From the NCBI GenBank assembly GCA_011389535.1, contig JAABUE010000001.1:1-59489 (forward strand): 59,489 nt of DNA, read 5' to 3'. The stretch is from Anaerolineales bacterium (GTDB lineage: Bacteria > Chloroflexota > Anaerolineae > Anaerolineales > Villigracilaceae). The notes beneath the pieces were generated by a model. That model worked only from the letters and a program-made list of their open reading frames with translations, was not told the origin of the DNA and made no database searches. Of this stretch, positions 1-59,489 are shown piece by piece (the first letter of the stretch is position 1; each line of letters opens with the position of its first letter). Made by a program: the position numbers and the translations under genes.

Positions 1-64
1 GGTGGTGCGACGCCAGGCCGAAGGAACCCTCGCACCGTAAAATCACGATGAAAGGAGAACGAAC

Positions 65-625
65 ATGGGAAAGGTAATTTTGGGAGCGACAATGTCAATA
101 GATGGGTTCATCAACGACCAAAGTGGCAGCGTGCAGGCGCTATATTCCGACCTCGCCGCTTTGCGAGAAACCGAGCCCTTAAAGGAGTCCATCCAAAACA
201 CGGGGGCGGTAGTGATGGGGCGAAATTCGTTCGCCATGGCAGAAGACCCGGACTTATTAGCGGGGAATTACGAATACCAGGTGCCCATATTCGTACTCAC
301 CCACCAGCCTCCGGAGAAACATCCGAAAGAGACCGACGCATTAACGTTTACTTTCGTGACGGATGGCATCGAAAGTGCTATCCGACAGGCTAAAACGGCC
401 GCCGGCGACAAAGATGTGACAGTAATAGGCGCTGCAAGCACCGCCCAACAATGCCTAAGGGCTGGCCTTGCCGATGAATTACACGTTGACATCATGCCAA
501 TGCTCTTGTGCGCCGGTCTTCGGCTGTTCGAGGATCTCGGCATGGAACAAATTCAACTGGAAAGAATGCAGGTCACGGAGCTTCCTGCTGGTAGAACACA
601 TCTGAAATTTCGGATTGTAAAGTAG
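65..625 (+). CDS. Dihydrofolate reductase family protein (RibD C-terminal / YwjB-like)
   Basis: 186-aa ORF with a GGAG-type RBS (aaaggagaac) just upstream. N-terminal GKVILGATMSIDGF and VTVIGAASTAQQ motifs are typical of RibD_C/DHFR-like reductases. Confidence 0.7.
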   Translation: MGKVILGATMSIDGFINDQSGSVQALYSDLAALRETEPLKESIQNTGAVVMGRNSFAMAEDPDLLAGNYEYQVPIFVLTHQPPEKHPKETDALTFTFVTDGIESAIRQAKTAAGDKDVTVIGAASTAQQCLRAGLADELHVDIMPMLLCAGLRLFEDLGMEQIQLERMQVTELPAGRTHLKFRIVK

Positions 626-656
626 CATTATTTGCATCGGTAAAGGATAAATCACT

Positions 657-1031
657 ATGACTGATAACAAAAAGGATGCCGCCGTTGCCTTCCTTAAAAT
701 GGCCTCCAGTGGAGATGTCCGGGAAGCCTACGCTAAATTCGTAGGGGAAGGGTTTCGGCATCACAATCCATATTTCGAGGGGTCGGCAGATTCCCTTCAA
801 GCAGGAATGGAGGAAAATGCACGCCAGAACCCGGACAAGGCCCTGGAGGTAAAGCGGGTGATCGCTGAGGGCGATCTTGTGGTAGTACACGCCTATGTGC
901 GCCACAAGCCCGATGACCTCGGCGCGGCTCTTGTCCATATCTTCAGGTTTGAGAATGGTCGCATTGTGGAACTCTGGGACCTTGGACAACCAGTGCTAGA
1001 GGAGTCGCCCAACCAGTATGGGATGTTCTAG
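657..1031 (+). CDS. SnoaL-like / NTF2-fold protein
   Basis: 124-aa ORF. The size and the C-terminal FRFENGRIVELWD motif resemble the SnoaL-like fold family. Confidence 0.55.
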   Translation: MTDNKKDAAVAFLKMASSGDVREAYAKFVGEGFRHHNPYFEGSADSLQAGMEENARQNPDKALEVKRVIAEGDLVVVHAYVRHKPDDLGAALVHIFRFENGRIVELWDLGQPVLEESPNQYGMF

Positions 1032-1088
1032 ATGAAATTCAAACTGCGTCAGGTACGGAGAATTTGAATTGATAAGGAGAGTGATCGT

Positions 1089-1487
1089 ATGCAAAAGGTA
1101 ACTACCTTCTTAATGTTTGATGGCAAGGCTGAAGAAGCAATGAAGCTTTACACTTCCTTGTTCAAGGACTCAGCCATAATAAGCATCTCCCGTTATGAAG
1201 CAAAGGAGGCAGGCACTGAAGGGACAGTCCGGCACGCAACTTTTACCATCCACGGGCAAACGTTCATGTGCATAGATAGCAGTGTCATGCATGCGTTTAC
1301 GTTTACTCCTGCCATGTCACTTTACGTAAACTGTGAAACGGAAGATGAGATTGATACCCTTTTCGAGAAGCTCTCGCAGGATGGAGAAGTGCTAATGCCA
1401 TTAAATTCTTATCCGTTCAGTGAGAAATTCGTCTGGATTAACGATAGATATGGAGTCTCCTGGCAATTGAGTTTTGCCCAAAAATGA
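1089..1487 (+). CDS. VOC (glyoxalase-fold) protein, PhnB/YjdN-like
   Basis: 132-aa ORF with RBS aaggagag. TTFLMFDGKAEEAMKLY and FSEKFVWINDRYGVSWQL are hallmark segments of the 3-demethylubiquinone-9 3-methyltransferase-domain (PhnB-like) family. Confidence 0.65.
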   Translation: MQKVTTFLMFDGKAEEAMKLYTSLFKDSAIISISRYEAKEAGTEGTVRHATFTIHGQTFMCIDSSVMHAFTFTPAMSLYVNCETEDEIDTLFEKLSQDGEVLMPLNSYPFSEKFVWINDRYGVSWQLSFAQK

Positions 1488-1567
1488 GTTTTGTTTTCGA
1501 CTTCCAGTCATTTGACTCGTTCTTTGTCGAGACGATTTAGCACACTTCCCAGAAAAGGAGAGCAAGT

Positions 1568-2404
1568 ATGAATAAGATCAAGGAAGATCCAAATTCAACG
1601 AACAAGGATTTTCGTAGCGGTTATGAATTGGTGAACGGCCTCAGTATGTATTACGAAATTCACGGTAGTGGTCAACCGTTGGTTCTGCTGCACGGTGCGT
1701 TTTCGGCCATCGGTACCTCTTTTGGAAAGGTGTTGCCTTCCCTTGCAAAGAACCGGCAAGTGATCGCTTTCGAGTTGCAAGGACATGGCCGTACTGCGGA
1801 TATCGACCGCCCAATGACACTGGAAGGGATGGCTGATGATGTCGCCGCCGCACTCCGACGACTTGGGATTGAGCACACCGATCTCTTTGGCTATAGCATG
1901 GGAGCTGGCGTTGCTCTGCACCTCACCATAAGGCACCCGGAATTGGTTCGCAAGCTTGTGCTCGCTTCGGTCACTTACACCTTGAGCGGCGTCCATCCTG
2001 GGCTTATGGAAGGGTTAGGAGAAATGACACCCGAGATGATGTTCGGGTCTCCCTGGCACGAAGAGTACACCCGCGTTGCCCCGCATCCAGAGCATTTCAC
2101 CAGATTGTTCGCCAAAAAGACGGAGATGGATCGTCAAATCAGAGATCTACCCGCCGAGGCAATCCGTGCAATTAAGGCACCCACCCTACTCATCATTGGG
2201 GATTCGGACCTCGTTCGCCCTGAACACGCAGTGGAGATGTTTCGACTGCTTGGCGGCGGAGTTTTCGGTGATACCCCGGCCGGTCTGTCTGATTCACAAC
2301 TCGCCGTACTACCCGGGACATCGCACGTGACGCTTGTGAACCGCGCTGATTGGTTGGTTTCGATGATCGAAGCATTTCTTGATGCGCCTGTAAAAGATGA
2401 ATAG
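1568..2404 (+). CDS. Alpha/beta hydrolase
   Basis: 278-aa ORF with RBS aaaaggagag. It has the LVLLHGAF oxyanion region, a GYSMGAG nucleophile elbow and a C-terminal GTSHV histidine motif. Confidence 0.8.
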   Translation: MNKIKEDPNSTNKDFRSGYELVNGLSMYYEIHGSGQPLVLLHGAFSAIGTSFGKVLPSLAKNRQVIAFELQGHGRTADIDRPMTLEGMADDVAAALRRLGIEHTDLFGYSMGAGVALHLTIRHPELVRKLVLASVTYTLSGVHPGLMEGLGEMTPEMMFGSPWHEEYTRVAPHPEHFTRLFAKKTEMDRQIRDLPAEAIRAIKAPTLLIIGDSDLVRPEHAVEMFRLLGGGVFGDTPAGLSDSQLAVLPGTSHVTLVNRADWLVSMIEAFLDAPVKDE

Positions 2405-2432
2405 TGGGCAAAAGAAAAGTGAGGCAAAATCG

Positions 2433-2984
2433 ATGAACGCGATCACACGGACACACCTGGATAACATCCGCGCCAAAGATAGAGAGCTACAAAATAAGGC
2501 CTTTTCTTATCTTATGGAGGCAACGGAAAAGCCGGTTGACTGGGCCTACGAGGCCTGGGATGAACTGGCAGCAGGCTTAAGCGATAAAGACAACCACGTG
2601 AGAGCGATTACCTCCCAGATCCTGGCTAACCTGGTAAAAAACGATCCGGAAAAACGGATGCTCAGAGATTTTGACGCATTGCTCGAGGTTACAAGAGATG
2701 CCAGGTTCGTCACTGCCAGGCATTGCATGCAATCCATCTGGAAGGTGGGAGCAGCAGGCAAGGAACAACAGAAGATGTTGGTGGATGGTCTTGAACGACG
2801 GTTTGACGAGTGTATCAATGAGAAAAACTGGAGCCTTATCCGCTACGATATCATCCAGGGACTCAGGGATCTATATGACGAGATACAGGATGAAGGAGTC
2901 AAGGAAAAGGCCCTGGAGTTGATCGAGACAGAACAAGATCTCAAGTATCGAAAGAAGTATGCAGGTCTGTGGAGAGGTAAGTAA
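2433..2984 (+). CDS. Hypothetical protein, helical HEAT/ARM-like
   Basis: The ORF runs 2397..2984. The internal Met at 2433 is preferred because it follows gtgagg and avoids overlapping the upstream stop. No catalytic motif was recognised. Confidence 0.45.
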   Translation: MNAITRTHLDNIRAKDRELQNKAFSYLMEATEKPVDWAYEAWDELAAGLSDKDNHVRAITSQILANLVKNDPEKRMLRDFDALLEVTRDARFVTARHCMQSIWKVGAAGKEQQKMLVDGLERRFDECINEKNWSLIRYDIIQGLRDLYDEIQDEGVKEKALELIETEQDLKYRKKYAGLWRGK

Positions 2985-3073
2985 GGAACTTAATATTGAG
3001 GAGTACACGAACCAAAAGTTGTTCTGTACAAAGAGTTGACGTAGGGCAGGATGCCATTGCCCTACTATAACAA

Positions 3074-3110
3074 AAAACGGTTTCCTTTTTCGGAAGCCGT
3101 TTTACTTTTT
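3074..3110. terminator. Bidirectional intrinsic terminator between convergent genes
   Basis: A 12-bp stem (aaaacggtttcc / ggaagccgtttt) with a 6-nt loop, an A-run upstream and acttttt downstream. It sits between the + gene ending at 2984 and the - gene ending at 3201. Confidence 0.6.
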
Positions 3111-3200
3111 GACCACAAGCGAAGGGATTCCGCTGGGGAACGGAAAAGACCCGGGGCTGGCTGGCAGATCATCAGTCCCGCACGAGGCGGCCGGGATTCG

Positions 3201-3482
3201 TCAGGCCATGGAGATTTCCAGTTTATGGATCTCGGTTTCGAGACTTTCCAGTTTATCCTCAAGGTTGGATTTTTTTATAGAATAATAAACCGCCATAATC
3301 CCGGCGATCAGCAGCACCGGGATGCCAGCAAAAATAGCCAGTGGGAGCAGCAAAACCCCGATCGCGATTCCCCACACGCTCCACTTGAGCCGCTGATTTG
3401 CCTTCTGGATTTCTATTTCGAACTTACTTTTTTGGTTTTCAAGCTCGGTGAGTTGCAATTTCATATTCGCCAGAGATGACAT
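3201..3482 (-). CDS. Small membrane protein with flanking coiled-coil segments (hypothetical)
   Basis: 93-aa ORF with an AAGGAG RBS 7 nt upstream of the ATG. A central hydrophobic hairpin (WGIAIGVLLLPLAIFAGIPVLLIAGIMAVYY) is flanked by heptad-like charged segments. Confidence 0.55.
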   Translation of the reverse strand: MSSLANMKLQLTELENQKSKFEIEIQKANQRLKWSVWGIAIGVLLLPLAIFAGIPVLLIAGIMAVYYSIKKSNLEDKLESLETEIHKLEISMA

Positions 3483-3555
3483 GGATGTAACTCCTTGTGC
3501 GGCAATCCCGCTAATGTGCGACGGTGTTGTGGTAGCTCATCGTTGCTCTGTCACT

Positions 3556-4209
3556 TCAAGAGGTCATAATTTTAATATTTAACCGTTCATCCTCAGAAAA
3601 AACGCGCCGCAAAGACACCCAAAGGATCATATACATTTCCACACCACGAGAGGTAGTAATATCGCCCAGGTCGATAATCGACTTCCAACCAAACCAGTCC
3701 CTCAAGATCATCGTGACTTTCCCTTTGGCATTTAGGTCGTTCCCACTGACAAAAACATTCGTTCTTCCTGGAATCTTGTCCGGATCAACCATCAGATTAA
3801 AGTTCATCGTATTAAGAGTCTTGACCACACGCGCCTCAGGAAAAGCCCGTTGGATTTGCTCGCCCAAAGAATCTGTATTACAAACTGTGAGGGATAATTG
3901 TTCAGTCGAATAATCGAAGGGATTTGAAACATCGATTAAGATTTTGCCTTTCAGGTTTTCAGCCCCGGCCTGATGCAAAGCATCTAAAGACGCCGCTCCC
4001 AACGTACAATTGAAGACAATTTCACCGAATGCTGCTGCATTCCTAAAATTCCCGTATAAAGCATGATGCCCGCCCAATTTCTTTGCCCAGGCAATGGCTT
4101 TGGGGTTTGCTTCATCACGTGAGCCCAGCAAAACTTCATGTCCCAGTTGAAACAGCTTGGTACCAATGGTCCTTCCCACCAACCCCGTGCCTAATACGCC
4201 AATTTCCAT
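3556..4209 (-). CDS. NAD(P)-binding oxidoreductase (F420-dependent NADP reductase-like family)
   Basis: The start is placed at MEIGVLGTGLVGRTIG (Rossmann GxGxxG), preceded by ggagaggagac. The 28-codon upstream extension in the ORF track runs into the tandem repeat and is unlikely to be coding. Confidence 0.65.
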   Translation of the reverse strand: MEIGVLGTGLVGRTIGTKLFQLGHEVLLGSRDEANPKAIAWAKKLGGHHALYGNFRNAAAFGEIVFNCTLGAASLDALHQAGAENLKGKILIDVSNPFDYSTEQLSLTVCNTDSLGEQIQRAFPEARVVKTLNTMNFNLMVDPDKIPGRTNVFVSGNDLNAKGKVTMILRDWFGWKSIIDLGDITTSRGVEMYMILWVSLRRVFSEDERLNIKIMTS

Positions 4210-4295
4210 AACAGTCTCCTCTCCAGCTTCCAAGTGTAAATGTTCGAGCAAGTACCGCAACCCCGCCCCATATCGGCCGGGCAGCCAAGTCAACC

Positions 4296-4566
4296 GTAGG
4301 GTTAGACTTGATAGAGCACCTTGAAAATCAGCCGGATATCCTACAATTTAAGGAAGTTGCGGCACAAGTACCGCAATCAGGCTAACTATAAGGTCAGACT
4401 TGATAGAGCACCTTGAAAATCAACCGGATATCTTACAATTTAAGGTAGTTGCGGCACAAGTACCGCAATCAGGCTAATTATAAGGTCAGACTTGATAGAG
4501 CACCTTGAAAATCAACCGGATATCTTACAATTTAAGGTAGTTGCGGCACAAGTATACTGCAATCGA
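4296..4566. repeat. Tandem repeat, 92-bp unit, about 3 copies
   Basis: The agacttgatagagcaccttgaaaatca motif starts at 4304, 4396 and 4488, an exact 92-bp period with a few SNPs between copies. Each unit contains the hairpin ttgcgg-cacaagta-ccgcaa. A partial copy (gcaagtaccgcaa) lies at about 4249-4262. Confidence 0.9.
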
Positions 4567-4635
4567 CAAAAATCCAGCTATAGGTGGTGCCCCGGACTCA
4601 GATCCCTGAAAAACCGGCATCGTGCAGAAATTTTC

Positions 4636-5307
4636 TTACACATACGGTTGGGTCTGTGCGTAATCTCGCTCCGGTCTTTTCTTGTCTGCCTTAGCCATCT
4701 TCGTCTTGAGCCACTTCAGGCGGAATGTTTCTTCCCGTTCACGCTCTTCCAGGGCGCTCTTGATGAAAAGAACCGTCTCCTCATAATCCGGGATGAAGAT
4801 GTGCTGCAAGGCATTGACGCGCCGCAACGTTTTGCGCAATTCCCCGGCCAGCCGCCAAACAGACGTCACCAACTCGGAGAGCTCGGGGACACGTTCCAGC
4901 ACCTTGCGAAAGGCAGCGCTCGCCTCGTCCAGCGTCGCTTTGGTATCGCCCAGGCTGTAGGGCATTTCGGGCAGGCCCCCGCTGGCTTCGATCACAGGGA
5001 TCGGTACGCCCATCACCCCGCGCAGCTTGAGGTTTACATCCACCGTTTTGTGGATCGCCAGAGAAGCCCGTTCAACGTGGTCCTCTCCCATGGTCAGTTG
5101 GGCCTGTTCGAGCGCGCGATACGCTTCCGCCACCAGATTCCAGACTTCTTCCTGAACAACCTGGGCGTTGTGGGCCATCTGGATCAATTCTGTGGTCAGC
5201 ACTTCACGCTTACGGTCCAGGATCTCGTAGCCTTCTCGGGCGAAGCGCAGCTCCTGCTTCATGCGCAGCAGGTTGCTACGAGTCGGTGGAATGTTAATCG
5301 CAGTCAT
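4636..5307 (-). CDS. ntpD: V/A-type ATP synthase subunit D
   Basis: 223 aa. The N-terminus [30 protein letters not shown] is characteristic of V-type subunit D. Its start overlaps the subunit B stop (ATGA). Confidence 0.9.
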
Positions 5308-6719
5308 GCGCTCCCCTTATAATACTCATCGAGCTCACTCTGGGAAACGCGGGTGAGTTCTTCCTGCGGCAGCATAGACAGCAGACGCCAACCAATGTTC
5401 AAAGTGGCCTCGATGCTGCGGTTTTCGGTGAGACCCTGGTTCACGACTTCCTGTTCAAATGCCTTTCCAAATCTCACGTATTGCTGGTCTACCTCTGAAA
5501 GCTCCTCTTCGCCGATAACCGAGGCCAACGCGCGGACATCCTGGACGTGAGCATACGCTGCGAAGAGCTGTGAAGCCCAGTGACTATGGTCGGCGCGAGT
5601 CTTTCCTTCACCAATCCCGTCTTTCGCCAGGCGCGACAGGCTGGGGAGCACGGCTACCGGCGGGTAAATACCCTGGTGGTCCAGGTCGCGGCTAAGCGTA
5701 ATCTGGCCTTCCGTGATATAGCCCGTCAGGTCTGGGACCGGGTGGGTGATATCGTCGTTCGGCATGGTCAGGATCGGGAGCTGGGTGATTGACCCTTCGC
5801 TGGACTTGATCCGGCCGGTGCGCTCGTACAACGCGGCCAGGTCGCTGTAGAGATAGCCAGGATACCCTTTACGGCTGGGCACCTCGCCGCGGATGTTCGA
5901 AATCTCGCGCAGCGCTTCGCAATAGTTGGTCATGTCGGTCATGATGACCAGCACGTGCATGCCTTTCTCAAAGGCAAGAAATTCGGCCAGAGTGAGGGCC
6001 GCGCGTGGAGTGACCAGGCGCTCGACCGGCGGGTCGTCCGCCAGGTTGAGGAACATGGTCACGCGGGTGAGGGCGCCGCTTTCCGTAAAGGACTCGCGGA
6101 AGTAAGCCGCAACATCGTTCTTGACGCCCATCGCTGCGAATACGATCGAGAACTGCTGTTCTTTCGCCGGCGGTTGGCCGACCGGGACGCCCAGCGCTAC
6201 CTGGCGTACTATCTGGGCCGCCAGCTGGTCGTGCGGCAGTCCGGCTGCTGAAAAGATCGGCAGCTTCTGGCCGCGCAAGAGGGTGTTCATCCCATCGATG
6301 GTCGAGATACCCGTCTGAATGTAGTCGACCGGATATACGCGGGCTGTCGGATTGATCGGCGACCCGTTGATATCGGCGTAACGCTCAGCAAGAGGCTCCG
6401 GGCCGCCATCGATCGGGCGCCCCAGCCCGTCGAAGATACGGCCCAACATCTCCTCCGCGACCGGGATGTGATAAGGCTGGCCCGTGAACTGGATGCGGGT
6501 TCCATCGATCGAAAGACCGGATGTCCCGGCAAACACTTCAATAACGGCCAGGCCTTCACCAACTTCGAGCACACGTCCATAGCGCATACGCCCGCGCGCG
6601 TCGATAATCTCTACCACCTCATCGTAACCCACGCTCCCGATCCCCTCTACGAAGACCAGCGGGCCTTCGATGCGGCTTACACCGAGGACTTCATTTACGC
6701 CTAAATCGGATGCACTCAT
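5304..6719 (-). CDS. ntpB: V/A-type ATP synthase subunit B
   Basis: 471 aa with V-type B signatures ([29 protein letters not shown]). It has ATGA overlaps with both neighbours. Confidence 0.95.
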
Positions 6720-8482
6720 ACATACTCCGCTTCTAATTGTTCCAATTGCTGGTCGATTTCCTTCTGGATTTCATCGAATTTTTCCAGCTCATCGTTCCCC
6801 ACCAGGGTTTTCATACGAATCATGGTGTTCACCACCGGCAGGTCATGGATCGCAGAGATCAGCGCCCCTTGTTTGATGATCCGCTGCGCGTGCCGGTGGA
6901 AATTCAAGATCAAGCCCAGCATGCGGATCTGCTTCTCCACGGGAGAATACGCATCCACCGGGTCGAAGGAGTTCTGCTGCAGGAACCCTTCCCGCAACAG
7001 ACGGGCTGTTTCCAGGATCAGGCGCTGCTCGTCGGGCAGCGTATCGGAGCCGACCAATTTGACGATCTGTTGGAGGCGGCTTTCTTCGCTCAGGAGCTCC
7101 ATCGCATAGGCGCGCATAGCATGCCAGTCCTGGCCGACCTCATCGCGCCACCAGCTGGCAACGCCTTCGATATATTCGCTGTAGCTGTCCAGCCAGTTGA
7201 TAGACGGATAATGGCGAGCCGAAGCCAGGGACTTGTCCAGCGCCCAGAAGCAACGGATGAAGCGTTTGGTATGCTGCGTGACCGGCTCCGAGAAATCGCC
7301 GCCGGGAGGCGAAACCGCTCCCACCACGCTGATCGAGCCGGCCTGGCCGTTCAGCGTTTCGACGTGACCAGCTCGTTCGTAGAATTCAGCCAGTCGGTCG
7401 GCCAAGTAGGCCGGATAACCCTCTTCTGCCGGTAACTCTTCGAGACGGCCAGAAATCTCGCGCAGAGCTTCCGCCCAGCGGGAGGTCGAGTCGGCCATCA
7501 GGGCCACGTGGTAGCCCATATCGCGGTAATATTCGGCGATCGTGATGCCCGTGTAGATGCTGGCCTCTCGGGCCGCAACGGGCATATTGGAGGTATTGGC
7601 GATCAGGACCGTGCGCTCCATCAACGGACGGTCGGTGCGCGGGTCGACCAAGTGCGGGAACTCTTGCAGCACCTCCGTCATCTCATTGCCACGCTCCCCG
7701 CAGCCGATGTATACGATCACCTGCGCGTCCGCCCATTTGGCGATACTGTGCTGGGTGACCGTCTTGCCAGACCCGAACGCCCCCGGAATGGCAGCGGTCC
7801 CGCCCTTCGCCAGCGGGAAGAACGTATCCAGCACGCGTTGACCGGTGATCAATGGCTCGGTCATGGACCGGCGCATCTGGTAAGGACGCGCCCTGCGAAC
7901 CGGCCATCGCTGAAGCATGGTCAGCTCTTTTTCACCGGATTCAGTTTCAACCCGGGCAATTGGCTCGTCAATCGTGTACTGTTTCGCCGGTGCGATCCAG
8001 GTCAAAGTGCCCTGCACATCGGGGGGAACCATCACACGGTGTTCCAGGGCTTCGGTCTCAGGGACAGTGCCAATGATCGTGCCGCCGCTCACTTTGTCAC
8101 CCACCTGAAGTTTGGGGGTGAAATCCCAGCGGTCTTCCCGGTTAAGGGAATCCACGTGGATCCCGCGCCCAATAAACGATCCGCTGAGGGCCTCGATTAC
8201 AGGCAGGGGCCGCTGCACGCCGTCGAAAATACTGCGCAGCAGTCCAGGCGCCAGTTCCACTGAAAGCGGCAGCCCGGTATCATAGACAGGCGCGCCGGGG
8301 TGCATCCCTGAAGTCTCTTCATACACCTGGATGGTGATGACGTTGCCGTTCAAGCCGATCACCTCGCCCACCAGCTGGTCCTCACCCACCTCCACCAGGT
8401 CCATCATGCTGACGTACCGCGAGCCCTCGGCGCGGACAACCGGCCCGTTAATCCAGGTGACAGTTCCGACTTGCTCGCTCAT
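6716..8482 (-). CDS. ntpA: V/A-type ATP synthase catalytic subunit A
   Basis: 588 aa with Walker [10 protein letters not shown] and typical A-subunit segments ([21 protein letters not shown]). No intein-sized insertion is present. Confidence 0.95.
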
Positions 8483-9099
8483 AAGGTTTCTCCCATCAAT
8501 ATGCGATATACCGAACCACGCAGGGAATCCTGCATTCGCTTGAGACGCGTTTCGAGGGTGTTGTCATATTGGCGATGGCCGTCTTCCGTTTCAGCGACCA
8601 CACCGTGCCCTTTCTCCAAGGGGTTTCCCAGCCGGATCTGCATACCGGTTTCCTTTGCCATATCCTCGAGAAGGCTGGTTGTCAGAGATTTCAGAGTTTC
8701 TTCATCGGCGCGAACGATGGCAGCGCTGCCGCCTAATTGCAGGATGGTTTCCCTAAAAAGGCGTTGCGCAGTTTGCTCGTAGCCAGAGCCGCGCAGCACG
8801 GATGGTAGCCGTTGTTTGGCAGTCCCAAATACTTCCTCCAACAACATTTCCCTCTGCTCCAGGAGCATCGTCCGTGATTTCAGCTGGTTTGTGGCGATCA
8901 CCTGGCTGCGAACGCGCTCGGCTTCCACGGAGGCCTGTTCCAGGATTTTGGCTCGTTCGGCTTCCGCCTGTTCCTGAGCGCGTTGCTTGATCTGCTCGGC
9001 CTTTGTCTTCGCCTCGGCGAGGATCTGCTCTGCATCGCCTTGAACATCGCTTAAGACTGCCCGGGAAAGTACCTTGATGTTTTCATCTATCGATACCAT
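8479..9099 (-). CDS. ntpE: V/A-type ATP synthase subunit E
   Basis: The track ORF begins at a TTG at 9114; the first ATG at 9099 (MVSIDENI...) is preferred. It has a long charged N-terminal helix and a globular C-terminus, and its position next to subunit A fits subunit E. Confidence 0.8.
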   Translation of the reverse strand: MVSIDENIKVLSRAVLSDVQGDAEQILAEAKTKAEQIKQRAQEQAEAERAKILEQASVEAERVRSQVIATNQLKSRTMLLEQREMLLEEVFGTAKQRLPSVLRGSGYEQTAQRLFRETILQLGGSAAIVRADEETLKSLTTSLLEDMAKETGMQIRLGNPLEKGHGVVAETEDGHRQYDNTLETRLKRMQDSLRGSVYRILMGETL

Positions 9100-9145
9100 A
9101 TATATGCTTTCCAATCTACATTATATTCATAGCCGTTGGATAATC

Positions 9146-9451
9146 TCACAGCCTTACGCCAATCGCGCTTAGCACCATTTCATTGAGGGACGGGCGGTCT
9201 GGCCTTACGCCCTCCGGGCCGGGGATTTCGACCACAAGCGGCACCGTGCTACGCAGCTTAAGGTGTTCCATTCTAGCCGCGATCAACTCCGCTACATCTT
9301 CGGTCACCAGGATAATGCCGGTATCGCTAGTGGAAAGGGCTTCATCCAGGGCCTGGTCCGCTTCGCTGGCTGTTGAAACAGCCATTCCGTGGACTCCGAC
9401 CAACGAAAATCCCAATACCGCTTCGTGACTACCAATGACCAGAATTTTCAT
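9146..9451 (-). CDS. V/A-type ATP synthase subunit F
   Basis: 101 aa. MKILVIGSHEAVLGFSLVG... is typical of subunit F, and the operon context agrees. Confidence 0.8.
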   Translation of the reverse strand: MKILVIGSHEAVLGFSLVGVHGMAVSTASEADQALDEALSTSDTGIILVTEDVAELIAARMEHLKLRSTVPLVVEIPGPEGVRPDRPSLNEMVLSAIGVRL

Positions 9452-9458
9452 CAGATCC

Positions 9459-9977
<519 letters not shown>

Positions 9978-11978
9978 TTAGCTTTTTTCGCTTCTAGCAG
10001 TTGCCAGTGGAGTCAATGGCTCATATGACATTCCACCTCCCTCGAAGAATTTGCTGAAGAATTCGTAATATTCGAGACGCATGGTCTGAATACCAACGAT
10101 CAATCCCTCAAAACCAACGATGAATAAGTTTCCTACCACAACGATCAGCCAATAGATGATCACGCTGAAGATACCCTCGCCTCCGCCCATAAGTTCAGCG
10201 AGGATAAAAATCACGGAACTCAACCCCCCATGCGCTACCGCAAAGGCGCCCACACGGACGTAAGAGACACTGTTGCTCAGGGAACTGATCAATGTTTCGA
10301 ACAGTTCCACGCCGGCCTGGATCAGATAGGTAAAAATGCCATCTTCAACGAGCGGTCGATGTCCTTCGAGCAAGTGCTTGAACACTTCGGAGAACATCAC
10401 CATCAGGGCCGCTACAACCGCCAATATAACGAAAACCAGCATGGGAACCGGAAAAGCCGGCAACAGCGCCGAAGCCCCAATTCCAAGAAGCGACCAGTAG
10501 AGCAGCAACCCGGCAACACCGTGGTGATCAAAAAGCAACCGACCCCATTCACGCGCCCGCCAGGCGTTATAGATGTTCAACAAGAACCCCAGGCTGAGGA
10601 TCACAACCCCAGCGCCGATAGAGACTGCCAGGATCTGGTTGATCTCGTGCAATGGCTCTATCCACAACGCGCCAAAACCAAACAGATCATGGAAAAATGA
10701 TTCGGACCCAAATAAACTACCGTACAAGAAACCAAATATCATCGCTACTGCGCCACAGGCAAGGACGATTGATCCCAGGGCAGACATACCTTTCAATGCC
10801 TCGACCCTCTTGCTGCTCAGGAGCCAACCCAGCAACACTAACAACAGTCCGTGCCCCACGTCGCCGAACATCGCGCCGAAAAGCAATGGAAAGGTTATAG
10901 TCATTAGAACAGTTGGATCGATTTCCTCATAGCGGGGTCTTGCATAGGTTGTCACCAGGGTTTGGAAGGCGCCAAACATCCCGGTATTTTCCAAAGCCAC
11001 CGGCACGTTGTGGGTCATTGAGCCTCTTTGCAGTGAGGGGGTTGCTTCGATAACGATATTCCCGGAAATCTGTTTCAATTGCTGCGTCAAGGCTTCCAGC
11101 TTTGAGGTGGGCACCCAGCCAACGATCAAATAGGTATAGTTAAGTTTGCCAAAACGAGCCATAGCATCCGCAAGCAGCTTGCTTGCCCGGACCTGCCAGA
11201 GCAATGTTTGGAGTTGCTTTTCATAGGTATCATGCAATTGAACAATGGCTGATTTTTGGTTTTCAATTTCTTTTTGGGTGTTTTCTATCTCTTGTCGAAG
11301 CGACTTGATGATCTCCGCAGGTGTGCCCTCATGAGTATCGGATAATTCCAGGGGGTTCAAATAAGCGCTGCGCGCTGCCCGATCCAGAATATCGGCGTTA
11401 AATCGGGCTCCCGTCAACCAGACCACCGCATCCTCCCGCTCCTTTCGCAGGGTCATTAATACATACGGGATCCTCGCCAGGCTTGTTTCCAGCCGTTCCA
11501 GGTTGACAGCCGGCATCGTCCCCAAAGTGGAGTAAATGTACTGCTGGTTGCGCAATAAGCTGATATCAAGATCGACTTCAGCGATCGGCTCAAGTTGGAG
11601 GATGTGACTGCGCAGTTTCTCGAGTTTGTTCTGGTTTTCAATAAGTTGGTCGTTTGAATTTTTAACATCCCGCTCGATTTGATCTACCAGCGGTCGAACT
11701 GTCCCCAACTCGACCATTGTTTCTTCGTCGATAGACAAAGGTGGACCTTCATCCACTGCTAATGCCTGCATGGTGAACAGAATTTGACGCTCTAAAGCTG
11801 AATAAGCAGCGGCTTGTTCTTTCCACGTGCCGAGGGACTTGGAAGCCTCGTCTGAACTCAGGTAGCTGGCATCCACTTGATGGAAGACACCCCGCCCAGC
11901 TAAAACCTTCGTAACAGGAAGTAGATCCTTCTCCGGGATAATCAATTCCAACTCGGTCATTGCTTCTGGAAAGAACAT
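9978..11978 (-). CDS. ntpI: V/A-type ATP synthase subunit I (a)
   Basis: 666 aa with a ggaggtg RBS. It has a cytoplasmic N-terminal half and a polytopic C-terminal half with the conserved Arg region (YVRVGAFAVAHGGL). Confidence 0.9.
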   Translation of the reverse strand: MFFPEAMTELELIIPEKDLLPVTKVLAGRGVFHQVDASYLSSDEASKSLGTWKEQAAAYSALERQILFTMQALAVDEGPPLSIDEETMVELGTVRPLVDQIERDVKNSNDQLIENQNKLEKLRSHILQLEPIAEVDLDISLLRNQQYIYSTLGTMPAVNLERLETSLARIPYVLMTLRKEREDAVVWLTGARFNADILDRAARSAYLNPLELSDTHEGTPAEIIKSLRQEIENTQKEIENQKSAIVQLHDTYEKQLQTLLWQVRASKLLADAMARFGKLNYTYLIVGWVPTSKLEALTQQLKQISGNIVIEATPSLQRGSMTHNVPVALENTGMFGAFQTLVTTYARPRYEEIDPTVLMTITFPLLFGAMFGDVGHGLLLVLLGWLLSSKRVEALKGMSALGSIVLACGAVAMIFGFLYGSLFGSESFFHDLFGFGALWIEPLHEINQILAVSIGAGVVILSLGFLLNIYNAWRAREWGRLLFDHHGVAGLLLYWSLLGIGASALLPAFPVPMLVFVILAVVAALMVMFSEVFKHLLEGHRPLVEDGIFTYLIQAGVELFETLISSLSNSVSYVRVGAFAVAHGGLSSVIFILAELMGGGEGIFSVIIYWLIVVVGNLFIVGFEGLIVGIQTMRLEYYEFFSKFFEGGGMSYEPLTPLATARSEKS

Positions 11979-12023
11979 AACACCTCCGACACAAATAAAT
12001 TCAAGACATAAATATCTATTCAG

Positions 12024-13106
12024 CTAGGATGCAGCAATCTCTTCCACGTTTGTACTCATGAGCAGATAATGCATAAACTCTGCAGGCGACTTACCAGAGG
12101 CTTTGGCTTCGATCAGCACGGTTAAGTCTTGAAGTTCAAGTTCGTTTAAAATCACAAAAGCCAATGGCAGGCCGATATGGAACGGATAACCGGTAAATAC
12201 TGCATTTAATTGCTGCTTGAGACGGCGTTGCAATTGCAACTCCAACTTCGGCAACCCACGCTCCGGATCCTGCAGCAAGTTGTCGACGTTCATCAACCCC
12301 GGATAAACGCGCATTACGATCCGGGCCATGTCAGCACCGGCGGCAATCGCCCGGATATCTTCATCGCGAACGCGATACCCAAAGGGTAATGTATAGTTGA
12401 TTATTTCTTCTTCAGATAGATGGTGGTACACCCGGTAACGCATCGCCCACATCAGGTTGTTCATATCTACCAGCGGGCCCACTATGCGCAATGCCTGGGT
12501 TCGATCTTGCCCGGGCAGCCGGTTAGCATTGATCCACAGGGTGCGCCAATAGTCAAGGTCCAACGCGACTTCCAATGGAAAGAGACTCCGCTCCTCGGTA
12601 TAGCGCTTCACAGCGTGGGATAGTGTGTCGTAATAAGGGGTATTGATTAACTGCGCTACCGCGGCCTCTATCGTTCCCGCCTCCAACATTTTCTCAGCTG
12701 GAAGTTTGGCTAATGAACCAAGGGGAAAAAGGATTTCTCTTACCTGCTCCCAGGATGAGTTTATTACGATAGCACGCAAGATCGCTTTTAAGTTGTCTAT
12801 TTCAAAGTGGCGGAATAGCTCGGTGAGCAATGAACGGGTATGCGCGGGAGCCGTATGGATAAGCGTTATATAAACATCGGCAAGTCGTTTCTGAAGTTGG
12901 TGCATGACCTGCTTGGAAGTGAGGTCCTTATCTTCCAATCCCTCCAGATAGGGACCGTAGGGAGTATCCTTGAGTAACCCGACCAGACCGGATAAGTCCG
13001 GTGCGTTAGCCAGATCGGCTAATTTTTGGGGGCTCAACAAGGTGGAATACATGACTCGCACACGCGAGTGAATGGCTGCATACCCGGAAGCCCCGCCTGT
13101 CAGCAT
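12024..13106 (-). CDS. ntpC: V/A-type ATP synthase subunit C (d)
   Basis: 360-aa all-helical protein in the operon. The size and position fit V-type subunit C. Confidence 0.8.
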   Translation of the reverse strand: MLTGGASGYAAIHSRVRVMYSTLLSPQKLADLANAPDLSGLVGLLKDTPYGPYLEGLEDKDLTSKQVMHQLQKRLADVYITLIHTAPAHTRSLLTELFRHFEIDNLKAILRAIVINSSWEQVREILFPLGSLAKLPAEKMLEAGTIEAAVAQLINTPYYDTLSHAVKRYTEERSLFPLEVALDLDYWRTLWINANRLPGQDRTQALRIVGPLVDMNNLMWAMRYRVYHHLSEEEIINYTLPFGYRVRDEDIRAIAAGADMARIVMRVYPGLMNVDNLLQDPERGLPKLELQLQRRLKQQLNAVFTGYPFHIGLPLAFVILNELELQDLTVLIEAKASGKSPAEFMHYLLMSTNVEEIAAS

Positions 13107-13112
13107 GCGCTT

Positions 13113-13424
13113 CTATTCCCTTCCCGCTACTCGGTCGAGAACGTAGCCAACTGCCCCGTCGAGATTCCCTTTTGCCAGATCTTTGGAATGTTTTACTTTG
13201 TCTTCAGCTTCAGCCAGGATGCGTTCGATTTCTTCTTTGGCCTGGGCATTCGCTATCAACCGGCGGGCTTCTTCCTGCGCCTCATTGTTCGCTTTTTCAA
13301 TCAGATCTTGGGCTTCCTGGTCGGCTTGCTTGATTAATTGCTCCGCCTCACGTACTGCGGCCTCGTGTATCTCGCGTGCTTGATTTTCAATTTCCAGTAC
13401 CTGTTGGATCCGGTCTTCTTTCAT
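13113..13424 (-). CDS. V/A-type ATP synthase peripheral-stalk subunit (G/H-like)
   Basis: 103-aa, highly charged E/A/Q-rich coiled coil encoded by the first gene of the operon, with RBS ggtgagg. Confidence 0.6.
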   Translation of the reverse strand: MKEDRIQQVLEIENQAREIHEAAVREAEQLIKQADQEAQDLIEKANNEAQEEARRLIANAQAKEEIERILAEAEDKVKHSKDLAKGNLDGAVGYVLDRVAGRE

Positions 13425-13663
13425 AACGATTACCTCACCAAAAAATTTTTTGCAAGATCAGCCTGTTGAGTGTAAGAAGAGTTGATTAAATCCCTATTCT
13501 ATGCAACTCATTCACCCGATGAGTACCTTTAAGTCAGATTATCATGACGACAATAGAAATGCCTCTTTTGTACGGTTTGCTTTTAGATTTCAAAATGCCC
13601 AAGTACCCGATATGTGAGAAATTCTTTACAAATCTCATCAAATTCATCTAAAAACATGTGCAT

Positions 13664-13692
13664 ATGATACTCGATAATTTTGACTATTGCAA
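13664..13692 (-). promoter_or_regulatory. Candidate sigma-70 promoter for the V-ATPase operon
   Basis: On the minus strand: TTGCAA (13692-13687), 17-nt spacer, TATCAT (13669-13664). It lies in an AT-rich 380-bp intergenic region and implies a 5' UTR of about 230 nt. Confidence 0.35.
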
Positions 13693-13707
13693 CCCTTTTT
13701 ATAGAAT
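13680..13707 (+). promoter_or_regulatory. Candidate divergent promoter, back-to-back with the V-ATPase promoter
   Basis: TTGACT (13680-13685), 16-nt spacer, TAGAAT (13702-13707). It points toward the hairpin at 13758-13785. Confidence 0.3.
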
Positions 13708-13757
13708 TTTTAGTCTAATCACCCTTTCGAGGGATAGATATCTAATCCCCAAATCAA

Positions 13758-13795
13758 AAACGGCTTCCATAAACGGAAGCCGTTTCATTTTCGAG
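13758..13795. terminator. Bidirectional intrinsic terminator downstream of mreB
   Basis: An 11-bp stem (aaacggcttcc / ggaagccgttt) with a 6-nt loop. The hairpin is followed by ttttgattt on the minus strand and by tttcatttt on the plus strand. Confidence 0.65.
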
Positions 13796-13804
13796 GTAAC
13801 TATT

Positions 13805-14812
13805 TCAAACTCTTGGCAAGTTGCGGCGCAACAGGTTGTACATGCTCAGGCCTCGCACAGTACCCTCCACCACGCAGGTCAGTGGGTTGTCGACCAGATA
13901 GGCGGGGATGCCCAACGATTTCGTCAGCAACTTATCGATTCCGCGTAGAAGCGCGCCGCCGCCGCACAAGGCTACACCGCGGTCGATGATATCTGCCACC
14001 AGTTCAGGGGGCGTCTTTTCGAGAACGCGGCGGCCGGTCTCGATGATGTTCTTGAGCGGCTCCTGCAGGGCTTCGACAATTTCGCCGGTTGTCAACGTGA
14101 CCGGACGAGGCAGGCCCGTGACCTGGTCCTGCCCCTGGACTTCCATGCTCTGTTCCATATCCTGTGGGACAGCCGCCCCAATCCGGATTTTGAGCTGCTC
14201 AGCGGTCACCTGGCCGATGATCACCCCGTACTTGCGCCGGACATAGGTGACAATGGCATCGTCCAGGTCAAGACCACCTCCACGTAACGTTTCCGCGGAT
14301 ACGATCCCGTACATGGCCATGACAGCTGCCTCGGTCGCACCGGCGCCCAAACATATGACCATGTTTCCCGAAGGCGAGCCGATTGGCAGGTCAATGCCGA
14401 GCGCAGCTGCCAGCGATTGCTGGATCAGATAAGCCTCGCGAGCGCCCGCCTCCATTACGGCCTCGAAAACTGCGCGACGCTCCACGCTGGTAACCCCATA
14501 GGGCACAGAGATCATCACGCGCGGACGGAAAATACGCATCGAACCGCTTACACGGCGTAAAAGATAAGCTAAAAGGGTTTCGGTGATTTCGTAATCGGCA
14601 ATAACACCATTTTTAAGGGGACGTGCAACTTCAATACTCTCAGGCACGCGTCCATACATGTCACGCGCTTCCTGGCCCACGGCTACCATTTTTTGCTCCT
14701 CGACCTCGATAGCAACAATGGTAGGCTCCTCGAGCAACACCTGTGTGCTGTCGGCCAGGCGGGTGTACATGGTACCCAGGTCTATACCCAGGTCTTTAGA
14801 AAAAACTGCCAC
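13805..14812 (-). CDS. mreB: Rod-shape-determining protein MreB
   Basis: 335 aa with actin-fold phosphate motifs (DLGIDLGT, ICLGAGATEAAV, GVALCGGGALL). The GTG start lies 6 nt downstream of the atpC stop. Confidence 0.9.
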   Translation of the reverse strand: MAVFSKDLGIDLGTMYTRLADSTQVLLEEPTIVAIEVEEQKMVAVGQEARDMYGRVPESIEVARPLKNGVIADYEITETLLAYLLRRVSGSMRIFRPRVMISVPYGVTSVERRAVFEAVMEAGAREAYLIQQSLAAALGIDLPIGSPSGNMVICLGAGATEAAVMAMYGIVSAETLRGGGLDLDDAIVTYVRRKYGVIIGQVTAEQLKIRIGAAVPQDMEQSMEVQGQDQVTGLPRPVTLTTGEIVEALQEPLKNIIETGRRVLEKTPPELVADIIDRGVALCGGGALLRGIDKLLTKSLGIPAYLVDNPLTCVVEGTVRGLSMYNLLRRNLPRV

Positions 14813-14818
14813 GGGCCC

Positions 14819-15259
14819 TTATTTCTTCTCTTCGTATGGGCGGGATGAGACCTTGCGATAGCGGCGAACAGCGTCCAAGCGTAGGTTGGACCGGCGTAAA
14901 GCAGCTTCCACGGCAAGATAAGTGTCTGTATCTGCGGGAACACCTTTTTCCAATATTTCTCTAGCACGCTTCCGAGCAGTTTCAGCCCGGTCTAGATCGA
15001 TTTCTCTGATATTTTCAGCCGCATCAGCGAGGACTGTCACGATATCCGGCTGGATTTCGGCCACGCCGCCAGCTACGGTAAAAATTTCCTCTTTATCCTT
15101 TGTACGTACCTTGATCACACCATACTTAAGGGTTGTTAATAGTGGGGCATGGTGTGGCAAGATTCCCATCTCACCTGCCGAACCAGGCAGGGTAACGATA
15201 TCTACATCGCCCTCAAAAACCATACGATCCTGAGAGACTATTTCACAGCGGATTGGCAT
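14819..15259 (-). CDS. atpC: F-type ATP synthase subunit epsilon
   Basis: 146 aa with a beta-sandwich N-terminus (VSQDRMVFEGDVDIVTLPGSAGEMGILPHHAPL) and a helical C-terminus. Confidence 0.9.
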   Translation of the reverse strand: MPIRCEIVSQDRMVFEGDVDIVTLPGSAGEMGILPHHAPLLTTLKYGVIKVRTKDKEEIFTVAGGVAEIQPDIVTVLADAAENIREIDLDRAETARKRAREILEKGVPADTDTYLAVEAALRRSNLRLDAVRRYRKVSSRPYEEKK

Positions 15260-15262
15260 GAT

Positions 15263-17574
<2,312 letters not shown>

Positions 17575-17577
17575 TTG

Positions 17578-19239
17578 TTACGCCTGCCAGGTGCTTGAGA
17601 AGGTCTCGAATGCAGTTGCCATGCGTGCGCGCAGGTCGTCGGAGAGAGCCTTCTTTTCTGCGATTTCTTTGCCAATTTCGGGCTGCGAGGAAGCCATGAA
17701 GCGTAACAGGTCTGCCTGCCACTGGAACATCTTATCAACCGGGACAGTGTCAGCATAGCCACTCGTAGCAGCCAGAATCACCATGACCTGGTCTTCCAGG
17801 TCCATCGGTTGATATTGGGGTTGTTTGAGAATTTCCTGTATGCGCTGGCCGCGCTCTAATTGGGAGCGGGTTGACTTATCGAGGTCCGAGGCCATCAAGG
17901 CAAAGGCCGCCAGTTCGCGATAAGCTGCCATGTCGAGGCGCAGGCGTCCTGCCACCTGTTTCATGGCTTTGGTCTGGGCATCGCCGCCCACACGGGAGAC
18001 CGAGATACCAACGTTTACTGCCGGACGAATACCGGCGTTGAACAGGTTGCTTTCCAGATAAATCTGACCATCGGTGATGGAAATTACGTTGGTTGGAATA
18101 TAAGCAGAAACATCGCCAAGCAGGGTTTCGATGATAGGCAGAGCAGTAAGAGAACCACCCGTGCCTTTTACCTTGGCAACCTTATAGTTGCCCGAATCGC
18201 TCATTTCTTTAAGAGCTTCATTAGCCTGGTCTTTAGAAACGGGACCGGTATAGACTGTATCATTCACGCTATCGGAAGGTGATGCTTCGCCTTCAAAATC
18301 CGACCTAACAATAACATAGGAATTTGCCAGGCGGGCAGCACGTTCCAGCAAGCGCGAATGCAGATAGAACACATCGCCGGGATAGGCTTCTCGTCCCGGC
18401 GGGCGGCGCAACAACAGGGAAACCTGCCGGTATGCCCAGGCATGCTTGGAAAGATCGTCATAAATAACCAGCGCATCGCGGCCGGTTTCCATGAATTCTT
18501 CGCCAATGGCAGCGCCAGCGTAAGGGGCAATATATTGAAGAGCGGCCGATTCATCGGCGGAAGCCACTACGAAGATGGTATGTTCCATCGCGCCGTGACG
18601 CTCAAGGATACCAACTGTACGCGCTACGGCCGCTTTCTTCTGACCAATCGCTACGTATATACAGACCAGGTCCTTGCCCTTCTGGTTGATGATGGTATCG
18701 ATCGCAATCGCGGTCTTACCGGTTTGGCGGTCGCCGATGATGAGCTCGCGCTGGCCACGTCCGATTGGGATCATCGAGTCAATCGCTTTGATTCCGGTTT
18801 GGACAGGGGTGTCTACGTCCTGGCGTAACACGACACCCGGCGCAATACGCTCAACCGGACGATAGCCGCTGGACACGATCGCGCCTTTGCCATCAATCGG
18901 CTCACCCAAGGCGTTGACGACCCGACCAATCAGGCCATCGCCAACGGGAACGGAAGCAATGCGCCCCGTAGCGCGAACAATCATACCTTCGGTAATTTCG
19001 GTGTAATCGCCCATAATGATCACGCCGACGCTGTTCTTCTCCAGGTTGAAGGCCGTGCCCATCACACCGTTGGCAAACTGCACCAATTCCTGAGAACGCA
19101 CGTTTGCCAGGCCTTTCACACGGGCGATGCCATCACCCGCTTCCAGAACGGTGCCGATATCACTGATACCAATTTCTGGTTGAAACTCTTCTATTTGCTT
19201 TTGAAAATCGCTTGTAATTTGATTGATCAGATCTGACAT
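17578..19239 (-). CDS. atpA: F-type ATP synthase subunit alpha (with a ~40-50 aa insertion)
   Basis: 553 aa with Walker [10 protein letters not shown]. There is an extra segment between LLERAARL and [12 protein letters not shown] (residues ~305-360). Confidence 0.95.
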
Positions 19240-19527
19240 TTCGCCTCCACTCCGCTGTGGTGAAATGATTTTCAGTAGCAGACCGCTACAGTATTCATCT
19301 ATTTACACACAACTGCCCGGATTCTTCATATCCGGGCACACCTTGGGAGCATGACCCGCAGGTTGCTTCCAGAACTAATCATGTGTGCATGTGAACTTGG
19401 TCACAGGTGAGCGTAATAATACCTGAAAGAAAGTATATTGTCCAGTTACAATCGTTACGCTCCGGATTTCCCTTGTGCTCATTGATATTATGACGTATAT
19501 TACACCGATTGGAGAAAAGATTGAAAA

Positions 19528-20682
19528 ATGTCTGAAACGAGTACACCCAAAAATGGCGGTGACAAGCCTCCCAGTCCGCGCATGAAGCGCTACTGGCGGG
19601 TAGCGGTTCTGGCTAATATCAAAGACGAGAGCAAGCCCAAACCGGAGGGTGTCCCTCCGGACGCGTTTGCAGATTATGACCATGTCGAAACAGTCCAATC
19701 CATTCAGAACGCAATTGAAACGGACGGTCACGAGACCACGTTCATCCTGGCTGATGAAAACCTGCCTTATGCCCTGAAAGAATACAAACCGGATATCTGC
19801 TTCAACATCGCCGAAGGACTGGGCGGCGATGCCCGCGAGGCGCAAGTACCGGCTCTCCTGGAAATGCTGAGGATCCCATATACGGGCTCCCGGGTGCTGA
19901 CCAATGCCATCGCCCTCGATAAGACACTGACAAAGCGCATCTGGCGCGACCGGAACCTGCCCGTTGCTCCCTTTCAGGAATTCACTAGCGGCGATGAGCT
20001 GGTCCGCCCGGAGTTGAAATATCCTTTATTCGTAAAACCCGCCCGTGAAGGGACAGGCATGGGCGTGGATATGCACGCGCGCGTCCAGAATGAAACCGAG
20101 TTGCGCGAGCGGGCTAAATATGTGATCAATGCATACCAACAACCGGCCCTGGTCGAAACATTTCTGCCCGGTCGGGAATTTACGGTTGGCCAGCTGGGCC
20201 GCCCGGACGTTAAACGCTTCAGCCGCCATCCCGAATGGTACGATGCCGACGGCTTCCATCGCCTGCCTATCCTGGAACTGAAGACAGAAAAAACTGCTAC
20301 GCCCGGTATTTACAGCCATGCCGCCAAAGCCCAGCAGTTAGGAGAAGAAGGTGCGCCGGAATACATCTGCCCGGCGGAGGTGGAGCCTGAACTGGCCAAG
20401 AAACTGCATCACTTCGCACTGCGCGGACACCTCCTGCTCTTTGCCACTGACGTTTCGCGCGTGGATTTTCGGCTGGATGCTGACGGCAACCCGCGCCTGA
20501 TCGAGATCAACCCCCTGCCTGGCCTCACACCCGGTTACAGCGACCTGTGCATCCAGGCCGAATCGGAGGGAATCCGTTACGAAGATTTGATCCTCGAAAT
20601 CCTGTATATGGCAGCAGGGAGATGGGGATTGCTGGAACCGCGTGAGTTACCGCCAATGAAGAAGCCTGGCAAGAAAAAGTAA
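19528..20682 (+). CDS. ATP-grasp enzyme, D-alanine--D-alanine ligase family
   Basis: 384 aa with RBS ggagaaaag. It shows Ddl-like architecture (ALDKTLTKRIW..., FVKPAREGTGMGV, RVDFRLDADGNPRLIEINPLPG). Confidence 0.65.
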   Translation: MSETSTPKNGGDKPPSPRMKRYWRVAVLANIKDESKPKPEGVPPDAFADYDHVETVQSIQNAIETDGHETTFILADENLPYALKEYKPDICFNIAEGLGGDAREAQVPALLEMLRIPYTGSRVLTNAIALDKTLTKRIWRDRNLPVAPFQEFTSGDELVRPELKYPLFVKPAREGTGMGVDMHARVQNETELRERAKYVINAYQQPALVETFLPGREFTVGQLGRPDVKRFSRHPEWYDADGFHRLPILELKTEKTATPGIYSHAAKAQQLGEEGAPEYICPAEVEPELAKKLHHFALRGHLLLFATDVSRVDFRLDADGNPRLIEINPLPGLTPGYSDLCIQAESEGIRYEDLILEILYMAAGRWGLLEPRELPPMKKPGKKK

Positions 20683-20703
20683 TTCCAGCACATCAAAAGC
20701 CAG

Positions 20704-20731
20704 TGACCAGCCACTAAAAATACGGTATAAT
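20704..20731 (+). promoter_or_regulatory. Candidate promoter for tRNA-Ser
   Basis: TGACCA (20704-20709), 16-nt spacer, TATAAT (20726-20731), about 27 nt upstream of the mature tRNA 5' end. Confidence 0.4.
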
Positions 20732-20758
20732 TCGCGCCGCTACCCAACGGGTAGAACT

Positions 20759-20845
20759 GGAGAGGTCGCGTAGTCTGGTTTAGCGCGCACGCCTGGAGCG
20801 CGTGTAACCCGTAAGGGTTCGCGGGTTCGAATCCCGCCCTCTCCG
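20759..20845 (+). tRNA. tRNA-Ser (anticodon GGA), class II
   Basis: Hand-folded cloverleaf. Acceptor stem GGAGAGG/CCTCTCC, anticodon stem CACGC/GCGTG with loop CTGGAGC, long variable arm AACCC-GTA-AGGGTT, T arm GCGGG-TTCGAAT-CCCGC, discriminator G. CCA is not fully encoded. Confidence 0.9.
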
Positions 20846-21173
20846 CCTGAAGCGCCTCCGCACACGGAGGCGTTTTCGATTCCCGAATATGCGGCCACTC
20901 TAACGTTCGCGGGTTTCCCCATCAGGGGATGATACGAATCCCGCCCTCTCCGCCTGAAGCGCCTCCGCACACGGAGGCGTTTTCGATTCCCGAATATGCG
21001 GCCACTCTAATGTTCGCGGGTTTCCCCATCAGGGGATGATACGAATCCCGCCCTCTCCGCCTGAAGCGCCTCCGCACACGGAGGCGTTTTCGATTCCCGA
21101 ATATGCGGCCACTCTAATGTTCGCGGGTTTCCCCATCAGGGGATGATACGAATCCCGCCCTCTCCACCTGAGA
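20823..21173. repeat. Tandem repeat, 107-bp unit x3, seeded by the tRNA-Ser 3' end
   Basis: ccgccctctcc starts at 20834, 20941, 21048 and 21155, an exact 107-bp period. Each unit contains the terminator hairpin, about 50 bp of spacer, and a pseudo T-arm/acceptor 3' half in which a 19-nt tccccatcaggggatgata insertion interrupts the T loop. Confidence 0.9.
20852..20877 (+). terminator. Intrinsic terminator after tRNA-Ser (repeated in each 107-bp unit)
   Basis: Stem gcgcctccg / cggaggcgt around a caca loop, followed by tttt. Identical copies recur at +107 and +214 bp. Confidence 0.75.
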
Positions 21174-21244
21174 CCGTCCTTCGCATGAAGGATATTTTCA
21201 TTCACCTAATGCGATTCTCTGATTTATTGGCTTGTACTTTCGTG

Positions 21245-21278
21245 AAAAATCCCCTGCATATGCAGGGGATTCGGTTTT
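21245..21278. terminator. Bidirectional terminator at the 3' end of the ACIII operon
   Basis: Perfect palindrome atcccctgca-ta-tgcaggggat, flanked by gaaaaa upstream and cggttttcg downstream. It lies 17 nt below the stop of the 21295..21942 gene. Confidence 0.7.
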
Positions 21279-21294
21279 CGTCTCTTACGCTGGA

Positions 21295-21942
21295 CTATTG
21301 TGAGCCTTCCTCGATGGCTGTACCGGCGAACACAACCGGACCTTCGGCAGGCACATCGGGTGGCCGCCCCAAGGGCATGAACTTTCGTACGTAAAGCACA
21401 TCATACAAAAGAGAAGATTCCCAATCACCGCCGCCAAGTATGTCAGTCCCCTGTGCGTCCGGCGAAGTTCGGCGTGAACCGGCCAGGATGCCCTCATGCG
21501 AGCTTAAGTCCATTTGAGAAGAGGAAACCGCCATGTCCGGGTTGTGACAGGACGAACAAGACAGTGAACCCGGATACCATAAGTTTGATTCCGTGAACAC
21601 AGGGTGCACATCCTCCGAGAATGTAGCCTCACAGTTTTGGCCGTCTATATCGGTGAAGGTAAACACATCGCTCTCAGGATAGCCTGCAGAAACCCAGGCG
21701 CCGATCAAGTTTACGGCAGCAATGCGGCATTGATTCAGTTTAATGGTTTGAACCGAAAAGTCAGGCGCCGGGAGCGTTGCTGCTGCCAGGGTCGGGATGG
21801 AGGTGGCTACAACCGCGGGTTGACCGCGGCGGCAAGTGAATGTGAAACCGCACGCAGAAATATATACAAAGCTCACCCACACCACAAGCACAGCTACAAA
21901 TGCGACCAGTACCCCATACATCAACTTGCGAAAATCATCCAT
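21295..21942 (-). CDS. Membrane-anchored monoheme c-type cytochrome (last gene of the ACIII operon)
   Basis: The start is placed at MDDFRKL (21942) after ggaggagc, 17 nt past the actE stop. It has one N-terminal TM helix and a single CSSCH heme-binding motif. No resemblance to ActF or ActG was recognised. Confidence 0.6.
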   Translation of the reverse strand: MDDFRKLMYGVLVAFVAVLVVWVSFVYISACGFTFTCRRGQPAVVATSIPTLAAATLPAPDFSVQTIKLNQCRIAAVNLIGAWVSAGYPESDVFTFTDIDGQNCEATFSEDVHPVFTESNLWYPGSLSCSSCHNPDMAVSSSQMDLSSHEGILAGSRRTSPDAQGTDILGGGDWESSLLYDVLYVRKFMPLGRPPDVPAEGPVVFAGTAIEEGSQ

Positions 21943-21959
21943 TTTGAGTTGCTCCTCCG

Positions 21960-22469
21960 CTATTGCGAGGGTTCTAACGTGCGAATGTAATTGACCATAT
22001 CCCAACGGTCACGCACGGTCAGGTTTTCGATCATGGGAGGCATGCGCCCAGGCACGCCGTTGGTCAGGGTCAGGAACAGGGCGCCATCGCTTTTGTTCTG
22101 TGTAACATCTAAGGTGAGATTTGTGGGTCTATTGGCAAGCAAAGCAGCAATCTGGCCATTGCCTTCCCCCGTAGTCCCATGACACATGGCACAGTTGATG
22201 GTATACAAATTTGCCGCACGCTGGATCGAAACATCATCCGCAGGTACCGGATTGACAGGCGCGCCCATATTTGGTATGGATACCGGACCTTCCACCGGGA
22301 TCGAACGTGCAGGGACAGGTAGCGGATCCTCCTGTGCATCAAAAGATGGCTGGATTTCCATCATAGTAACCCAGTCTATCTTGATGATGTCCATAGAGAA
22401 CATCATCAATCCACCGAAGAGCACGAAGACAACGAAGAAAACTACGACGAGCTGTTGGAATAGTTTCAT
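21960..22469 (-). CDS. actE: ACIII subunit ActE (monoheme cytochrome c)
   Basis: 169 aa with an N-terminal TM/signal anchor and a single CAMCHG motif. It has an ATGA overlap with actD. Confidence 0.75.
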   Translation of the reverse strand: MKLFQQLVVVFFVVFVLFGGLMMFSMDIIKIDWVTMMEIQPSFDAQEDPLPVPARSIPVEGPVSIPNMGAPVNPVPADDVSIQRAANLYTINCAMCHGTTGEGNGQIAALLANRPTNLTLDVTQNKSDGALFLTLTNGVPGRMPPMIENLTVRDRWDMVNYIRTLEPSQ

Positions 22470-22987
22470 AACTGCTGCGCCTCCGCTTCTTTGACCGTTT
22501 CCGCACCTGAGTCGGTCATCGCCTGGGTATACCTTTCCCGTTCATCCTCCGGACAATTGAAGAAGACCGCGATCTTACCATCGCTGATCTCCGGCACATA
22601 TTGCATGGGCCGGTAAGACGGGAAGGTGCTATCCAGAAAAACGCCCAGGAAAGTGGATATCAGCAAGCCAAGCATGGTCAATTCGAACAGTAGAACTACA
22701 GAGGGCGGACCGGGAATGATAGGCTGCCCTCCCACAGGGACAAAATATAACAAGGGTGTGAAAACGAGGAATAATCCGACCAGAAAACCACCAATGGCGC
22801 CGCCCAATGCCAGGCGAGGTACATTGGTCCACTGGCTCGGACGGCCCAACATGGCTTCCGTCACGGGAATTCCGGAAATCACGTTCATCTGGTCGTGAGC
22901 AAGGCCCAGGCTGCGCAATTTGTCAATCGCATCGGCAGCCGGTTCAAGGTCCGGGAAGACCGCTAACAGGGATACGGTATCAGCCAT
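22466..22987 (-). CDS. actD: ACIII subunit ActD
   Basis: 173 aa with a soluble N-terminal domain and two TM helices. Its position between actC and actE fits ActD. Confidence 0.7.
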   Translation of the reverse strand: MADTVSLLAVFPDLEPAADAIDKLRSLGLAHDQMNVISGIPVTEAMLGRPSQWTNVPRLALGGAIGGFLVGLFLVFTPLLYFVPVGGQPIIPGPPSVVLLFELTMLGLLISTFLGVFLDSTFPSYRPMQYVPEISDGKIAVFFNCPEDERERYTQAMTDSGAETVKEAEAQQL

Positions 22988-22997
22988 CGTCCAGCTC

Positions 22998-24431
22998 CTA
23001 TTCCAGTTCGCTGACCGTCACAACGGTCTCGCGTCCGAATTTCTTCATGGAGTGCGCCATCTGGCCTTCCTGCACTTCCCAAACAGGGACGAGTGGGATC
23101 AGCTTGGAAGCGATCATGTAGAGTAAGATAAAGAAGGCCAATGTACCGATGCTCAGGGGGATTTCGATCCCGGGCTCGTACATCCGCCAGGTGAAAGGCA
23201 TGCGGTTGATGGTCAGCGAAATGGGGATAATAATGTAACGTTCGAGGTACATGCCGACGTTGATCAACAGTCCAACCACAAAGACAATCCAGGGATTGGA
23301 GCGCCATCTTTTGTTCCACAAAACCAGCCACGGGATGGCGACATTGACGATCAACATCAGGAACCACATCCAACCCATCGGACCGGCTTCGTGCCAGTGG
23401 AGCAGCGCTTCCGTCCATTTGTCGCCGCCATACCACTGCACCATGTAGTCATTGAAGAAGAAGTAAGCCCAACCCATGGAGATAATAAGCATCAGCTTGC
23501 CGATGGCGTCGAAATGCTCCGGGCGGATGAAGTATTTCATGTTCTTCATCGTAGCACGCACAACCGCCAGCACCATGATAACCGCGCCCATACCTGAGTG
23601 CAAAGCGCCGATGACGAAATAAGGGCCGAAGATGGTAGAGTTCCAGCCGGGACGGGTAGCCACAGCAAAGTCCCAGGACACGATGGTGTGAACAGAAAAC
23701 ATAACCGGGATGATCGCAAAGGCAAAGATGTTCATGGCGTTGCGCAGGTGCGTCCATTCCCCCTCGGTGCCACGGAAGCCCAGCGCCAGCACTTTGTAAA
23801 AGTTCTTGCGCCAGCCGCCTGCGGTGCGGTCACGGGCCATGGCCAGGTCGGGAATGAGCGGCAAGAACAAGTACATGGTGGAGGCCAGCAAATAGGTGGT
23901 AATGGCTAACAAGTCCCAGGAGAGTGGTGAATGGAAGTTCGGCCACAGTTGGCGCTGGTTCGGGTAGGGGAACAGCCAGTAGGACAACCACACCCGGCCC
24001 ATGTGCATGAAGATGCTAAAACCAGCCTGCACCAGGCCAAAGGTGGTCATTAACTCGGCAGCGCGCGTAAAGGGACGGCGGAACTCAGATTTGAAAACGC
24101 GCAGGATCGCCGAGATGAACGTCCCGGCATGGCTGATACCGATCCAGAAAACGGTATTGACCAGGAAGATACCCCAGAACACCGGGCGGTTGACGCCGGC
24201 CACACCCAGGCCTTCCGCGATCATGTAGCCCCAGGAGCCGAACAATCCCACCAATACAATTGCTCCCAGTATCGCTGCCACAACCCAGAACTTCCAGGTG
24301 GTGTAATGCATGGCTTCCATGATCATGGCGTTCATTTCGCCGCGTGGCCGCGGATCGAGCATCAGGTGTTGTTCACGCAGATGCGCTTCTTCAGAGTGTG
24401 CGTGCTCCATAGGCATAGTCGTCGAAGCCAT
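22998..24431 (-). CDS. actC: ACIII subunit ActC (NrfD/PsrC-like quinol-interacting membrane subunit)
   Basis: The start is placed at MASTTMPMEH (24431), immediately after the actB2 stop; the longer ORF-track start would overlap actB2 by 65 nt. It is a polytopic NrfD-like protein. Confidence 0.85.
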   Translation of the reverse strand: MASTTMPMEHAHSEEAHLREQHLMLDPRPRGEMNAMIMEAMHYTTWKFWVVAAILGAIVLVGLFGSWGYMIAEGLGVAGVNRPVFWGIFLVNTVFWIGISHAGTFISAILRVFKSEFRRPFTRAAELMTTFGLVQAGFSIFMHMGRVWLSYWLFPYPNQRQLWPNFHSPLSWDLLAITTYLLASTMYLFLPLIPDLAMARDRTAGGWRKNFYKVLALGFRGTEGEWTHLRNAMNIFAFAIIPVMFSVHTIVSWDFAVATRPGWNSTIFGPYFVIGALHSGMGAVIMVLAVVRATMKNMKYFIRPEHFDAIGKLMLIISMGWAYFFFNDYMVQWYGGDKWTEALLHWHEAGPMGWMWFLMLIVNVAIPWLVLWNKRWRSNPWIVFVVGLLINVGMYLERYIIIPISLTINRMPFTWRMYEPGIEIPLSIGTLAFFILLYMIASKLIPLVPVWEVQEGQMAHSMKKFGRETVVTVSELE

Positions 24432-24435
24432 AGGT

Positions 24436-25179
24436 TTAGCCTTCCTTGAAGTAAGTGATCCGCGGCACGGTGCCCAGCTCTTCGAGCATCTGGTAGCCAC
24501 GGTCCGGCTTAGAAAGCTGATTTACTCGACTTTCAGGGTCGTCCAGGCGGCCGAAGATAATCGCATCTGCCGGGCAGGCCTGGGCGCAGGCAGTTGTAAA
24601 TTCACCATCCCTGACCTCACGGCCTTCAGCTTTAGCAAGGTCTTCGGCACGATGGATACGTTGCAAGCAGAAAGTACACTTTTCCATAATGCCCCGGCGG
24701 CGGACAGTGACATCCGGATTGAACTGGTTGTTCAACGGTTCCGGACGTTCGTAATCCCGCCAATTGAAGACGCGCACCTGGTAAGGGCAGTTGTTGGCGC
24801 AGTATCGGGTGCCCACGCAGCGGTTGTAAACCTGCAGGTTCAAGTCTTCTGCTGGGCTATGTACGGCTGCAAACACCGGGCAGACCGGCTCGCATGGAGC
24901 ATTGTGACAATGCTGGCACAACATTGGCTGGAAGGGTGTCATCTTAACTTCGGGATACTCGCCTTCCCAGAAACGTTCGATGCGGATCCACTGCAGGCTG
25001 CGCCCATAGCTCGCATCTTCCTCGCCTACGAACGCTATGTTGTTTTCCATCGAGCAGGCCGCCACACAGGCCTGGCAGCCCGTGCACAAATCCTGGTCGA
25101 TGACCATACCCCATTTGCCCTCCGCCTCCTGCGCGATAGCGCCTATCGCGCCCATTTCATTCAAATCAATCGGTTTCAT
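24436..25179 (-). CDS. actB: ACIII subunit ActB2 (4Fe-4S ferredoxin-type iron-sulfur subunit)
   Basis: 247 aa with multiple Cys clusters (CTGCQACVAAC, CQHCHNAPC, CVGTRYCANNCP, CTFC, CAQACP), as in PsrB/NrfC-type proteins. Confidence 0.85.
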   Translation of the reverse strand: MKPIDLNEMGAIGAIAQEAEGKWGMVIDQDLCTGCQACVAACSMENNIAFVGEEDASYGRSLQWIRIERFWEGEYPEVKMTPFQPMLCQHCHNAPCEPVCPVFAAVHSPAEDLNLQVYNRCVGTRYCANNCPYQVRVFNWRDYERPEPLNNQFNPDVTVRRRGIMEKCTFCLQRIHRAEDLAKAEGREVRDGEFTTACAQACPADAIIFGRLDDPESRVNQLSKPDRGYQMLEELGTVPRITYFKEG

Positions 25180-25188
25180 ACTTCACTC

Positions 25189-27369
25189 CTAATGCTCCTC
25201 TCCAAGGCCTTCACCATACACACCAATCTTGCTCTCCAGGCGAGCAAGCTCACGTTTTCTCCCGGTCTTTTCGATTCTTACTCTCATGCTTGCATAAGCC
25301 AGATCTCCGGCTTCATTGAACTTCAGTCCCAAAAGGTCCAGGGGATTGACACCGCGTCCTTCGGCGTAACGACCGTAAGCTGTATGCCCCTGCCCAAAGG
25401 GGATCGCGATCGTATCTGGACGAATGGCCGGGTACAGATAAACGGAGACCTCAACTGCTCCAGCCTCTGACACGATCCTGACCACATCATCATTTTCGAT
25501 GCCCAACTCATGACCAACATCCGGGTTGATCTCCACCCACGAATTCCACATGACTGTTGTGGTCGGGTCGGGGACTTCCTGCAGCCAGGGCTTGTTGGCC
25601 CCGCTTTCCGCCAGCACCGGCGAGACAAAGGGCAGCAGCACAAACTCACCCTCACCCTCGAACTCTGGCGCGGCAACAGTCATCGCATTATTCAATGTGT
25701 TTTGAGCCGGGGCTGTGAACGCAATCTGGTTGCCCCACCAACCGCCTAACTGCTGGAAGTATGCAAAAAAGGTGTTGATCTCAGCGGCATTGAAATTGGC
25801 GTCTTTGTTCTCAACCAATGGCAGCAATTTATCTTGCATGAAAGCGACTTCATCCGCGAAGGGTAAGGCAGCGGCCAACTCTCCGCCGACCTCCGCAAAA
25901 GCAGCCAGGAGCACATCTGCGGTAGCGCGCGTGTTGTAGAAGGGAACCACCACAGGCTGCGCACCTGAGAGTGTGGACCGGTCTGTCCCTGCCGCGATAC
26001 GCTGGTAACCCCAGGACTCCAGCCCGTGATGATCAGGGAAGATGTAATCGGACTGCAGGGCGGTTTCATCGGGGAAGGTCGCGAATGAAATCACCAGCGG
26101 CACGCTTTTCATGGCATCTTCGAAGCCAAGCGCATTCGGCAGTTCAAAGAGCGGATTTACACCGTGCACCAACAATACCTGGATATCGCCGGCCTTCATC
26201 TGTTCGACAAACGCGCCCATTTCCTGCAAGCTTGCCGGGTGATGATATTCGTCTACATTGGGAGGGACTGGGGAAAGGAACACGCCGCCGGGTTGGCCGA
26301 AGTTCCCGGCCATCGCATTCAGAGCCAGTACTGCTTCGCCTGTCGCCATTCCGTTAATATGACTGAGCGCCGCTCCACCGGGGATGGCAAGCGGGCGTTC
26401 CGCACCGGCCAAAAGTTCAGCCAGATGCAACAGCGTCTCGACCGGAACACCCGATTCTTCGGCGACCCCGGCCACATCCACATCCACAAAAGCTCTGGGC
26501 AAGGCTGCCCCTCGCACTTCGGCACTGAGCCGGCCGATTGCCAGCGCGACCATGCCTTCTGTCCCGGATTTTAGGGGAATCCATTCGTCCGCCTTGGCAG
26601 CCGTTTGCGACATGCGCGGCTCGAACTGCACCAGGTAGCCGCGCTTTTCCTGCTTACGCATTCGCGAATAGCCGCGCGTGTAAGCCACCGGCGACAACCA
26701 GGTCTCAAGAAAATTCGCGCCAAACGAAAAAGTGACCCCTGCGTTCGCCAGGTCGAAAACGGGCAGCCTGCTTTCTCCAAGCATCGACTCCGTCGCCTGG
26801 ATTAACGTTGCGCGCGCTTCGAACATGCTTAATGCGCCATAACGGACTGGGGCAGGCGCGCCGATGGCTCCCGTTAAATCAGAGACCAGGTCGAAGAGAT
26901 GGTCGGGGGCCGGACCCAGCAGGAAGGCAATCGCGGCAGGTTCGGTATTCGACAGCGCATCTGCGACCACCTGCACGGCTGCATCCCAGTCCATGTCCGA
27001 GAAATCACGCGAGCCCCGCGTTGACTGGCTGACCGGATCAGTTACCCGGTCCGGATTGTACAGACCGTGCAGTGTGGCCTGTCCGCGGGCGCAAGTCTTT
27101 CCCTGGTTGACCGGATGGGCCGGATTGCCTTCGGTCTTGAGCGCACGTCCCTGATAGGTGCGGACGACCAGTCCGCACCCCGCCGGACATTCACGACAGG
27201 TAGTAGCAAAATAAGTACTTTGTCCGTTGAACGTGTACTCCGGCATCTGTGTGTACGGTTCGCGTACCACGTAGCGGGAGGCGGGGCCACAGCCGGTCAG
27301 CGCAGCGCCTGTGGCAGCCCCCATTCCAGCCAGCTTGAGAAAATCACGCCGGGAAATCTTTTTACTCAT
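25189..27369 (-). CDS. actB: ACIII subunit ActB1 (molybdopterin-oxidoreductase-like, Tat-exported)
   Basis: 726 aa with a twin-arginine signal SRRDFLKLAG and a possible lipobox LTGC. It shows MopB-family architecture and is encoded separately from the Fe-S module. Confidence 0.85.
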   Translation of the reverse strand: MSKKISRRDFLKLAGMGAATGAALTGCGPASRYVVREPYTQMPEYTFNGQSTYFATTCRECPAGCGLVVRTYQGRALKTEGNPAHPVNQGKTCARGQATLHGLYNPDRVTDPVSQSTRGSRDFSDMDWDAAVQVVADALSNTEPAAIAFLLGPAPDHLFDLVSDLTGAIGAPAPVRYGALSMFEARATLIQATESMLGESRLPVFDLANAGVTFSFGANFLETWLSPVAYTRGYSRMRKQEKRGYLVQFEPRMSQTAAKADEWIPLKSGTEGMVALAIGRLSAEVRGAALPRAFVDVDVAGVAEESGVPVETLLHLAELLAGAERPLAIPGGAALSHINGMATGEAVLALNAMAGNFGQPGGVFLSPVPPNVDEYHHPASLQEMGAFVEQMKAGDIQVLLVHGVNPLFELPNALGFEDAMKSVPLVISFATFPDETALQSDYIFPDHHGLESWGYQRIAAGTDRSTLSGAQPVVVPFYNTRATADVLLAAFAEVGGELAAALPFADEVAFMQDKLLPLVENKDANFNAAEINTFFAYFQQLGGWWGNQIAFTAPAQNTLNNAMTVAAPEFEGEGEFVLLPFVSPVLAESGANKPWLQEVPDPTTTVMWNSWVEINPDVGHELGIENDDVVRIVSEAGAVEVSVYLYPAIRPDTIAIPFGQGHTAYGRYAEGRGVNPLDLLGLKFNEAGDLAYASMRVRIEKTGRKRELARLESKIGVYGEGLGEEH

Positions 27370-27393
27370 GCTCTCTATTATCCTTTCACCCGG

Positions 27394-27948
27394 TTAATAA
27401 TGACAGGTTCCGCAGTCGAGTAATTTGGTGCGCAGTTCGGGGTTATCTACCGAATGTTCCTTGTGGCAGTTCAAGCACCAGCCCATGTTGAACACCTGTG
27501 GGTTTTCGGCAATCGTCACCTGGGTCATATCGCCGTGACAATCCTCGCAATTGACCCCCGCCGCAATGTGCGGGCGATGGTTGAATTGCACAAAGTCTGG
27601 CACGATCGCCACCGGCACCCATTGGATCGGTTCGTTATTTTCAACGGCCTGCACGAGCGGCTTCAGAAGTTCGCTGGTTTCGGTAATCTGCATCTGTTGG
27701 TGACAGCCCCAGCATTTGGTCTGGGTAGGCAGCCCCGCCACGGGTCCGCGTGAAGCGCCGGGGTGACAGTACAGGCATTGGATGCCGAAGTTCACATGGC
27801 GGTTGTGCGGGAACTGAATAGGCTGCTCGGGTGAAGCCTGCGTCAGACTGATGCCCCACACGGCCAGACTGAGCACGGTTAAACCACCGATCAACAACGC
27901 GATCCTGCCGAGAGGTGAAAACAGCCAGCCAAAAATATTCTTGATCAT
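27394..27948 (-). CDS. actA: ACIII subunit ActA (pentaheme cytochrome c)
   Basis: 184 aa with an N-terminal TM anchor and five CXXCH motifs (CLYCH, CWGCH, CEDCH, CLNCH, CGTCH). RBS is caggagc. Confidence 0.9.
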   Translation of the reverse strand: MIKNIFGWLFSPLGRIALLIGGLTVLSLAVWGISLTQASPEQPIQFPHNRHVNFGIQCLYCHPGASRGPVAGLPTQTKCWGCHQQMQITETSELLKPLVQAVENNEPIQWVPVAIVPDFVQFNHRPHIAAGVNCEDCHGDMTQVTIAENPQVFNMGWCLNCHKEHSVDNPELRTKLLDCGTCHY

Positions 27949-28024
27949 GAATGCTCCTGAGTTGGTCTAAATGCATGACCTTGCAAAGGCTCCAACCCTT
28001 GCAAGGTCGCATATTTTCAAAAAC

Positions 28025-28975
28025 TCAATTCCGACGGCGTAAAACAGTGACAACCAACACGCCGATCAGGACAAGAACTGTAAGAAATAGCAACGCGCTG
28101 CCAAATATAGCCAAAAACGCGCCGATTCCGGTCAGGATTCCGGTGAACAAGTTGGATGGCCCGCCAATCAAGTCGCTCGGGCTGGACCCTTCACCTGCTC
28201 CTGTTATCTCTTCCGGCGCCTTGCCCCGGGCCAGGGTTTGCGCGTGCATCAGCGTATCACGGCCATCGGCCGGCGTCCAACCCAATTCATAACCCACAGG
28301 CATCCCGGTTCCGGCCACGCCGAAGCGCGTGCGGTGCAGAAAGCGGAACGGATCCCGGTTGGCGACATCGCCAAGAGTCTCATCCACACCTTCGGTCCGG
28401 AAAAGGATCGTGGTGCCATCTTCGCCATGACATTCAGCACAAGTCGAGTTGTATAGTTCATTACCATGTTCGAGGTTGCCATTGATGACATTCAAGGAAA
28501 CCGGGTCAATATATTCGGAATCGTTGATCAGGCCTTCTTTAAGAAAAACAGCTAACTGCCCCATCGCGTTTTCATCTAGGTAGTTGGAAAAGTCATGCGC
28601 CTGATCATTTTCTCCCTTGAGGTGGGCGATGATCTCTTCTTTGGTCATATCCGCTGTTGTAAGGATAAGGCTGGGAAAACCGGTCTGGTGTGAGCCGGAG
28701 GCATAAGCCCCAACCACACCCTTATAATCCCAGCCATGGCATTCCGAGCAACGCCATGTTTCCGCCCCTGAGCGTGTGTTAGTAGACTGGCGGCTCCAGA
28801 CAGGCATATCGCCTTGAGGCCCAGGAACTCCCAATGCAGCGTACCACTTATCGTATAACTGTGCGCCAACAACAAGGTCGGGTTGTGGACCCAGAAATCC
28901 GCCTGCAAAAGCAATACTCGTCCCGATTGCCATCAAGACGAGCAAAATAAATGTGGCTGAAAGAAGGCGTTTCAT
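28025..28975 (-). CDS. Diheme c-type cytochrome with a C-terminal membrane anchor
   Basis: 316 aa with a signal peptide, two CXXCH motifs (CSECH, CAECH) and a C-terminal TM helix followed by RRRN. RBS is gaggagag. It lies immediately upstream of actA. Confidence 0.75.
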   Translation of the reverse strand: MKRLLSATFILLVLMAIGTSIAFAGGFLGPQPDLVVGAQLYDKWYAALGVPGPQGDMPVWSRQSTNTRSGAETWRCSECHGWDYKGVVGAYASGSHQTGFPSLILTTADMTKEEIIAHLKGENDQAHDFSNYLDENAMGQLAVFLKEGLINDSEYIDPVSLNVINGNLEHGNELYNSTCAECHGEDGTTILFRTEGVDETLGDVANRDPFRFLHRTRFGVAGTGMPVGYELGWTPADGRDTLMHAQTLARGKAPEEITGAGEGSSPSDLIGGPSNLFTGILTGIGAFLAIFGSALLFLTVLVLIGVLVVTVLRRRN

Positions 28976-29105
28976 CGGACTCTCCTCAAGACACAGCAGG
29001 TTACCCCACCGTAACTAAAAAATTATAACGCATTAAGAAGCGAAAGTACATGAAAGTGGTAATAATTACCCAAATGGTGAGCCCGAACCCCAATTCCATG
29101 TTTGA

Positions 29106-29133
29106 ATTATATCCCTTGCCACGCGGGAATCAA
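29106..29133 (-). promoter_or_regulatory. Candidate promoter for the cytochrome/ACIII operon
   Basis: On the minus strand: TTGATT (29133-29128), 16-nt spacer, TATAAT (29111-29106), about 120 nt upstream of the 28975 start in an AT-rich region. Confidence 0.35.
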
Positions 29134-29215
29134 TCGCGATCTTTGGAGTTTGGCGAAATAAAAGGAGCAAGAGGCCAAAAATGGAATGATATACTTGAAA
29201 ATCATCCATGCCACT

Positions 29216-29512
29216 ATGAAAATAAAAATACAAACTATACGCGTCTCTTTTTGGATCATACTGGGGATTGCAATCTTATTAACCAACCTGGCGCTCAGCC
29301 GTACATCGGGAATACTACAGGAATTAACCGCTACTCCCGCCATACAGGCAGATACGGATGTCGCTACAGAAGAAGCGCGGAATGAGGCAGGTTCAACAAA
29401 CTGGATCATGCTCATGGCGGTGGTGATCGTCCTGATCGTGATCATCCCCATCTTGCTCAAGCGGCAGGCATGGGAAAATGGAAAACGAAACAAGACAGCC
29501 CCTCCAGGCTGA
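29216..29512 (+). CDS. Hypothetical small membrane protein
   Basis: Starting at MKIKIQ, it has two predicted TM helices separated by an acidic linker. No recognisable family. An overlapping antisense ORF is less plausible. Confidence 0.35.
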   Translation: MKIKIQTIRVSFWIILGIAILLTNLALSRTSGILQELTATPAIQADTDVATEEARNEAGSTNWIMLMAVVIVLIVIIPILLKRQAWENGKRNKTAPPG

Positions 29513-29544
29513 GGGGCAATTCAATAAACGAGTTACATTTATTT

Positions 29545-30348
29545 TCAACTACTCTTCTTCTGCAGAGCTTTGCGTGTTTCATCGCGCGCTGCCTGCTCTT
29601 TCGCTTCCAGCGTGCCAGCCTCAATCATCGCTTGCGTGACTTGCTGGAGCACTTCTTTGGGTGAGTCGGCAACGGTCAATAGATCCAAGTCCGCAGGAGA
29701 AATTTTTCCACCTGTCAACATCGTCTCTTTTAACCACGTCAGCAGTCCAGACCAATAATCGGAACCAAACATAATCACGGGAAAGTTGCTGATTTTCCCG
29801 GTCTGGATGAGTGTCAGCGACTCGAACAGTTCATCTAGTGTCCCAAAACCGCCGGGGAAGATCACAAAGGCTTGGGCATACTTGACAAACATCACCTTGC
29901 GGACAAAAAAGTAGCGAAAATCGATGGGGATGTTCAGATAGGGATTGAGGTGCTGTTCAAAGGGCAGCTCAATATTCAATCCTACCGAGACGCCTCCGCC
30001 CAGTATCGCCCCCCTGTTGCCGGCCTCCATAATGCCAGGACCCCCGCCAGTGATGATCGCCAGCCCAGCCTTGGCGAGCTGGCGAGCTGTTTCCACTGCG
30101 GCGGAATAAAATGGGTCTTCTTCCTTTGTACGAGCTGAACCAAACAGGGAAACCGCCGGACCGAGCTGGGCAAGCGCTTCGAAGCCTTCTACAAACTCCC
30201 CTTGAATGCGAAGCACGCGCCAGGGATCGGTATCCGTGAACAATGCCTGCGCAGGAGTCGGGCTCTGAAGAAGCTTTTCATCCTGCGTCCGCCTGCGGTC
30301 TTTTCCCAGTTGTGGGTGGTTATCGTTTTGTTCTATCGGACTGCTCAT
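29545..30348 (-). CDS. LOG family protein (TIGR00730 Rossmann-fold nucleotide-binding / cytokinin riboside 5'-monophosphate phosphoribohydrolase-like)
   Basis: 267 aa with VSLFGSAR, the ITGGGPGIMEAGNRGA motif and PGGFGTLDELFE. RBS is ggagaataa. Confidence 0.85.
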   Translation of the reverse strand: MSSPIEQNDNHPQLGKDRRRTQDEKLLQSPTPAQALFTDTDPWRVLRIQGEFVEGFEALAQLGPAVSLFGSARTKEEDPFYSAAVETARQLAKAGLAIITGGGPGIMEAGNRGAILGGGVSVGLNIELPFEQHLNPYLNIPIDFRYFFVRKVMFVKYAQAFVIFPGGFGTLDELFESLTLIQTGKISNFPVIMFGSDYWSGLLTWLKETMLTGGKISPADLDLLTVADSPKEVLQQVTQAMIEAGTLEAKEQAARDETRKALQKKSS

Positions 30349-30391
30349 CGAGTTATTCTCCTATTCGAACCAGGCATGAACGTGATCTCTG

Positions 30392-31514
30392 CTAAGGAAC
30401 ATATTCCTTCGCCTTCTGAATTCGCTGCCCCAGCGGCGGATGTGAATAGAACAGATACACCACCCACTTTTCAGGATTGATTTCGCCCAGGTTCTGGTTC
30501 GCCAGCCGCGTAAACGCGGAAGCGAAGGCTTCCGTCTTGCCGGTAGCCTGCAGGGCATAATCGTCGGCGAGATTCTCGCGCCAACGGGAGATGGCGTTCT
30601 CAAGCGGCATGGTGAGCAGTCCATAGGCGCCGAGGATGATTCCCAGGGCAGGAGGCAGCCACATCGGCGGGGCCGGTGAAACCGAAGAAGGCGATTGCCC
30701 AATCCAGGGCCAGCGAAGCCAGGTACAGCCCAAGCGTTGTCGTAATTGTCCCAGATGCGATCAGGAGAGGCAGGTCATTATGAACGTGATGACCGAGTTC
30801 ATGCGCCAGCACGGTCTCGATCTCGTCGTCGGTGAACTCGTCGATCAGGGTATCGCCCAGCACAATGCGCCGGGTGTTGCCAATCCCCGTCAGCGCCGCG
30901 TTGGCCGATTTAGTGCGGCGGGACATGTCAAACTTGAATACCCCGCGCACCCTGGTGTTGGCTTTCTCAGCCAGCGCAAGCAGACGTTTTTCCAGGTCGG
31001 CATGCTCTTCGCCCAGCGGGACGAATTTGTTGAAGATCGGCATGATGAGGATGGGAGCCAGATTGGAAAGCAGCACGCTGAAGACCAGCATCCCGCCTGC
31101 GGCCCACAACCACCACAGGTCACCGGTCGCGCGCAGTGCGAGATAGAGCAGCTCGAGCAGGAGCAGCCCGATAGGCGCCCCGACCGCGAGTCCTTTTAAC
31201 TGGTCGAAGACCCAGTCCTTGAGCGTCTGGTTGGACTGGCCGAAACGATGCGGCAGGATAAATCCGCTATAATAATCGAGCGGAAGCGTGAGGACAGCAT
31301 AGATGCCGCCAAAAATGGCGATGAAACCTGCAACCACAAACCAGGGATTGGGGGAAATCGCGATTAGCCAGTTCCGCAGGTCGATGGACCAGCCGGTGAA
31401 GAGCCAGGCCAGGGCATAGAGGGCGCTGAGTGACGTGCTCACCAGCCACAGACGGCGTCGGATGCGGGCGTACTGTTTGGCCTGCTGCTGGCGTTCGGGA
31501 TCAAGTGTGGTCAT
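30392..31514 (-). pseudogene. M48 (Ste24/HtpX-like) zinc metallopeptidase, reading frame interrupted
   Basis: The N-terminal part (31514 down to about 30660) carries HELGHHVHND. The expected C-terminal part (LLTMPLENAISRWRENLADDYA ... SHPPLGQRI) continues in a different frame (ORF 30392..30733). The frame switch lies around 30650-30680, near the G/C runs cggcggggccgg. Confidence 0.7.
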
Positions 31515-31621
31515 AAATCTTCCTTTGATGAACGGAGTCGAAAGTCTCCCCCCGCCCGACCGCCGGGGCAGGAAAACTTTCGGCATACAACGTCAGGAGA
31601 CGTTGGACTCCGGTTCAGATT

Positions 31622-31828
31622 TTATTTCTTCTCCCGCCCCCTGCGGACGGTAACGGTCTCTCCGGCAATTCCCCAGTTATCGGTATCTACTTCTTCAATC
31701 ACGACGATTGTGGTAGCAGGGTTCTTATCAAGCGTTTCGGTCACCAGACGAGTCACCTCGCGGATCAGGGTCGCCTTTTGCTCGGCGGTCGCTTCTTCGC
31801 GCGTGATTTTTATATTGACGTAGGGCAT
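31622..31828 (-). CDS. 4-oxalocrotonate tautomerase family protein
   Basis: 68 aa starting MPYVNIKI (catalytic Pro1), with RBS aggagaaag. Confidence 0.85.
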   Translation of the reverse strand: MPYVNIKITREEATAEQKATLIREVTRLVTETLDKNPATTIVVIEEVDTDNWGIAGETVTVRRGREKK

Positions 31829-31841
31829 AACTTTCTCCTAT

Positions 31842-31913
31842 GTCACCCTGAGGCGCAGCCGAAGGATCTCCCTCGTGCAAGGGATGCTTCTTCGCTGCGC
31901 CCCTCAGCATGAC
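31842..31913. repeat. Palindromic intergenic element (GTCAC..CTGAGG / CCTCAG..ATGAC type)
   Basis: Inverted arms gtcaccctgaggcgcagccgaag / cttcgctgcgcccctcagcatgac flank the inner hairpin tccctcgtgcaaggga. Confidence 0.8.
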
Positions 31914-31914
31914 A

Positions 31915-32478
31915 CTACTTTACGTGCTCCGCCGCCAGGTGCGCCAGGATCTGCTCGACCGGCATGACCTGACCATAGGATTTAAGCACCGCCAAAAATG
32001 ACTTGTGGACATGCTCGGCCGGGATAGTCGTATCACCATAAGTCAGCGCGCGCGTGGCGCAGGCATCTTCGGCGACCATGAGCTTGAAGCCCAGGTCAAC
32101 GGCGGCGCGGGCGGTAGCATCCACGGACATGTGGGTCATCATGCCGGTGATGATCACGCGCTTGATCTCCCACTCTTTAAGCAAATCCAACAAATTTGTC
32201 TCGCGGAAGGAGTTGGGATAATGCTTCTGCACCAGCGGTTCGCCTTCATAGTGGGCAGTGATGTCGTTGATATCGGTGCCACGGTCGCCGGGGATGAAAA
32301 ATGCCGCGTCCGGCTGACGCGAGATATGCTGGACATGGACGGTCGGCATGCCATGGTCACGGAAGCATTGCAGCAATTCGTTGGCTTTTTTGGCTGCTTC
32401 GACCGTGCCCTCCAGTTCCATCTTGCCGCCGGGGAAATAATCGTTCTGAATGTCGATGAGTAAGAGCGCGGTTTTCAT
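31915..32478 (-). CDS. Isochorismatase-family cysteine hydrolase
   Basis: The start is placed at MKTALLLIDIQNDYF (32478) after caggagaaac. The family N-terminal motif is typical. The upstream 65 codons in the ORF track are probably not translated. Confidence 0.8.
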   Translation of the reverse strand: MKTALLLIDIQNDYFPGGKMELEGTVEAAKKANELLQCFRDHGMPTVHVQHISRQPDAAFFIPGDRGTDINDITAHYEGEPLVQKHYPNSFRETNLLDLLKEWEIKRVIITGMMTHMSVDATARAAVDLGFKLMVAEDACATRALTYGDTTIPAEHVHKSFLAVLKSYGQVMPVEQILAHLAAEHVK

Positions 32479-32703
32479 GAGTTTCTCCTGATCTCCATAG
32501 GTTATTTGTACCCGATTTTTTCTGTCATTGGAATGGTGTATTTCTATCCCGGTCGCGGAGAAAGTGTCCGAAAAATCATTCTCTTGCTTTGTCTGGACCG
32601 GACGGCACCCTGTAAGTCTTTCCGGCTGGTGCTGGATTCGATCATCCCGCCCAGCAATAAAAAATAAGCGCACATGTCCTTTATAATGCCTTAGGAAAAA
32701 ACC

Positions 32704-33846
32704 ATGTCACAAAACCTGCTCGAAGTCGCCAGGCTATTTCTTAAGTTGGGTTTTACCGCATTTGGTGGTCCTGCCGCGCACATTGCGATCATGCATGATG
32801 AAGTGGTCAAGCGGCGTAAATGGCTGAACGACCAGGAATTCCTCGATCTTTTAGGCGCTACAAATTTGATTCCGGGGCCGAACTCTACCGAGATGGCCAT
32901 TCATCTCGGCTACTTGCGGGCAGGCTGGCGCGGGTTGATCGTTGGAGGGATTTGTTTCATTCTGCCCGCAATGCTGCTCGTGACTGCTCTTGCCTGGCTG
33001 TATGTGGAACTCCGTTCCTTGCCGCAGGTCGAGTGGCTGCTTTATGGAATCAAACCGGTCGTCATTGCGATCATCGCGCAGGCGCTCTGGAACCTGGGGC
33101 GGAAAGCCGTTAAAAATACAATTGTCGCAGTGGTTGGACTGGCTGTGATTGTTCTGTATTTTTTCCAGATCAATGAGCTTTTTTTGTTGTTCGCCGGTGG
33201 GTTGTTCGTCATGCTGGCTGCGAACATCCAGCGGTTAAAGACCCAAGGGATAGGCGTCCTGTTCCTGCCAGGCGCAGCTGGATTTTCAGCACTGGCGCTC
33301 ACCGGTTTGGCTGCTGTGCCGTTCAGCCTGCCCGTATTGTTCCTGACATTTCTCAAGATCGGTTCGATCTTATATGGAAGCGGCTACGTGTTGCTGGCTT
33401 TCCTGCGCGCTGACCTGGTGGTCAATTTTGGCTGGCTGACAGAGGCACAGTTGATCGATGCGGTTGCCATCGGGCAGATCACACCCGGACCAGTGTTCAC
33501 CACGGCTACTTTCATCGGCTTTGTGCTGGGAGGTTTTCCAGGCGCGCTGCTGGCGACACTGGGCATATTTTTGCCCTCCTTTATTTTTGTTGCCATATCC
33601 AATCCACTGATCCCAAGGATTCGGAATTCGCCCTGGGTAAGCGGCCTGCTCGATGGCGTGAACGTTGCTTCGTTCGGTTTGATGGCCGCCGTCACCTGGC
33701 AGCTGGGCCAGGCCTCTCTGGTTGACCCGCTTACCATCCTAATTGCGCTGGCTTCATTAGGATTGCTGGTCCGCTTCAATATCAATACTACCTGGTTGAT
33801 CGTAGGGGGGGCAGTGATGGGTTTGTTGAAGGCTTTTATTGGATGA
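32704..33846 (+). CDS. chrA: Chromate transporter ChrA
   Basis: 380-aa polytopic protein with the FGGPAAHIAIMHDEVV...WL motif and duplicated CHR domains. Confidence 0.8.
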   Translation: MSQNLLEVARLFLKLGFTAFGGPAAHIAIMHDEVVKRRKWLNDQEFLDLLGATNLIPGPNSTEMAIHLGYLRAGWRGLIVGGICFILPAMLLVTALAWLYVELRSLPQVEWLLYGIKPVVIAIIAQALWNLGRKAVKNTIVAVVGLAVIVLYFFQINELFLLFAGGLFVMLAANIQRLKTQGIGVLFLPGAAGFSALALTGLAAVPFSLPVLFLTFLKIGSILYGSGYVLLAFLRADLVVNFGWLTEAQLIDAVAIGQITPGPVFTTATFIGFVLGGFPGALLATLGIFLPSFIFVAISNPLIPRIRNSPWVSGLLDGVNVASFGLMAAVTWQLGQASLVDPLTILIALASLGLLVRFNINTTWLIVGGAVMGLLKAFIG

Positions 33847-33858
33847 GATTAAGTCTTT

Positions 33859-34974
33859 TTAGCCTTTCATCCCAAACAATAAGCGCAAAAAAGCGACTCG
33901 CCGCACTACAAATTCATATGTAAGCATAATAATCGTAAATGAAACTGCCGCCAGCAACAGATATTTGGGGAAAACCGCCAATTGCCAATCCCTAATGAAG
34001 AAGCCGACCACTACGATCACCGTCTGGTGCAGGATGTAAAAGGGAAGCACGGCCTGGTTGGCGTATTTGAGGAAGCCATTACTGAAATTAAGATGGCGAC
34101 TGGCAAAGCCCAAAAAAGTCAGCAGCCAGGCCCAGGTGTTGAGTCCGCGGAAGGGAGCCAGGTAATATGAGTAGATGCTGATGTCCGCCATTTCGAGGAA
34201 ATAGCCGATCGCAAGCAGGAGCAGGCTCAGGGCCAGGGAAAAGAAGCGCAGGCGCTCGATCGCGGAGCGATAACGCTCAACCGTCGCCAGGATGTATCCC
34301 AGAAAAAAGATGACCAGGTAGGTAAACGGGCTCCAGCCGCCAAAGCTACGCATCCCGATCGTATCCGGCGAGAGTCCCACGATGAACTCCACCAGCATGA
34401 TCGGGATGAAGAACAGGTATACCATGAAGGACCGGGAAAAGAAGTCCGCCAGGCGTGCCGTGAATTCCTGTGCAGCACGGATGCGTTGGAACACAGGCAG
34501 CAAGAGCCACGAAAACAGGAACAGCATCAGCAGATACCACAGGTGCAGTCCCATCCAGGCGAAATTGCCGCCAAAGCCGTACCAGCCGTCGAAGTAACGC
34601 GGGATGAACTCCCAGAACGTGCCGTTGAACTGCCCGTGTGTGACCCGCTCGACGTAAACCTGTAACGGGATATGCGTGAAAATACCAAAAACGAGCGGAA
34701 TGAGCAAGCGGCTAACGCGCTCGCGCATAAATTCCTTCCCTGAACGGCGATTCAAGGCGAAGTAGGTCGCAATTGCCGAAAGGATGAAGAAAAGCGGCAT
34801 GATGAACTGGGCCAGCACGGCCACGTAAACAGTCATCCCGAAGTCGAGTTGGGTGTTCTTGACGTGCCAGTCTTCTTCATTAAAAAAGCGCGCATTGTGG
34901 AACGAGAAGATTAGCAGCATGCCGATCACCCGCAACCAGTCGATATCGTGGAAACGCTTCTTGGTCTCTAGCAT
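33859..34974 (-). CDS. Acyltransferase family 3 membrane protein
   Basis: The track ORF starts at a TTG; the ATG at 34974 (MLETKKRF) after caggag is preferred. The motif DWLRVIGMLLIFSFH and about 10 TM helices fit the family. Confidence 0.7.
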   Translation of the reverse strand: MLETKKRFHDIDWLRVIGMLLIFSFHNARFFNEEDWHVKNTQLDFGMTVYVAVLAQFIMPLFFILSAIATYFALNRRSGKEFMRERVSRLLIPLVFGIFTHIPLQVYVERVTHGQFNGTFWEFIPRYFDGWYGFGGNFAWMGLHLWYLLMLFLFSWLLLPVFQRIRAAQEFTARLADFFSRSFMVYLFFIPIMLVEFIVGLSPDTIGMRSFGGWSPFTYLVIFFLGYILATVERYRSAIERLRFFSLALSLLLLAIGYFLEMADISIYSYYLAPFRGLNTWAWLLTFLGFASRHLNFSNGFLKYANQAVLPFYILHQTVIVVVGFFIRDWQLAVFPKYLLLAAVSFTIIMLTYEFVVRRVAFLRLLFGMKG

Positions 34975-35042
34975 CGCAATCTCCTGAGACAATTAATAAG
35001 CTCACTACTGAGCGCACGATAAATATGGAGATTTCTAATCAG

Positions 35043-35072
35043 TCTCTGTGAACTCCGTGTTCTCCGTGGTGA
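35043..35072. repeat. Half copy of the CTCTGTG/CTCCGTG-type intergenic repeat
   Basis: tctctgtgaactccgtgttctccgtggtg matches the 3' arms of the elements at 36888-36913 and 52900-52925. Confidence 0.7.
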
Positions 35073-35097
35073 AATTCTTTTTGCTCCAGAATTAATC

Positions 35098-35715
35098 CTA
35101 TTTGCGCCCGAAATCAGCCGCAATCTCGCCCCAGGCCCGTGTATCCCATTTCAAGACCTTGAAGGACGGGTATCTTTTCAGCCCTTCTTCGGCGTTGGCA
35201 ATGAAATCGAACAATATTTTATTGGATGGCAGGCGTTCCAATTGGGTCCTGCATTTGCCCGCTTTGACCCAGGCTATCGCATTGGCAGAATCGGAGTAGA
35301 TTGGCCAGTCGAGTTTTTTGGTGAGCAACCAGTCCATCGCGAGGACGATCGCCAGAAACTCGCCTACGTTATTGGTGCCGTCAGCAAACGGCCCGGCGTG
35401 AAAAATTTGCTCGCTGGTTTCTGTCAGCACGCCCCGGTATTCGAGTGGACCCGGCGAGCCGGAGCAGGCTGCGTCCACGCAGATGGAGGGGATGATGGGC
35501 TTCGTCGGTGTAAACAGCCACTGCTGGCTCGTACCCGATTTTCCTTTGTAATTTTCGTAATCGCCGCGAAAGGCCGCTTCTGCCGCGGCGCGGTTTTCAA
35601 AAGATTTGTACTCTGCGCCTGCATATCCCTTAACTTGCGCTTCGCACTCCGCCCAGGATGTATAGATGCCAGGGTTTCGTCCCTTCCAGACAACGTAATA
35701 TTTTTGCTTAGCCAT
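35098..35715 (-). CDS. rnhA: Ribonuclease HI with an N-terminal hybrid-binding (caulimovirus-VI-like) domain
   Basis: 205 aa. The N-terminus KYYVVWKGRNPGIYTSWAECEAQVKGYAGAEYKSF is followed by an RNase H core (DAACSGSPG...NNVGEFLA...DS). Confidence 0.8.
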   Translation of the reverse strand: MAKQKYYVVWKGRNPGIYTSWAECEAQVKGYAGAEYKSFENRAAAEAAFRGDYENYKGKSGTSQQWLFTPTKPIIPSICVDAACSGSPGPLEYRGVLTETSEQIFHAGPFADGTNNVGEFLAIVLAMDWLLTKKLDWPIYSDSANAIAWVKAGKCRTQLERLPSNKILFDFIANAEEGLKRYPSFKVLKWDTRAWGEIAADFGRK

Positions 35716-35745
35716 ACGTCAATTTTAGCATTGACCTGATTAAAA

Positions 35746-35810
35746 CCGCAGAGAACACCGAGCGCGCGGAGATTTGATGATTTTCTCAGCGGTCTCAGCG
35801 ATCTCCGCGG
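35746..35810. repeat. Palindromic intergenic repeat (CCGC...GCGG variant)
   Basis: Imperfect inverted arms ccgcagagaacaccgagcgcgcggagat / tctcagcggtctcagcgatctccgcgg. Confidence 0.7.
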
Positions 35811-35828
35811 TTGAGATTAGTTTTTGCC

Positions 35829-35856
35829 TTGACAGAATTTGGATAATTTTTATAAT
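35829..35856 (+). promoter_or_regulatory. Consensus sigma-70 promoter upstream of the rhodanese gene
   Basis: TTGACA (35829-35834), 16-nt spacer, TATAAT (35851-35856). It implies a 5' UTR of about 110 nt. Confidence 0.55.
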
Positions 35857-35973
35857 AAAAATACAAATAATTACAGAATGCTGCGCAAATGTTCTCAGTA
35901 CAACTCTGAATTGTGAATACAATTTGTTTGCGTAGATTTCGGACTATATACAAGCAGCATTAAGGAGTAAGAG

Positions 35974-36816
35974 ATGAATACCTATTCCCACCCGGAATAC
36001 CTGGTTGAAACCGATTGGGTCGAAGAACACCTGGATGATCCCAACGTACGCGTCATAGAATCTGACGAAGATGCCCTGCTCTACGATATGAAACACATCC
36101 CCGGCGCGGTGCGCATCGACTGGTTCACCACCCTGCAGCATCCGGTGCGACGCGATTTCCTGACCAAAGAAGAGTTCGAAGATGTCTGCGAGCGAGCCGG
36201 CATCACCAACGATACGGCTCTTGTTTTTTACGGTGACAAATCCAACTGGTTCGCCTGTTACGCGCTGTGGATCTTTGAATATTACGGTCACAAAAATGTC
36301 AAGATCATGAACGGCGGGCGCGCCAAATGGGAGCAGGAAGGCAAACCGATGACCAGGGAAATCCTGACCTATACGCCAAGCGAGTACGTTGCCAGAGAGC
36401 CCGATAAATCCATCCGCGCTTTCCGCGAGCAAGTCTTCGCCCAGATTGAGTCCAAAAAGCCGTTGGTGGACGTGCGCTCTCCACAGGAATATAGCGGCGA
36501 ACTGATATCCATGCCCAACTACCCGCAGGAAGGAGCCCAGCGCGGCGGGCACATCCCCGGCGCGGTCAGCATCCCCTGGTCGAAGGCCGTCGACGAAGCG
36601 GACAGTACGTTCAAATCACCCGAGGAGTTGCGCTCATTATACGAAGAGAAGGGCATCACTCCCGACAAGGAAATCATCGCCTATTGCCGTATCGGCGAAC
36701 GCTCGTCCCTGACCTGGTTCGCGCTCAAGTACCTGCTGGGCTATCCCAACGTCAAGAACTACGACGGTTCCTGGACGGAATGGGGCAACCTGGTAGACGC
36801 GCCGATCGAGAAGTAG
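35974..36816 (+). CDS. Thiosulfate/3-mercaptopyruvate sulfurtransferase (tandem rhodanese domains)
   Basis: 280 aa with RBS aaggag. It has two rhodanese domains and the active-site loop CRIGERS. Confidence 0.85.
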
Positions 36817-36836
36817 TCAGGGATGAAAAAAGATAA

Positions 36837-36913
36837 CCACGGAGCGCACGGAGTTCACAGAGAAATTCTCTGTGAATCCCAAAAAGGCTCTGTGCTCTCC
36901 GTGATCTCTGTGG
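36837..36913. repeat. Palindromic intergenic repeat (CCAC...GTGG type)
   Basis: Arms ccacggagcgcacggagttcacagag / ctctgtgctctccgtgatctctgtgg are separated by an A-rich loop. Similar elements lie at 52858-52925 and 57477-57540. Confidence 0.8.
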
Positions 36914-36923
36914 TAAGTAATCT

Positions 36924-37358
36924 ATGACCCTTCCAGAAAAATTACAAGAAATCGTAGAAGACTTCTCCTGGGCTTCGCGCGAGGAGAAGGTGGAAATGCT
37001 GATCCAGTACGCTGAGTCTCTGCCACCGCTGCCAGACTGGCTGCAGGACGAACGCGCCATAATGGAACCCGTCCCGGAGTGCATGACGCCCGTCTTCCTG
37101 TTCGCCGAAAAAGACGCCGACGGCGGCCTCCACTTTCACTTCGACATCCCGCCTCAATCCCCAACCGTGCAGGGACTGGCTGCCATCCTTGCAAACGGAT
37201 TGGATGGAGCCAGACCTGAAGAGATCCTGGCTGTCCCGGCCGATTTTTACAGGGATATGAAGCTGGAGGAGGCCATCAGCTACCAGCGATTGAACGGTTT
37301 CCAGGGCGTGCTGGCACATATGAAACAGGCTGCGGTCAGGTTGATACATGAGAAATGA
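36924..37358 (+). CDS. sufE: SufE-like cysteine desulfuration protein
   Basis: 144 aa with the conserved Cys context (PVPECMTPVFL) and C-terminal QRLNGFQGVLAHMK, typical of SufE/CsdE. Confidence 0.8.
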   Translation: MTLPEKLQEIVEDFSWASREEKVEMLIQYAESLPPLPDWLQDERAIMEPVPECMTPVFLFAEKDADGGLHFHFDIPPQSPTVQGLAAILANGLDGARPEEILAVPADFYRDMKLEEAISYQRLNGFQGVLAHMKQAAVRLIHEK

Positions 37359-37370
37359 AGGTTGAAAGAG

Positions 37371-37412
37371 TTAACATCCCCTTAACATATTAAATTTCTC
37401 TTATGGTATAGT
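37371..37412 (+). promoter_or_regulatory. Pho-box-like direct repeats plus -10 element upstream of the response regulator
   Basis: TTAACA at 37371 and again at 37382 (11-bp phasing), followed by TATAGT (37407-37412). No -35 hexamer. The ATG is at 37427. Confidence 0.5.
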
Positions 37413-37426
37413 TCGCAAAAGAAACT

Positions 37427-38134
37427 ATGCCCGAAACGATCCTGGTTGTCGAAGATGAACCCTCCCTGCAAGAGACCCTGGCCTATAACCTGAAAAAAGA
37501 AGGTTATACAGTGGAAGCGGTCGGTGATGGCATGGTCGCGCTCGAATCCGCCCGCCGGCTGAAACCCGACCTGATCGTGCTCGACCTGATGCTGCCCGGC
37601 ATCGACGGTTTCGAAGTCTGCCGCATCCTGCGCAAGGAGATGAACACGCCAGTTCTGATGCTCACTGCCCGCGACGACGAGATCGACCGCGTGGTTGGTC
37701 TGGAAGTGGGCGCGGACGATTACCTGACCAAACCTTTTTCCATGCGCGAGCTGATGGCGCGCGTCAAGGCGCAGTTGCGCCGCGCCCGGTTGATCCGCGA
37801 AGAACTGTGGAAACTAAGCGCCGAAACCCCGCAAGAAAAGATCAGCTTCGACAACCTGGTCATCAACCAGACCCGTCGTGAAGTCATCTTGAACGAAGGC
37901 CCGCTGAAACTCAAACCCAAAGAGTATGAATTGCTGCTATTCCTGGCCGAACATCGCGGGCAGATGCTCTCACGCGGGTTCATCCTGGAGCGCGTCTGGG
38001 GCTGGGATTATATCGGCGACAGCCGCACGGTGGATGTCCACGTGCGCTGGCTGCGGCAAAAGATCGAGGCAGACCCGGGAAAACCGGAACGCATCATCAC
38101 CGTTCGCGGTGGCGGTTACCGGTTTGAAGGGTAA
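37427..38134 (+). CDS. OmpR-family response regulator (PhoB/PhoP-like)
   Basis: 235 aa with a receiver domain ([14 protein letters not shown]) and a winged-helix output domain ([15 protein letters not shown]). It is adjacent to a PhoR-like kinase and the pst loci. Confidence 0.85.
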
Positions 38135-38156
38135 AGATCCGGTGTAATTCTTATCC

Positions 38157-39443
38157 ATGGATTCCCTGCCCTATTTCCTGCTTTTGCTGCTCGTCGTTTC
38201 TTTGACAACCCTGGTATGGGTTGTTTTTCGTTACCGCGCATTAAGAAGTCAACTGCGCAAATATGAGCGCATCCTGCGCCAGTCGGCCAGTGGCGATACT
38301 CCGCTGCTTGCGTTGCCTTCCAACGTAAAAAGACTGGAAGAGCTTTCTACTATAGTCAAATCGATGGTCACTTCGCTAAGCACGCAGTTATCCAGTGTAG
38401 ATTCGAACCGGGCCCGCCTGGCCGCTATGCTCGATCAAATGACCGATGGGGTCTTGATCGCCAGTGAGGAGGGCCGGATCCAGTTTGCCAATCCGGCTGC
38501 CGAAAAACTTTTCGGCAGAGGGTTGGTCGAAAGGTCCGTCCCGGAAGTGCTGCGGAACCACCAATTGATCCAAGCCTGGCAACGCTGCCAGGAACTGGAT
38601 GAAATGCAGGTTGAAACCGCAGAGATCAAAGGCCGGCGTCACTTCCTGCAACTGATCGCCATCCCCGACCAGCATGCGCCAGGGGGAAGCTTGCTGGTTG
38701 TGCAAGATCTGACCCGCATCCGTCGGCTGGAAACCATCCGGCGAGACTTCATCAGCAACCTCTCGCACGAACTGCGCACCCCGCTGGCCTCGCTCAGAGC
38801 CCTGACGGAGACCTTACAGGACGGCGCTCTTGCAGACCCCGATGCTGCCCCCCGTTTCATCAGCCGCATCGCCACCGAAGTGGATGCCCTGGCCCAGATG
38901 GCGCAGGAGCTGCTCGACCTTTCTCGAATCGAATCGGGACAGGTAAGTCTTGAGCGCAAACCAGTCGCGCCCAAAAAACTGCTGGTATCCGCTGCCGAAC
39001 GGATGCGCCTGCAAGCTGAAAGGGCTGGTTTATCGCTACAGGTGGACTGCCCGCCGAACCTGCCCAACGTCAGTGCGGATGAGCCGCGCATCGAGCAGGT
39101 GCTGGTCAACCTGATCCACAATGCGGTCAAGTTCTCTCACCCGGGCGGGGAGGTGCTGCTTTCCGCGGACATCGTCACAGACTCGTTTACACCCTGGGAA
39201 ACGGAAGCAGTTGAGGGCGCCGTCCGATTCGCTGTGCATGATTCGGGGGTGGGCATCCCCGCGGATGACGTACCGCGCATTTTCGAGCGCTTTTACCGGG
39301 TCGATAAGTCCCGCGCAGGAGGCGGAACGGGGCTGGGACTCTCTATTTCAAGACACCTGGTCGAGTCGCATGGCGGTCAGATCTGGGCCGAGAGTCGCGA
39401 GGGGGAGGGCAGCACGTTCTATTTCACGCTTCAAAATGCCTAA
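38157..39443 (+). CDS. Sensor histidine kinase (PhoR-like, TM + PAS + HisKA + HATPase)
   Basis: 428 aa with an N-terminal TM helix, H-box SHELRTPL, N-box LIHNAVKF and G-boxes DSGVGI and GGTGLGLS. Confidence 0.85.
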   Translation: MDSLPYFLLLLLVVSLTTLVWVVFRYRALRSQLRKYERILRQSASGDTPLLALPSNVKRLEELSTIVKSMVTSLSTQLSSVDSNRARLAAMLDQMTDGVLIASEEGRIQFANPAAEKLFGRGLVERSVPEVLRNHQLIQAWQRCQELDEMQVETAEIKGRRHFLQLIAIPDQHAPGGSLLVVQDLTRIRRLETIRRDFISNLSHELRTPLASLRALTETLQDGALADPDAAPRFISRIATEVDALAQMAQELLDLSRIESGQVSLERKPVAPKKLLVSAAERMRLQAERAGLSLQVDCPPNLPNVSADEPRIEQVLVNLIHNAVKFSHPGGEVLLSADIVTDSFTPWETEAVEGAVRFAVHDSGVGIPADDVPRIFERFYRVDKSRAGGGTGLGLSISRHLVESHGGQIWAESREGEGSTFYFTLQNA

Positions 39444-39531
39444 CAAAATTGTTTACTGGTTGTTAACCAGCTCTTAAGTCAGACATCATACGAAGGTGCT
39501 ATGATGGGGGTGTGTTCCAGGAGTAACTTCT

Positions 39532-39648
39532 ATGAGCCTCTTCCTTTTGATCACAATCGTCGCTTTGCTAGCAGTCTTCAGCGTGGACGTGAAGCAGAAG
39601 AGACGTGAGTATTTGAAGCAAGAAAAAACGCAAAGTAAGAACACTTAA
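39532..39648 (+). CDS. Candidate 38-aa membrane peptide (below the ORF-track size cutoff)
   Basis: AGGAG lies 9 nt upstream of the ATG. The peptide MSLFLLITIVALLAVFSVDVKQKRREYLKQEKTQSKNT has one TM helix and a basic tail. Confidence 0.3.
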   Translation: MSLFLLITIVALLAVFSVDVKQKRREYLKQEKTQSKNT

Positions 39649-40080
39649 GGAAATTTTCTTAGTAACTTATTTGTATACTAACCGTCTTGGTAATGAAAAC
39701 GAATATCATTGATGCCTAAAACATAACAAAAAGTTTCAATGGCGTTCATAGATCGAGTTTTTTGCCAAGCATTGCCGAATATGAGAAAGCTTTGGTTCAT
39801 TAAAATGGCTTGACCGTTCATTACGCTTTGAATGATCAAAGCATTCGGTCATTCTGCTCACAATGTCCTCATTCGCAGGCAAAATGACTTCGGAATAGTA
39901 ACAGTTGTCTTGAAAATATATGTCAAAAACAACGTGCGATTACCGAACGCTCTCTGTATACTTGTAGTACTGAACGCGATCCATCTCTGCTAAAACTACT
40001 AACGCCTGATCCGTTTAATGGGAAACGCTCAGGAAAAGACAGGGCATTCGCAAAATAACATCGCAAATAGGAGCTTCAGT

Positions 40081-40290
40081 ATGTGGCAGATCTTGTTAGG
40101 CATCTACATTATCTTTGGTGTACTGGGCGTCATAGTACTTTGGTCTTCCCTCGTGGTTGCGAAAAGATCTGATCGTGGCCCCGAAAGAAGTTCTCAGCCA
40201 ATGGCGGATTTAACTATGTGCGAAAAGAGTAGCTTTATTGACAATGAAATCTTCGAGTTACCGACACCGAGCCACCTTAGCGAAAGATAG
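40081..40290 (+). CDS. Hypothetical small membrane protein
   Basis: The start is placed at MWQILLG after aataggag. It has a single TM helix and lies in an AT-rich island. Confidence 0.35.
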   Translation: MWQILLGIYIIFGVLGVIVLWSSLVVAKRSDRGPERSSQPMADLTMCEKSSFIDNEIFELPTPSHLSER

Positions 40291-40319
40291 ACAAGCTGCA
40301 ACTCCCCTTTAAAATAAAT

Positions 40320-40357
40320 AAGAAGGCTCGGTTGCATGCCGAGCCTTCTTATTTATT
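40320..40357. terminator. Bidirectional intrinsic terminator
   Basis: A 12-bp stem (aagaaggctcgg / ccgagccttctt) with a 7-nt loop, flanked by aaaataaat and atttatt. It sits between convergent genes ending at 40290 (+) and 40370 (-). Confidence 0.75.
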
Positions 40358-40369
40358 GTTTATATGGGA

Positions 40370-41131
40370 TTACCCCATACGCCCGGTGATATAAGATTCG
40401 GTTAAATCCTGCTTCGGGCGTGTGAATATTTCATCAGTGGACGAAAACTCCACCAATTCTCCCAACCAAAATAAACCGGTCATATCAGAAATGCGCGCCG
40501 CCTGTTGCATATTATGGGTCACAATGGCAACTGTGTAATCCTTTTTCAGGTCCGCGATCAATTCCTCGACCTGTAACGTTGCAATCGGGTCAAGTGCAGA
40601 GGTGGACTCATCCATCAAGATCACTTCAGGTTGCACCGCAACAACGCGCGCGATGCACAGGCGTTGTTGCTGGCCAAGCGATAGCCCCAGCGCGTTTTCG
40701 CTCAAGATATCTTTAACCTCGTCCCATAACGCGGCCTGTCGCAGGCTGCGTTCAACGGTTTCCTCCAGGTTGGACCTGCTGCCGGCTGACCCCAGAACAC
40801 GCGGCGCGAAAGCCACATTGTCAAAAATCGACTGTGGGAACGGGTTTGGCTTTTGGAACACCATCCCAACCCGCTGGCGCAATACAACAACATCCATACC
40901 CTCGGCATAAATATCCTTGCCGCTGAGGCTGATTTTCCCCACCACGCGTGTCCCTTCGATCGTATCGTTCATCCGGTTGAGACAGCGTAAAAACGTCGAT
41001 TTCCCGCAGCCCGAGGGTCCAATCAAGGCTGTTACCTGGTGGGGCATGATATCCAGGCTGATATCCTTGAGCGCCTTAAAGGATCCATAATAGAAATCCA
41101 GATCTTTGACTGAGAAAACAGGATCGGTCAT
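40370..41131 (-). CDS. pstB: Phosphate ABC transporter ATP-binding protein PstB (canonical, divergently transcribed)
   Basis: 253 aa with [10 protein letters not shown]-loop [21 protein letters not shown] and the VTHNMQQA H-loop. Confidence 0.9.
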
Positions 41132-41175
41132 ACTTTGATTTTATCATTATTGGAGATGAGATATAATTCGGGGCG

Positions 41176-42069
41176 ATGAAACGGACACCGCTTCTAACCG
41201 GTTTTCTGCTTGTTCTGGCCATTTTGAGCGTTTCCTGCTCTTCAAGAACAGCCTCCCAAAATTCTCCCCAATCGAGTGTTTACATAGAAAATAAAGGCTC
41301 TGACACTATTGTCAACCTGGCGCTGGCCTGGGCGGAGCATTACCAGTCAGTACATCCTGATGTTCGAATCTCAGTGACAGGCGGCGGGTCGGGAACCGGG
41401 ATCGCATCCTTGATCAATGGGACAGTGGACCTTGCCAATGCATCCCGTCAAATCAAATCAGAAGAGATCGAGGAAGCGCAGTCGAAGGGAATCAACCCCG
41501 TTGAGCACATCATCGCACGGGATGCGATCGCGGTCATTGTCAACCCGCAAAACCCTGTAACACAGTTGACCCTGGAACAGATTTCGGACATATACAGCGG
41601 GAAGATCTCGAATTGGAAAGAGGTCGGTGGTGAGGATCGCCCGATCGTGCGCTTGTCACGAGAGACAAATTCGGGGACGCACGTTTATTTCCTGGAAACC
41701 GTGCTGCGCCTGAGTGAAGATGACAACAAAACCCTGTTCTCAAGGGACACCCTGTTGCTGCCTTCCTCGGAGGGTATCATCTCCGAAGTCCGACACAACC
41801 CCAACACCATCGGTTATGATGGTCTTGGCTATGTGCCTCATGATTTGAGAGTGATCGCTATAGCTGAAACCGAGGGCAAACCATATATCCTGCCCATGAT
41901 CAGCACGGTCAATGACAAAAGTTATCCCATTGCCCGTGACCTGTACATGTACACGGTCGGAGAGCCAACCGGAGCGATCAAAGATTATCTTGATTGGATT
42001 CTCTCATCCGAGGCTCAGGATATTGTCGTTGAACTGGGCTTTGTCCCTATCTTACTCTATCAACCCTGA
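41176..42069 (+). CDS. pstS: Phosphate-binding protein PstS (lipoprotein)
   Basis: 297 aa with lipobox LSVSC. The GSGTG motif and operon context with pstC and pstA support the call. Confidence 0.85.
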   Translation: MKRTPLLTGFLLVLAILSVSCSSRTASQNSPQSSVYIENKGSDTIVNLALAWAEHYQSVHPDVRISVTGGGSGTGIASLINGTVDLANASRQIKSEEIEEAQSKGINPVEHIIARDAIAVIVNPQNPVTQLTLEQISDIYSGKISNWKEVGGEDRPIVRLSRETNSGTHVYFLETVLRLSEDDNKTLFSRDTLLLPSSEGIISEVRHNPNTIGYDGLGYVPHDLRVIAIAETEGKPYILPMISTVNDKSYPIARDLYMYTVGEPTGAIKDYLDWILSSEAQDIVVELGFVPILLYQP

Positions 42070-42079
42070 CTATACTTAC

Positions 42080-42976
42080 ATGAAATCTGAACTTACCTGG
42101 CAAGAATTTATCATTACACGCGCCATTAAAGCCTCCGGCTACTCGGCCATTGTCTTCGTTGCCCTGATTTTTTTCTTTCTGCTGCGTGAGGGCCTGCCCA
42201 CACTGGGGGAAGTTTCCTTTTCCAACCTTGTGAGCACCCGCTGGTATCCTATAGAAGATTATTTCGGCATCGTGCCGCTGATCACCGGTTCGTTGATCGT
42301 GACGATCGGGGCGGCGCTGGTCGCCATTCCTTTTGGGATCGGAACGGCAATTTACATCGCAGAAATTGCGCCCCGCTGGATGCGCGAAATCCTTAAGCCG
42401 TTGGTGGAATTACTCGGTGGATTACCCTCGGTTGTACTGGGATTTCTCGGCATCCTGGTTTTCTCCCCCTGGCTGCGCGTCTTTCTGGACCTGCCAACCG
42501 GCCTGACCGCCCTCACCGGTTCCCTGCTATTGGGAGGCATTGCAGTGCCAACCGTCGTCTCGGTAGCCGAGGATGCCCTGGATACCGTCCCACGTTCCTA
42601 TCGCGAGGGTGCCTGGGCATTAGGCGCCACGAAATGGCAGACGATCTGGCGAGTAACCTTGCCGGCCGCCCGCTCAGGTGTGCTGACGGGGGTGATGCTC
42701 GGGGTTGGCCGCGCCATCGGTGAAACGATGGCCGTCATGATGGTGACTGGCAATGCACCTGTGCTAGCTCTCTCGTTGGGAAGTCTTTTCTCTCCAGTCC
42801 GCACCATGACAGCCACCATCGCTGCCGAAATGGGCGAAGTCGCCAGCGGAAGTGTCCACTACCATACTTTATTCTTTATTGGTCTGGTCTTATTCTTGAT
42901 TTCGTTGGCGGTCAATGTTGCAGCTTCGGCGGTCGTTTTCCGGTCGAAGAAACGCGCGGAAAGGATATTATCGTGA
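42080..42976 (+). CDS. pstC: Phosphate ABC transporter permease PstC
   Basis: The start is placed at MKSELTW (42080), 10 nt after the pstS stop. It has the EAA-type loop (EDALDTVPRSYREGAWALGATKWQT). Confidence 0.85.
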   Translation: MKSELTWQEFIITRAIKASGYSAIVFVALIFFFLLREGLPTLGEVSFSNLVSTRWYPIEDYFGIVPLITGSLIVTIGAALVAIPFGIGTAIYIAEIAPRWMREILKPLVELLGGLPSVVLGFLGILVFSPWLRVFLDLPTGLTALTGSLLLGGIAVPTVVSVAEDALDTVPRSYREGAWALGATKWQTIWRVTLPAARSGVLTGVMLGVGRAIGETMAVMMVTGNAPVLALSLGSLFSPVRTMTATIAAEMGEVASGSVHYHTLFFIGLVLFLISLAVNVAASAVVFRSKKRAERILS

Positions 42977-43818
42977 ACCGCCACCTTTCCCAACGGCTGG
43001 GCTTCTTCGTATTGACCCTGGTCGCTTTATTCACGGTTACACCGATCGTCGCCGTGATCGTCTATATCTTTATTCAAGGCAGCCCGGCCATATCGTGGGA
43101 ATTCTTGACCGTTGCGCCGCGCTCAGGGATGCGCGAGGGCGGCATCCTGCCCGCCATCATCGGGACGTTCTACCTGACCATTGGAACGGCTGCCTTCTCG
43201 GTCCCGCTGGGGATCGCGGCGGCAGTTTATCTGTCCGAGTATGCCGCGGATAACAGGTGGACGCGGCTCATTCGCTTGGCAATCATCAACCTGGCCGGTA
43301 TCCCGTCCGTTGTTTATGGTCTGTTTGGGCTGGGTCTCTTTGTCTTGTTTTTGAACTTTGGCACAAGCATCCTTTCTGCTTCGTTAACTCTCTCGATCAT
43401 GACCCTGCCGGTTATCATCAGCACGGCAGAAGAAGCGCTCAGGGCGGTGCCGCAAGCCTTCCGGACGGTCAGTATCTCGCTGGGCGCAACCCGCTGGCAG
43501 ACCGTCCGCCGGATCGTGCTGCCTCAGGCTCTGCCCGGCATTCTCACGGGCGTCATCCTTGGTCTGGAACGGGCCGCCGGCGAGACCGCACCGATCCTCT
43601 TTACAGGAGCGGCCTTTTTCCTGCCACGCCTGCCCGGGTCCGTGTTCGATGCGACGATGGCGCTTCCTTACCACCTGTTTGTCATATCCACCCAGGTGCC
43701 CGAGATGCCCATCCAGATCCAATACGGTACGGCGTTGGTCTTGTTGGTGTTCGTACTGGGCATGAACCTGATTGCGACCGTGATTCGTTCAAGGGCAAGA
43801 GCAAGAAGACAATGGTAA
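42973..43818 (+). CDS. pstA: Phosphate ABC transporter permease PstA
   Basis: 281 aa. The GTG start overlaps the pstC stop (GTGA). It has the EAA loop (EEALRAVPQAFRTVSISLGATRWQT). Confidence 0.85.
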   Translation: MNRHLSQRLGFFVLTLVALFTVTPIVAVIVYIFIQGSPAISWEFLTVAPRSGMREGGILPAIIGTFYLTIGTAAFSVPLGIAAAVYLSEYAADNRWTRLIRLAIINLAGIPSVVYGLFGLGLFVLFLNFGTSILSASLTLSIMTLPVIISTAEEALRAVPQAFRTVSISLGATRWQTVRRIVLPQALPGILTGVILGLERAAGETAPILFTGAAFFLPRLPGSVFDATMALPYHLFVISTQVPEMPIQIQYGTALVLLVFVLGMNLIATVIRSRARARRQW

Positions 43819-43952
43819 AAATTTTAACCTGCTCGGGGCGGTGTGACTTCGAACCCGGCCCGCTCCGCTTGACCGTGGCGGGCAAGCTCCGTGCAAGACT
43901 TGCCGTCGAGGTAGGCGAACTGCATAGGTCACGGCCAGAGCATTTTAGATGA
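43812..43952 (+). CDS. Candidate 46-aa ORF bridging pstA and the degenerate pstB paralog
   Basis: Its ATG overlaps the pstA stop (cAATGGTAA) and its TGA overlaps the next ATG (ATGA). The peptide is MVKILTCSGRCDFEPGPLRLTVAGKLRARLAVEVGELHRSRPEHFR. No SD precedes the 43949 start. Confidence 0.3.
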   Translation: MVKILTCSGRCDFEPGPLRLTVAGKLRARLAVEVGELHRSRPEHFR

Positions 43953-44704
43953 ACAAAATCGTTATCGAAAACCTTAGTCTACAATATACCGACGGCACCG
44001 AGTCGCTGCGGGGCATTAACATGGATATACGCGAACATGCCATTACGGCGCTGTTTGGACCCGCCGGCGGTGGCAAATCCACGCTCCTGCGCTGTCTCAA
44101 CCGTCTCAATGACCTGACCGACGTCGAGGAAATTTCCGGTCGTATCCTGCTGGATGGGGAAAATGTTCTTGATCCCCAAACAGACATCATTGCCCTGCGC
44201 CGTAAGGTCGGCATGGTTTTTGCCCGCCCGGTTGTGCTCCCCATGAGCATCTACCAGAACTTAACCTATGGGTTGGAACTGGCGGGAGAAAAGCGACGAT
44301 CGGTGTTGTATGAAGCCGCCGAGCGCAGCCTGAAACTGGCTGCACTGTGGGACGAGGTAAAAGACCGCCTGGATGATCCGGCCATTGCCCTGTCGGGCGG
44401 ACAGCAACAACGCCTGTGCCTAGCCCGTTCCCTTGCGCTGCAACCTGAAATCATCTTGCTCGATGAGCCAACCTCGGGCCTAGATCCCATTTCGACAGGC
44501 AAGGTTGAGGCTGCGTTACAGGAGCTGAAAAAGGATTACACCATCATCCTGGTGCCTCATTCCGTGCAACAGGCCGCGCGAACAGCCGATTATGCGGCAT
44601 TCTTCCTGCAAGGCGAGCTGGTGGAATACGGAGATGGGGCGGAACTTTTCACCAATCCAAAAGAAAAACGGACGGAGGATTATGTTACCGGCAGGTTTGG
44701 ATAA
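43949..44704 (+). CDS. PstB paralog with a degenerate Q-loop
   Basis: 251 aa, PstB-like throughout. Walker A is GPAGGGKST, the Q-loop Gln is replaced (VGMVFARPVVLP; Ala codon at 44222-44224), and the H-loop region is VPHSVQQA. Signature LSGGQQQRL and Walker B LLDEP are intact. Confidence 0.8.
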   Translation: MNKIVIENLSLQYTDGTESLRGINMDIREHAITALFGPAGGGKSTLLRCLNRLNDLTDVEEISGRILLDGENVLDPQTDIIALRRKVGMVFARPVVLPMSIYQNLTYGLELAGEKRRSVLYEAAERSLKLAALWDEVKDRLDDPAIALSGGQQQRLCLARSLALQPEIILLDEPTSGLDPISTGKVEAALQELKKDYTIILVPHSVQQAARTADYAAFFLQGELVEYGDGAELFTNPKEKRTEDYVTGRFG

Positions 44705-44719
44705 ATTCATCTGAGAACC

Positions 44720-44758
44720 AGACCCTAAAGGAATTTAAAGCCTTTAGGGTCTTTTTTT
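44720..44758 (+). terminator. Intrinsic terminator after the first pst operon
   Basis: A 12-bp stem (agaccctaaagg / cctttagggtct) with a 9-nt loop, followed by a 7-T run. Confidence 0.85.
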
Positions 44759-44760
44759 AT

Positions 44761-44814
44761 TTAACCAGATGTTAACCTGTTCTTCCATTGCTATTAAAAG
44801 CCACTTGTTATGAT
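44761..44814 (+). promoter_or_regulatory. Pho-box array plus -10 element upstream of pstS2
   Basis: Five hexamers at an exact 11-bp period: TTAACC (44761), TTAACC (44772), TTCCAT (44783), TTAAAA (44794), TTGTTA (44805). They overlap TATGAT (44809-44814). No canonical -35. Confidence 0.6.
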
Positions 44815-44852
44815 GGCAGCATATGAAAACAATAACTAGGAGAAAAGAGAAA

Positions 44853-45881
44853 ATGCGTAAGAATCTATACGTCCTGTTTGCCGCTTTTGTGCTCGCCAGC
44901 ATGATTCTGGCTGCGTGTGGCGGCGCTCCCACTGAGGCTCCGGCCCCCACCACGGCCGCTGAACCTACAGTTGCCCCTGGAGAGCCAGCCGCGCCGGAAG
45001 ACCCTATAGCAATGTACATGCCTGACGCCGTATCTGGCAACATCATCACTGCCGGTTCATCTACTGTTTTTCCTCTTACTGAACGCATGAAGCAGCGCTT
45101 CGAAGAGGAAGGCTTTACCGGAAATCTCACAGTCGATTCCATCGGTTCCGGCGCAGGTCTCGAACGCTTCTGCGTAGCCGGTGAAACAGACATCGCCAAT
45201 GCCTCCCGTGCGATCAAAGACACCGAAATCGAATCTTGCGCGGGTATCGACCGCACCGTGGTTGGGTTTCTGGTCGGTATTGATGCACTTGCGGTGGTCG
45301 TCAGTTCTGAAAACGACTTCGTCAACGATGTCACAATTGAAGAACTTGCCCTGATCTATTCAACTGCTACCACCTGGTCAGATGTCCGTCCCGAGTGGCC
45401 CAATGAACCGATCCTGCGCTTCTCCCCCGGTACCGACTCCGGCACCTTCGACTATTTCGTCGAAGCCATAATGGAAGAGGGTTTGGGCGATACTGGTAGA
45501 GACGCTATCCTCGCATCTGATGGTACCCAATACTCTGAAGATGACAACGTTCTCGTTCAAGGCGTGCAGGGTTCACCTTATGCTATTGGTTATTTCGGCT
45601 ATGCCTACTATCAGGAAAATGCTTCAACTTTGAAAGCACTCTCCGTCAACGGCATTGCTCCCACAGCCGAGACCGCTGAGTCCGGTGAGTATCCGATCTC
45701 CCGCCCGCTCTTCATCTACTCCAGCACCGAGATCATGCAGGAGAAGCCGCAAGTATCCTCGTTCATCTTTTTCTACATCACCAACGTGGTAGATGAAATC
45801 CTGGATGTGGGTTATTTCCCGGTCAGTGAAGATCAGGCCCAGGAAAACCTTGACGCCTGGAATTCCGCGCAGGGCATGTAA
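44853..45881 (+). CDS. pstS: Phosphate-binding protein PstS (second copy, lipoprotein)
   Basis: The start is placed at MRKNLYVLF after aggagaaaag. It has lipobox LAAC, and SGAGLERF and TDSGTFDYF motifs typical of PstS/PBP-like-2. Confidence 0.85.
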   Translation: MRKNLYVLFAAFVLASMILAACGGAPTEAPAPTTAAEPTVAPGEPAAPEDPIAMYMPDAVSGNIITAGSSTVFPLTERMKQRFEEEGFTGNLTVDSIGSGAGLERFCVAGETDIANASRAIKDTEIESCAGIDRTVVGFLVGIDALAVVVSSENDFVNDVTIEELALIYSTATTWSDVRPEWPNEPILRFSPGTDSGTFDYFVEAIMEEGLGDTGRDAILASDGTQYSEDDNVLVQGVQGSPYAIGYFGYAYYQENASTLKALSVNGIAPTAETAESGEYPISRPLFIYSSTEIMQEKPQVSSFIFFYITNVVDEILDVGYFPVSEDQAQENLDAWNSAQGM

Positions 45882-45908
45882 TCTAAATCTTCAGACAATA
45901 AAGCTAAG

Positions 45909-45938
45909 ACCTTCCCTCCTCCACCGGGGAGGGAAGGT
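45909..45938 (+). other. Intra-operon stem-loop between pstS2 and pstC2
   Basis: An 11-bp stem (accttccctcc / ggagggaaggt) with an 8-nt loop, followed by gatttgtcg (weak U tract). Confidence 0.6.
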
Positions 45939-45992
45939 GATTTGTCGTAAAAATAGAAACATAAAATTCTGGTTTAAAAAGGAGGCGCCTTC

Positions 45993-46937
45993 ATGGCTGA
46001 ATTGACGGTGAAGAATCTAGAAAAGAAAGCATCGACAATTAGTTTGCGCCGCAAACCGCGCTGGGGGGAAACGATCATCCAGGGATTGTTATTCTTCAGC
46101 GGTTTTTTTTCCATATTCATAACCCTCGGTATTGTTTATGAACTTGGAAAAGAGGCTTTGCTGTTTTTTCAAATGCCAGGGGTGGACCTTCTCGCCACAT
46201 TAACCACTACAGAATGGAAACCGCATGTCAATAAATTTGGCATCTGGCCCCTGCTCACATCCACCTTAATGACGACTCTCATTGCAATGGCAATCGCCAT
46301 CCCACTGGGAATGGGGGTGGCGGTTTACTTGAGTGAGTATGCCATACCAAAAGTTCGCAGCACCCTGAAACCAATCCTGGAAATCCTGGCCGGGATTCCA
46401 ACCATCGTTTATGGATATTTCGCATTAACGTTTATGACGCCTCTCCTGCGAGAGATTTTCGGGAAGGATGTCGTTCAAATCTATAATACCGGATCGGCTG
46501 GCCTGGTGATGGGGATCCTCATTCTGCCTCTTATTAGCTCCATGACCGAGGATGCCTTAAGCGCTGTTCCTCGCTCGTTGCGAGAGGCGGCTTATGCCAT
46601 GGGCGCGACCAAGCTGGAGGTTGCATTGCAGATCGTAGTTCCTGCGGCTCTTTCCGGCATCGCTGCCGCCATCATCGTTGGAATTTCGCGCGCGGTCGGC
46701 GAGACAATGATCGTGGCAGTTGCCGCCGGCGCGGGACCCAATTTCACCTTTAGTCCTTTTATCGGCGCAGAAACCATTACCGGGCATATTGTCCGAATTT
46801 CAGGCGGCGATCTGAGTTACGATTCTATTGATTACAACAGCATTTTCGCACTTGGGCTGTTCCTGTTCATTATTACCCTCGTTCTCAACATTATCAGCCA
46901 GGCGATTGTGCGTCGTTTCCGTGAGGTGTACGAATGA
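45993..46937 (+). CDS. pstC: Phosphate ABC transporter permease PstC (second copy)
   Basis: 314 aa with RBS ggagg and the EAA loop EDALSAVPRSLREAAYAMGATKLE. Confidence 0.85.
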   Translation: MAELTVKNLEKKASTISLRRKPRWGETIIQGLLFFSGFFSIFITLGIVYELGKEALLFFQMPGVDLLATLTTTEWKPHVNKFGIWPLLTSTLMTTLIAMAIAIPLGMGVAVYLSEYAIPKVRSTLKPILEILAGIPTIVYGYFALTFMTPLLREIFGKDVVQIYNTGSAGLVMGILILPLISSMTEDALSAVPRSLREAAYAMGATKLEVALQIVVPAALSGIAAAIIVGISRAVGETMIVAVAAGAGPNFTFSPFIGAETITGHIVRISGGDLSYDSIDYNSIFALGLFLFIITLVLNIISQAIVRRFREVYE

Positions 46938-48175
46938 AAGAAATTGCGATCGTCCAGGGTTTTGAAAATAATCTCGATTCACGCAACCGCAAGGGGATAA
47001 TCTGGCACGTGCTCTTTCAAGCATCGACCATTGTTGGAATCATTGCACTGATCGCCCTCATGCTCAACGTCATCGACAGCGCATTTGGATATGTTGCTTA
47101 TGAAGCCAGGATGGACCCCGATTCGCTCACAGTCGATGGCATACCTGTGGAAGATCAAAGCAAAGACCAGTTGGTAGCGCTCCTTCAATCCACTCTTTCG
47201 AGCGGGGCATACAACAAATTGGATAACGAAACACTCTTTGTTGACAGATCACGCGAGGAAGTATTTCAACTGGTCGTCGAAAGGATCATCAGACCCAAGA
47301 TAGTACAGGTATGGAAATTTTGGCCATCCCTGACCCGATCGGATGAGATTCGCGCAACGGTAACACGAGAATATCCAAAAGCAGAATTGGATTTCGTCTC
47401 CTGGCTGACTTATGATTTCGTTACCCGGCCCCAGACCAGTGAGCCCCTTACAGCTGGTGTTCGCACTGCTGTCCTCGGTTCGCTGTGGACCATCCTGTTT
47501 ACCATTTTGCTCGCCTTTCCGCTCGGTGTGGGGGCTGCAATCTATCTGGAAGAATACGCCTCGGAGAATTGGTTCAATCGCATTATTCAGACCAACATCA
47601 ATAATCTGGCGGGGGTGCCATCCATTGTATATGGCATTCTTGGCTTGGCTATTTTTGTCCGGGCCCTGGAACGGTTCACCAGCGGCAAGATGTTTGGGAT
47701 CGTAAATTTAACCTCGGAGAACGGACGAACCGTTCTTTCAGCAGGTCTAACCCTGGGCCTGCTCGTGCTTCCAATTATTATCATCAACGCCCAGGAGGCG
47801 ATCCGCGCGGTACCCCGTTCGCTTCGCAATGCCAGTTTTGGGGTTGGCGCGACCAAATGGCAAACGGTTTGGTCTCACATGCTTCCAAATGCTTTGCCTG
47901 GCATCCTGACCGGAACGATTCTCGCCATCTCCCGGGCTATCGGTGAAACTGCTCCACTGGTCGTAGTTGGCGCGTCCACCGCGATCAGCTTCGACCCGAG
48001 TTCACCTTTTTCAAAATTTACAACGCTTCCCATTCAAATCTATCAGTGGACCTCCCGTCCACAGGAGGAATTCCGGAGCCTTGCCGCGGCATCCATTCTT
48101 GTGCTGCTTGTATTGTTACTGAGCTTGAATGCATCCGCAGTTCTACTACGTAACCGCTTCAGCAGGAGATTCTAA
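46934..48175 (+). CDS. pstA: Phosphate ABC transporter permease PstA (second copy, long form)
   Basis: 413 aa with an ATGA overlap with pstC2. A large extracytoplasmic loop follows TM1. The EAA loop is [25 protein letters not shown]. Confidence 0.85.
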
Positions 48176-48177
48176 TC

Positions 48178-48972
48178 ATGGCCTTGAACAACAACTTCGA
48201 CCAAAAATACATCATCGAAACCCGCAACCTCGATATTTATTATGGCAGTTTCAAAGCCGTGGCAGGGGTCAACATGCGGGTTGAGAGAAACGCCATCACA
48301 GCCATCATCGGGCCCTCCGGCTGCGGCAAATCCACACTGTTGCGCGCGTTCAATCGTATGAACGAGTTGTATGCCGATACATCGATCGAAGGCGAAGTGA
48401 CCTTCAGCGGGCAGGATATTTACGCCAGGGATGTGGACCCTGTCGAGGTCCGTTACCGAATCGGAATGGTCTTTCAGAAGCCGAATCCCTTTCCGAAAAG
48501 CATTTATGAAAATATCGCCTGGACCGCCCGGATCCACGGTTATAAAGGCAACATGGATGAATTGGTCGAAAATTCTTTGCGGCAAGCTGCACTATGGGAT
48601 GAGGTTAAGGATAAATTGAAGCAATCGGGACTGTCACTTTCAGGCGGTCAGCAACAACGTCTCTGTATTGCACGCGCGCTTTCCATTAAACCTGAAGTGA
48701 TCTTGATGGATGAACCCGCTTCCGCCCTCGACCCGATCGCCACGCTCAAAATCGAAGAGTTGATGCAGGATCTCAAGCAAAACTACACCATCGTCATCGT
48801 GACGCATAACATGCAACAGGCCGCCCGCGCTTCGGACTATACGGCTATGATGATGTTAACGAACGGCGAATCTCGCTCCGGCACGGTGATCGAATTCGAT
48901 GAGACCAACATCATTTTTACCCGGCCAAAAGACAAACGCACAGAAGACTACGTTACCGGGCGGTTTGGCTAA
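48178..48972 (+). CDS. pstB: Phosphate ABC transporter ATP-binding protein PstB (canonical)
   Basis: 264 aa with [30 protein letters not shown] and VTHNMQQA. Confidence 0.9.
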
Positions 48973-49028
48973 TTCCTAGAGACAGAAAACCGTTATAATA
49001 CGCCAATGGGCTACAAAGTGAGGCATCT

Positions 49029-49718
49029 ATGATCCGTAAAACTTTTGAGCATGAACTTCAAGAAGTAAAGGATGATATCCTGGTGCTGGGCAGCATGGTC
49101 GAGGAAGCCATCCTGGCTTCCGTCGAGGCGCTGAAGAAACGCGATATTGAGGCAGCCAAGAACATCTTAATAGCCGACCGCGATATCAACAAGAAACGTT
49201 TTGAAATCGAAAACAAGCTGATGATCTTGATCGCTACCCAGCAGCCGATGGCGCACGACTTGCGATTGTTGGCTTCCTCGATGGAGATTATCTCGGAACT
49301 GGAACGCATGGGCGATTATGCCAAGGGCATTGCCAATATCAACATCCGAATGGGGGACGAGCCTCTGCTCAAACCATTGATCGATATCCCACGCATGGCG
49401 CAAAAGGACGTAGACATGCTTCATCGCGCCCTGACCGCCTTCGTCGAGGAAGATGTGGAAGCCGCCCAGGCAATTCCCATGGAAGACGATGAAGTGGATG
49501 CCCTTTACAACCAGGTCTATCGCGAGTTGATGACCTTTGTGATCAGCGATCCGAAAGCGATCGAACGCGCCAACTGGTTGTTGTGGGTGGCCCACAACCT
49601 GGAACGCGTTGCTGACCGCGTAACTAATATATGCGAACGGACGATCTTTATTGCCACCGGCGAATTGAAGGAAATCAAAAATAGCGATGATGAGTTCTGG
49701 AAACAACATAATTCGTAG
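49029..49718 (+). CDS. phoU: Phosphate signalling complex protein PhoU
   Basis: 229 aa with duplicated PhoU helical repeats (E..ERMGDYA and NLERVADRVTNI). Confidence 0.9.
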   Translation: MIRKTFEHELQEVKDDILVLGSMVEEAILASVEALKKRDIEAAKNILIADRDINKKRFEIENKLMILIATQQPMAHDLRLLASSMEIISELERMGDYAKGIANINIRMGDEPLLKPLIDIPRMAQKDVDMLHRALTAFVEEDVEAAQAIPMEDDEVDALYNQVYRELMTFVISDPKAIERANWLLWVAHNLERVADRVTNICERTIFIATGELKEIKNSDDEFWKQHNS

Positions 49719-50121
49719 TGTATTATTCCTGTGTACCGGCAATTCCTGCCGTTCCCAGATGGCCGAAGCGATCGTTAATACCCGCCTGTCAGACAACTGG
49801 CGGGCGTTCTCGGCCGGGACCGAGCCCGCAGGATACGTACACCCCAAAGCAATCCAGGTCCTCGACGAGATCGGCATCACCCAAAACGGAAAATCCAAGT
49901 CGACCGATCAATTCCGCGAAATTGACTTCGACCTGGTCGTCACCGTCTGCGACGACGCGGCTGAGAATTGCCCGGTCTGGCTGGGGAAGGGGAAACGCGC
50001 CCACCTGAGCTTTCCAGACCCGGCCAAGGCCGAGGGAACGGACGAGGAACAGCTGGCAGTTTTCCGGTCCGTGCGCGATGCGATTGCGCACAAAATCCCG
50101 GAACTGTTAGGACAAATGTAA
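49687..50121 (+). CDS. arsC: Arsenate reductase ArsC (LMW-PTPase family, thioredoxin-coupled type)
   Basis: 144 aa with P-loop CTGNSCRSQMAE and the downstream Cys pair VCDDAAENCP (pI258 C82/C89-like). Its start overlaps the phoU 3' end by about 30 nt. Confidence 0.85.
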   Translation: MMSSGNNIIRSVLFLCTGNSCRSQMAEAIVNTRLSDNWRAFSAGTEPAGYVHPKAIQVLDEIGITQNGKSKSTDQFREIDFDLVVTVCDDAAENCPVWLGKGKRAHLSFPDPAKAEGTDEEQLAVFRSVRDAIAHKIPELLGQM

Positions 50122-50139
50122 TTGAAACCAGAATCGCGG

Positions 50140-50168
50140 TTGACGAATCGATCATCCATCAGTACAAT
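50140..50168 (+). promoter_or_regulatory. Candidate sigma-70 promoter of the his operon
   Basis: TTGACG (50140-50145), 17-nt spacer, TACAAT (50163-50168). Confidence 0.55.
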
Positions 50169-50178
50169 GCAACCCATC

Positions 50179-50244
50179 ATGAACCTGACTTGCACCCTGC
50201 ATCATCATCTTTACCAACCCCTGCCTGACCGGAGCGCAGGTTAG
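50179..50244 (+). CDS. Candidate his leader peptide (21 aa, His-His-His)
   Basis: The ORF atg..tag encodes MNLTCTLHHHLYQPLPDRSAG, with CAT CAT CAT at 50200-50208. It starts about 4 nt from the predicted +1 (leaderless, no SD) and lies between the promoter and a strong terminator upstream of hisG. Confidence 0.4.
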   Translation: MNLTCTLHHHLYQPLPDRSAG

Positions 50245-50280
50245 TTTCGTTTATCTCGACTAGCCCCATCTGTAACCCCA

Positions 50281-50310
50281 AGCCCCCGGTCAGCCGGGGG
50301 CTTTGTTTTT
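50281..50310 (+). terminator. Intrinsic terminator (attenuator) upstream of hisG
   Basis: A 9-bp GC-rich stem (agcccccgg / ccgggggct) with a tcag loop, followed by ttgttttt. Confidence 0.75.
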
Positions 50311-50325
50311 GGCCCCCCTCCAGTT

Positions 50326-50363
50326 CCCCCCATTTTCCGCGAACTTCAGCGGAAAATGGGGGG
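50326..50363. repeat. Perfect 15-bp hairpin in the hisG 5' region (G/C-run element)
   Basis: Arms ccccccattttccgc / gcggaaaatgggggg around an 8-nt loop. It is followed by gggagaggggtcaggggtaaggg, which resembles the G-run element at 51425-51476. Confidence 0.8.
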
Positions 50364-50416
50364 AGAGCGAGACAAAAAGGGAGAGGGGTCAGGGGTAAGG
50401 GTAGTTTAGGATTATT

Positions 50417-51412
50417 ATGAACCAACGCCCGCTCCGCCTTTCCATCCCGTCCAAAGGCCGTCTCTCGGAAGACAGCCTGAACTTCCTGGCTGCCTGCGGG
50501 TTGGAAGTGTATAAGCCCAACCCGCGCCAGTACGAGGCCAGCATCCCGTCGGTGCCAGGGCTGACTATCCTCTTCCAGCGCCCGGCCGATATCGTCATCT
50601 CGGTCCGCAACGGCAGCGTGGACTTCGGGATCACCGGCCTTGACGTGCTGGCCGAATATCGCGGCCCGAACGGTAATATCCTCCCGGTCCACTCCGCGCT
50701 TGGGTTTGGGGCCTGTTCCCTGGACGTGATTGTCCCCGACACCTGGACCGACGTCAACCGGATGAGCGACCTTTCGCGGGTGCAGGCCAAGACCGGGCGT
50801 CCGTTGCGCGTGGCAACCAAGTTCCCCAACGCGGCTGCGCCCTTCTTCGCCCAAAATGGCCTCACCCAGGTAAACTTTATCGCCTCGGAAGGCACGCTCG
50901 AAATCGCGCCTACCATCGGCTACGCCGACCTGATCACCGACCTGGTCTCCACCGGCACCACCCTGCGTGATAACCACTTGAAACGCCTTGAAGACGGCCA
51001 GATCCTGTCGTCACAGGCCTGCCTGATCGCCAACCGTGCTGCGCTTATGGCTAACCCCGAAGCGCTCGCGATCGCCAAAACCCTGCTCGAGTATATTGTC
51101 GCCCACCTGCGCGCCAGGGAAGCCGTCTCGGTCTTTGTCAACATGCGCGGCGGCTCGCCCGAATCCATCGCCCGCAGCATGTTCACCCAAAAAGTCATCG
51201 GCGGCCTGCAAGGACCCACCTTTTCGCCCGTCATTACCCGCCAGGGAGAGCAGTGGTATGCAGCCCATCTTGTCGTCCGCAAGGACCAGCTTGCGCAGGC
51301 CATCGCCGAACTGCGCTCCATCGGCGGCAGCGGCGTGGTTGTCGCACCGGTGACCTATATTTTCGAAGAAGAACCAGAAGAATACCGCGCTATGTTGGAG
51401 GCGCTGAGGTAG
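50417..51412 (+). CDS. hisG: ATP phosphoribosyltransferase, long form with C-terminal regulatory domain
   Basis: 331 aa with [11 protein letters not shown] and [10 protein letters not shown] motifs and a C-terminal HisG_C-like domain. Confidence 0.9.
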
Positions 51413-51424
51413 CTACGAACCTAA

Positions 51425-51476
51425 CCCCCGTCCCTTCGGGACACCCCCTTCCCTGGTAGGGAAGGGGGCCGGGGGG
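51425..51476. repeat. G/C-run hairpin element between hisG and hisD
   Basis: Hairpin gtccc-ttc-gggac, then a 10-bp stem (cccccttccc / gggaaggggg) with loop tggta. Confidence 0.8.
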
Positions 51477-51497
51477 ATAGGTCAAAAGGAGAACTCT

Positions 51498-52847
51498 ATG
51501 CTCAAAATCTACGATGTCGAAACAGCCAAAAAAACCATCCTCAAACGCATCCCTCCCGACGAAACCGTTGTACCCCCTAGCATGCTCGAGCGCATCGCCG
51601 AAACCTTTGGCGAACGCATCAGCGCTGAGGAGGCCGTGCGGCGCATCCTACGGGACGTGCGAACACGCGGCGAAGCTGCCCTGCGAGACTGGTCTGCCAA
51701 GTTGGATGGCTTTCCCACAGATGCCCCGCTTCGTGTCCCGGAGGAGCAGCTTGCTTCCGCTTTGGAGACCTTACCTGCCCTCGACCGGGAAGCGCTCGAG
51801 CTGGCCGCTTATCGAATCCGCGAGTTCCATCGTCGCCAGCCATTGACCTCCTGGTTCACCAACGACTTAGGCGGTACACTTGGACAGATCATCCGCCCGC
51901 ACGCGCGCGTTGGGCTGTATGTCCCCGGCGGGACGGCTCCCCTGCCCTCGTCCGTTTTGATGTCCGCTATCCCGGCGCAGGTCGCAGGTGTTAAAGATAT
52001 TGTCGTCGTCACCCCGCCGCTCCGCCAGCCCGGCCAGTCATCGAACCTCGACTCTCTAGTCTCCCCCATCATCCTGGCTGCCTGTGCCCTTTGTGGTATC
52101 ACTGAGGTCTATGCGCTCGGCGGTGCGCAGGCCATCGCCGCCCTGGCATATGGAACGGACTCCGTCCCCGCCGTGGACAAGATATTCGGCCCCGGCAACC
52201 TCTTCGTTACACTTGCCAAACGCCAGGTCTTCGGCGCGGTCGGAATCGACGGCCTCGCCGGCCCCACCGAGACGGTCGTTATCGCAGATGAAACGGCCAG
52301 GCCCGCCTGGGTTGCCTCCGACCTGCTGGCCCAGGCTGAACACGATGTACTGGCCAGCGCCATCCTGTTGACGCCCTCGCCCGAACTGGCCGAAGCCGTA
52401 CAGGTCGAACTCGGTCACCAGATGGAAACCCTGCCGCGCGCGGACATACTGGCCCAGTCCCTTCCCGGCCAGAGTGGTATCGTGGTCACCAAAAATCTTT
52501 ACGAAGCTGTCACGCTCAGCAATGCTTATGCGCCCGAGCATCTCTGCCTGGCCGTGGCCGATCCATGGCCTTTGAGCGAAATGATCACCAACGCTGGCGG
52601 CATCTTCATAGGCGAACATTCCTTCGAAGTGCTGGGCGATTATGTCGCCGGGCCAAGCCACGTCATGCCCACTGGCGGCAGCGCGCGCTTCGCCTCCCCG
52701 CTCAACGTGTGGGATTTCGTCCACATCGTCAGCCTGATCGCGCTCAACCCCGCCACCACCGCCGAGATCGCCCCTCTGGCCGCTCGCATCGCCCGAGCCG
52801 AAAGTCTTGAAGCGCATGCTCGTTCGGCAGACTTCAGGGCAAAATAA
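51498..52847 (+). CDS. hisD: Histidinol dehydrogenase
   Basis: 449 aa with RBS aaggag and typical motifs ([31 protein letters not shown]). Confidence 0.95.
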
Positions 52848-52857
52848 CCACAAAGAG

Positions 52858-52925
52858 TATAGAGCTTACAGAGAAATAATAAAAAAAGTCTCTGTGCTCC
52901 CCGTGGACTCTGTGGTGAAAAGAGG
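52858..52925. repeat. Palindromic intergenic repeat (CCAC...GTGG type) between hisD and hisC
   Basis: Arms ccacaaagagtatagagcttacagag / ctctgtgctccccgtggactctgtgg around an A-rich loop. Confidence 0.8.
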
Positions 52926-52929
52926 TACC

Positions 52930-54003
52930 ATGCAACTTCCTGCTCATGTTCAAAACCTGACCGCCTACGTCCCCGGCGAATCCGTCGAGAGTCTTGCTGC
53001 CCGCCTTGGACGTTCCCCCGAATCCATCATCAAGCTGGATGCCAACGAGAACAACTATGGTACGCCTCCCGCCGTCTTTCAAGAGCTGGCTGCGCTTGCT
53101 GGAACCCATCGCTACCCCGATGCATCTCAGTCCGAGCTGCGCGCCGCGCTCTCCGCTTATACAGGCGTCCCGGCTGACTATCTGCTGGCAGGCAACGGTT
53201 CCGATGATCTTCTTTCGCTGATTGCACAGGTGCTGCTCCAGCCGGGTGACAGCATCCTGGTCTGCCCACCCACCTTCAGCATGTACGCCTTTTACGCGCG
53301 CTTGAAAAACTGCGATGTCATTAGCGTGCCGCGTCAAGCCGATTTTTCTCTGGACGTGGAGGAGATGATCTCCGCAGTTCAAGTCCACACTCCAAAGATT
53401 CTTTACATCGACACCCCGGGCAATCCAACCGGCTATAGCGTTTCCAGATTGGATATCGAAAGGCTGCTCTCTTTACCAACACTTCTTGTAATAGACGAGG
53501 CTTATCTCGAATTTACCGGATCGAATTCCTGGATAGCAGATGTACCTGCCAGTCAAAACCTGGTTGTGCTGCGCACTTTCAGCAAATGGGCCGGGCTGGC
53601 AGGGTTCCGGGTCGGATACGGCGCGTTTCCCAAATGGCTGGGTGATGCGCTCTGGCATGCAAAATCCCCTTACAACGTGACTGTACCAGCGATGACAGCC
53701 GCACTTGCTGCCCTGAGCGAAGAGGAGTTGCTCCGATCCAACATTGCCCACGTGATAGCGGATCGTGACCGCCTCGCCGATGAACTTCGCAAATTCAACG
53801 GCCTGAGCGTTTATCCATCCGACGCGAATTTCCTGTTGGTCAAAGTAGAGCCAGCCTTTGGCAGGCCGGCTGCAGAAGTTTGCGACCTTCTGAAGGAACA
53901 GGGCATCCTTATTCGCCTGTTCGAGAATATGGATTGCCTGCGCATCACGATCGGTATGACCGACGAAATCGAATCACTGCTGGGTGCGCTGAGTGACCTA
54001 TGA
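52930..54003 (+). CDS. hisC: Histidinol-phosphate aminotransferase
   Basis: The start is placed at [16 protein letters not shown] (52930); the ORF-track N-terminus would read through the repeat. The PLP lysine context is [11 protein letters not shown]. Confidence 0.9.
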
Positions 54004-54587
54004 GAACAGCTTCTATATCTCGCAAAACCAATGAGACCGACATCCGCATCGAACTCAATCTGGACGGTTCTGGCCAGTTTCAGGTCAATACCGGCATCGG
54101 CTTTCTCGACCATATGCTGACTCACCTCGCTGTCCACGGGCTCTTCGACCTGACTGTCAAAGCAAGCGGCGATCTACACATCGACGTCCATCACACCATC
54201 GAAGACACTGCCCTTGTGCTCGGCTCGGCCTTCGACCAGGCGCTCGGCGACCGTAAGGGTATCGTCCGCATGGCGAGCTGCTACGCTCCGATGGACGAGT
54301 CCCTGGCTTTTGTCGCCCTCGATCTTTCGGGCCGCCCGTATTCCGTAATCGAGGCGGAATGGGGCAGCGCGCCGGTCGGTCGAATTCCAACCAGCCTGTT
54401 CCCGCACTTCTTAGAGAGCTTCGCCATCACAGCGAGATGCAATTTGCACGCGCGTGTGCTCTATGGCCGCGACGACCATCACAAAGCCGAAGCCCTATTT
54501 AAGGCGTTGGCCCGGGCTCTTGATGCAGCAACAGCAATGGACAATCGCCGGGAGGGGAATATCCCATCCACAAAAGGAAGTTTATAA
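54000..54587 (+). CDS. hisB: Imidazoleglycerol-phosphate dehydratase
   Basis: 195 aa with the motifs [10 protein letters not shown] and HHTIED and a C-terminal HHK.EA..KA. It has an ATGA overlap with hisC. Confidence 0.95.
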
Positions 54588-54621
54588 AATACAGGGTTCC
54601 GCTATATTTAAGGAGAAACCA

Positions 54622-55092
54622 ATGTACGACACAATTCACGATTTGCTTGATGCGTTCAGAGCTACGCCTGAGATCCTGGCAGCTTTACTGGATAACGTCA
54701 CCCAGGAACAGGCGGAGTCCGCAAAAGGCGGCGACGAGGGCTGGTCGGTAGTGGAAGTAGTTTGCCACCTGCGTGACGCTGAGGAGATCGCCGTGCAACG
54801 GATGGAAACAATCCGCGACCAGGACGATCCCCTGATCTACGGATATGACCAGGAAGAACTGGCGCGCGAACGCAATTATGCTGCAGACGATTTGCGTTCT
54901 GCCCTGGCGGGTTTCATGAAATTTCGCGAACGCCACATCACCGGGCTATCTGCCCTCACCCCGCAGCAGTGGGAACGCCCCGGCCAGCACAGCGAACTCG
55001 GAACCGTGACGATCATGAATCATACCCAGCATATGGCTGCCCATGATGCAGTCCATTGCGCTCAGATTGCCCGACAATTGGCAAAAAATTAA
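54622..55092 (+). CDS. DinB-family protein
   Basis: The start is placed at MYDTIHD after aaggagaaac. It is a four-helix DinB-like protein with a His triad context (CHLRDAEE, HTQHMAAHDAVH). Confidence 0.65.
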   Translation: MYDTIHDLLDAFRATPEILAALLDNVTQEQAESAKGGDEGWSVVEVVCHLRDAEEIAVQRMETIRDQDDPLIYGYDQEELARERNYAADDLRSALAGFMKFRERHITGLSALTPQQWERPGQHSELGTVTIMNHTQHMAAHDAVHCAQIARQLAKN

Positions 55093-55099
55093 ATAGTTC

Positions 55100-55831
55100 A
55101 TGGAAGCAGGAAAATTATTCACCGTTTTCCCCGCCATCGACTTACGTTCCGGGAAAGTTGTCCGGCTGGCGCAGGGAAACCCGTCCCGGCAGACGGCATA
55201 CGGCGACGATCCGCGTGCCTGGGCCGAACGCTGGCAGGCCGAAGGAGCGGACTGGCTGCACGTCATCAACTTGAGCGGCGCATTTAGCGAAAATACGCAG
55301 GCCAACCTGGAAGCGCTCGAAAGTATTCTCAGCGTTGGCCTGAAAGTTGAGTTCGGCGGCGGCATCCGCGACAAGGATACCGTCCGCATCCCGCTCGAGA
55401 TAGGTGTGGAACGCGTCTTCCTCGGTACAGCGGCCATCCAGAACCCATCCCTGGTGGATTGGGCAGTTGACCGCTACGGACCAGCACGAATCGCGGGTGA
55501 CATCGGCGCGCGGGATGGCAAAGTGATGGTCAAGGGCTGGCAGGAATCCACACCCTTGACCGTGCTCGAAGTTGGGCAACGGCTGCGAAATCAAGGCGTC
55601 GAGTGGTGCGTGCTGACCGATGTCAAACGCGACGGTGTCGGCTCAGGCGTGGATGTCAGCAGCGCAGTAGAGCTTCAGGCAGAGACCGGGCTGCAGGTGG
55701 TCGCTTCGGGCGGCGTTTCTATGCTGGAAGATGTCCGGCATGCCCGGGAAGCGGGGCTGGCCGGCGTCATCATCGGACGGGTACTGTATGAGGGCAGACT
55801 GTCATTGCGAGCCGTCCTGAGCGGAGCGTAG
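55100..55831 (+). CDS. hisA: ProFAR isomerase HisA
   Basis: 243 aa with IDLRSGKVVRL, GGGIRD and VIIGRVLYEG motifs. The last ~10 codons and the stop lie inside the repeat that starts at 55801. Confidence 0.9.
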   Translation: MEAGKLFTVFPAIDLRSGKVVRLAQGNPSRQTAYGDDPRAWAERWQAEGADWLHVINLSGAFSENTQANLEALESILSVGLKVEFGGGIRDKDTVRIPLEIGVERVFLGTAAIQNPSLVDWAVDRYGPARIAGDIGARDGKVMVKGWQESTPLTVLEVGQRLRNQGVEWCVLTDVKRDGVGSGVDVSSAVELQAETGLQVVASGGVSMLEDVRHAREAGLAGVIIGRVLYEGRLSLRAVLSGA

Positions 55832-55936
55832 CGAAGTCGAAGGATGGCGAAGCAATCTCCAATTAAACGGTGAATCATTCCAGTGAAATTTACCCGTTTA
55901 ACGGAAGATTGCTTCGGGCTACGCCCTCGCAATGAC
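55801..55936. repeat. Composite palindromic element (GTCATTGCGAG ... CTCGCAATGAC)
   Basis: Terminal inverted 11-mers sit at 55801-55811 and 55926-55936. Nested inverted repeats include gcgaagcaatctcc / ggaagattgcttcg and aaacgg / ccgttt. An internal gtcctgagcgg...gaaggat segment resembles the 31842 element. Confidence 0.85.
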
Positions 55937-55953
55937 ATGAAACAGGAGTAAAC

Positions 55954-56565
55954 ATGATCACCATCGTTGATTACAAAGCCGGTAACCTGACCTCCGTCAA
56001 GCGCGCCCTCGACCATCTTGGCATCACCAGCCAGATCAGTGCTGACCCGGATATCGTCCGCAAGGCAGAGAAGGTTATCTTTCCCGGCGTGGGGGCGGCG
56101 GGAGCGGCGATGGATGTGCTCAAAGAATGGAATCTTGATTCAGCACTGAAAGCAGCCTTCAAAAACGGGACTCCCATCCTTGGCATCTGCCTCGGCTGCC
56201 AGATCATCCTGACCCATTCGGAAGAGGATGACACCCACTGCCTCGACCTTGTACCTGGCGCCTGTGTTCGTTTTCATTTGAATGATCCGACGCTTAAAGT
56301 CCCGCACATGGGCTGGAATGCTGTGACAGTCACGCAGCCACATCCCATCTTGAGCCATCTGCGCCCTGACGATGAGTTTTACTTTGTACATTCGTTTTAT
56401 CCGCAACTGGCTGACATGGCAAAAGTCTACGCGACAAGCGAATATGGTAGCACTTTCCCTGTAGCAATTGGCACGAATAATCTTTTTGCGGTCCAATTTC
56501 ATGCTGAAAAAAGTGGGCCATTGGGGCTGCGTTTGTTGGAAAATTTTGCAAGATGGAAACCTTAA
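55954..56565 (+). CDS. hisH: Imidazole glycerol phosphate synthase, glutamine amidotransferase subunit HisH
   Basis: 203 aa with the GICLGCQ catalytic Cys and a C-terminal FHAEKS (His/Glu). Confidence 0.95.
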   Translation: MITIVDYKAGNLTSVKRALDHLGITSQISADPDIVRKAEKVIFPGVGAAGAAMDVLKEWNLDSALKAAFKNGTPILGICLGCQIILTHSEEDDTHCLDLVPGACVRFHLNDPTLKVPHMGWNAVTVTQPHPILSHLRPDDEFYFVHSFYPQLADMAKVYATSEYGSTFPVAIGTNNLFAVQFHAEKSGPLGLRLLENFARWKP

Positions 56566-56635
56566 ATCTGTTGTTATTGCAGGAAGGGCGCAACCCAATA
56601 AAGCAAGTTCAAAACTACATTGGGGTAACCCTAAA

Positions 56636-56678
56636 CAGAAGATTGCCACGCCGCCAACGAACGGCGGCTCGCAATGAC
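56636..56678. repeat. Half copy of the CTCGCAATGAC element upstream of hisF
   Basis: cagaagattgcc...ggctcgcaatgac. The 18-mer gctcgcaatgacatgaaa is shared with the hisH upstream region (55925-55942). It contains the hairpin gccgcc-aacgaac-ggcggc. Confidence 0.8.
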
Positions 56679-56695
56679 ATGAAAGTGAGAGGATA

Positions 56696-57475
56696 ATGTT
56701 ATCCAAACGCATCATCTCTTGCCTGGACGTGCGCGACGGCAAACTGGCGAAATCCGTCAAATTCGTGGATACTAAAGACATCGGCGACCCGATCGGGCAG
56801 GCCAAAAAATATTATGAAGACGGCCTTGACGAGCTGGTCTTCTACGACATCACAGCTTCCAGTGACAGGCGCGACATCATGATCGACGTGGTCAGCCGCG
56901 TGGCGGAACAGGTCTTTATCCCCTTTTCGGTGGGCGGCGGCCTGCGGACGGTGGATGACTGTAGCCGCGTGCTACTGGCTGGAGCGGAGAAGGTCAACGT
57001 CAATTCGGCAGCGGTCAAAAGACCGGAATTGATCTCGGAAGCATCGAAGGCTTTCGGGGCGCAGGCAGTGGTGCTCTCGATGGACGTATTACACGTTGAC
57101 CCATCCGCTCAAATCCCCAGCGGATACGAGATCGTCATTAACGGCGGTCGCACACCGATGGGACTGGATGCCATCCGGTGGGCACAACGCGGCGAGGAAT
57201 TGGGCGCGGGCGAGCTGGTGGTCAACTCGATCGACGCCGACGGCACCAAGCAAGGCTACGAACTGATCCTGACGCGCTTGATTGCCGAAGCCGTGTCTAT
57301 CCCGGTGATCGCTTCGGGCGGCGGCGGGAAGCCGGAGCATCTCTACGCTGTGCTGACCGAGGGAAAAGCGGATGCCGCCCTGGTTGCGTCCATGTTGCAT
57401 TATGGGGAATATACGGTTGGGGAGATAAAAGCCTATCTAGTGGGAAGGGGATTAAAGATTCGCATGGTTAATTGA
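56696..57475 (+). CDS. hisF: Imidazole glycerol phosphate synthase cyclase subunit HisF
   Basis: 259 aa with the motifs [15 protein letters not shown] and IASGGGG. Confidence 0.95.
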
Positions 57476-57476
57476 A

Positions 57477-57540
57477 CCGCAAAGAGGCAAAGAACGCGAA
57501 GGAAAAAAGGCTCTCTTTGCGCCCTTCGCGAGCTTCGCGG
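57477..57540. repeat. Palindromic intergenic repeat (CCGC...GCGG variant) between hisF and hisI
   Basis: Arms ccgcaaagaggcaaagaacgcgaagg / ctctctttgcgcccttcgcgagcttcgcgg around the loop aaaaaagg. Confidence 0.8.
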
Positions 57541-57556
57541 TTCGTTTTGGAGTTCT

Positions 57557-57871
57557 ATGGAAAACCTGAAATTCGATTCGAATGGACTAATTGCCACCGT
57601 CGTTCAGGATGCCACTACCAAAGATGTCTTGATGGTGGCATGGATGAACGCTGAGTCGCTGCAAAAGACCATCGAGAACGGCGAAACCTGGTTCTGGAGC
57701 CGTTCGCGGCAGGGACTATGGCACAAGGGCGAGACATCCGGTAACACACAGAAGGTAGTCGAAATCCGCTATGACTGTGATGGCGATACACTGCTGGTGT
57801 TGGTGGAGCCTGCCGGGCCGGCTTGCCATACGGGGGCGGTATCATGTTTTTATCGAGCACTGTCGGTTTAA
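57557..57871 (+). CDS. hisI: Phosphoribosyl-AMP cyclohydrolase
   Basis: 104 aa with [23 protein letters not shown] and CDGD...CHTG motifs. Confidence 0.9.
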
Positions 57872-57878
57872 AGGCGTG

Positions 57879-57936
57879 TTTACCTGTCTCCGCGATTAGG
57901 CGTATACAAGTAGACAGGTAAATAGGTAGACAAGTA
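57879..57936. repeat. Inverted and direct repeat between hisI and hisE
   Basis: An 11-bp inverted repeat (tttacctgtct / agacaggtaaa) with a 22-nt loop, then direct repeats gtagacaggtaaatag and gtagacaagtag. Confidence 0.75.
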
Positions 57937-57953
57937 GCCTTAGGAGGCATTGA

Positions 57954-58229
57954 ATGAATTTGAACCAACTTTACAACATCATCCTCGACCGCAAAGAAAA
58001 CCCGACCGAAGTCTCGTATACTGCCTCCCTGTTTGCCAAAGGCCTGCCGCTCATTGCCCAGAAAGTCGGCGAAGAAGGCACCGAGGTGGTTGTGGCTGCG
58101 CTCTCGCAGGAGAACGAGCGTCTCGTCGAGGAGATCGCTGACCTGGCGTATCACGTCCTGGTGTTGATGGCCGCCAAAGGTGTCACGCCCGTGGAGGTGG
58201 CCGGGGAGCTGGAAAAACGTCATAAATAA
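57954..58229 (+). CDS. hisE: Phosphoribosyl-ATP pyrophosphatase
   Basis: 91 aa with RBS taggagg and the motifs SYTASLF, KVGEEGTEV and EIADLAYHVLVLM. Confidence 0.9.
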   Translation: MNLNQLYNIILDRKENPTEVSYTASLFAKGLPLIAQKVGEEGTEVVVAALSQENERLVEEIADLAYHVLVLMAAKGVTPVEVAGELEKRHK

Positions 58230-58291
58230 TGGAAGCAGCTTAGGGCGGGGTTTGAACGAGGGGAGAAGGACAAAGCCGGGAAATTCGTCCA

Positions 58292-58319
58292 TTGACGCGG
58301 GATAAAGAGCGGGTATAGT
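58292..58319 (+). promoter_or_regulatory. Candidate promoter upstream of the flavoprotein gene
   Basis: TTGACG (58292-58297), 16-nt spacer, TATAGT (58314-58319). Confidence 0.4.
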
Positions 58320-58349
58320 ATCCCCATCCCAATTCGCAGGAAAAGAAGC

Positions 58350-59489
58350 ATGCCCTCCCCTTATGACATCCTCTTCGAACCGGTTCAAATCGGACCGGTC
58401 ACTGCTCCCAATCGTTTTTACCAGGTGCCCCACTGCAACGGATTAGGCCATCGCATGCCGCGCGGGTTGGCCGCTATGCGCGGGATCAAGGCCGAGGGCG
58501 GTTGGGGCGTGGTCTGCACCGAGGAAGTGGAGATTCACCCCAGCAGCGACCTGTCACCGTATTTCGAGGGCCGCCTGTGGAGCGATGACGACATCCCGGC
58601 CCTGGCGCTGATGGCAGAAGCGGTGCACGCCCACGGCGCGCTGGCGGGCATCGAACTGGCCTACAACGGGCTGGACGCTAACAACCTGTACACGCGCGTC
58701 CCGCCATTATCAGTCACCTCAATGGGCACACTGGGCGGGACGGGTTACGATCCCGTGCAAACCCGCCGCATGGATAGAGAAGACATCCGGAACCTGCGCC
58801 GCTGGCACCGCGCCGCCGCGCTGCGCGCCAAACGGGCGGGCTTCGACCTGATATACGTCTACGCCGGGCACGCGCTGACCGCTGCCGCCCAGTTCCTGCT
58901 GCGCCGCTACAACGACCGGACCGATGAGTACGGCGGCTCGCTCGAAAACCGCGCGCGCCTGTTCCGCGAACTACTGGAAGATACCAAAGAAGCCGTGGGC
59001 GACAAATGTGGCGTAGTCGCACGTTTTGCTGTGGAAGAACTGCTCGGTGATGAAGGCATCACGCACCAGGGCGAAGGCCACGAGGTCATCGCCATGCTGG
59101 CCGAAATCCCCGATCTGTGGGATGTAAACCTCAGCGGCTGGAGCAACGACTCGGCCACTTCGCGTTTCGAGAAGGAAGGCTACCAGGAGAAGTACACGGC
59201 CTTCGTCAAGTCGCTCACCAGCAAACCGGTGGTCGGCGTGGGGCGCTACACCTCGCCCGATTCGATGGTCTCTGCCGTGCGGCGCGGTGTGCTCGATATG
59301 ATCGGCGCGGCGCGCCCGTCCATCGCCGACCCGTTCCTGCCGAACAAGATCAAGGAAGACCGCCTCGAAGACATCCGCGAGTGCATCGGCTGCAATATCT
59401 GCGTCACCGGAGATACGCGCTTTGTGCCCATCCGCTGCACCCAGAACCCCACGATGGGCGAAGAATGGCGGCGCGGCTGGCACCCCGAG
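58350..59489 (+). CDS. NADH:flavin oxidoreductase, Old Yellow Enzyme family with a 4Fe-4S motif (2,4-dienoyl-CoA reductase / trimethylamine dehydrogenase-like); 3' end outside the window
   Basis: Hand translation from the ATG at 58350 gives MPSPYDILFEPVQIGPVTAPNRFYQVPHCNG...GIELAYNG...IYVYAGHA...ECIGCNICV. It stays open to the window edge, so it is absent from the ORF track. The antisense ORFs listed there are spurious. Confidence 0.8.
   Translation, partial: MPSPYDILFEPVQIGPVTAPNRFYQVPHCNGLGHRMPRGLAAMRGIKAEGGWGVVCTEEVEIHPSSDLSPYFEGRLWSDDDIPALALMAEAVHAHGALAGIELAYNGLDANNLYTRVPPLSVTSMGTLGGTGYDPVQTRRMDREDIRNLRRWHRAAALRAKRAGFDLIYVYAGHALTAAAQFLLRRYNDRTDEYGGSLENRARLFRELLEDTKEAVGDKCGVVARFAVEELLGDEGITHQGEGHEVIAMLAEIPDLWDVNLSGWSNDSATSRFEKEGYQEKYTAFVKSLTSKPVVGVGRYTSPDSMVSAVRRGVLDMIGAARPSIADPFLPNKIKEDRLEDIRECIGCNICVTGDTRFVPIRCTQNPTMGEEWRRGWHPE

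Follow-up and report, generated by a model that had tools for sequence, protein, structure and literature searches.

In enterobacteria, the histidine operon is preceded by hisL, a short ORF with consecutive His codons upstream of hisG, whose transcript can form mutually exclusive helices including an intrinsic terminator; a ribosome stalled on the His codons frees the antiterminator. The hisL of E. coli carries seven His codons. T-box leaders with a His specifier also act on his genes through competition between terminator and antiterminator, in response to the charging of tRNA-His. In Firmicutes, candidate His leader attenuators have been predicted by comparative genomics in the Bacillus cereus group, Peptostreptococcaceae and Erysipelotrichales, with three to five consecutive His codons and alternative hairpins upstream of his operons, and without a match to the Rfam family RF00514 (PMC9413887).

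Leader ORFs that start at the 5' end of the transcript have also been described. The ilvBNC attenuator of C. glutamicum combines a leaderless ORF with three hairpins, the first of which blocks initiation and serves as the anti-antiterminator, while the second is the antiterminator and the third the terminator (PMC11857589). In mycobacteria, leaderless short ORFs encoding polycysteine runs sense the supply of the amino acid, linking a cognate codon run and ribosome pausing to control of the downstream operon (10.1101/834739). Genome surveys have associated leaderless genes with a TANNNT signal located some 12 bp ahead of the start codon; 4 of 12 Chloroflexi genomes contained genes of this type (PMC3160421).

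The locus analyzed here lies upstream of hisG in a window of 59,489 nucleotides from an Anaerolineales bacterium, the window being the whole stretch of DNA under study and all coordinates being window positions. From sequence and comparative evidence, we infer that it very probably attenuates transcription by a ribosome-mediated (leader-peptide) mechanism in which charged tRNA-His is sensed, and that it most likely switches the his operon on only at histidine shortage. Positions 49800-50700 were read directly to check its elements, which are listed here together with the downstream operon.

50140 to 50145, forward strand: -35 hexamer TTGACG, read in the sequence and lying at -39 to -34 in the ATG-anchored stack of related leaders
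50163 to 50168, forward strand: -10 hexamer TACAAT, read in the sequence after a 17-nt spacer; TAnAAT at -16 to -11 in the stack
50176, forward strand: predicted transcription start, the A of a conserved CCCA, which would give a 3-nt 5' UTR
50179 to 50244, forward strand: leader ORF of 21 codons, MNLTCTLHHHLYQPLPDRSAG, without a Shine-Dalgarno sequence, with ATG at 50179 and TAG at 50242-44
50179 to 50193, forward strand: segment A, 5' strand of the anti-antiterminator helix, start codon included; partner 50236-50250
50200 to 50208, forward strand: putative regulatory His codons CAT CAT CAT, read in the sequence
50218 to 50232, forward strand: segment B, antiterminator strand CCCCUGCCUGACCGG in the 3' part of the leader ORF; partner 50286-50300
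50236 to 50250, forward strand: segment C, holding the leader stop codon; partner either A or D
50258 to 50265, forward strand: segment D, part of a small hairpin nested in the antiterminated fold; partner 50239-46
50280 to 50310, forward strand: intrinsic terminator with a 10-bp stem (8 G-C pairs), loop UCAG and a U-rich tail
50417 to 58229, forward strand: the putatively regulated operon, with hisG, hisD, hisC, hisB, a DinB-family gene, hisA, hisH, hisF, hisI and hisE in this order, assigned by Pfam

The leader measures about 125 nt. Its promoter ties for the top consensus match (10/12) in a scan of positions 47000-59489, the hairpin at 50280-50310 is the strongest terminator-like site in the same interval, and a window-wide scan found the combination of promoter, short ORF and terminator only here. 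An initial annotation of this DNA had proposed the promoter TTGACG-17 nt-TACAAT, the 21-codon ORF with three CAT codons at 50200-08, and a GC-rich hairpin with a U tract upstream of hisG; all were recovered by direct reading of the sequence, the hairpin with a stem of 10 bp in which 50280/81-89 pairs with 50294-302/03 around the loop TCAG, followed by the tail TGTTTTTGG. The same annotation had paired CTGACCGG (50225-32) with CCGGTCAG (50286-93) as the antiterminator. The two are indeed exact reverse complements, but the pairing is longer than was thought, 15 nt rather than 8: CCCCUGCCUGACCGG (50218-32) joins CCGGUCAGCCGGGGG (50286-300), with 14 positions paired and a single C-C mismatch. At this length, the antiterminator engages not only the last part of the terminator's 5' arm and its loop but also the greater part of its 3' arm.

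Downstream, hisG is of the long form according to Pfam, and hisI and hisE are separate ORFs. The gene order agrees with the hisGDCB-AHFIE operon that had been proposed, apart from the DinB-family gene between hisB and hisA. On the other side lie a phosphate-transport/phoU cluster and a low-molecular-weight phosphatase (Pfam), the last upstream gene ending at 50121 with no further terminator-like site until 50280. A phoU gene is found upstream of hisG in several relatives too.

The locus resembles enterobacterial hisL in its short ORF with consecutive His codons upstream of hisG, in its mutually exclusive helices ending in an intrinsic terminator, and in the predicted freeing of the antiterminator by a stalled ribosome. 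It differs in having three His codons in the window and three to six in relatives, in a leader ORF that lacks a Shine-Dalgarno sequence and begins 0-4 nt from the predicted 5' end, and in its phylum, Chloroflexota. An Rfam scan of the window at gathering thresholds returned neither His_leader (RF00514) nor a T-box (RF00230); with E up to 10, positions 49900-50600 matched no family, RF00514 and T-box both being absent. The lack of an RF00514 match indicates that the element falls outside the proteobacterial hisL family, and its origin is likely independent of enterobacterial hisL. The absence of a T-box, earlier judged from the letters alone, was likewise confirmed by this search. While a T-box with a His specifier would also set terminator against antiterminator on his genes according to tRNA-His charging, the locus has no specifier-loop architecture, its leader is far too short, and its predicted sensor is an ORF rather than a tRNA-binding RNA. 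The likeness to the Firmicutes candidates is one of description, in a different phylum (PMC9413887).

The three-hairpin layout of ilvBNC (PMC11857589) is matched here by helix A:C, the antiterminator and the terminator, and A:C shares the characteristic feature of the first ilvBNC hairpin, in that it includes the start-codon region and doubles as the anti-antiterminator. This likeness is one of architecture; the ilvBNC attenuator belongs to an actinobacterium and senses branched-chain amino acids rather than histidine, and the start codon here lies mostly 3 nt from the predicted 5' end, not at it. The mycobacterial polycysteine ORFs act on translation (10.1101/834739), whereas the output here would be a canonical intrinsic terminator. 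The marks of the attenuator class are present in silico: a cognate codon run, an intrinsic terminator, a mutually exclusive antiterminator and the appropriate geometry, with A:C as the anti-antiterminator (1:2) helix, found both in the fold and in covariation.

With transcription predicted to start about 3 nt before the ATG, the ribosome would have to engage a 5' end that has little or no leader. When His-tRNA is scarce, this ribosome would stall at the CAT codons (50200-08), its footprint keeping A open and B (50218-32) free; B would then pair with 50286-300, the C:D hairpin would nest within, and in the absence of a terminator the polymerase would read into hisG. When His-tRNA is plentiful, the ribosome would reach the stop codon at 50242-44 and cover B and C, so that the hairpin at 50280-50303 could form and transcription would end at the U tract. 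With no ribosome loaded, A:C (50179-93 with 50236-50) would close over the start codon and enclose B, and the terminator would form.

Folds were computed on 50175-50315 and 50176-50303. In the minimum-free-energy fold, the start-codon region at 50179-93, including the AUG at 50179-81, pairs with the stop-codon region at 50236-50 as helix A:C; the conserved M-K-L-T N-terminus corresponds to the strand AUGAAACUGACC, and its partner around the stop codon is GGUUAGUUUCGU. Helix C:D, joining 50239-46 with 50258-65, is an alternative to A:C and sits within the antiterminated fold. Without a ribosome, the A:C plus terminator fold has -40.8 kcal/mol (50175-50315) and the antiterminator plus C:D fold -39.5 kcal/mol on a slightly shorter transcript (50176-50303). 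The two conformers are nearly iso-energetic, allowing for their slightly different ends, and the default state would therefore depend on folding kinetics. Ribosome-footprint masks decide between them in the window: when the A site holds His codon 1 or 2, the antiterminator has a probability of 0.99 and the terminator 0.01, and a footprint placed at the stop codon or over the ORF tail raises the terminator to 0.99. Constrained folding, which had been suggested as a check, reproduces the predicted switch in the window under these masks.

Among relatives, the switch emerged in only 32 of 66 loci when full transcripts were folded to equilibrium under ribosome masks. In the other loci, which include the more distant clades, the GC-rich terminator is thermodynamically favoured whichever mask is applied, and for these clades the case depends on co-transcriptional folding. 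As a proxy for the latter, the transcripts of the 66 loci were ended before the 3' arm of the terminator. On these shortened transcripts, the 5' arm was paired with a mean probability of 0.74 when the ribosome stalled, 0.44 when it had reached the stop codon and 0.56 when none was present; the stalled and stop-codon states differ across the 66 loci with a Wilcoxon p of 2.5e-12.

Conservation was assessed at 80 loci gathered by a HisG protein scan with one genome per species (HisG identity 60-91%), all from metagenome-assembled genomes of Anaerolineae/Chloroflexota, which places the window in an uncultured member of this class. One of the loci, L006, is recorded as Anaerolinea thermophila, and a cultured strain of this species may carry the element. 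ORFs of 8-60 codons that start with ATG and contain HHH were sought in the 450 nt upstream of hisG; 66 of 76 full-length regions had one, compared with 0/76 reverse complements, 2/1786 other 450-nt intervals of the same loci and 5/1520 shuffles. The leader arrangement is far beyond chance, and the alignment of relatives that the initial annotation had proposed as a check bears out the His run in these 66 regions. Across 67 related leaders, the longest His run is three in 22, four in 30, five in 5 and six in 4; their His codons comprise 202 CAT and 84 CAC, and those of the hisG genes 168 CAT and 280 CAC. The length of the leader peptide ranges from 17 to 33 residues. An nhmmer DNA profile built from the aligned leaders matched 76 of the 81 sequences searched, once each except for two weak reverse-strand matches to the terminator, and it matched the window only once, at 50137-50312. 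Upstream of hisG, about 75 species-level Anaerolineae genomes share the His run, a promoter whose short distance is fixed, the terminator and the antiterminator.

The layout of the 5' end is also shared. When 65 related leaders are stacked on the ATG without gaps, conserved blocks appear as TTGACG at -39 to -34, TAnAAT at -16 to -11, CCCA at -6 to -3, and ATG AAA. In 63 of the 65 loci, 7-11 nt separate the -10 box from the ATG: 44 loci have 10 nt, ten have 7 nt, seven have 8-9 nt and two have 11 nt. Where 7 nt intervene, the A of the ATG takes the position held elsewhere by the conserved A(-3), which makes 50176 the likely start and gives a predicted 5' UTR of 0-4 nt. Compared with the surveyed TANNNT genes (PMC3160421), the spacing here is equal or 3 nt longer. 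An SD-like tetramer precedes 1 of the 65 leaders versus 38 of 67 hisG genes, so the lack of a Shine-Dalgarno sequence first seen in the window holds across relatives. Judged from promoter spacing, the leader ORF is likely leaderless or nearly so; a 3-nt 5' UTR is not strictly leaderless.

Covariation was tested on a 67-sequence MAFFT alignment by counting pairs in each named structure, with shuffles and slid partners as controls. The four helices gave the following values.

Terminator: 84.4% of cells paired, covariation 0.228, shuffled 0.198, best slid partner 0.172
Antiterminator: 76.8% of cells paired, covariation 0.290, shuffled 0.162, best slid partner 0.142
Helix A:C: 66.9% of cells paired, covariation 0.215, shuffled 0.179, best slid partner 0.084
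Helix C:D: 70.7% of cells paired, covariation 0.195, shuffled 0.143, best slid partner 0.122

Both partners vary in 9 of the 10 terminator pairs. The antiterminator has 74 cells with both-side changes against 24.9 in shuffles, and none of 500 shuffles reached the observed value; the covariation score of A:C was likewise reached by 0/500. The pairs are exchanged as clade-specific sequences, for example CCCCCGACCGGGCAGG with CUCCGGUCGGAGGG and CACCCGAUUCGGGAGG with CCCCCCGGAUCAACCGGGGGG. Each terminator pairs better with the antiterminator segment of its own locus than with foreign segments taken from loci with different terminators (-25.2 vs -21.1 kcal/mol, p = 5e-6). Compensatory changes, which the initial annotation had named as evidence to look for, are found in both terminator and antiterminator. 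RNAalifold on the same 67-sequence alignment recovered only 5 pairs and was uninformative; the clades are out of register in the stems, and alternative folds compete.

Every sequence-level prediction of leader-peptide attenuation that was tested held, and this supports the reading first proposed. The three weaknesses that it had conceded relative to hisL, namely the small number of His codons, an 8-bp antiterminator and dependence on leaderless translation, are largely removed: relatives carry three to six His codons, the antiterminator spans 15 nt, and the predicted leaderless layout is conserved.

The level at which stalling would act has to be considered. A strong hairpin lies at 50326-65 of the window, between the terminator and the hisG ribosome-binding site, as might be expected if stalling at the His codons acted mainly on translation, mRNA stability or Rho-dependent termination rather than on the intrinsic terminator. 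Such control is nonetheless very unlikely, given that a canonical GC-rich hairpin with a U tract is conserved at the same position in about 60 related loci, with clade-specific stems; moreover, the SD-like AGGA of hisG (50409-12) falls outside the leader helices, and the spacer from terminator to hisG is not conserved, shrinking to <30 nt in several relatives.

Alternative helices alone do not tell what selects between them, and T-boxes occur in Chloroflexota. The same RNA switch might thus be set by a factor other than the ribosome, such as uncharged tRNA-His in a T-box-like manner, a small molecule or an RNA-binding protein. The chance of this appears very slight. No T-box or other Rfam family matched even at E up to 10, and at about 125 nt the leader is too short for a T-box. 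Besides the helices, the only feature common to all clades is an in-frame His run within an ATG ORF that begins 0-4 nt from the predicted 5' end. In addition, the enrichment of His codons is confined to a single frame, and short ORFs of the 76 full-length hisG upstream regions show no excess of any other amino-acid triplet.

The conserved ORF, with an M-K-L-T N-terminus and a His run that look conserved at the peptide level, could also be taken to encode a His-rich micropeptide with a function of its own, such as metal binding, the RNA structures being incidental. This is extremely improbable in view of what follows the His run. In the clade of the window, the residues P-L-P-D-R-x-A-G derive from the antiterminator motif, and other frames of the same nucleotides give P-C-L-T-G-A-Q-V-R-F-A or F-P-P-A-stop. 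The motif is read in all three frames (30, 4 and 2 loci), which shows that it is conserved as RNA and not as peptide. The M-K-L-T codons themselves supply the partner strand of the stop-codon region, and other clades show compensatory changes in this helix; a leader length of 17-33 residues also speaks against a fixed peptide function.

That the hairpin merely terminates the upstream pst-phoU-phosphatase operon, with an ordinary hisG promoter and a coincidental His-rich ORF, has next to no probability: although the upstream gene ends at 50121 with no other terminator-like site before 50280, and phoU precedes hisG in several relatives, the hairpin sits downstream of a conserved promoter whose own transcripts it would stop, the antiterminator covaries with it, the His run occurs in 66/76 loci against about 0.1-0.3% in controls, and the leader stays with hisG in differing surroundings, as at L072 with its inserted gene.

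Leader-peptide attenuation remains the preferred reading, and its wider meaning can be considered. No prior description in Chloroflexi/Anaerolineae was found in the literature searched, although a 2010 survey (Lopatovskaya et al., Mol Biol 44:128) might hold a prediction, and the element is apparently undescribed in Anaerolineae. We lean modestly toward the view that Anaerolineae possess a histidine attenuator family of their own, independently evolved and undescribed, in which the sensing ORF is leaderless or has a 3-nt leader and the 5'-terminal start codon is a strand of the anti-antiterminator. If so, the operon would read out timely 70S loading followed by stalling on His codons, tight transcription-translation coupling and leaderless initiation would be functional and under selection in Chloroflexota, and the element would offer a ready-made reporter for both.

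Gene regulation in Chloroflexota is almost unstudied, above all in the mostly uncultured Anaerolineae. The element constitutes a cis-regulatory RNA family with comparative support from about 75 species-level genomes and four covarying helices; being conserved and without an Rfam match, it could enter RNA family databases and serve to annotate his operons in metagenome-assembled genomes. The proposed attenuator would add a further phylum to Proteobacteria and Firmicutes, for which descriptions or predictions of leader-peptide control of his genes already exist, and would extend leaderless leader ORFs beyond Actinobacteria. It would also imply that ribosomes follow closely behind RNA polymerase in Chloroflexota, and the fixed distance from promoter to ATG is a testable prediction of the transcription start. 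The textbook mechanism is left unchanged by it, and direct precedents exist.

Several loci depart from the common arrangement. At L020, hisG immediately follows another gene; at L029, the contig is truncated; and at L079, the leader is absent. Decayed His runs occur at L032 and L059 (HH, and H-Q-P-H). The leader is kept at L072, where an extra gene is inserted between it and hisG.

The hairpin at 50326-65, together with the G-rich tract before hisG, was considered as a second regulatory element and rejected, the spacer being unconserved in relatives. The palindrome CCCCTCTCCC-N-GGGAGAGGGG that encloses this hairpin also occurs far from hisG at L014 and L041, and hence looks like a dispersed palindromic repeat.

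Between the terminator of the predicted histidine leader-peptide attenuator and hisG, the window carries a highly structured spacer, in which two nested features can be delimited:

50311-50401: very stable structure, predicted by folding, 3' of the attenuator terminator and 5' of the ribosome-binding site of hisG
50326-50365: perfect 15-bp hairpin CCCCCCATTTTCCGC/GCGGAAAATGGGGGG, in the spacer 5' of hisG

The 113-nt spacer of the window has a folding energy of -54.8 kcal/mol (z = -7.6). A C-rich/G-rich outer stem encloses the 15-bp hairpin, while the G runs located 3' of it (GGGAGAGGGGTCAGGGGTAAGGG, 50379-50401) match a G-quadruplex motif. Close relatives carry the palindrome CCCCTCTCCC-N3-5-GGGAGAGGGG at the equivalent spacer position, and the same palindrome also occurs at a distance from hisG in the related Anaerolineae loci L014 (538-560) and L041 (6058-6080). 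In all probability, the spacer palindrome belongs to a dispersed, REP-like family of palindromic repeats and forms no part of the switch.

Tandem or palindromic repeats of unrelated sequence occupy the terminator-hisG spacer of five related loci (L014, L017, L015, L026, and L012). In L014, a unit of approximately 24 nt, GCGGGGCGAGAGAACCCCGCCCAA, is repeated about five times; the repeats of L017 are rich in TTACC, and those of L015 and L026 are of the ATTCGATA type. This spacer looks like a hotspot at which repeats insert.

Other relatives differ in the leader itself or in the order of the genes that follow it. Upstream of hisG, the leaders of L059 (32-190) and L032 have retained the promoter, the antiterminator motif, and the terminator; their His run has decayed, leaving L-H-Q-P-H and V-H-H-R, respectively. 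These may be attenuators in the process of losing histidine sensing. L072 (2384-2549) has kept its His leader, with a short extra gene inserted between leader and hisG. The product of this gene, judged by eye, resembles a four-helix-bundle protein, and the gene would then come under histidine control.

Across the 67 loci, the His codons of the leaders are mostly CAT (202 CAT vs. 84 CAC), and hisG of the same loci favours CAC (280 CAC vs. 168 CAT). The CAT bias of the leaders may reflect stalling sensitivity or RNA-structure constraints. The C-rich antiterminator strand (50218-50232 in the window, with its equivalents in relatives) encodes a proline-rich peptide. The window's clade has P-L-P-D here, and two other clades have T-P-T-P-P-D-S-G-G and F-P-P-A-stop, respectively. 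PPD-type motifs slow ribosomes; it is pure speculation that, under histidine-replete conditions, this proline-rich reading could hold the ribosome over the antiterminator strand.

Three further features were found in the window:

54454-55092, + strand: DinB-superfamily gene (DinB_2 / MDMPI_N), an insertion between hisB and hisA, within the his operon
58292-58321, + strand: a second promoter-like site close to consensus (10/12: TTGACG, 16 nt, TATAGT), directly 3' of hisE
20759-20845, + strand: tRNA of 87 nt, an Rfam match at the gathering threshold

As listed, the start of the DinB-superfamily ORF overlaps with the 3' end of hisB, so the gene probably begins further downstream. The tRNA is the sole Rfam match at the gathering threshold in the whole window, and its length suggests a long variable arm.
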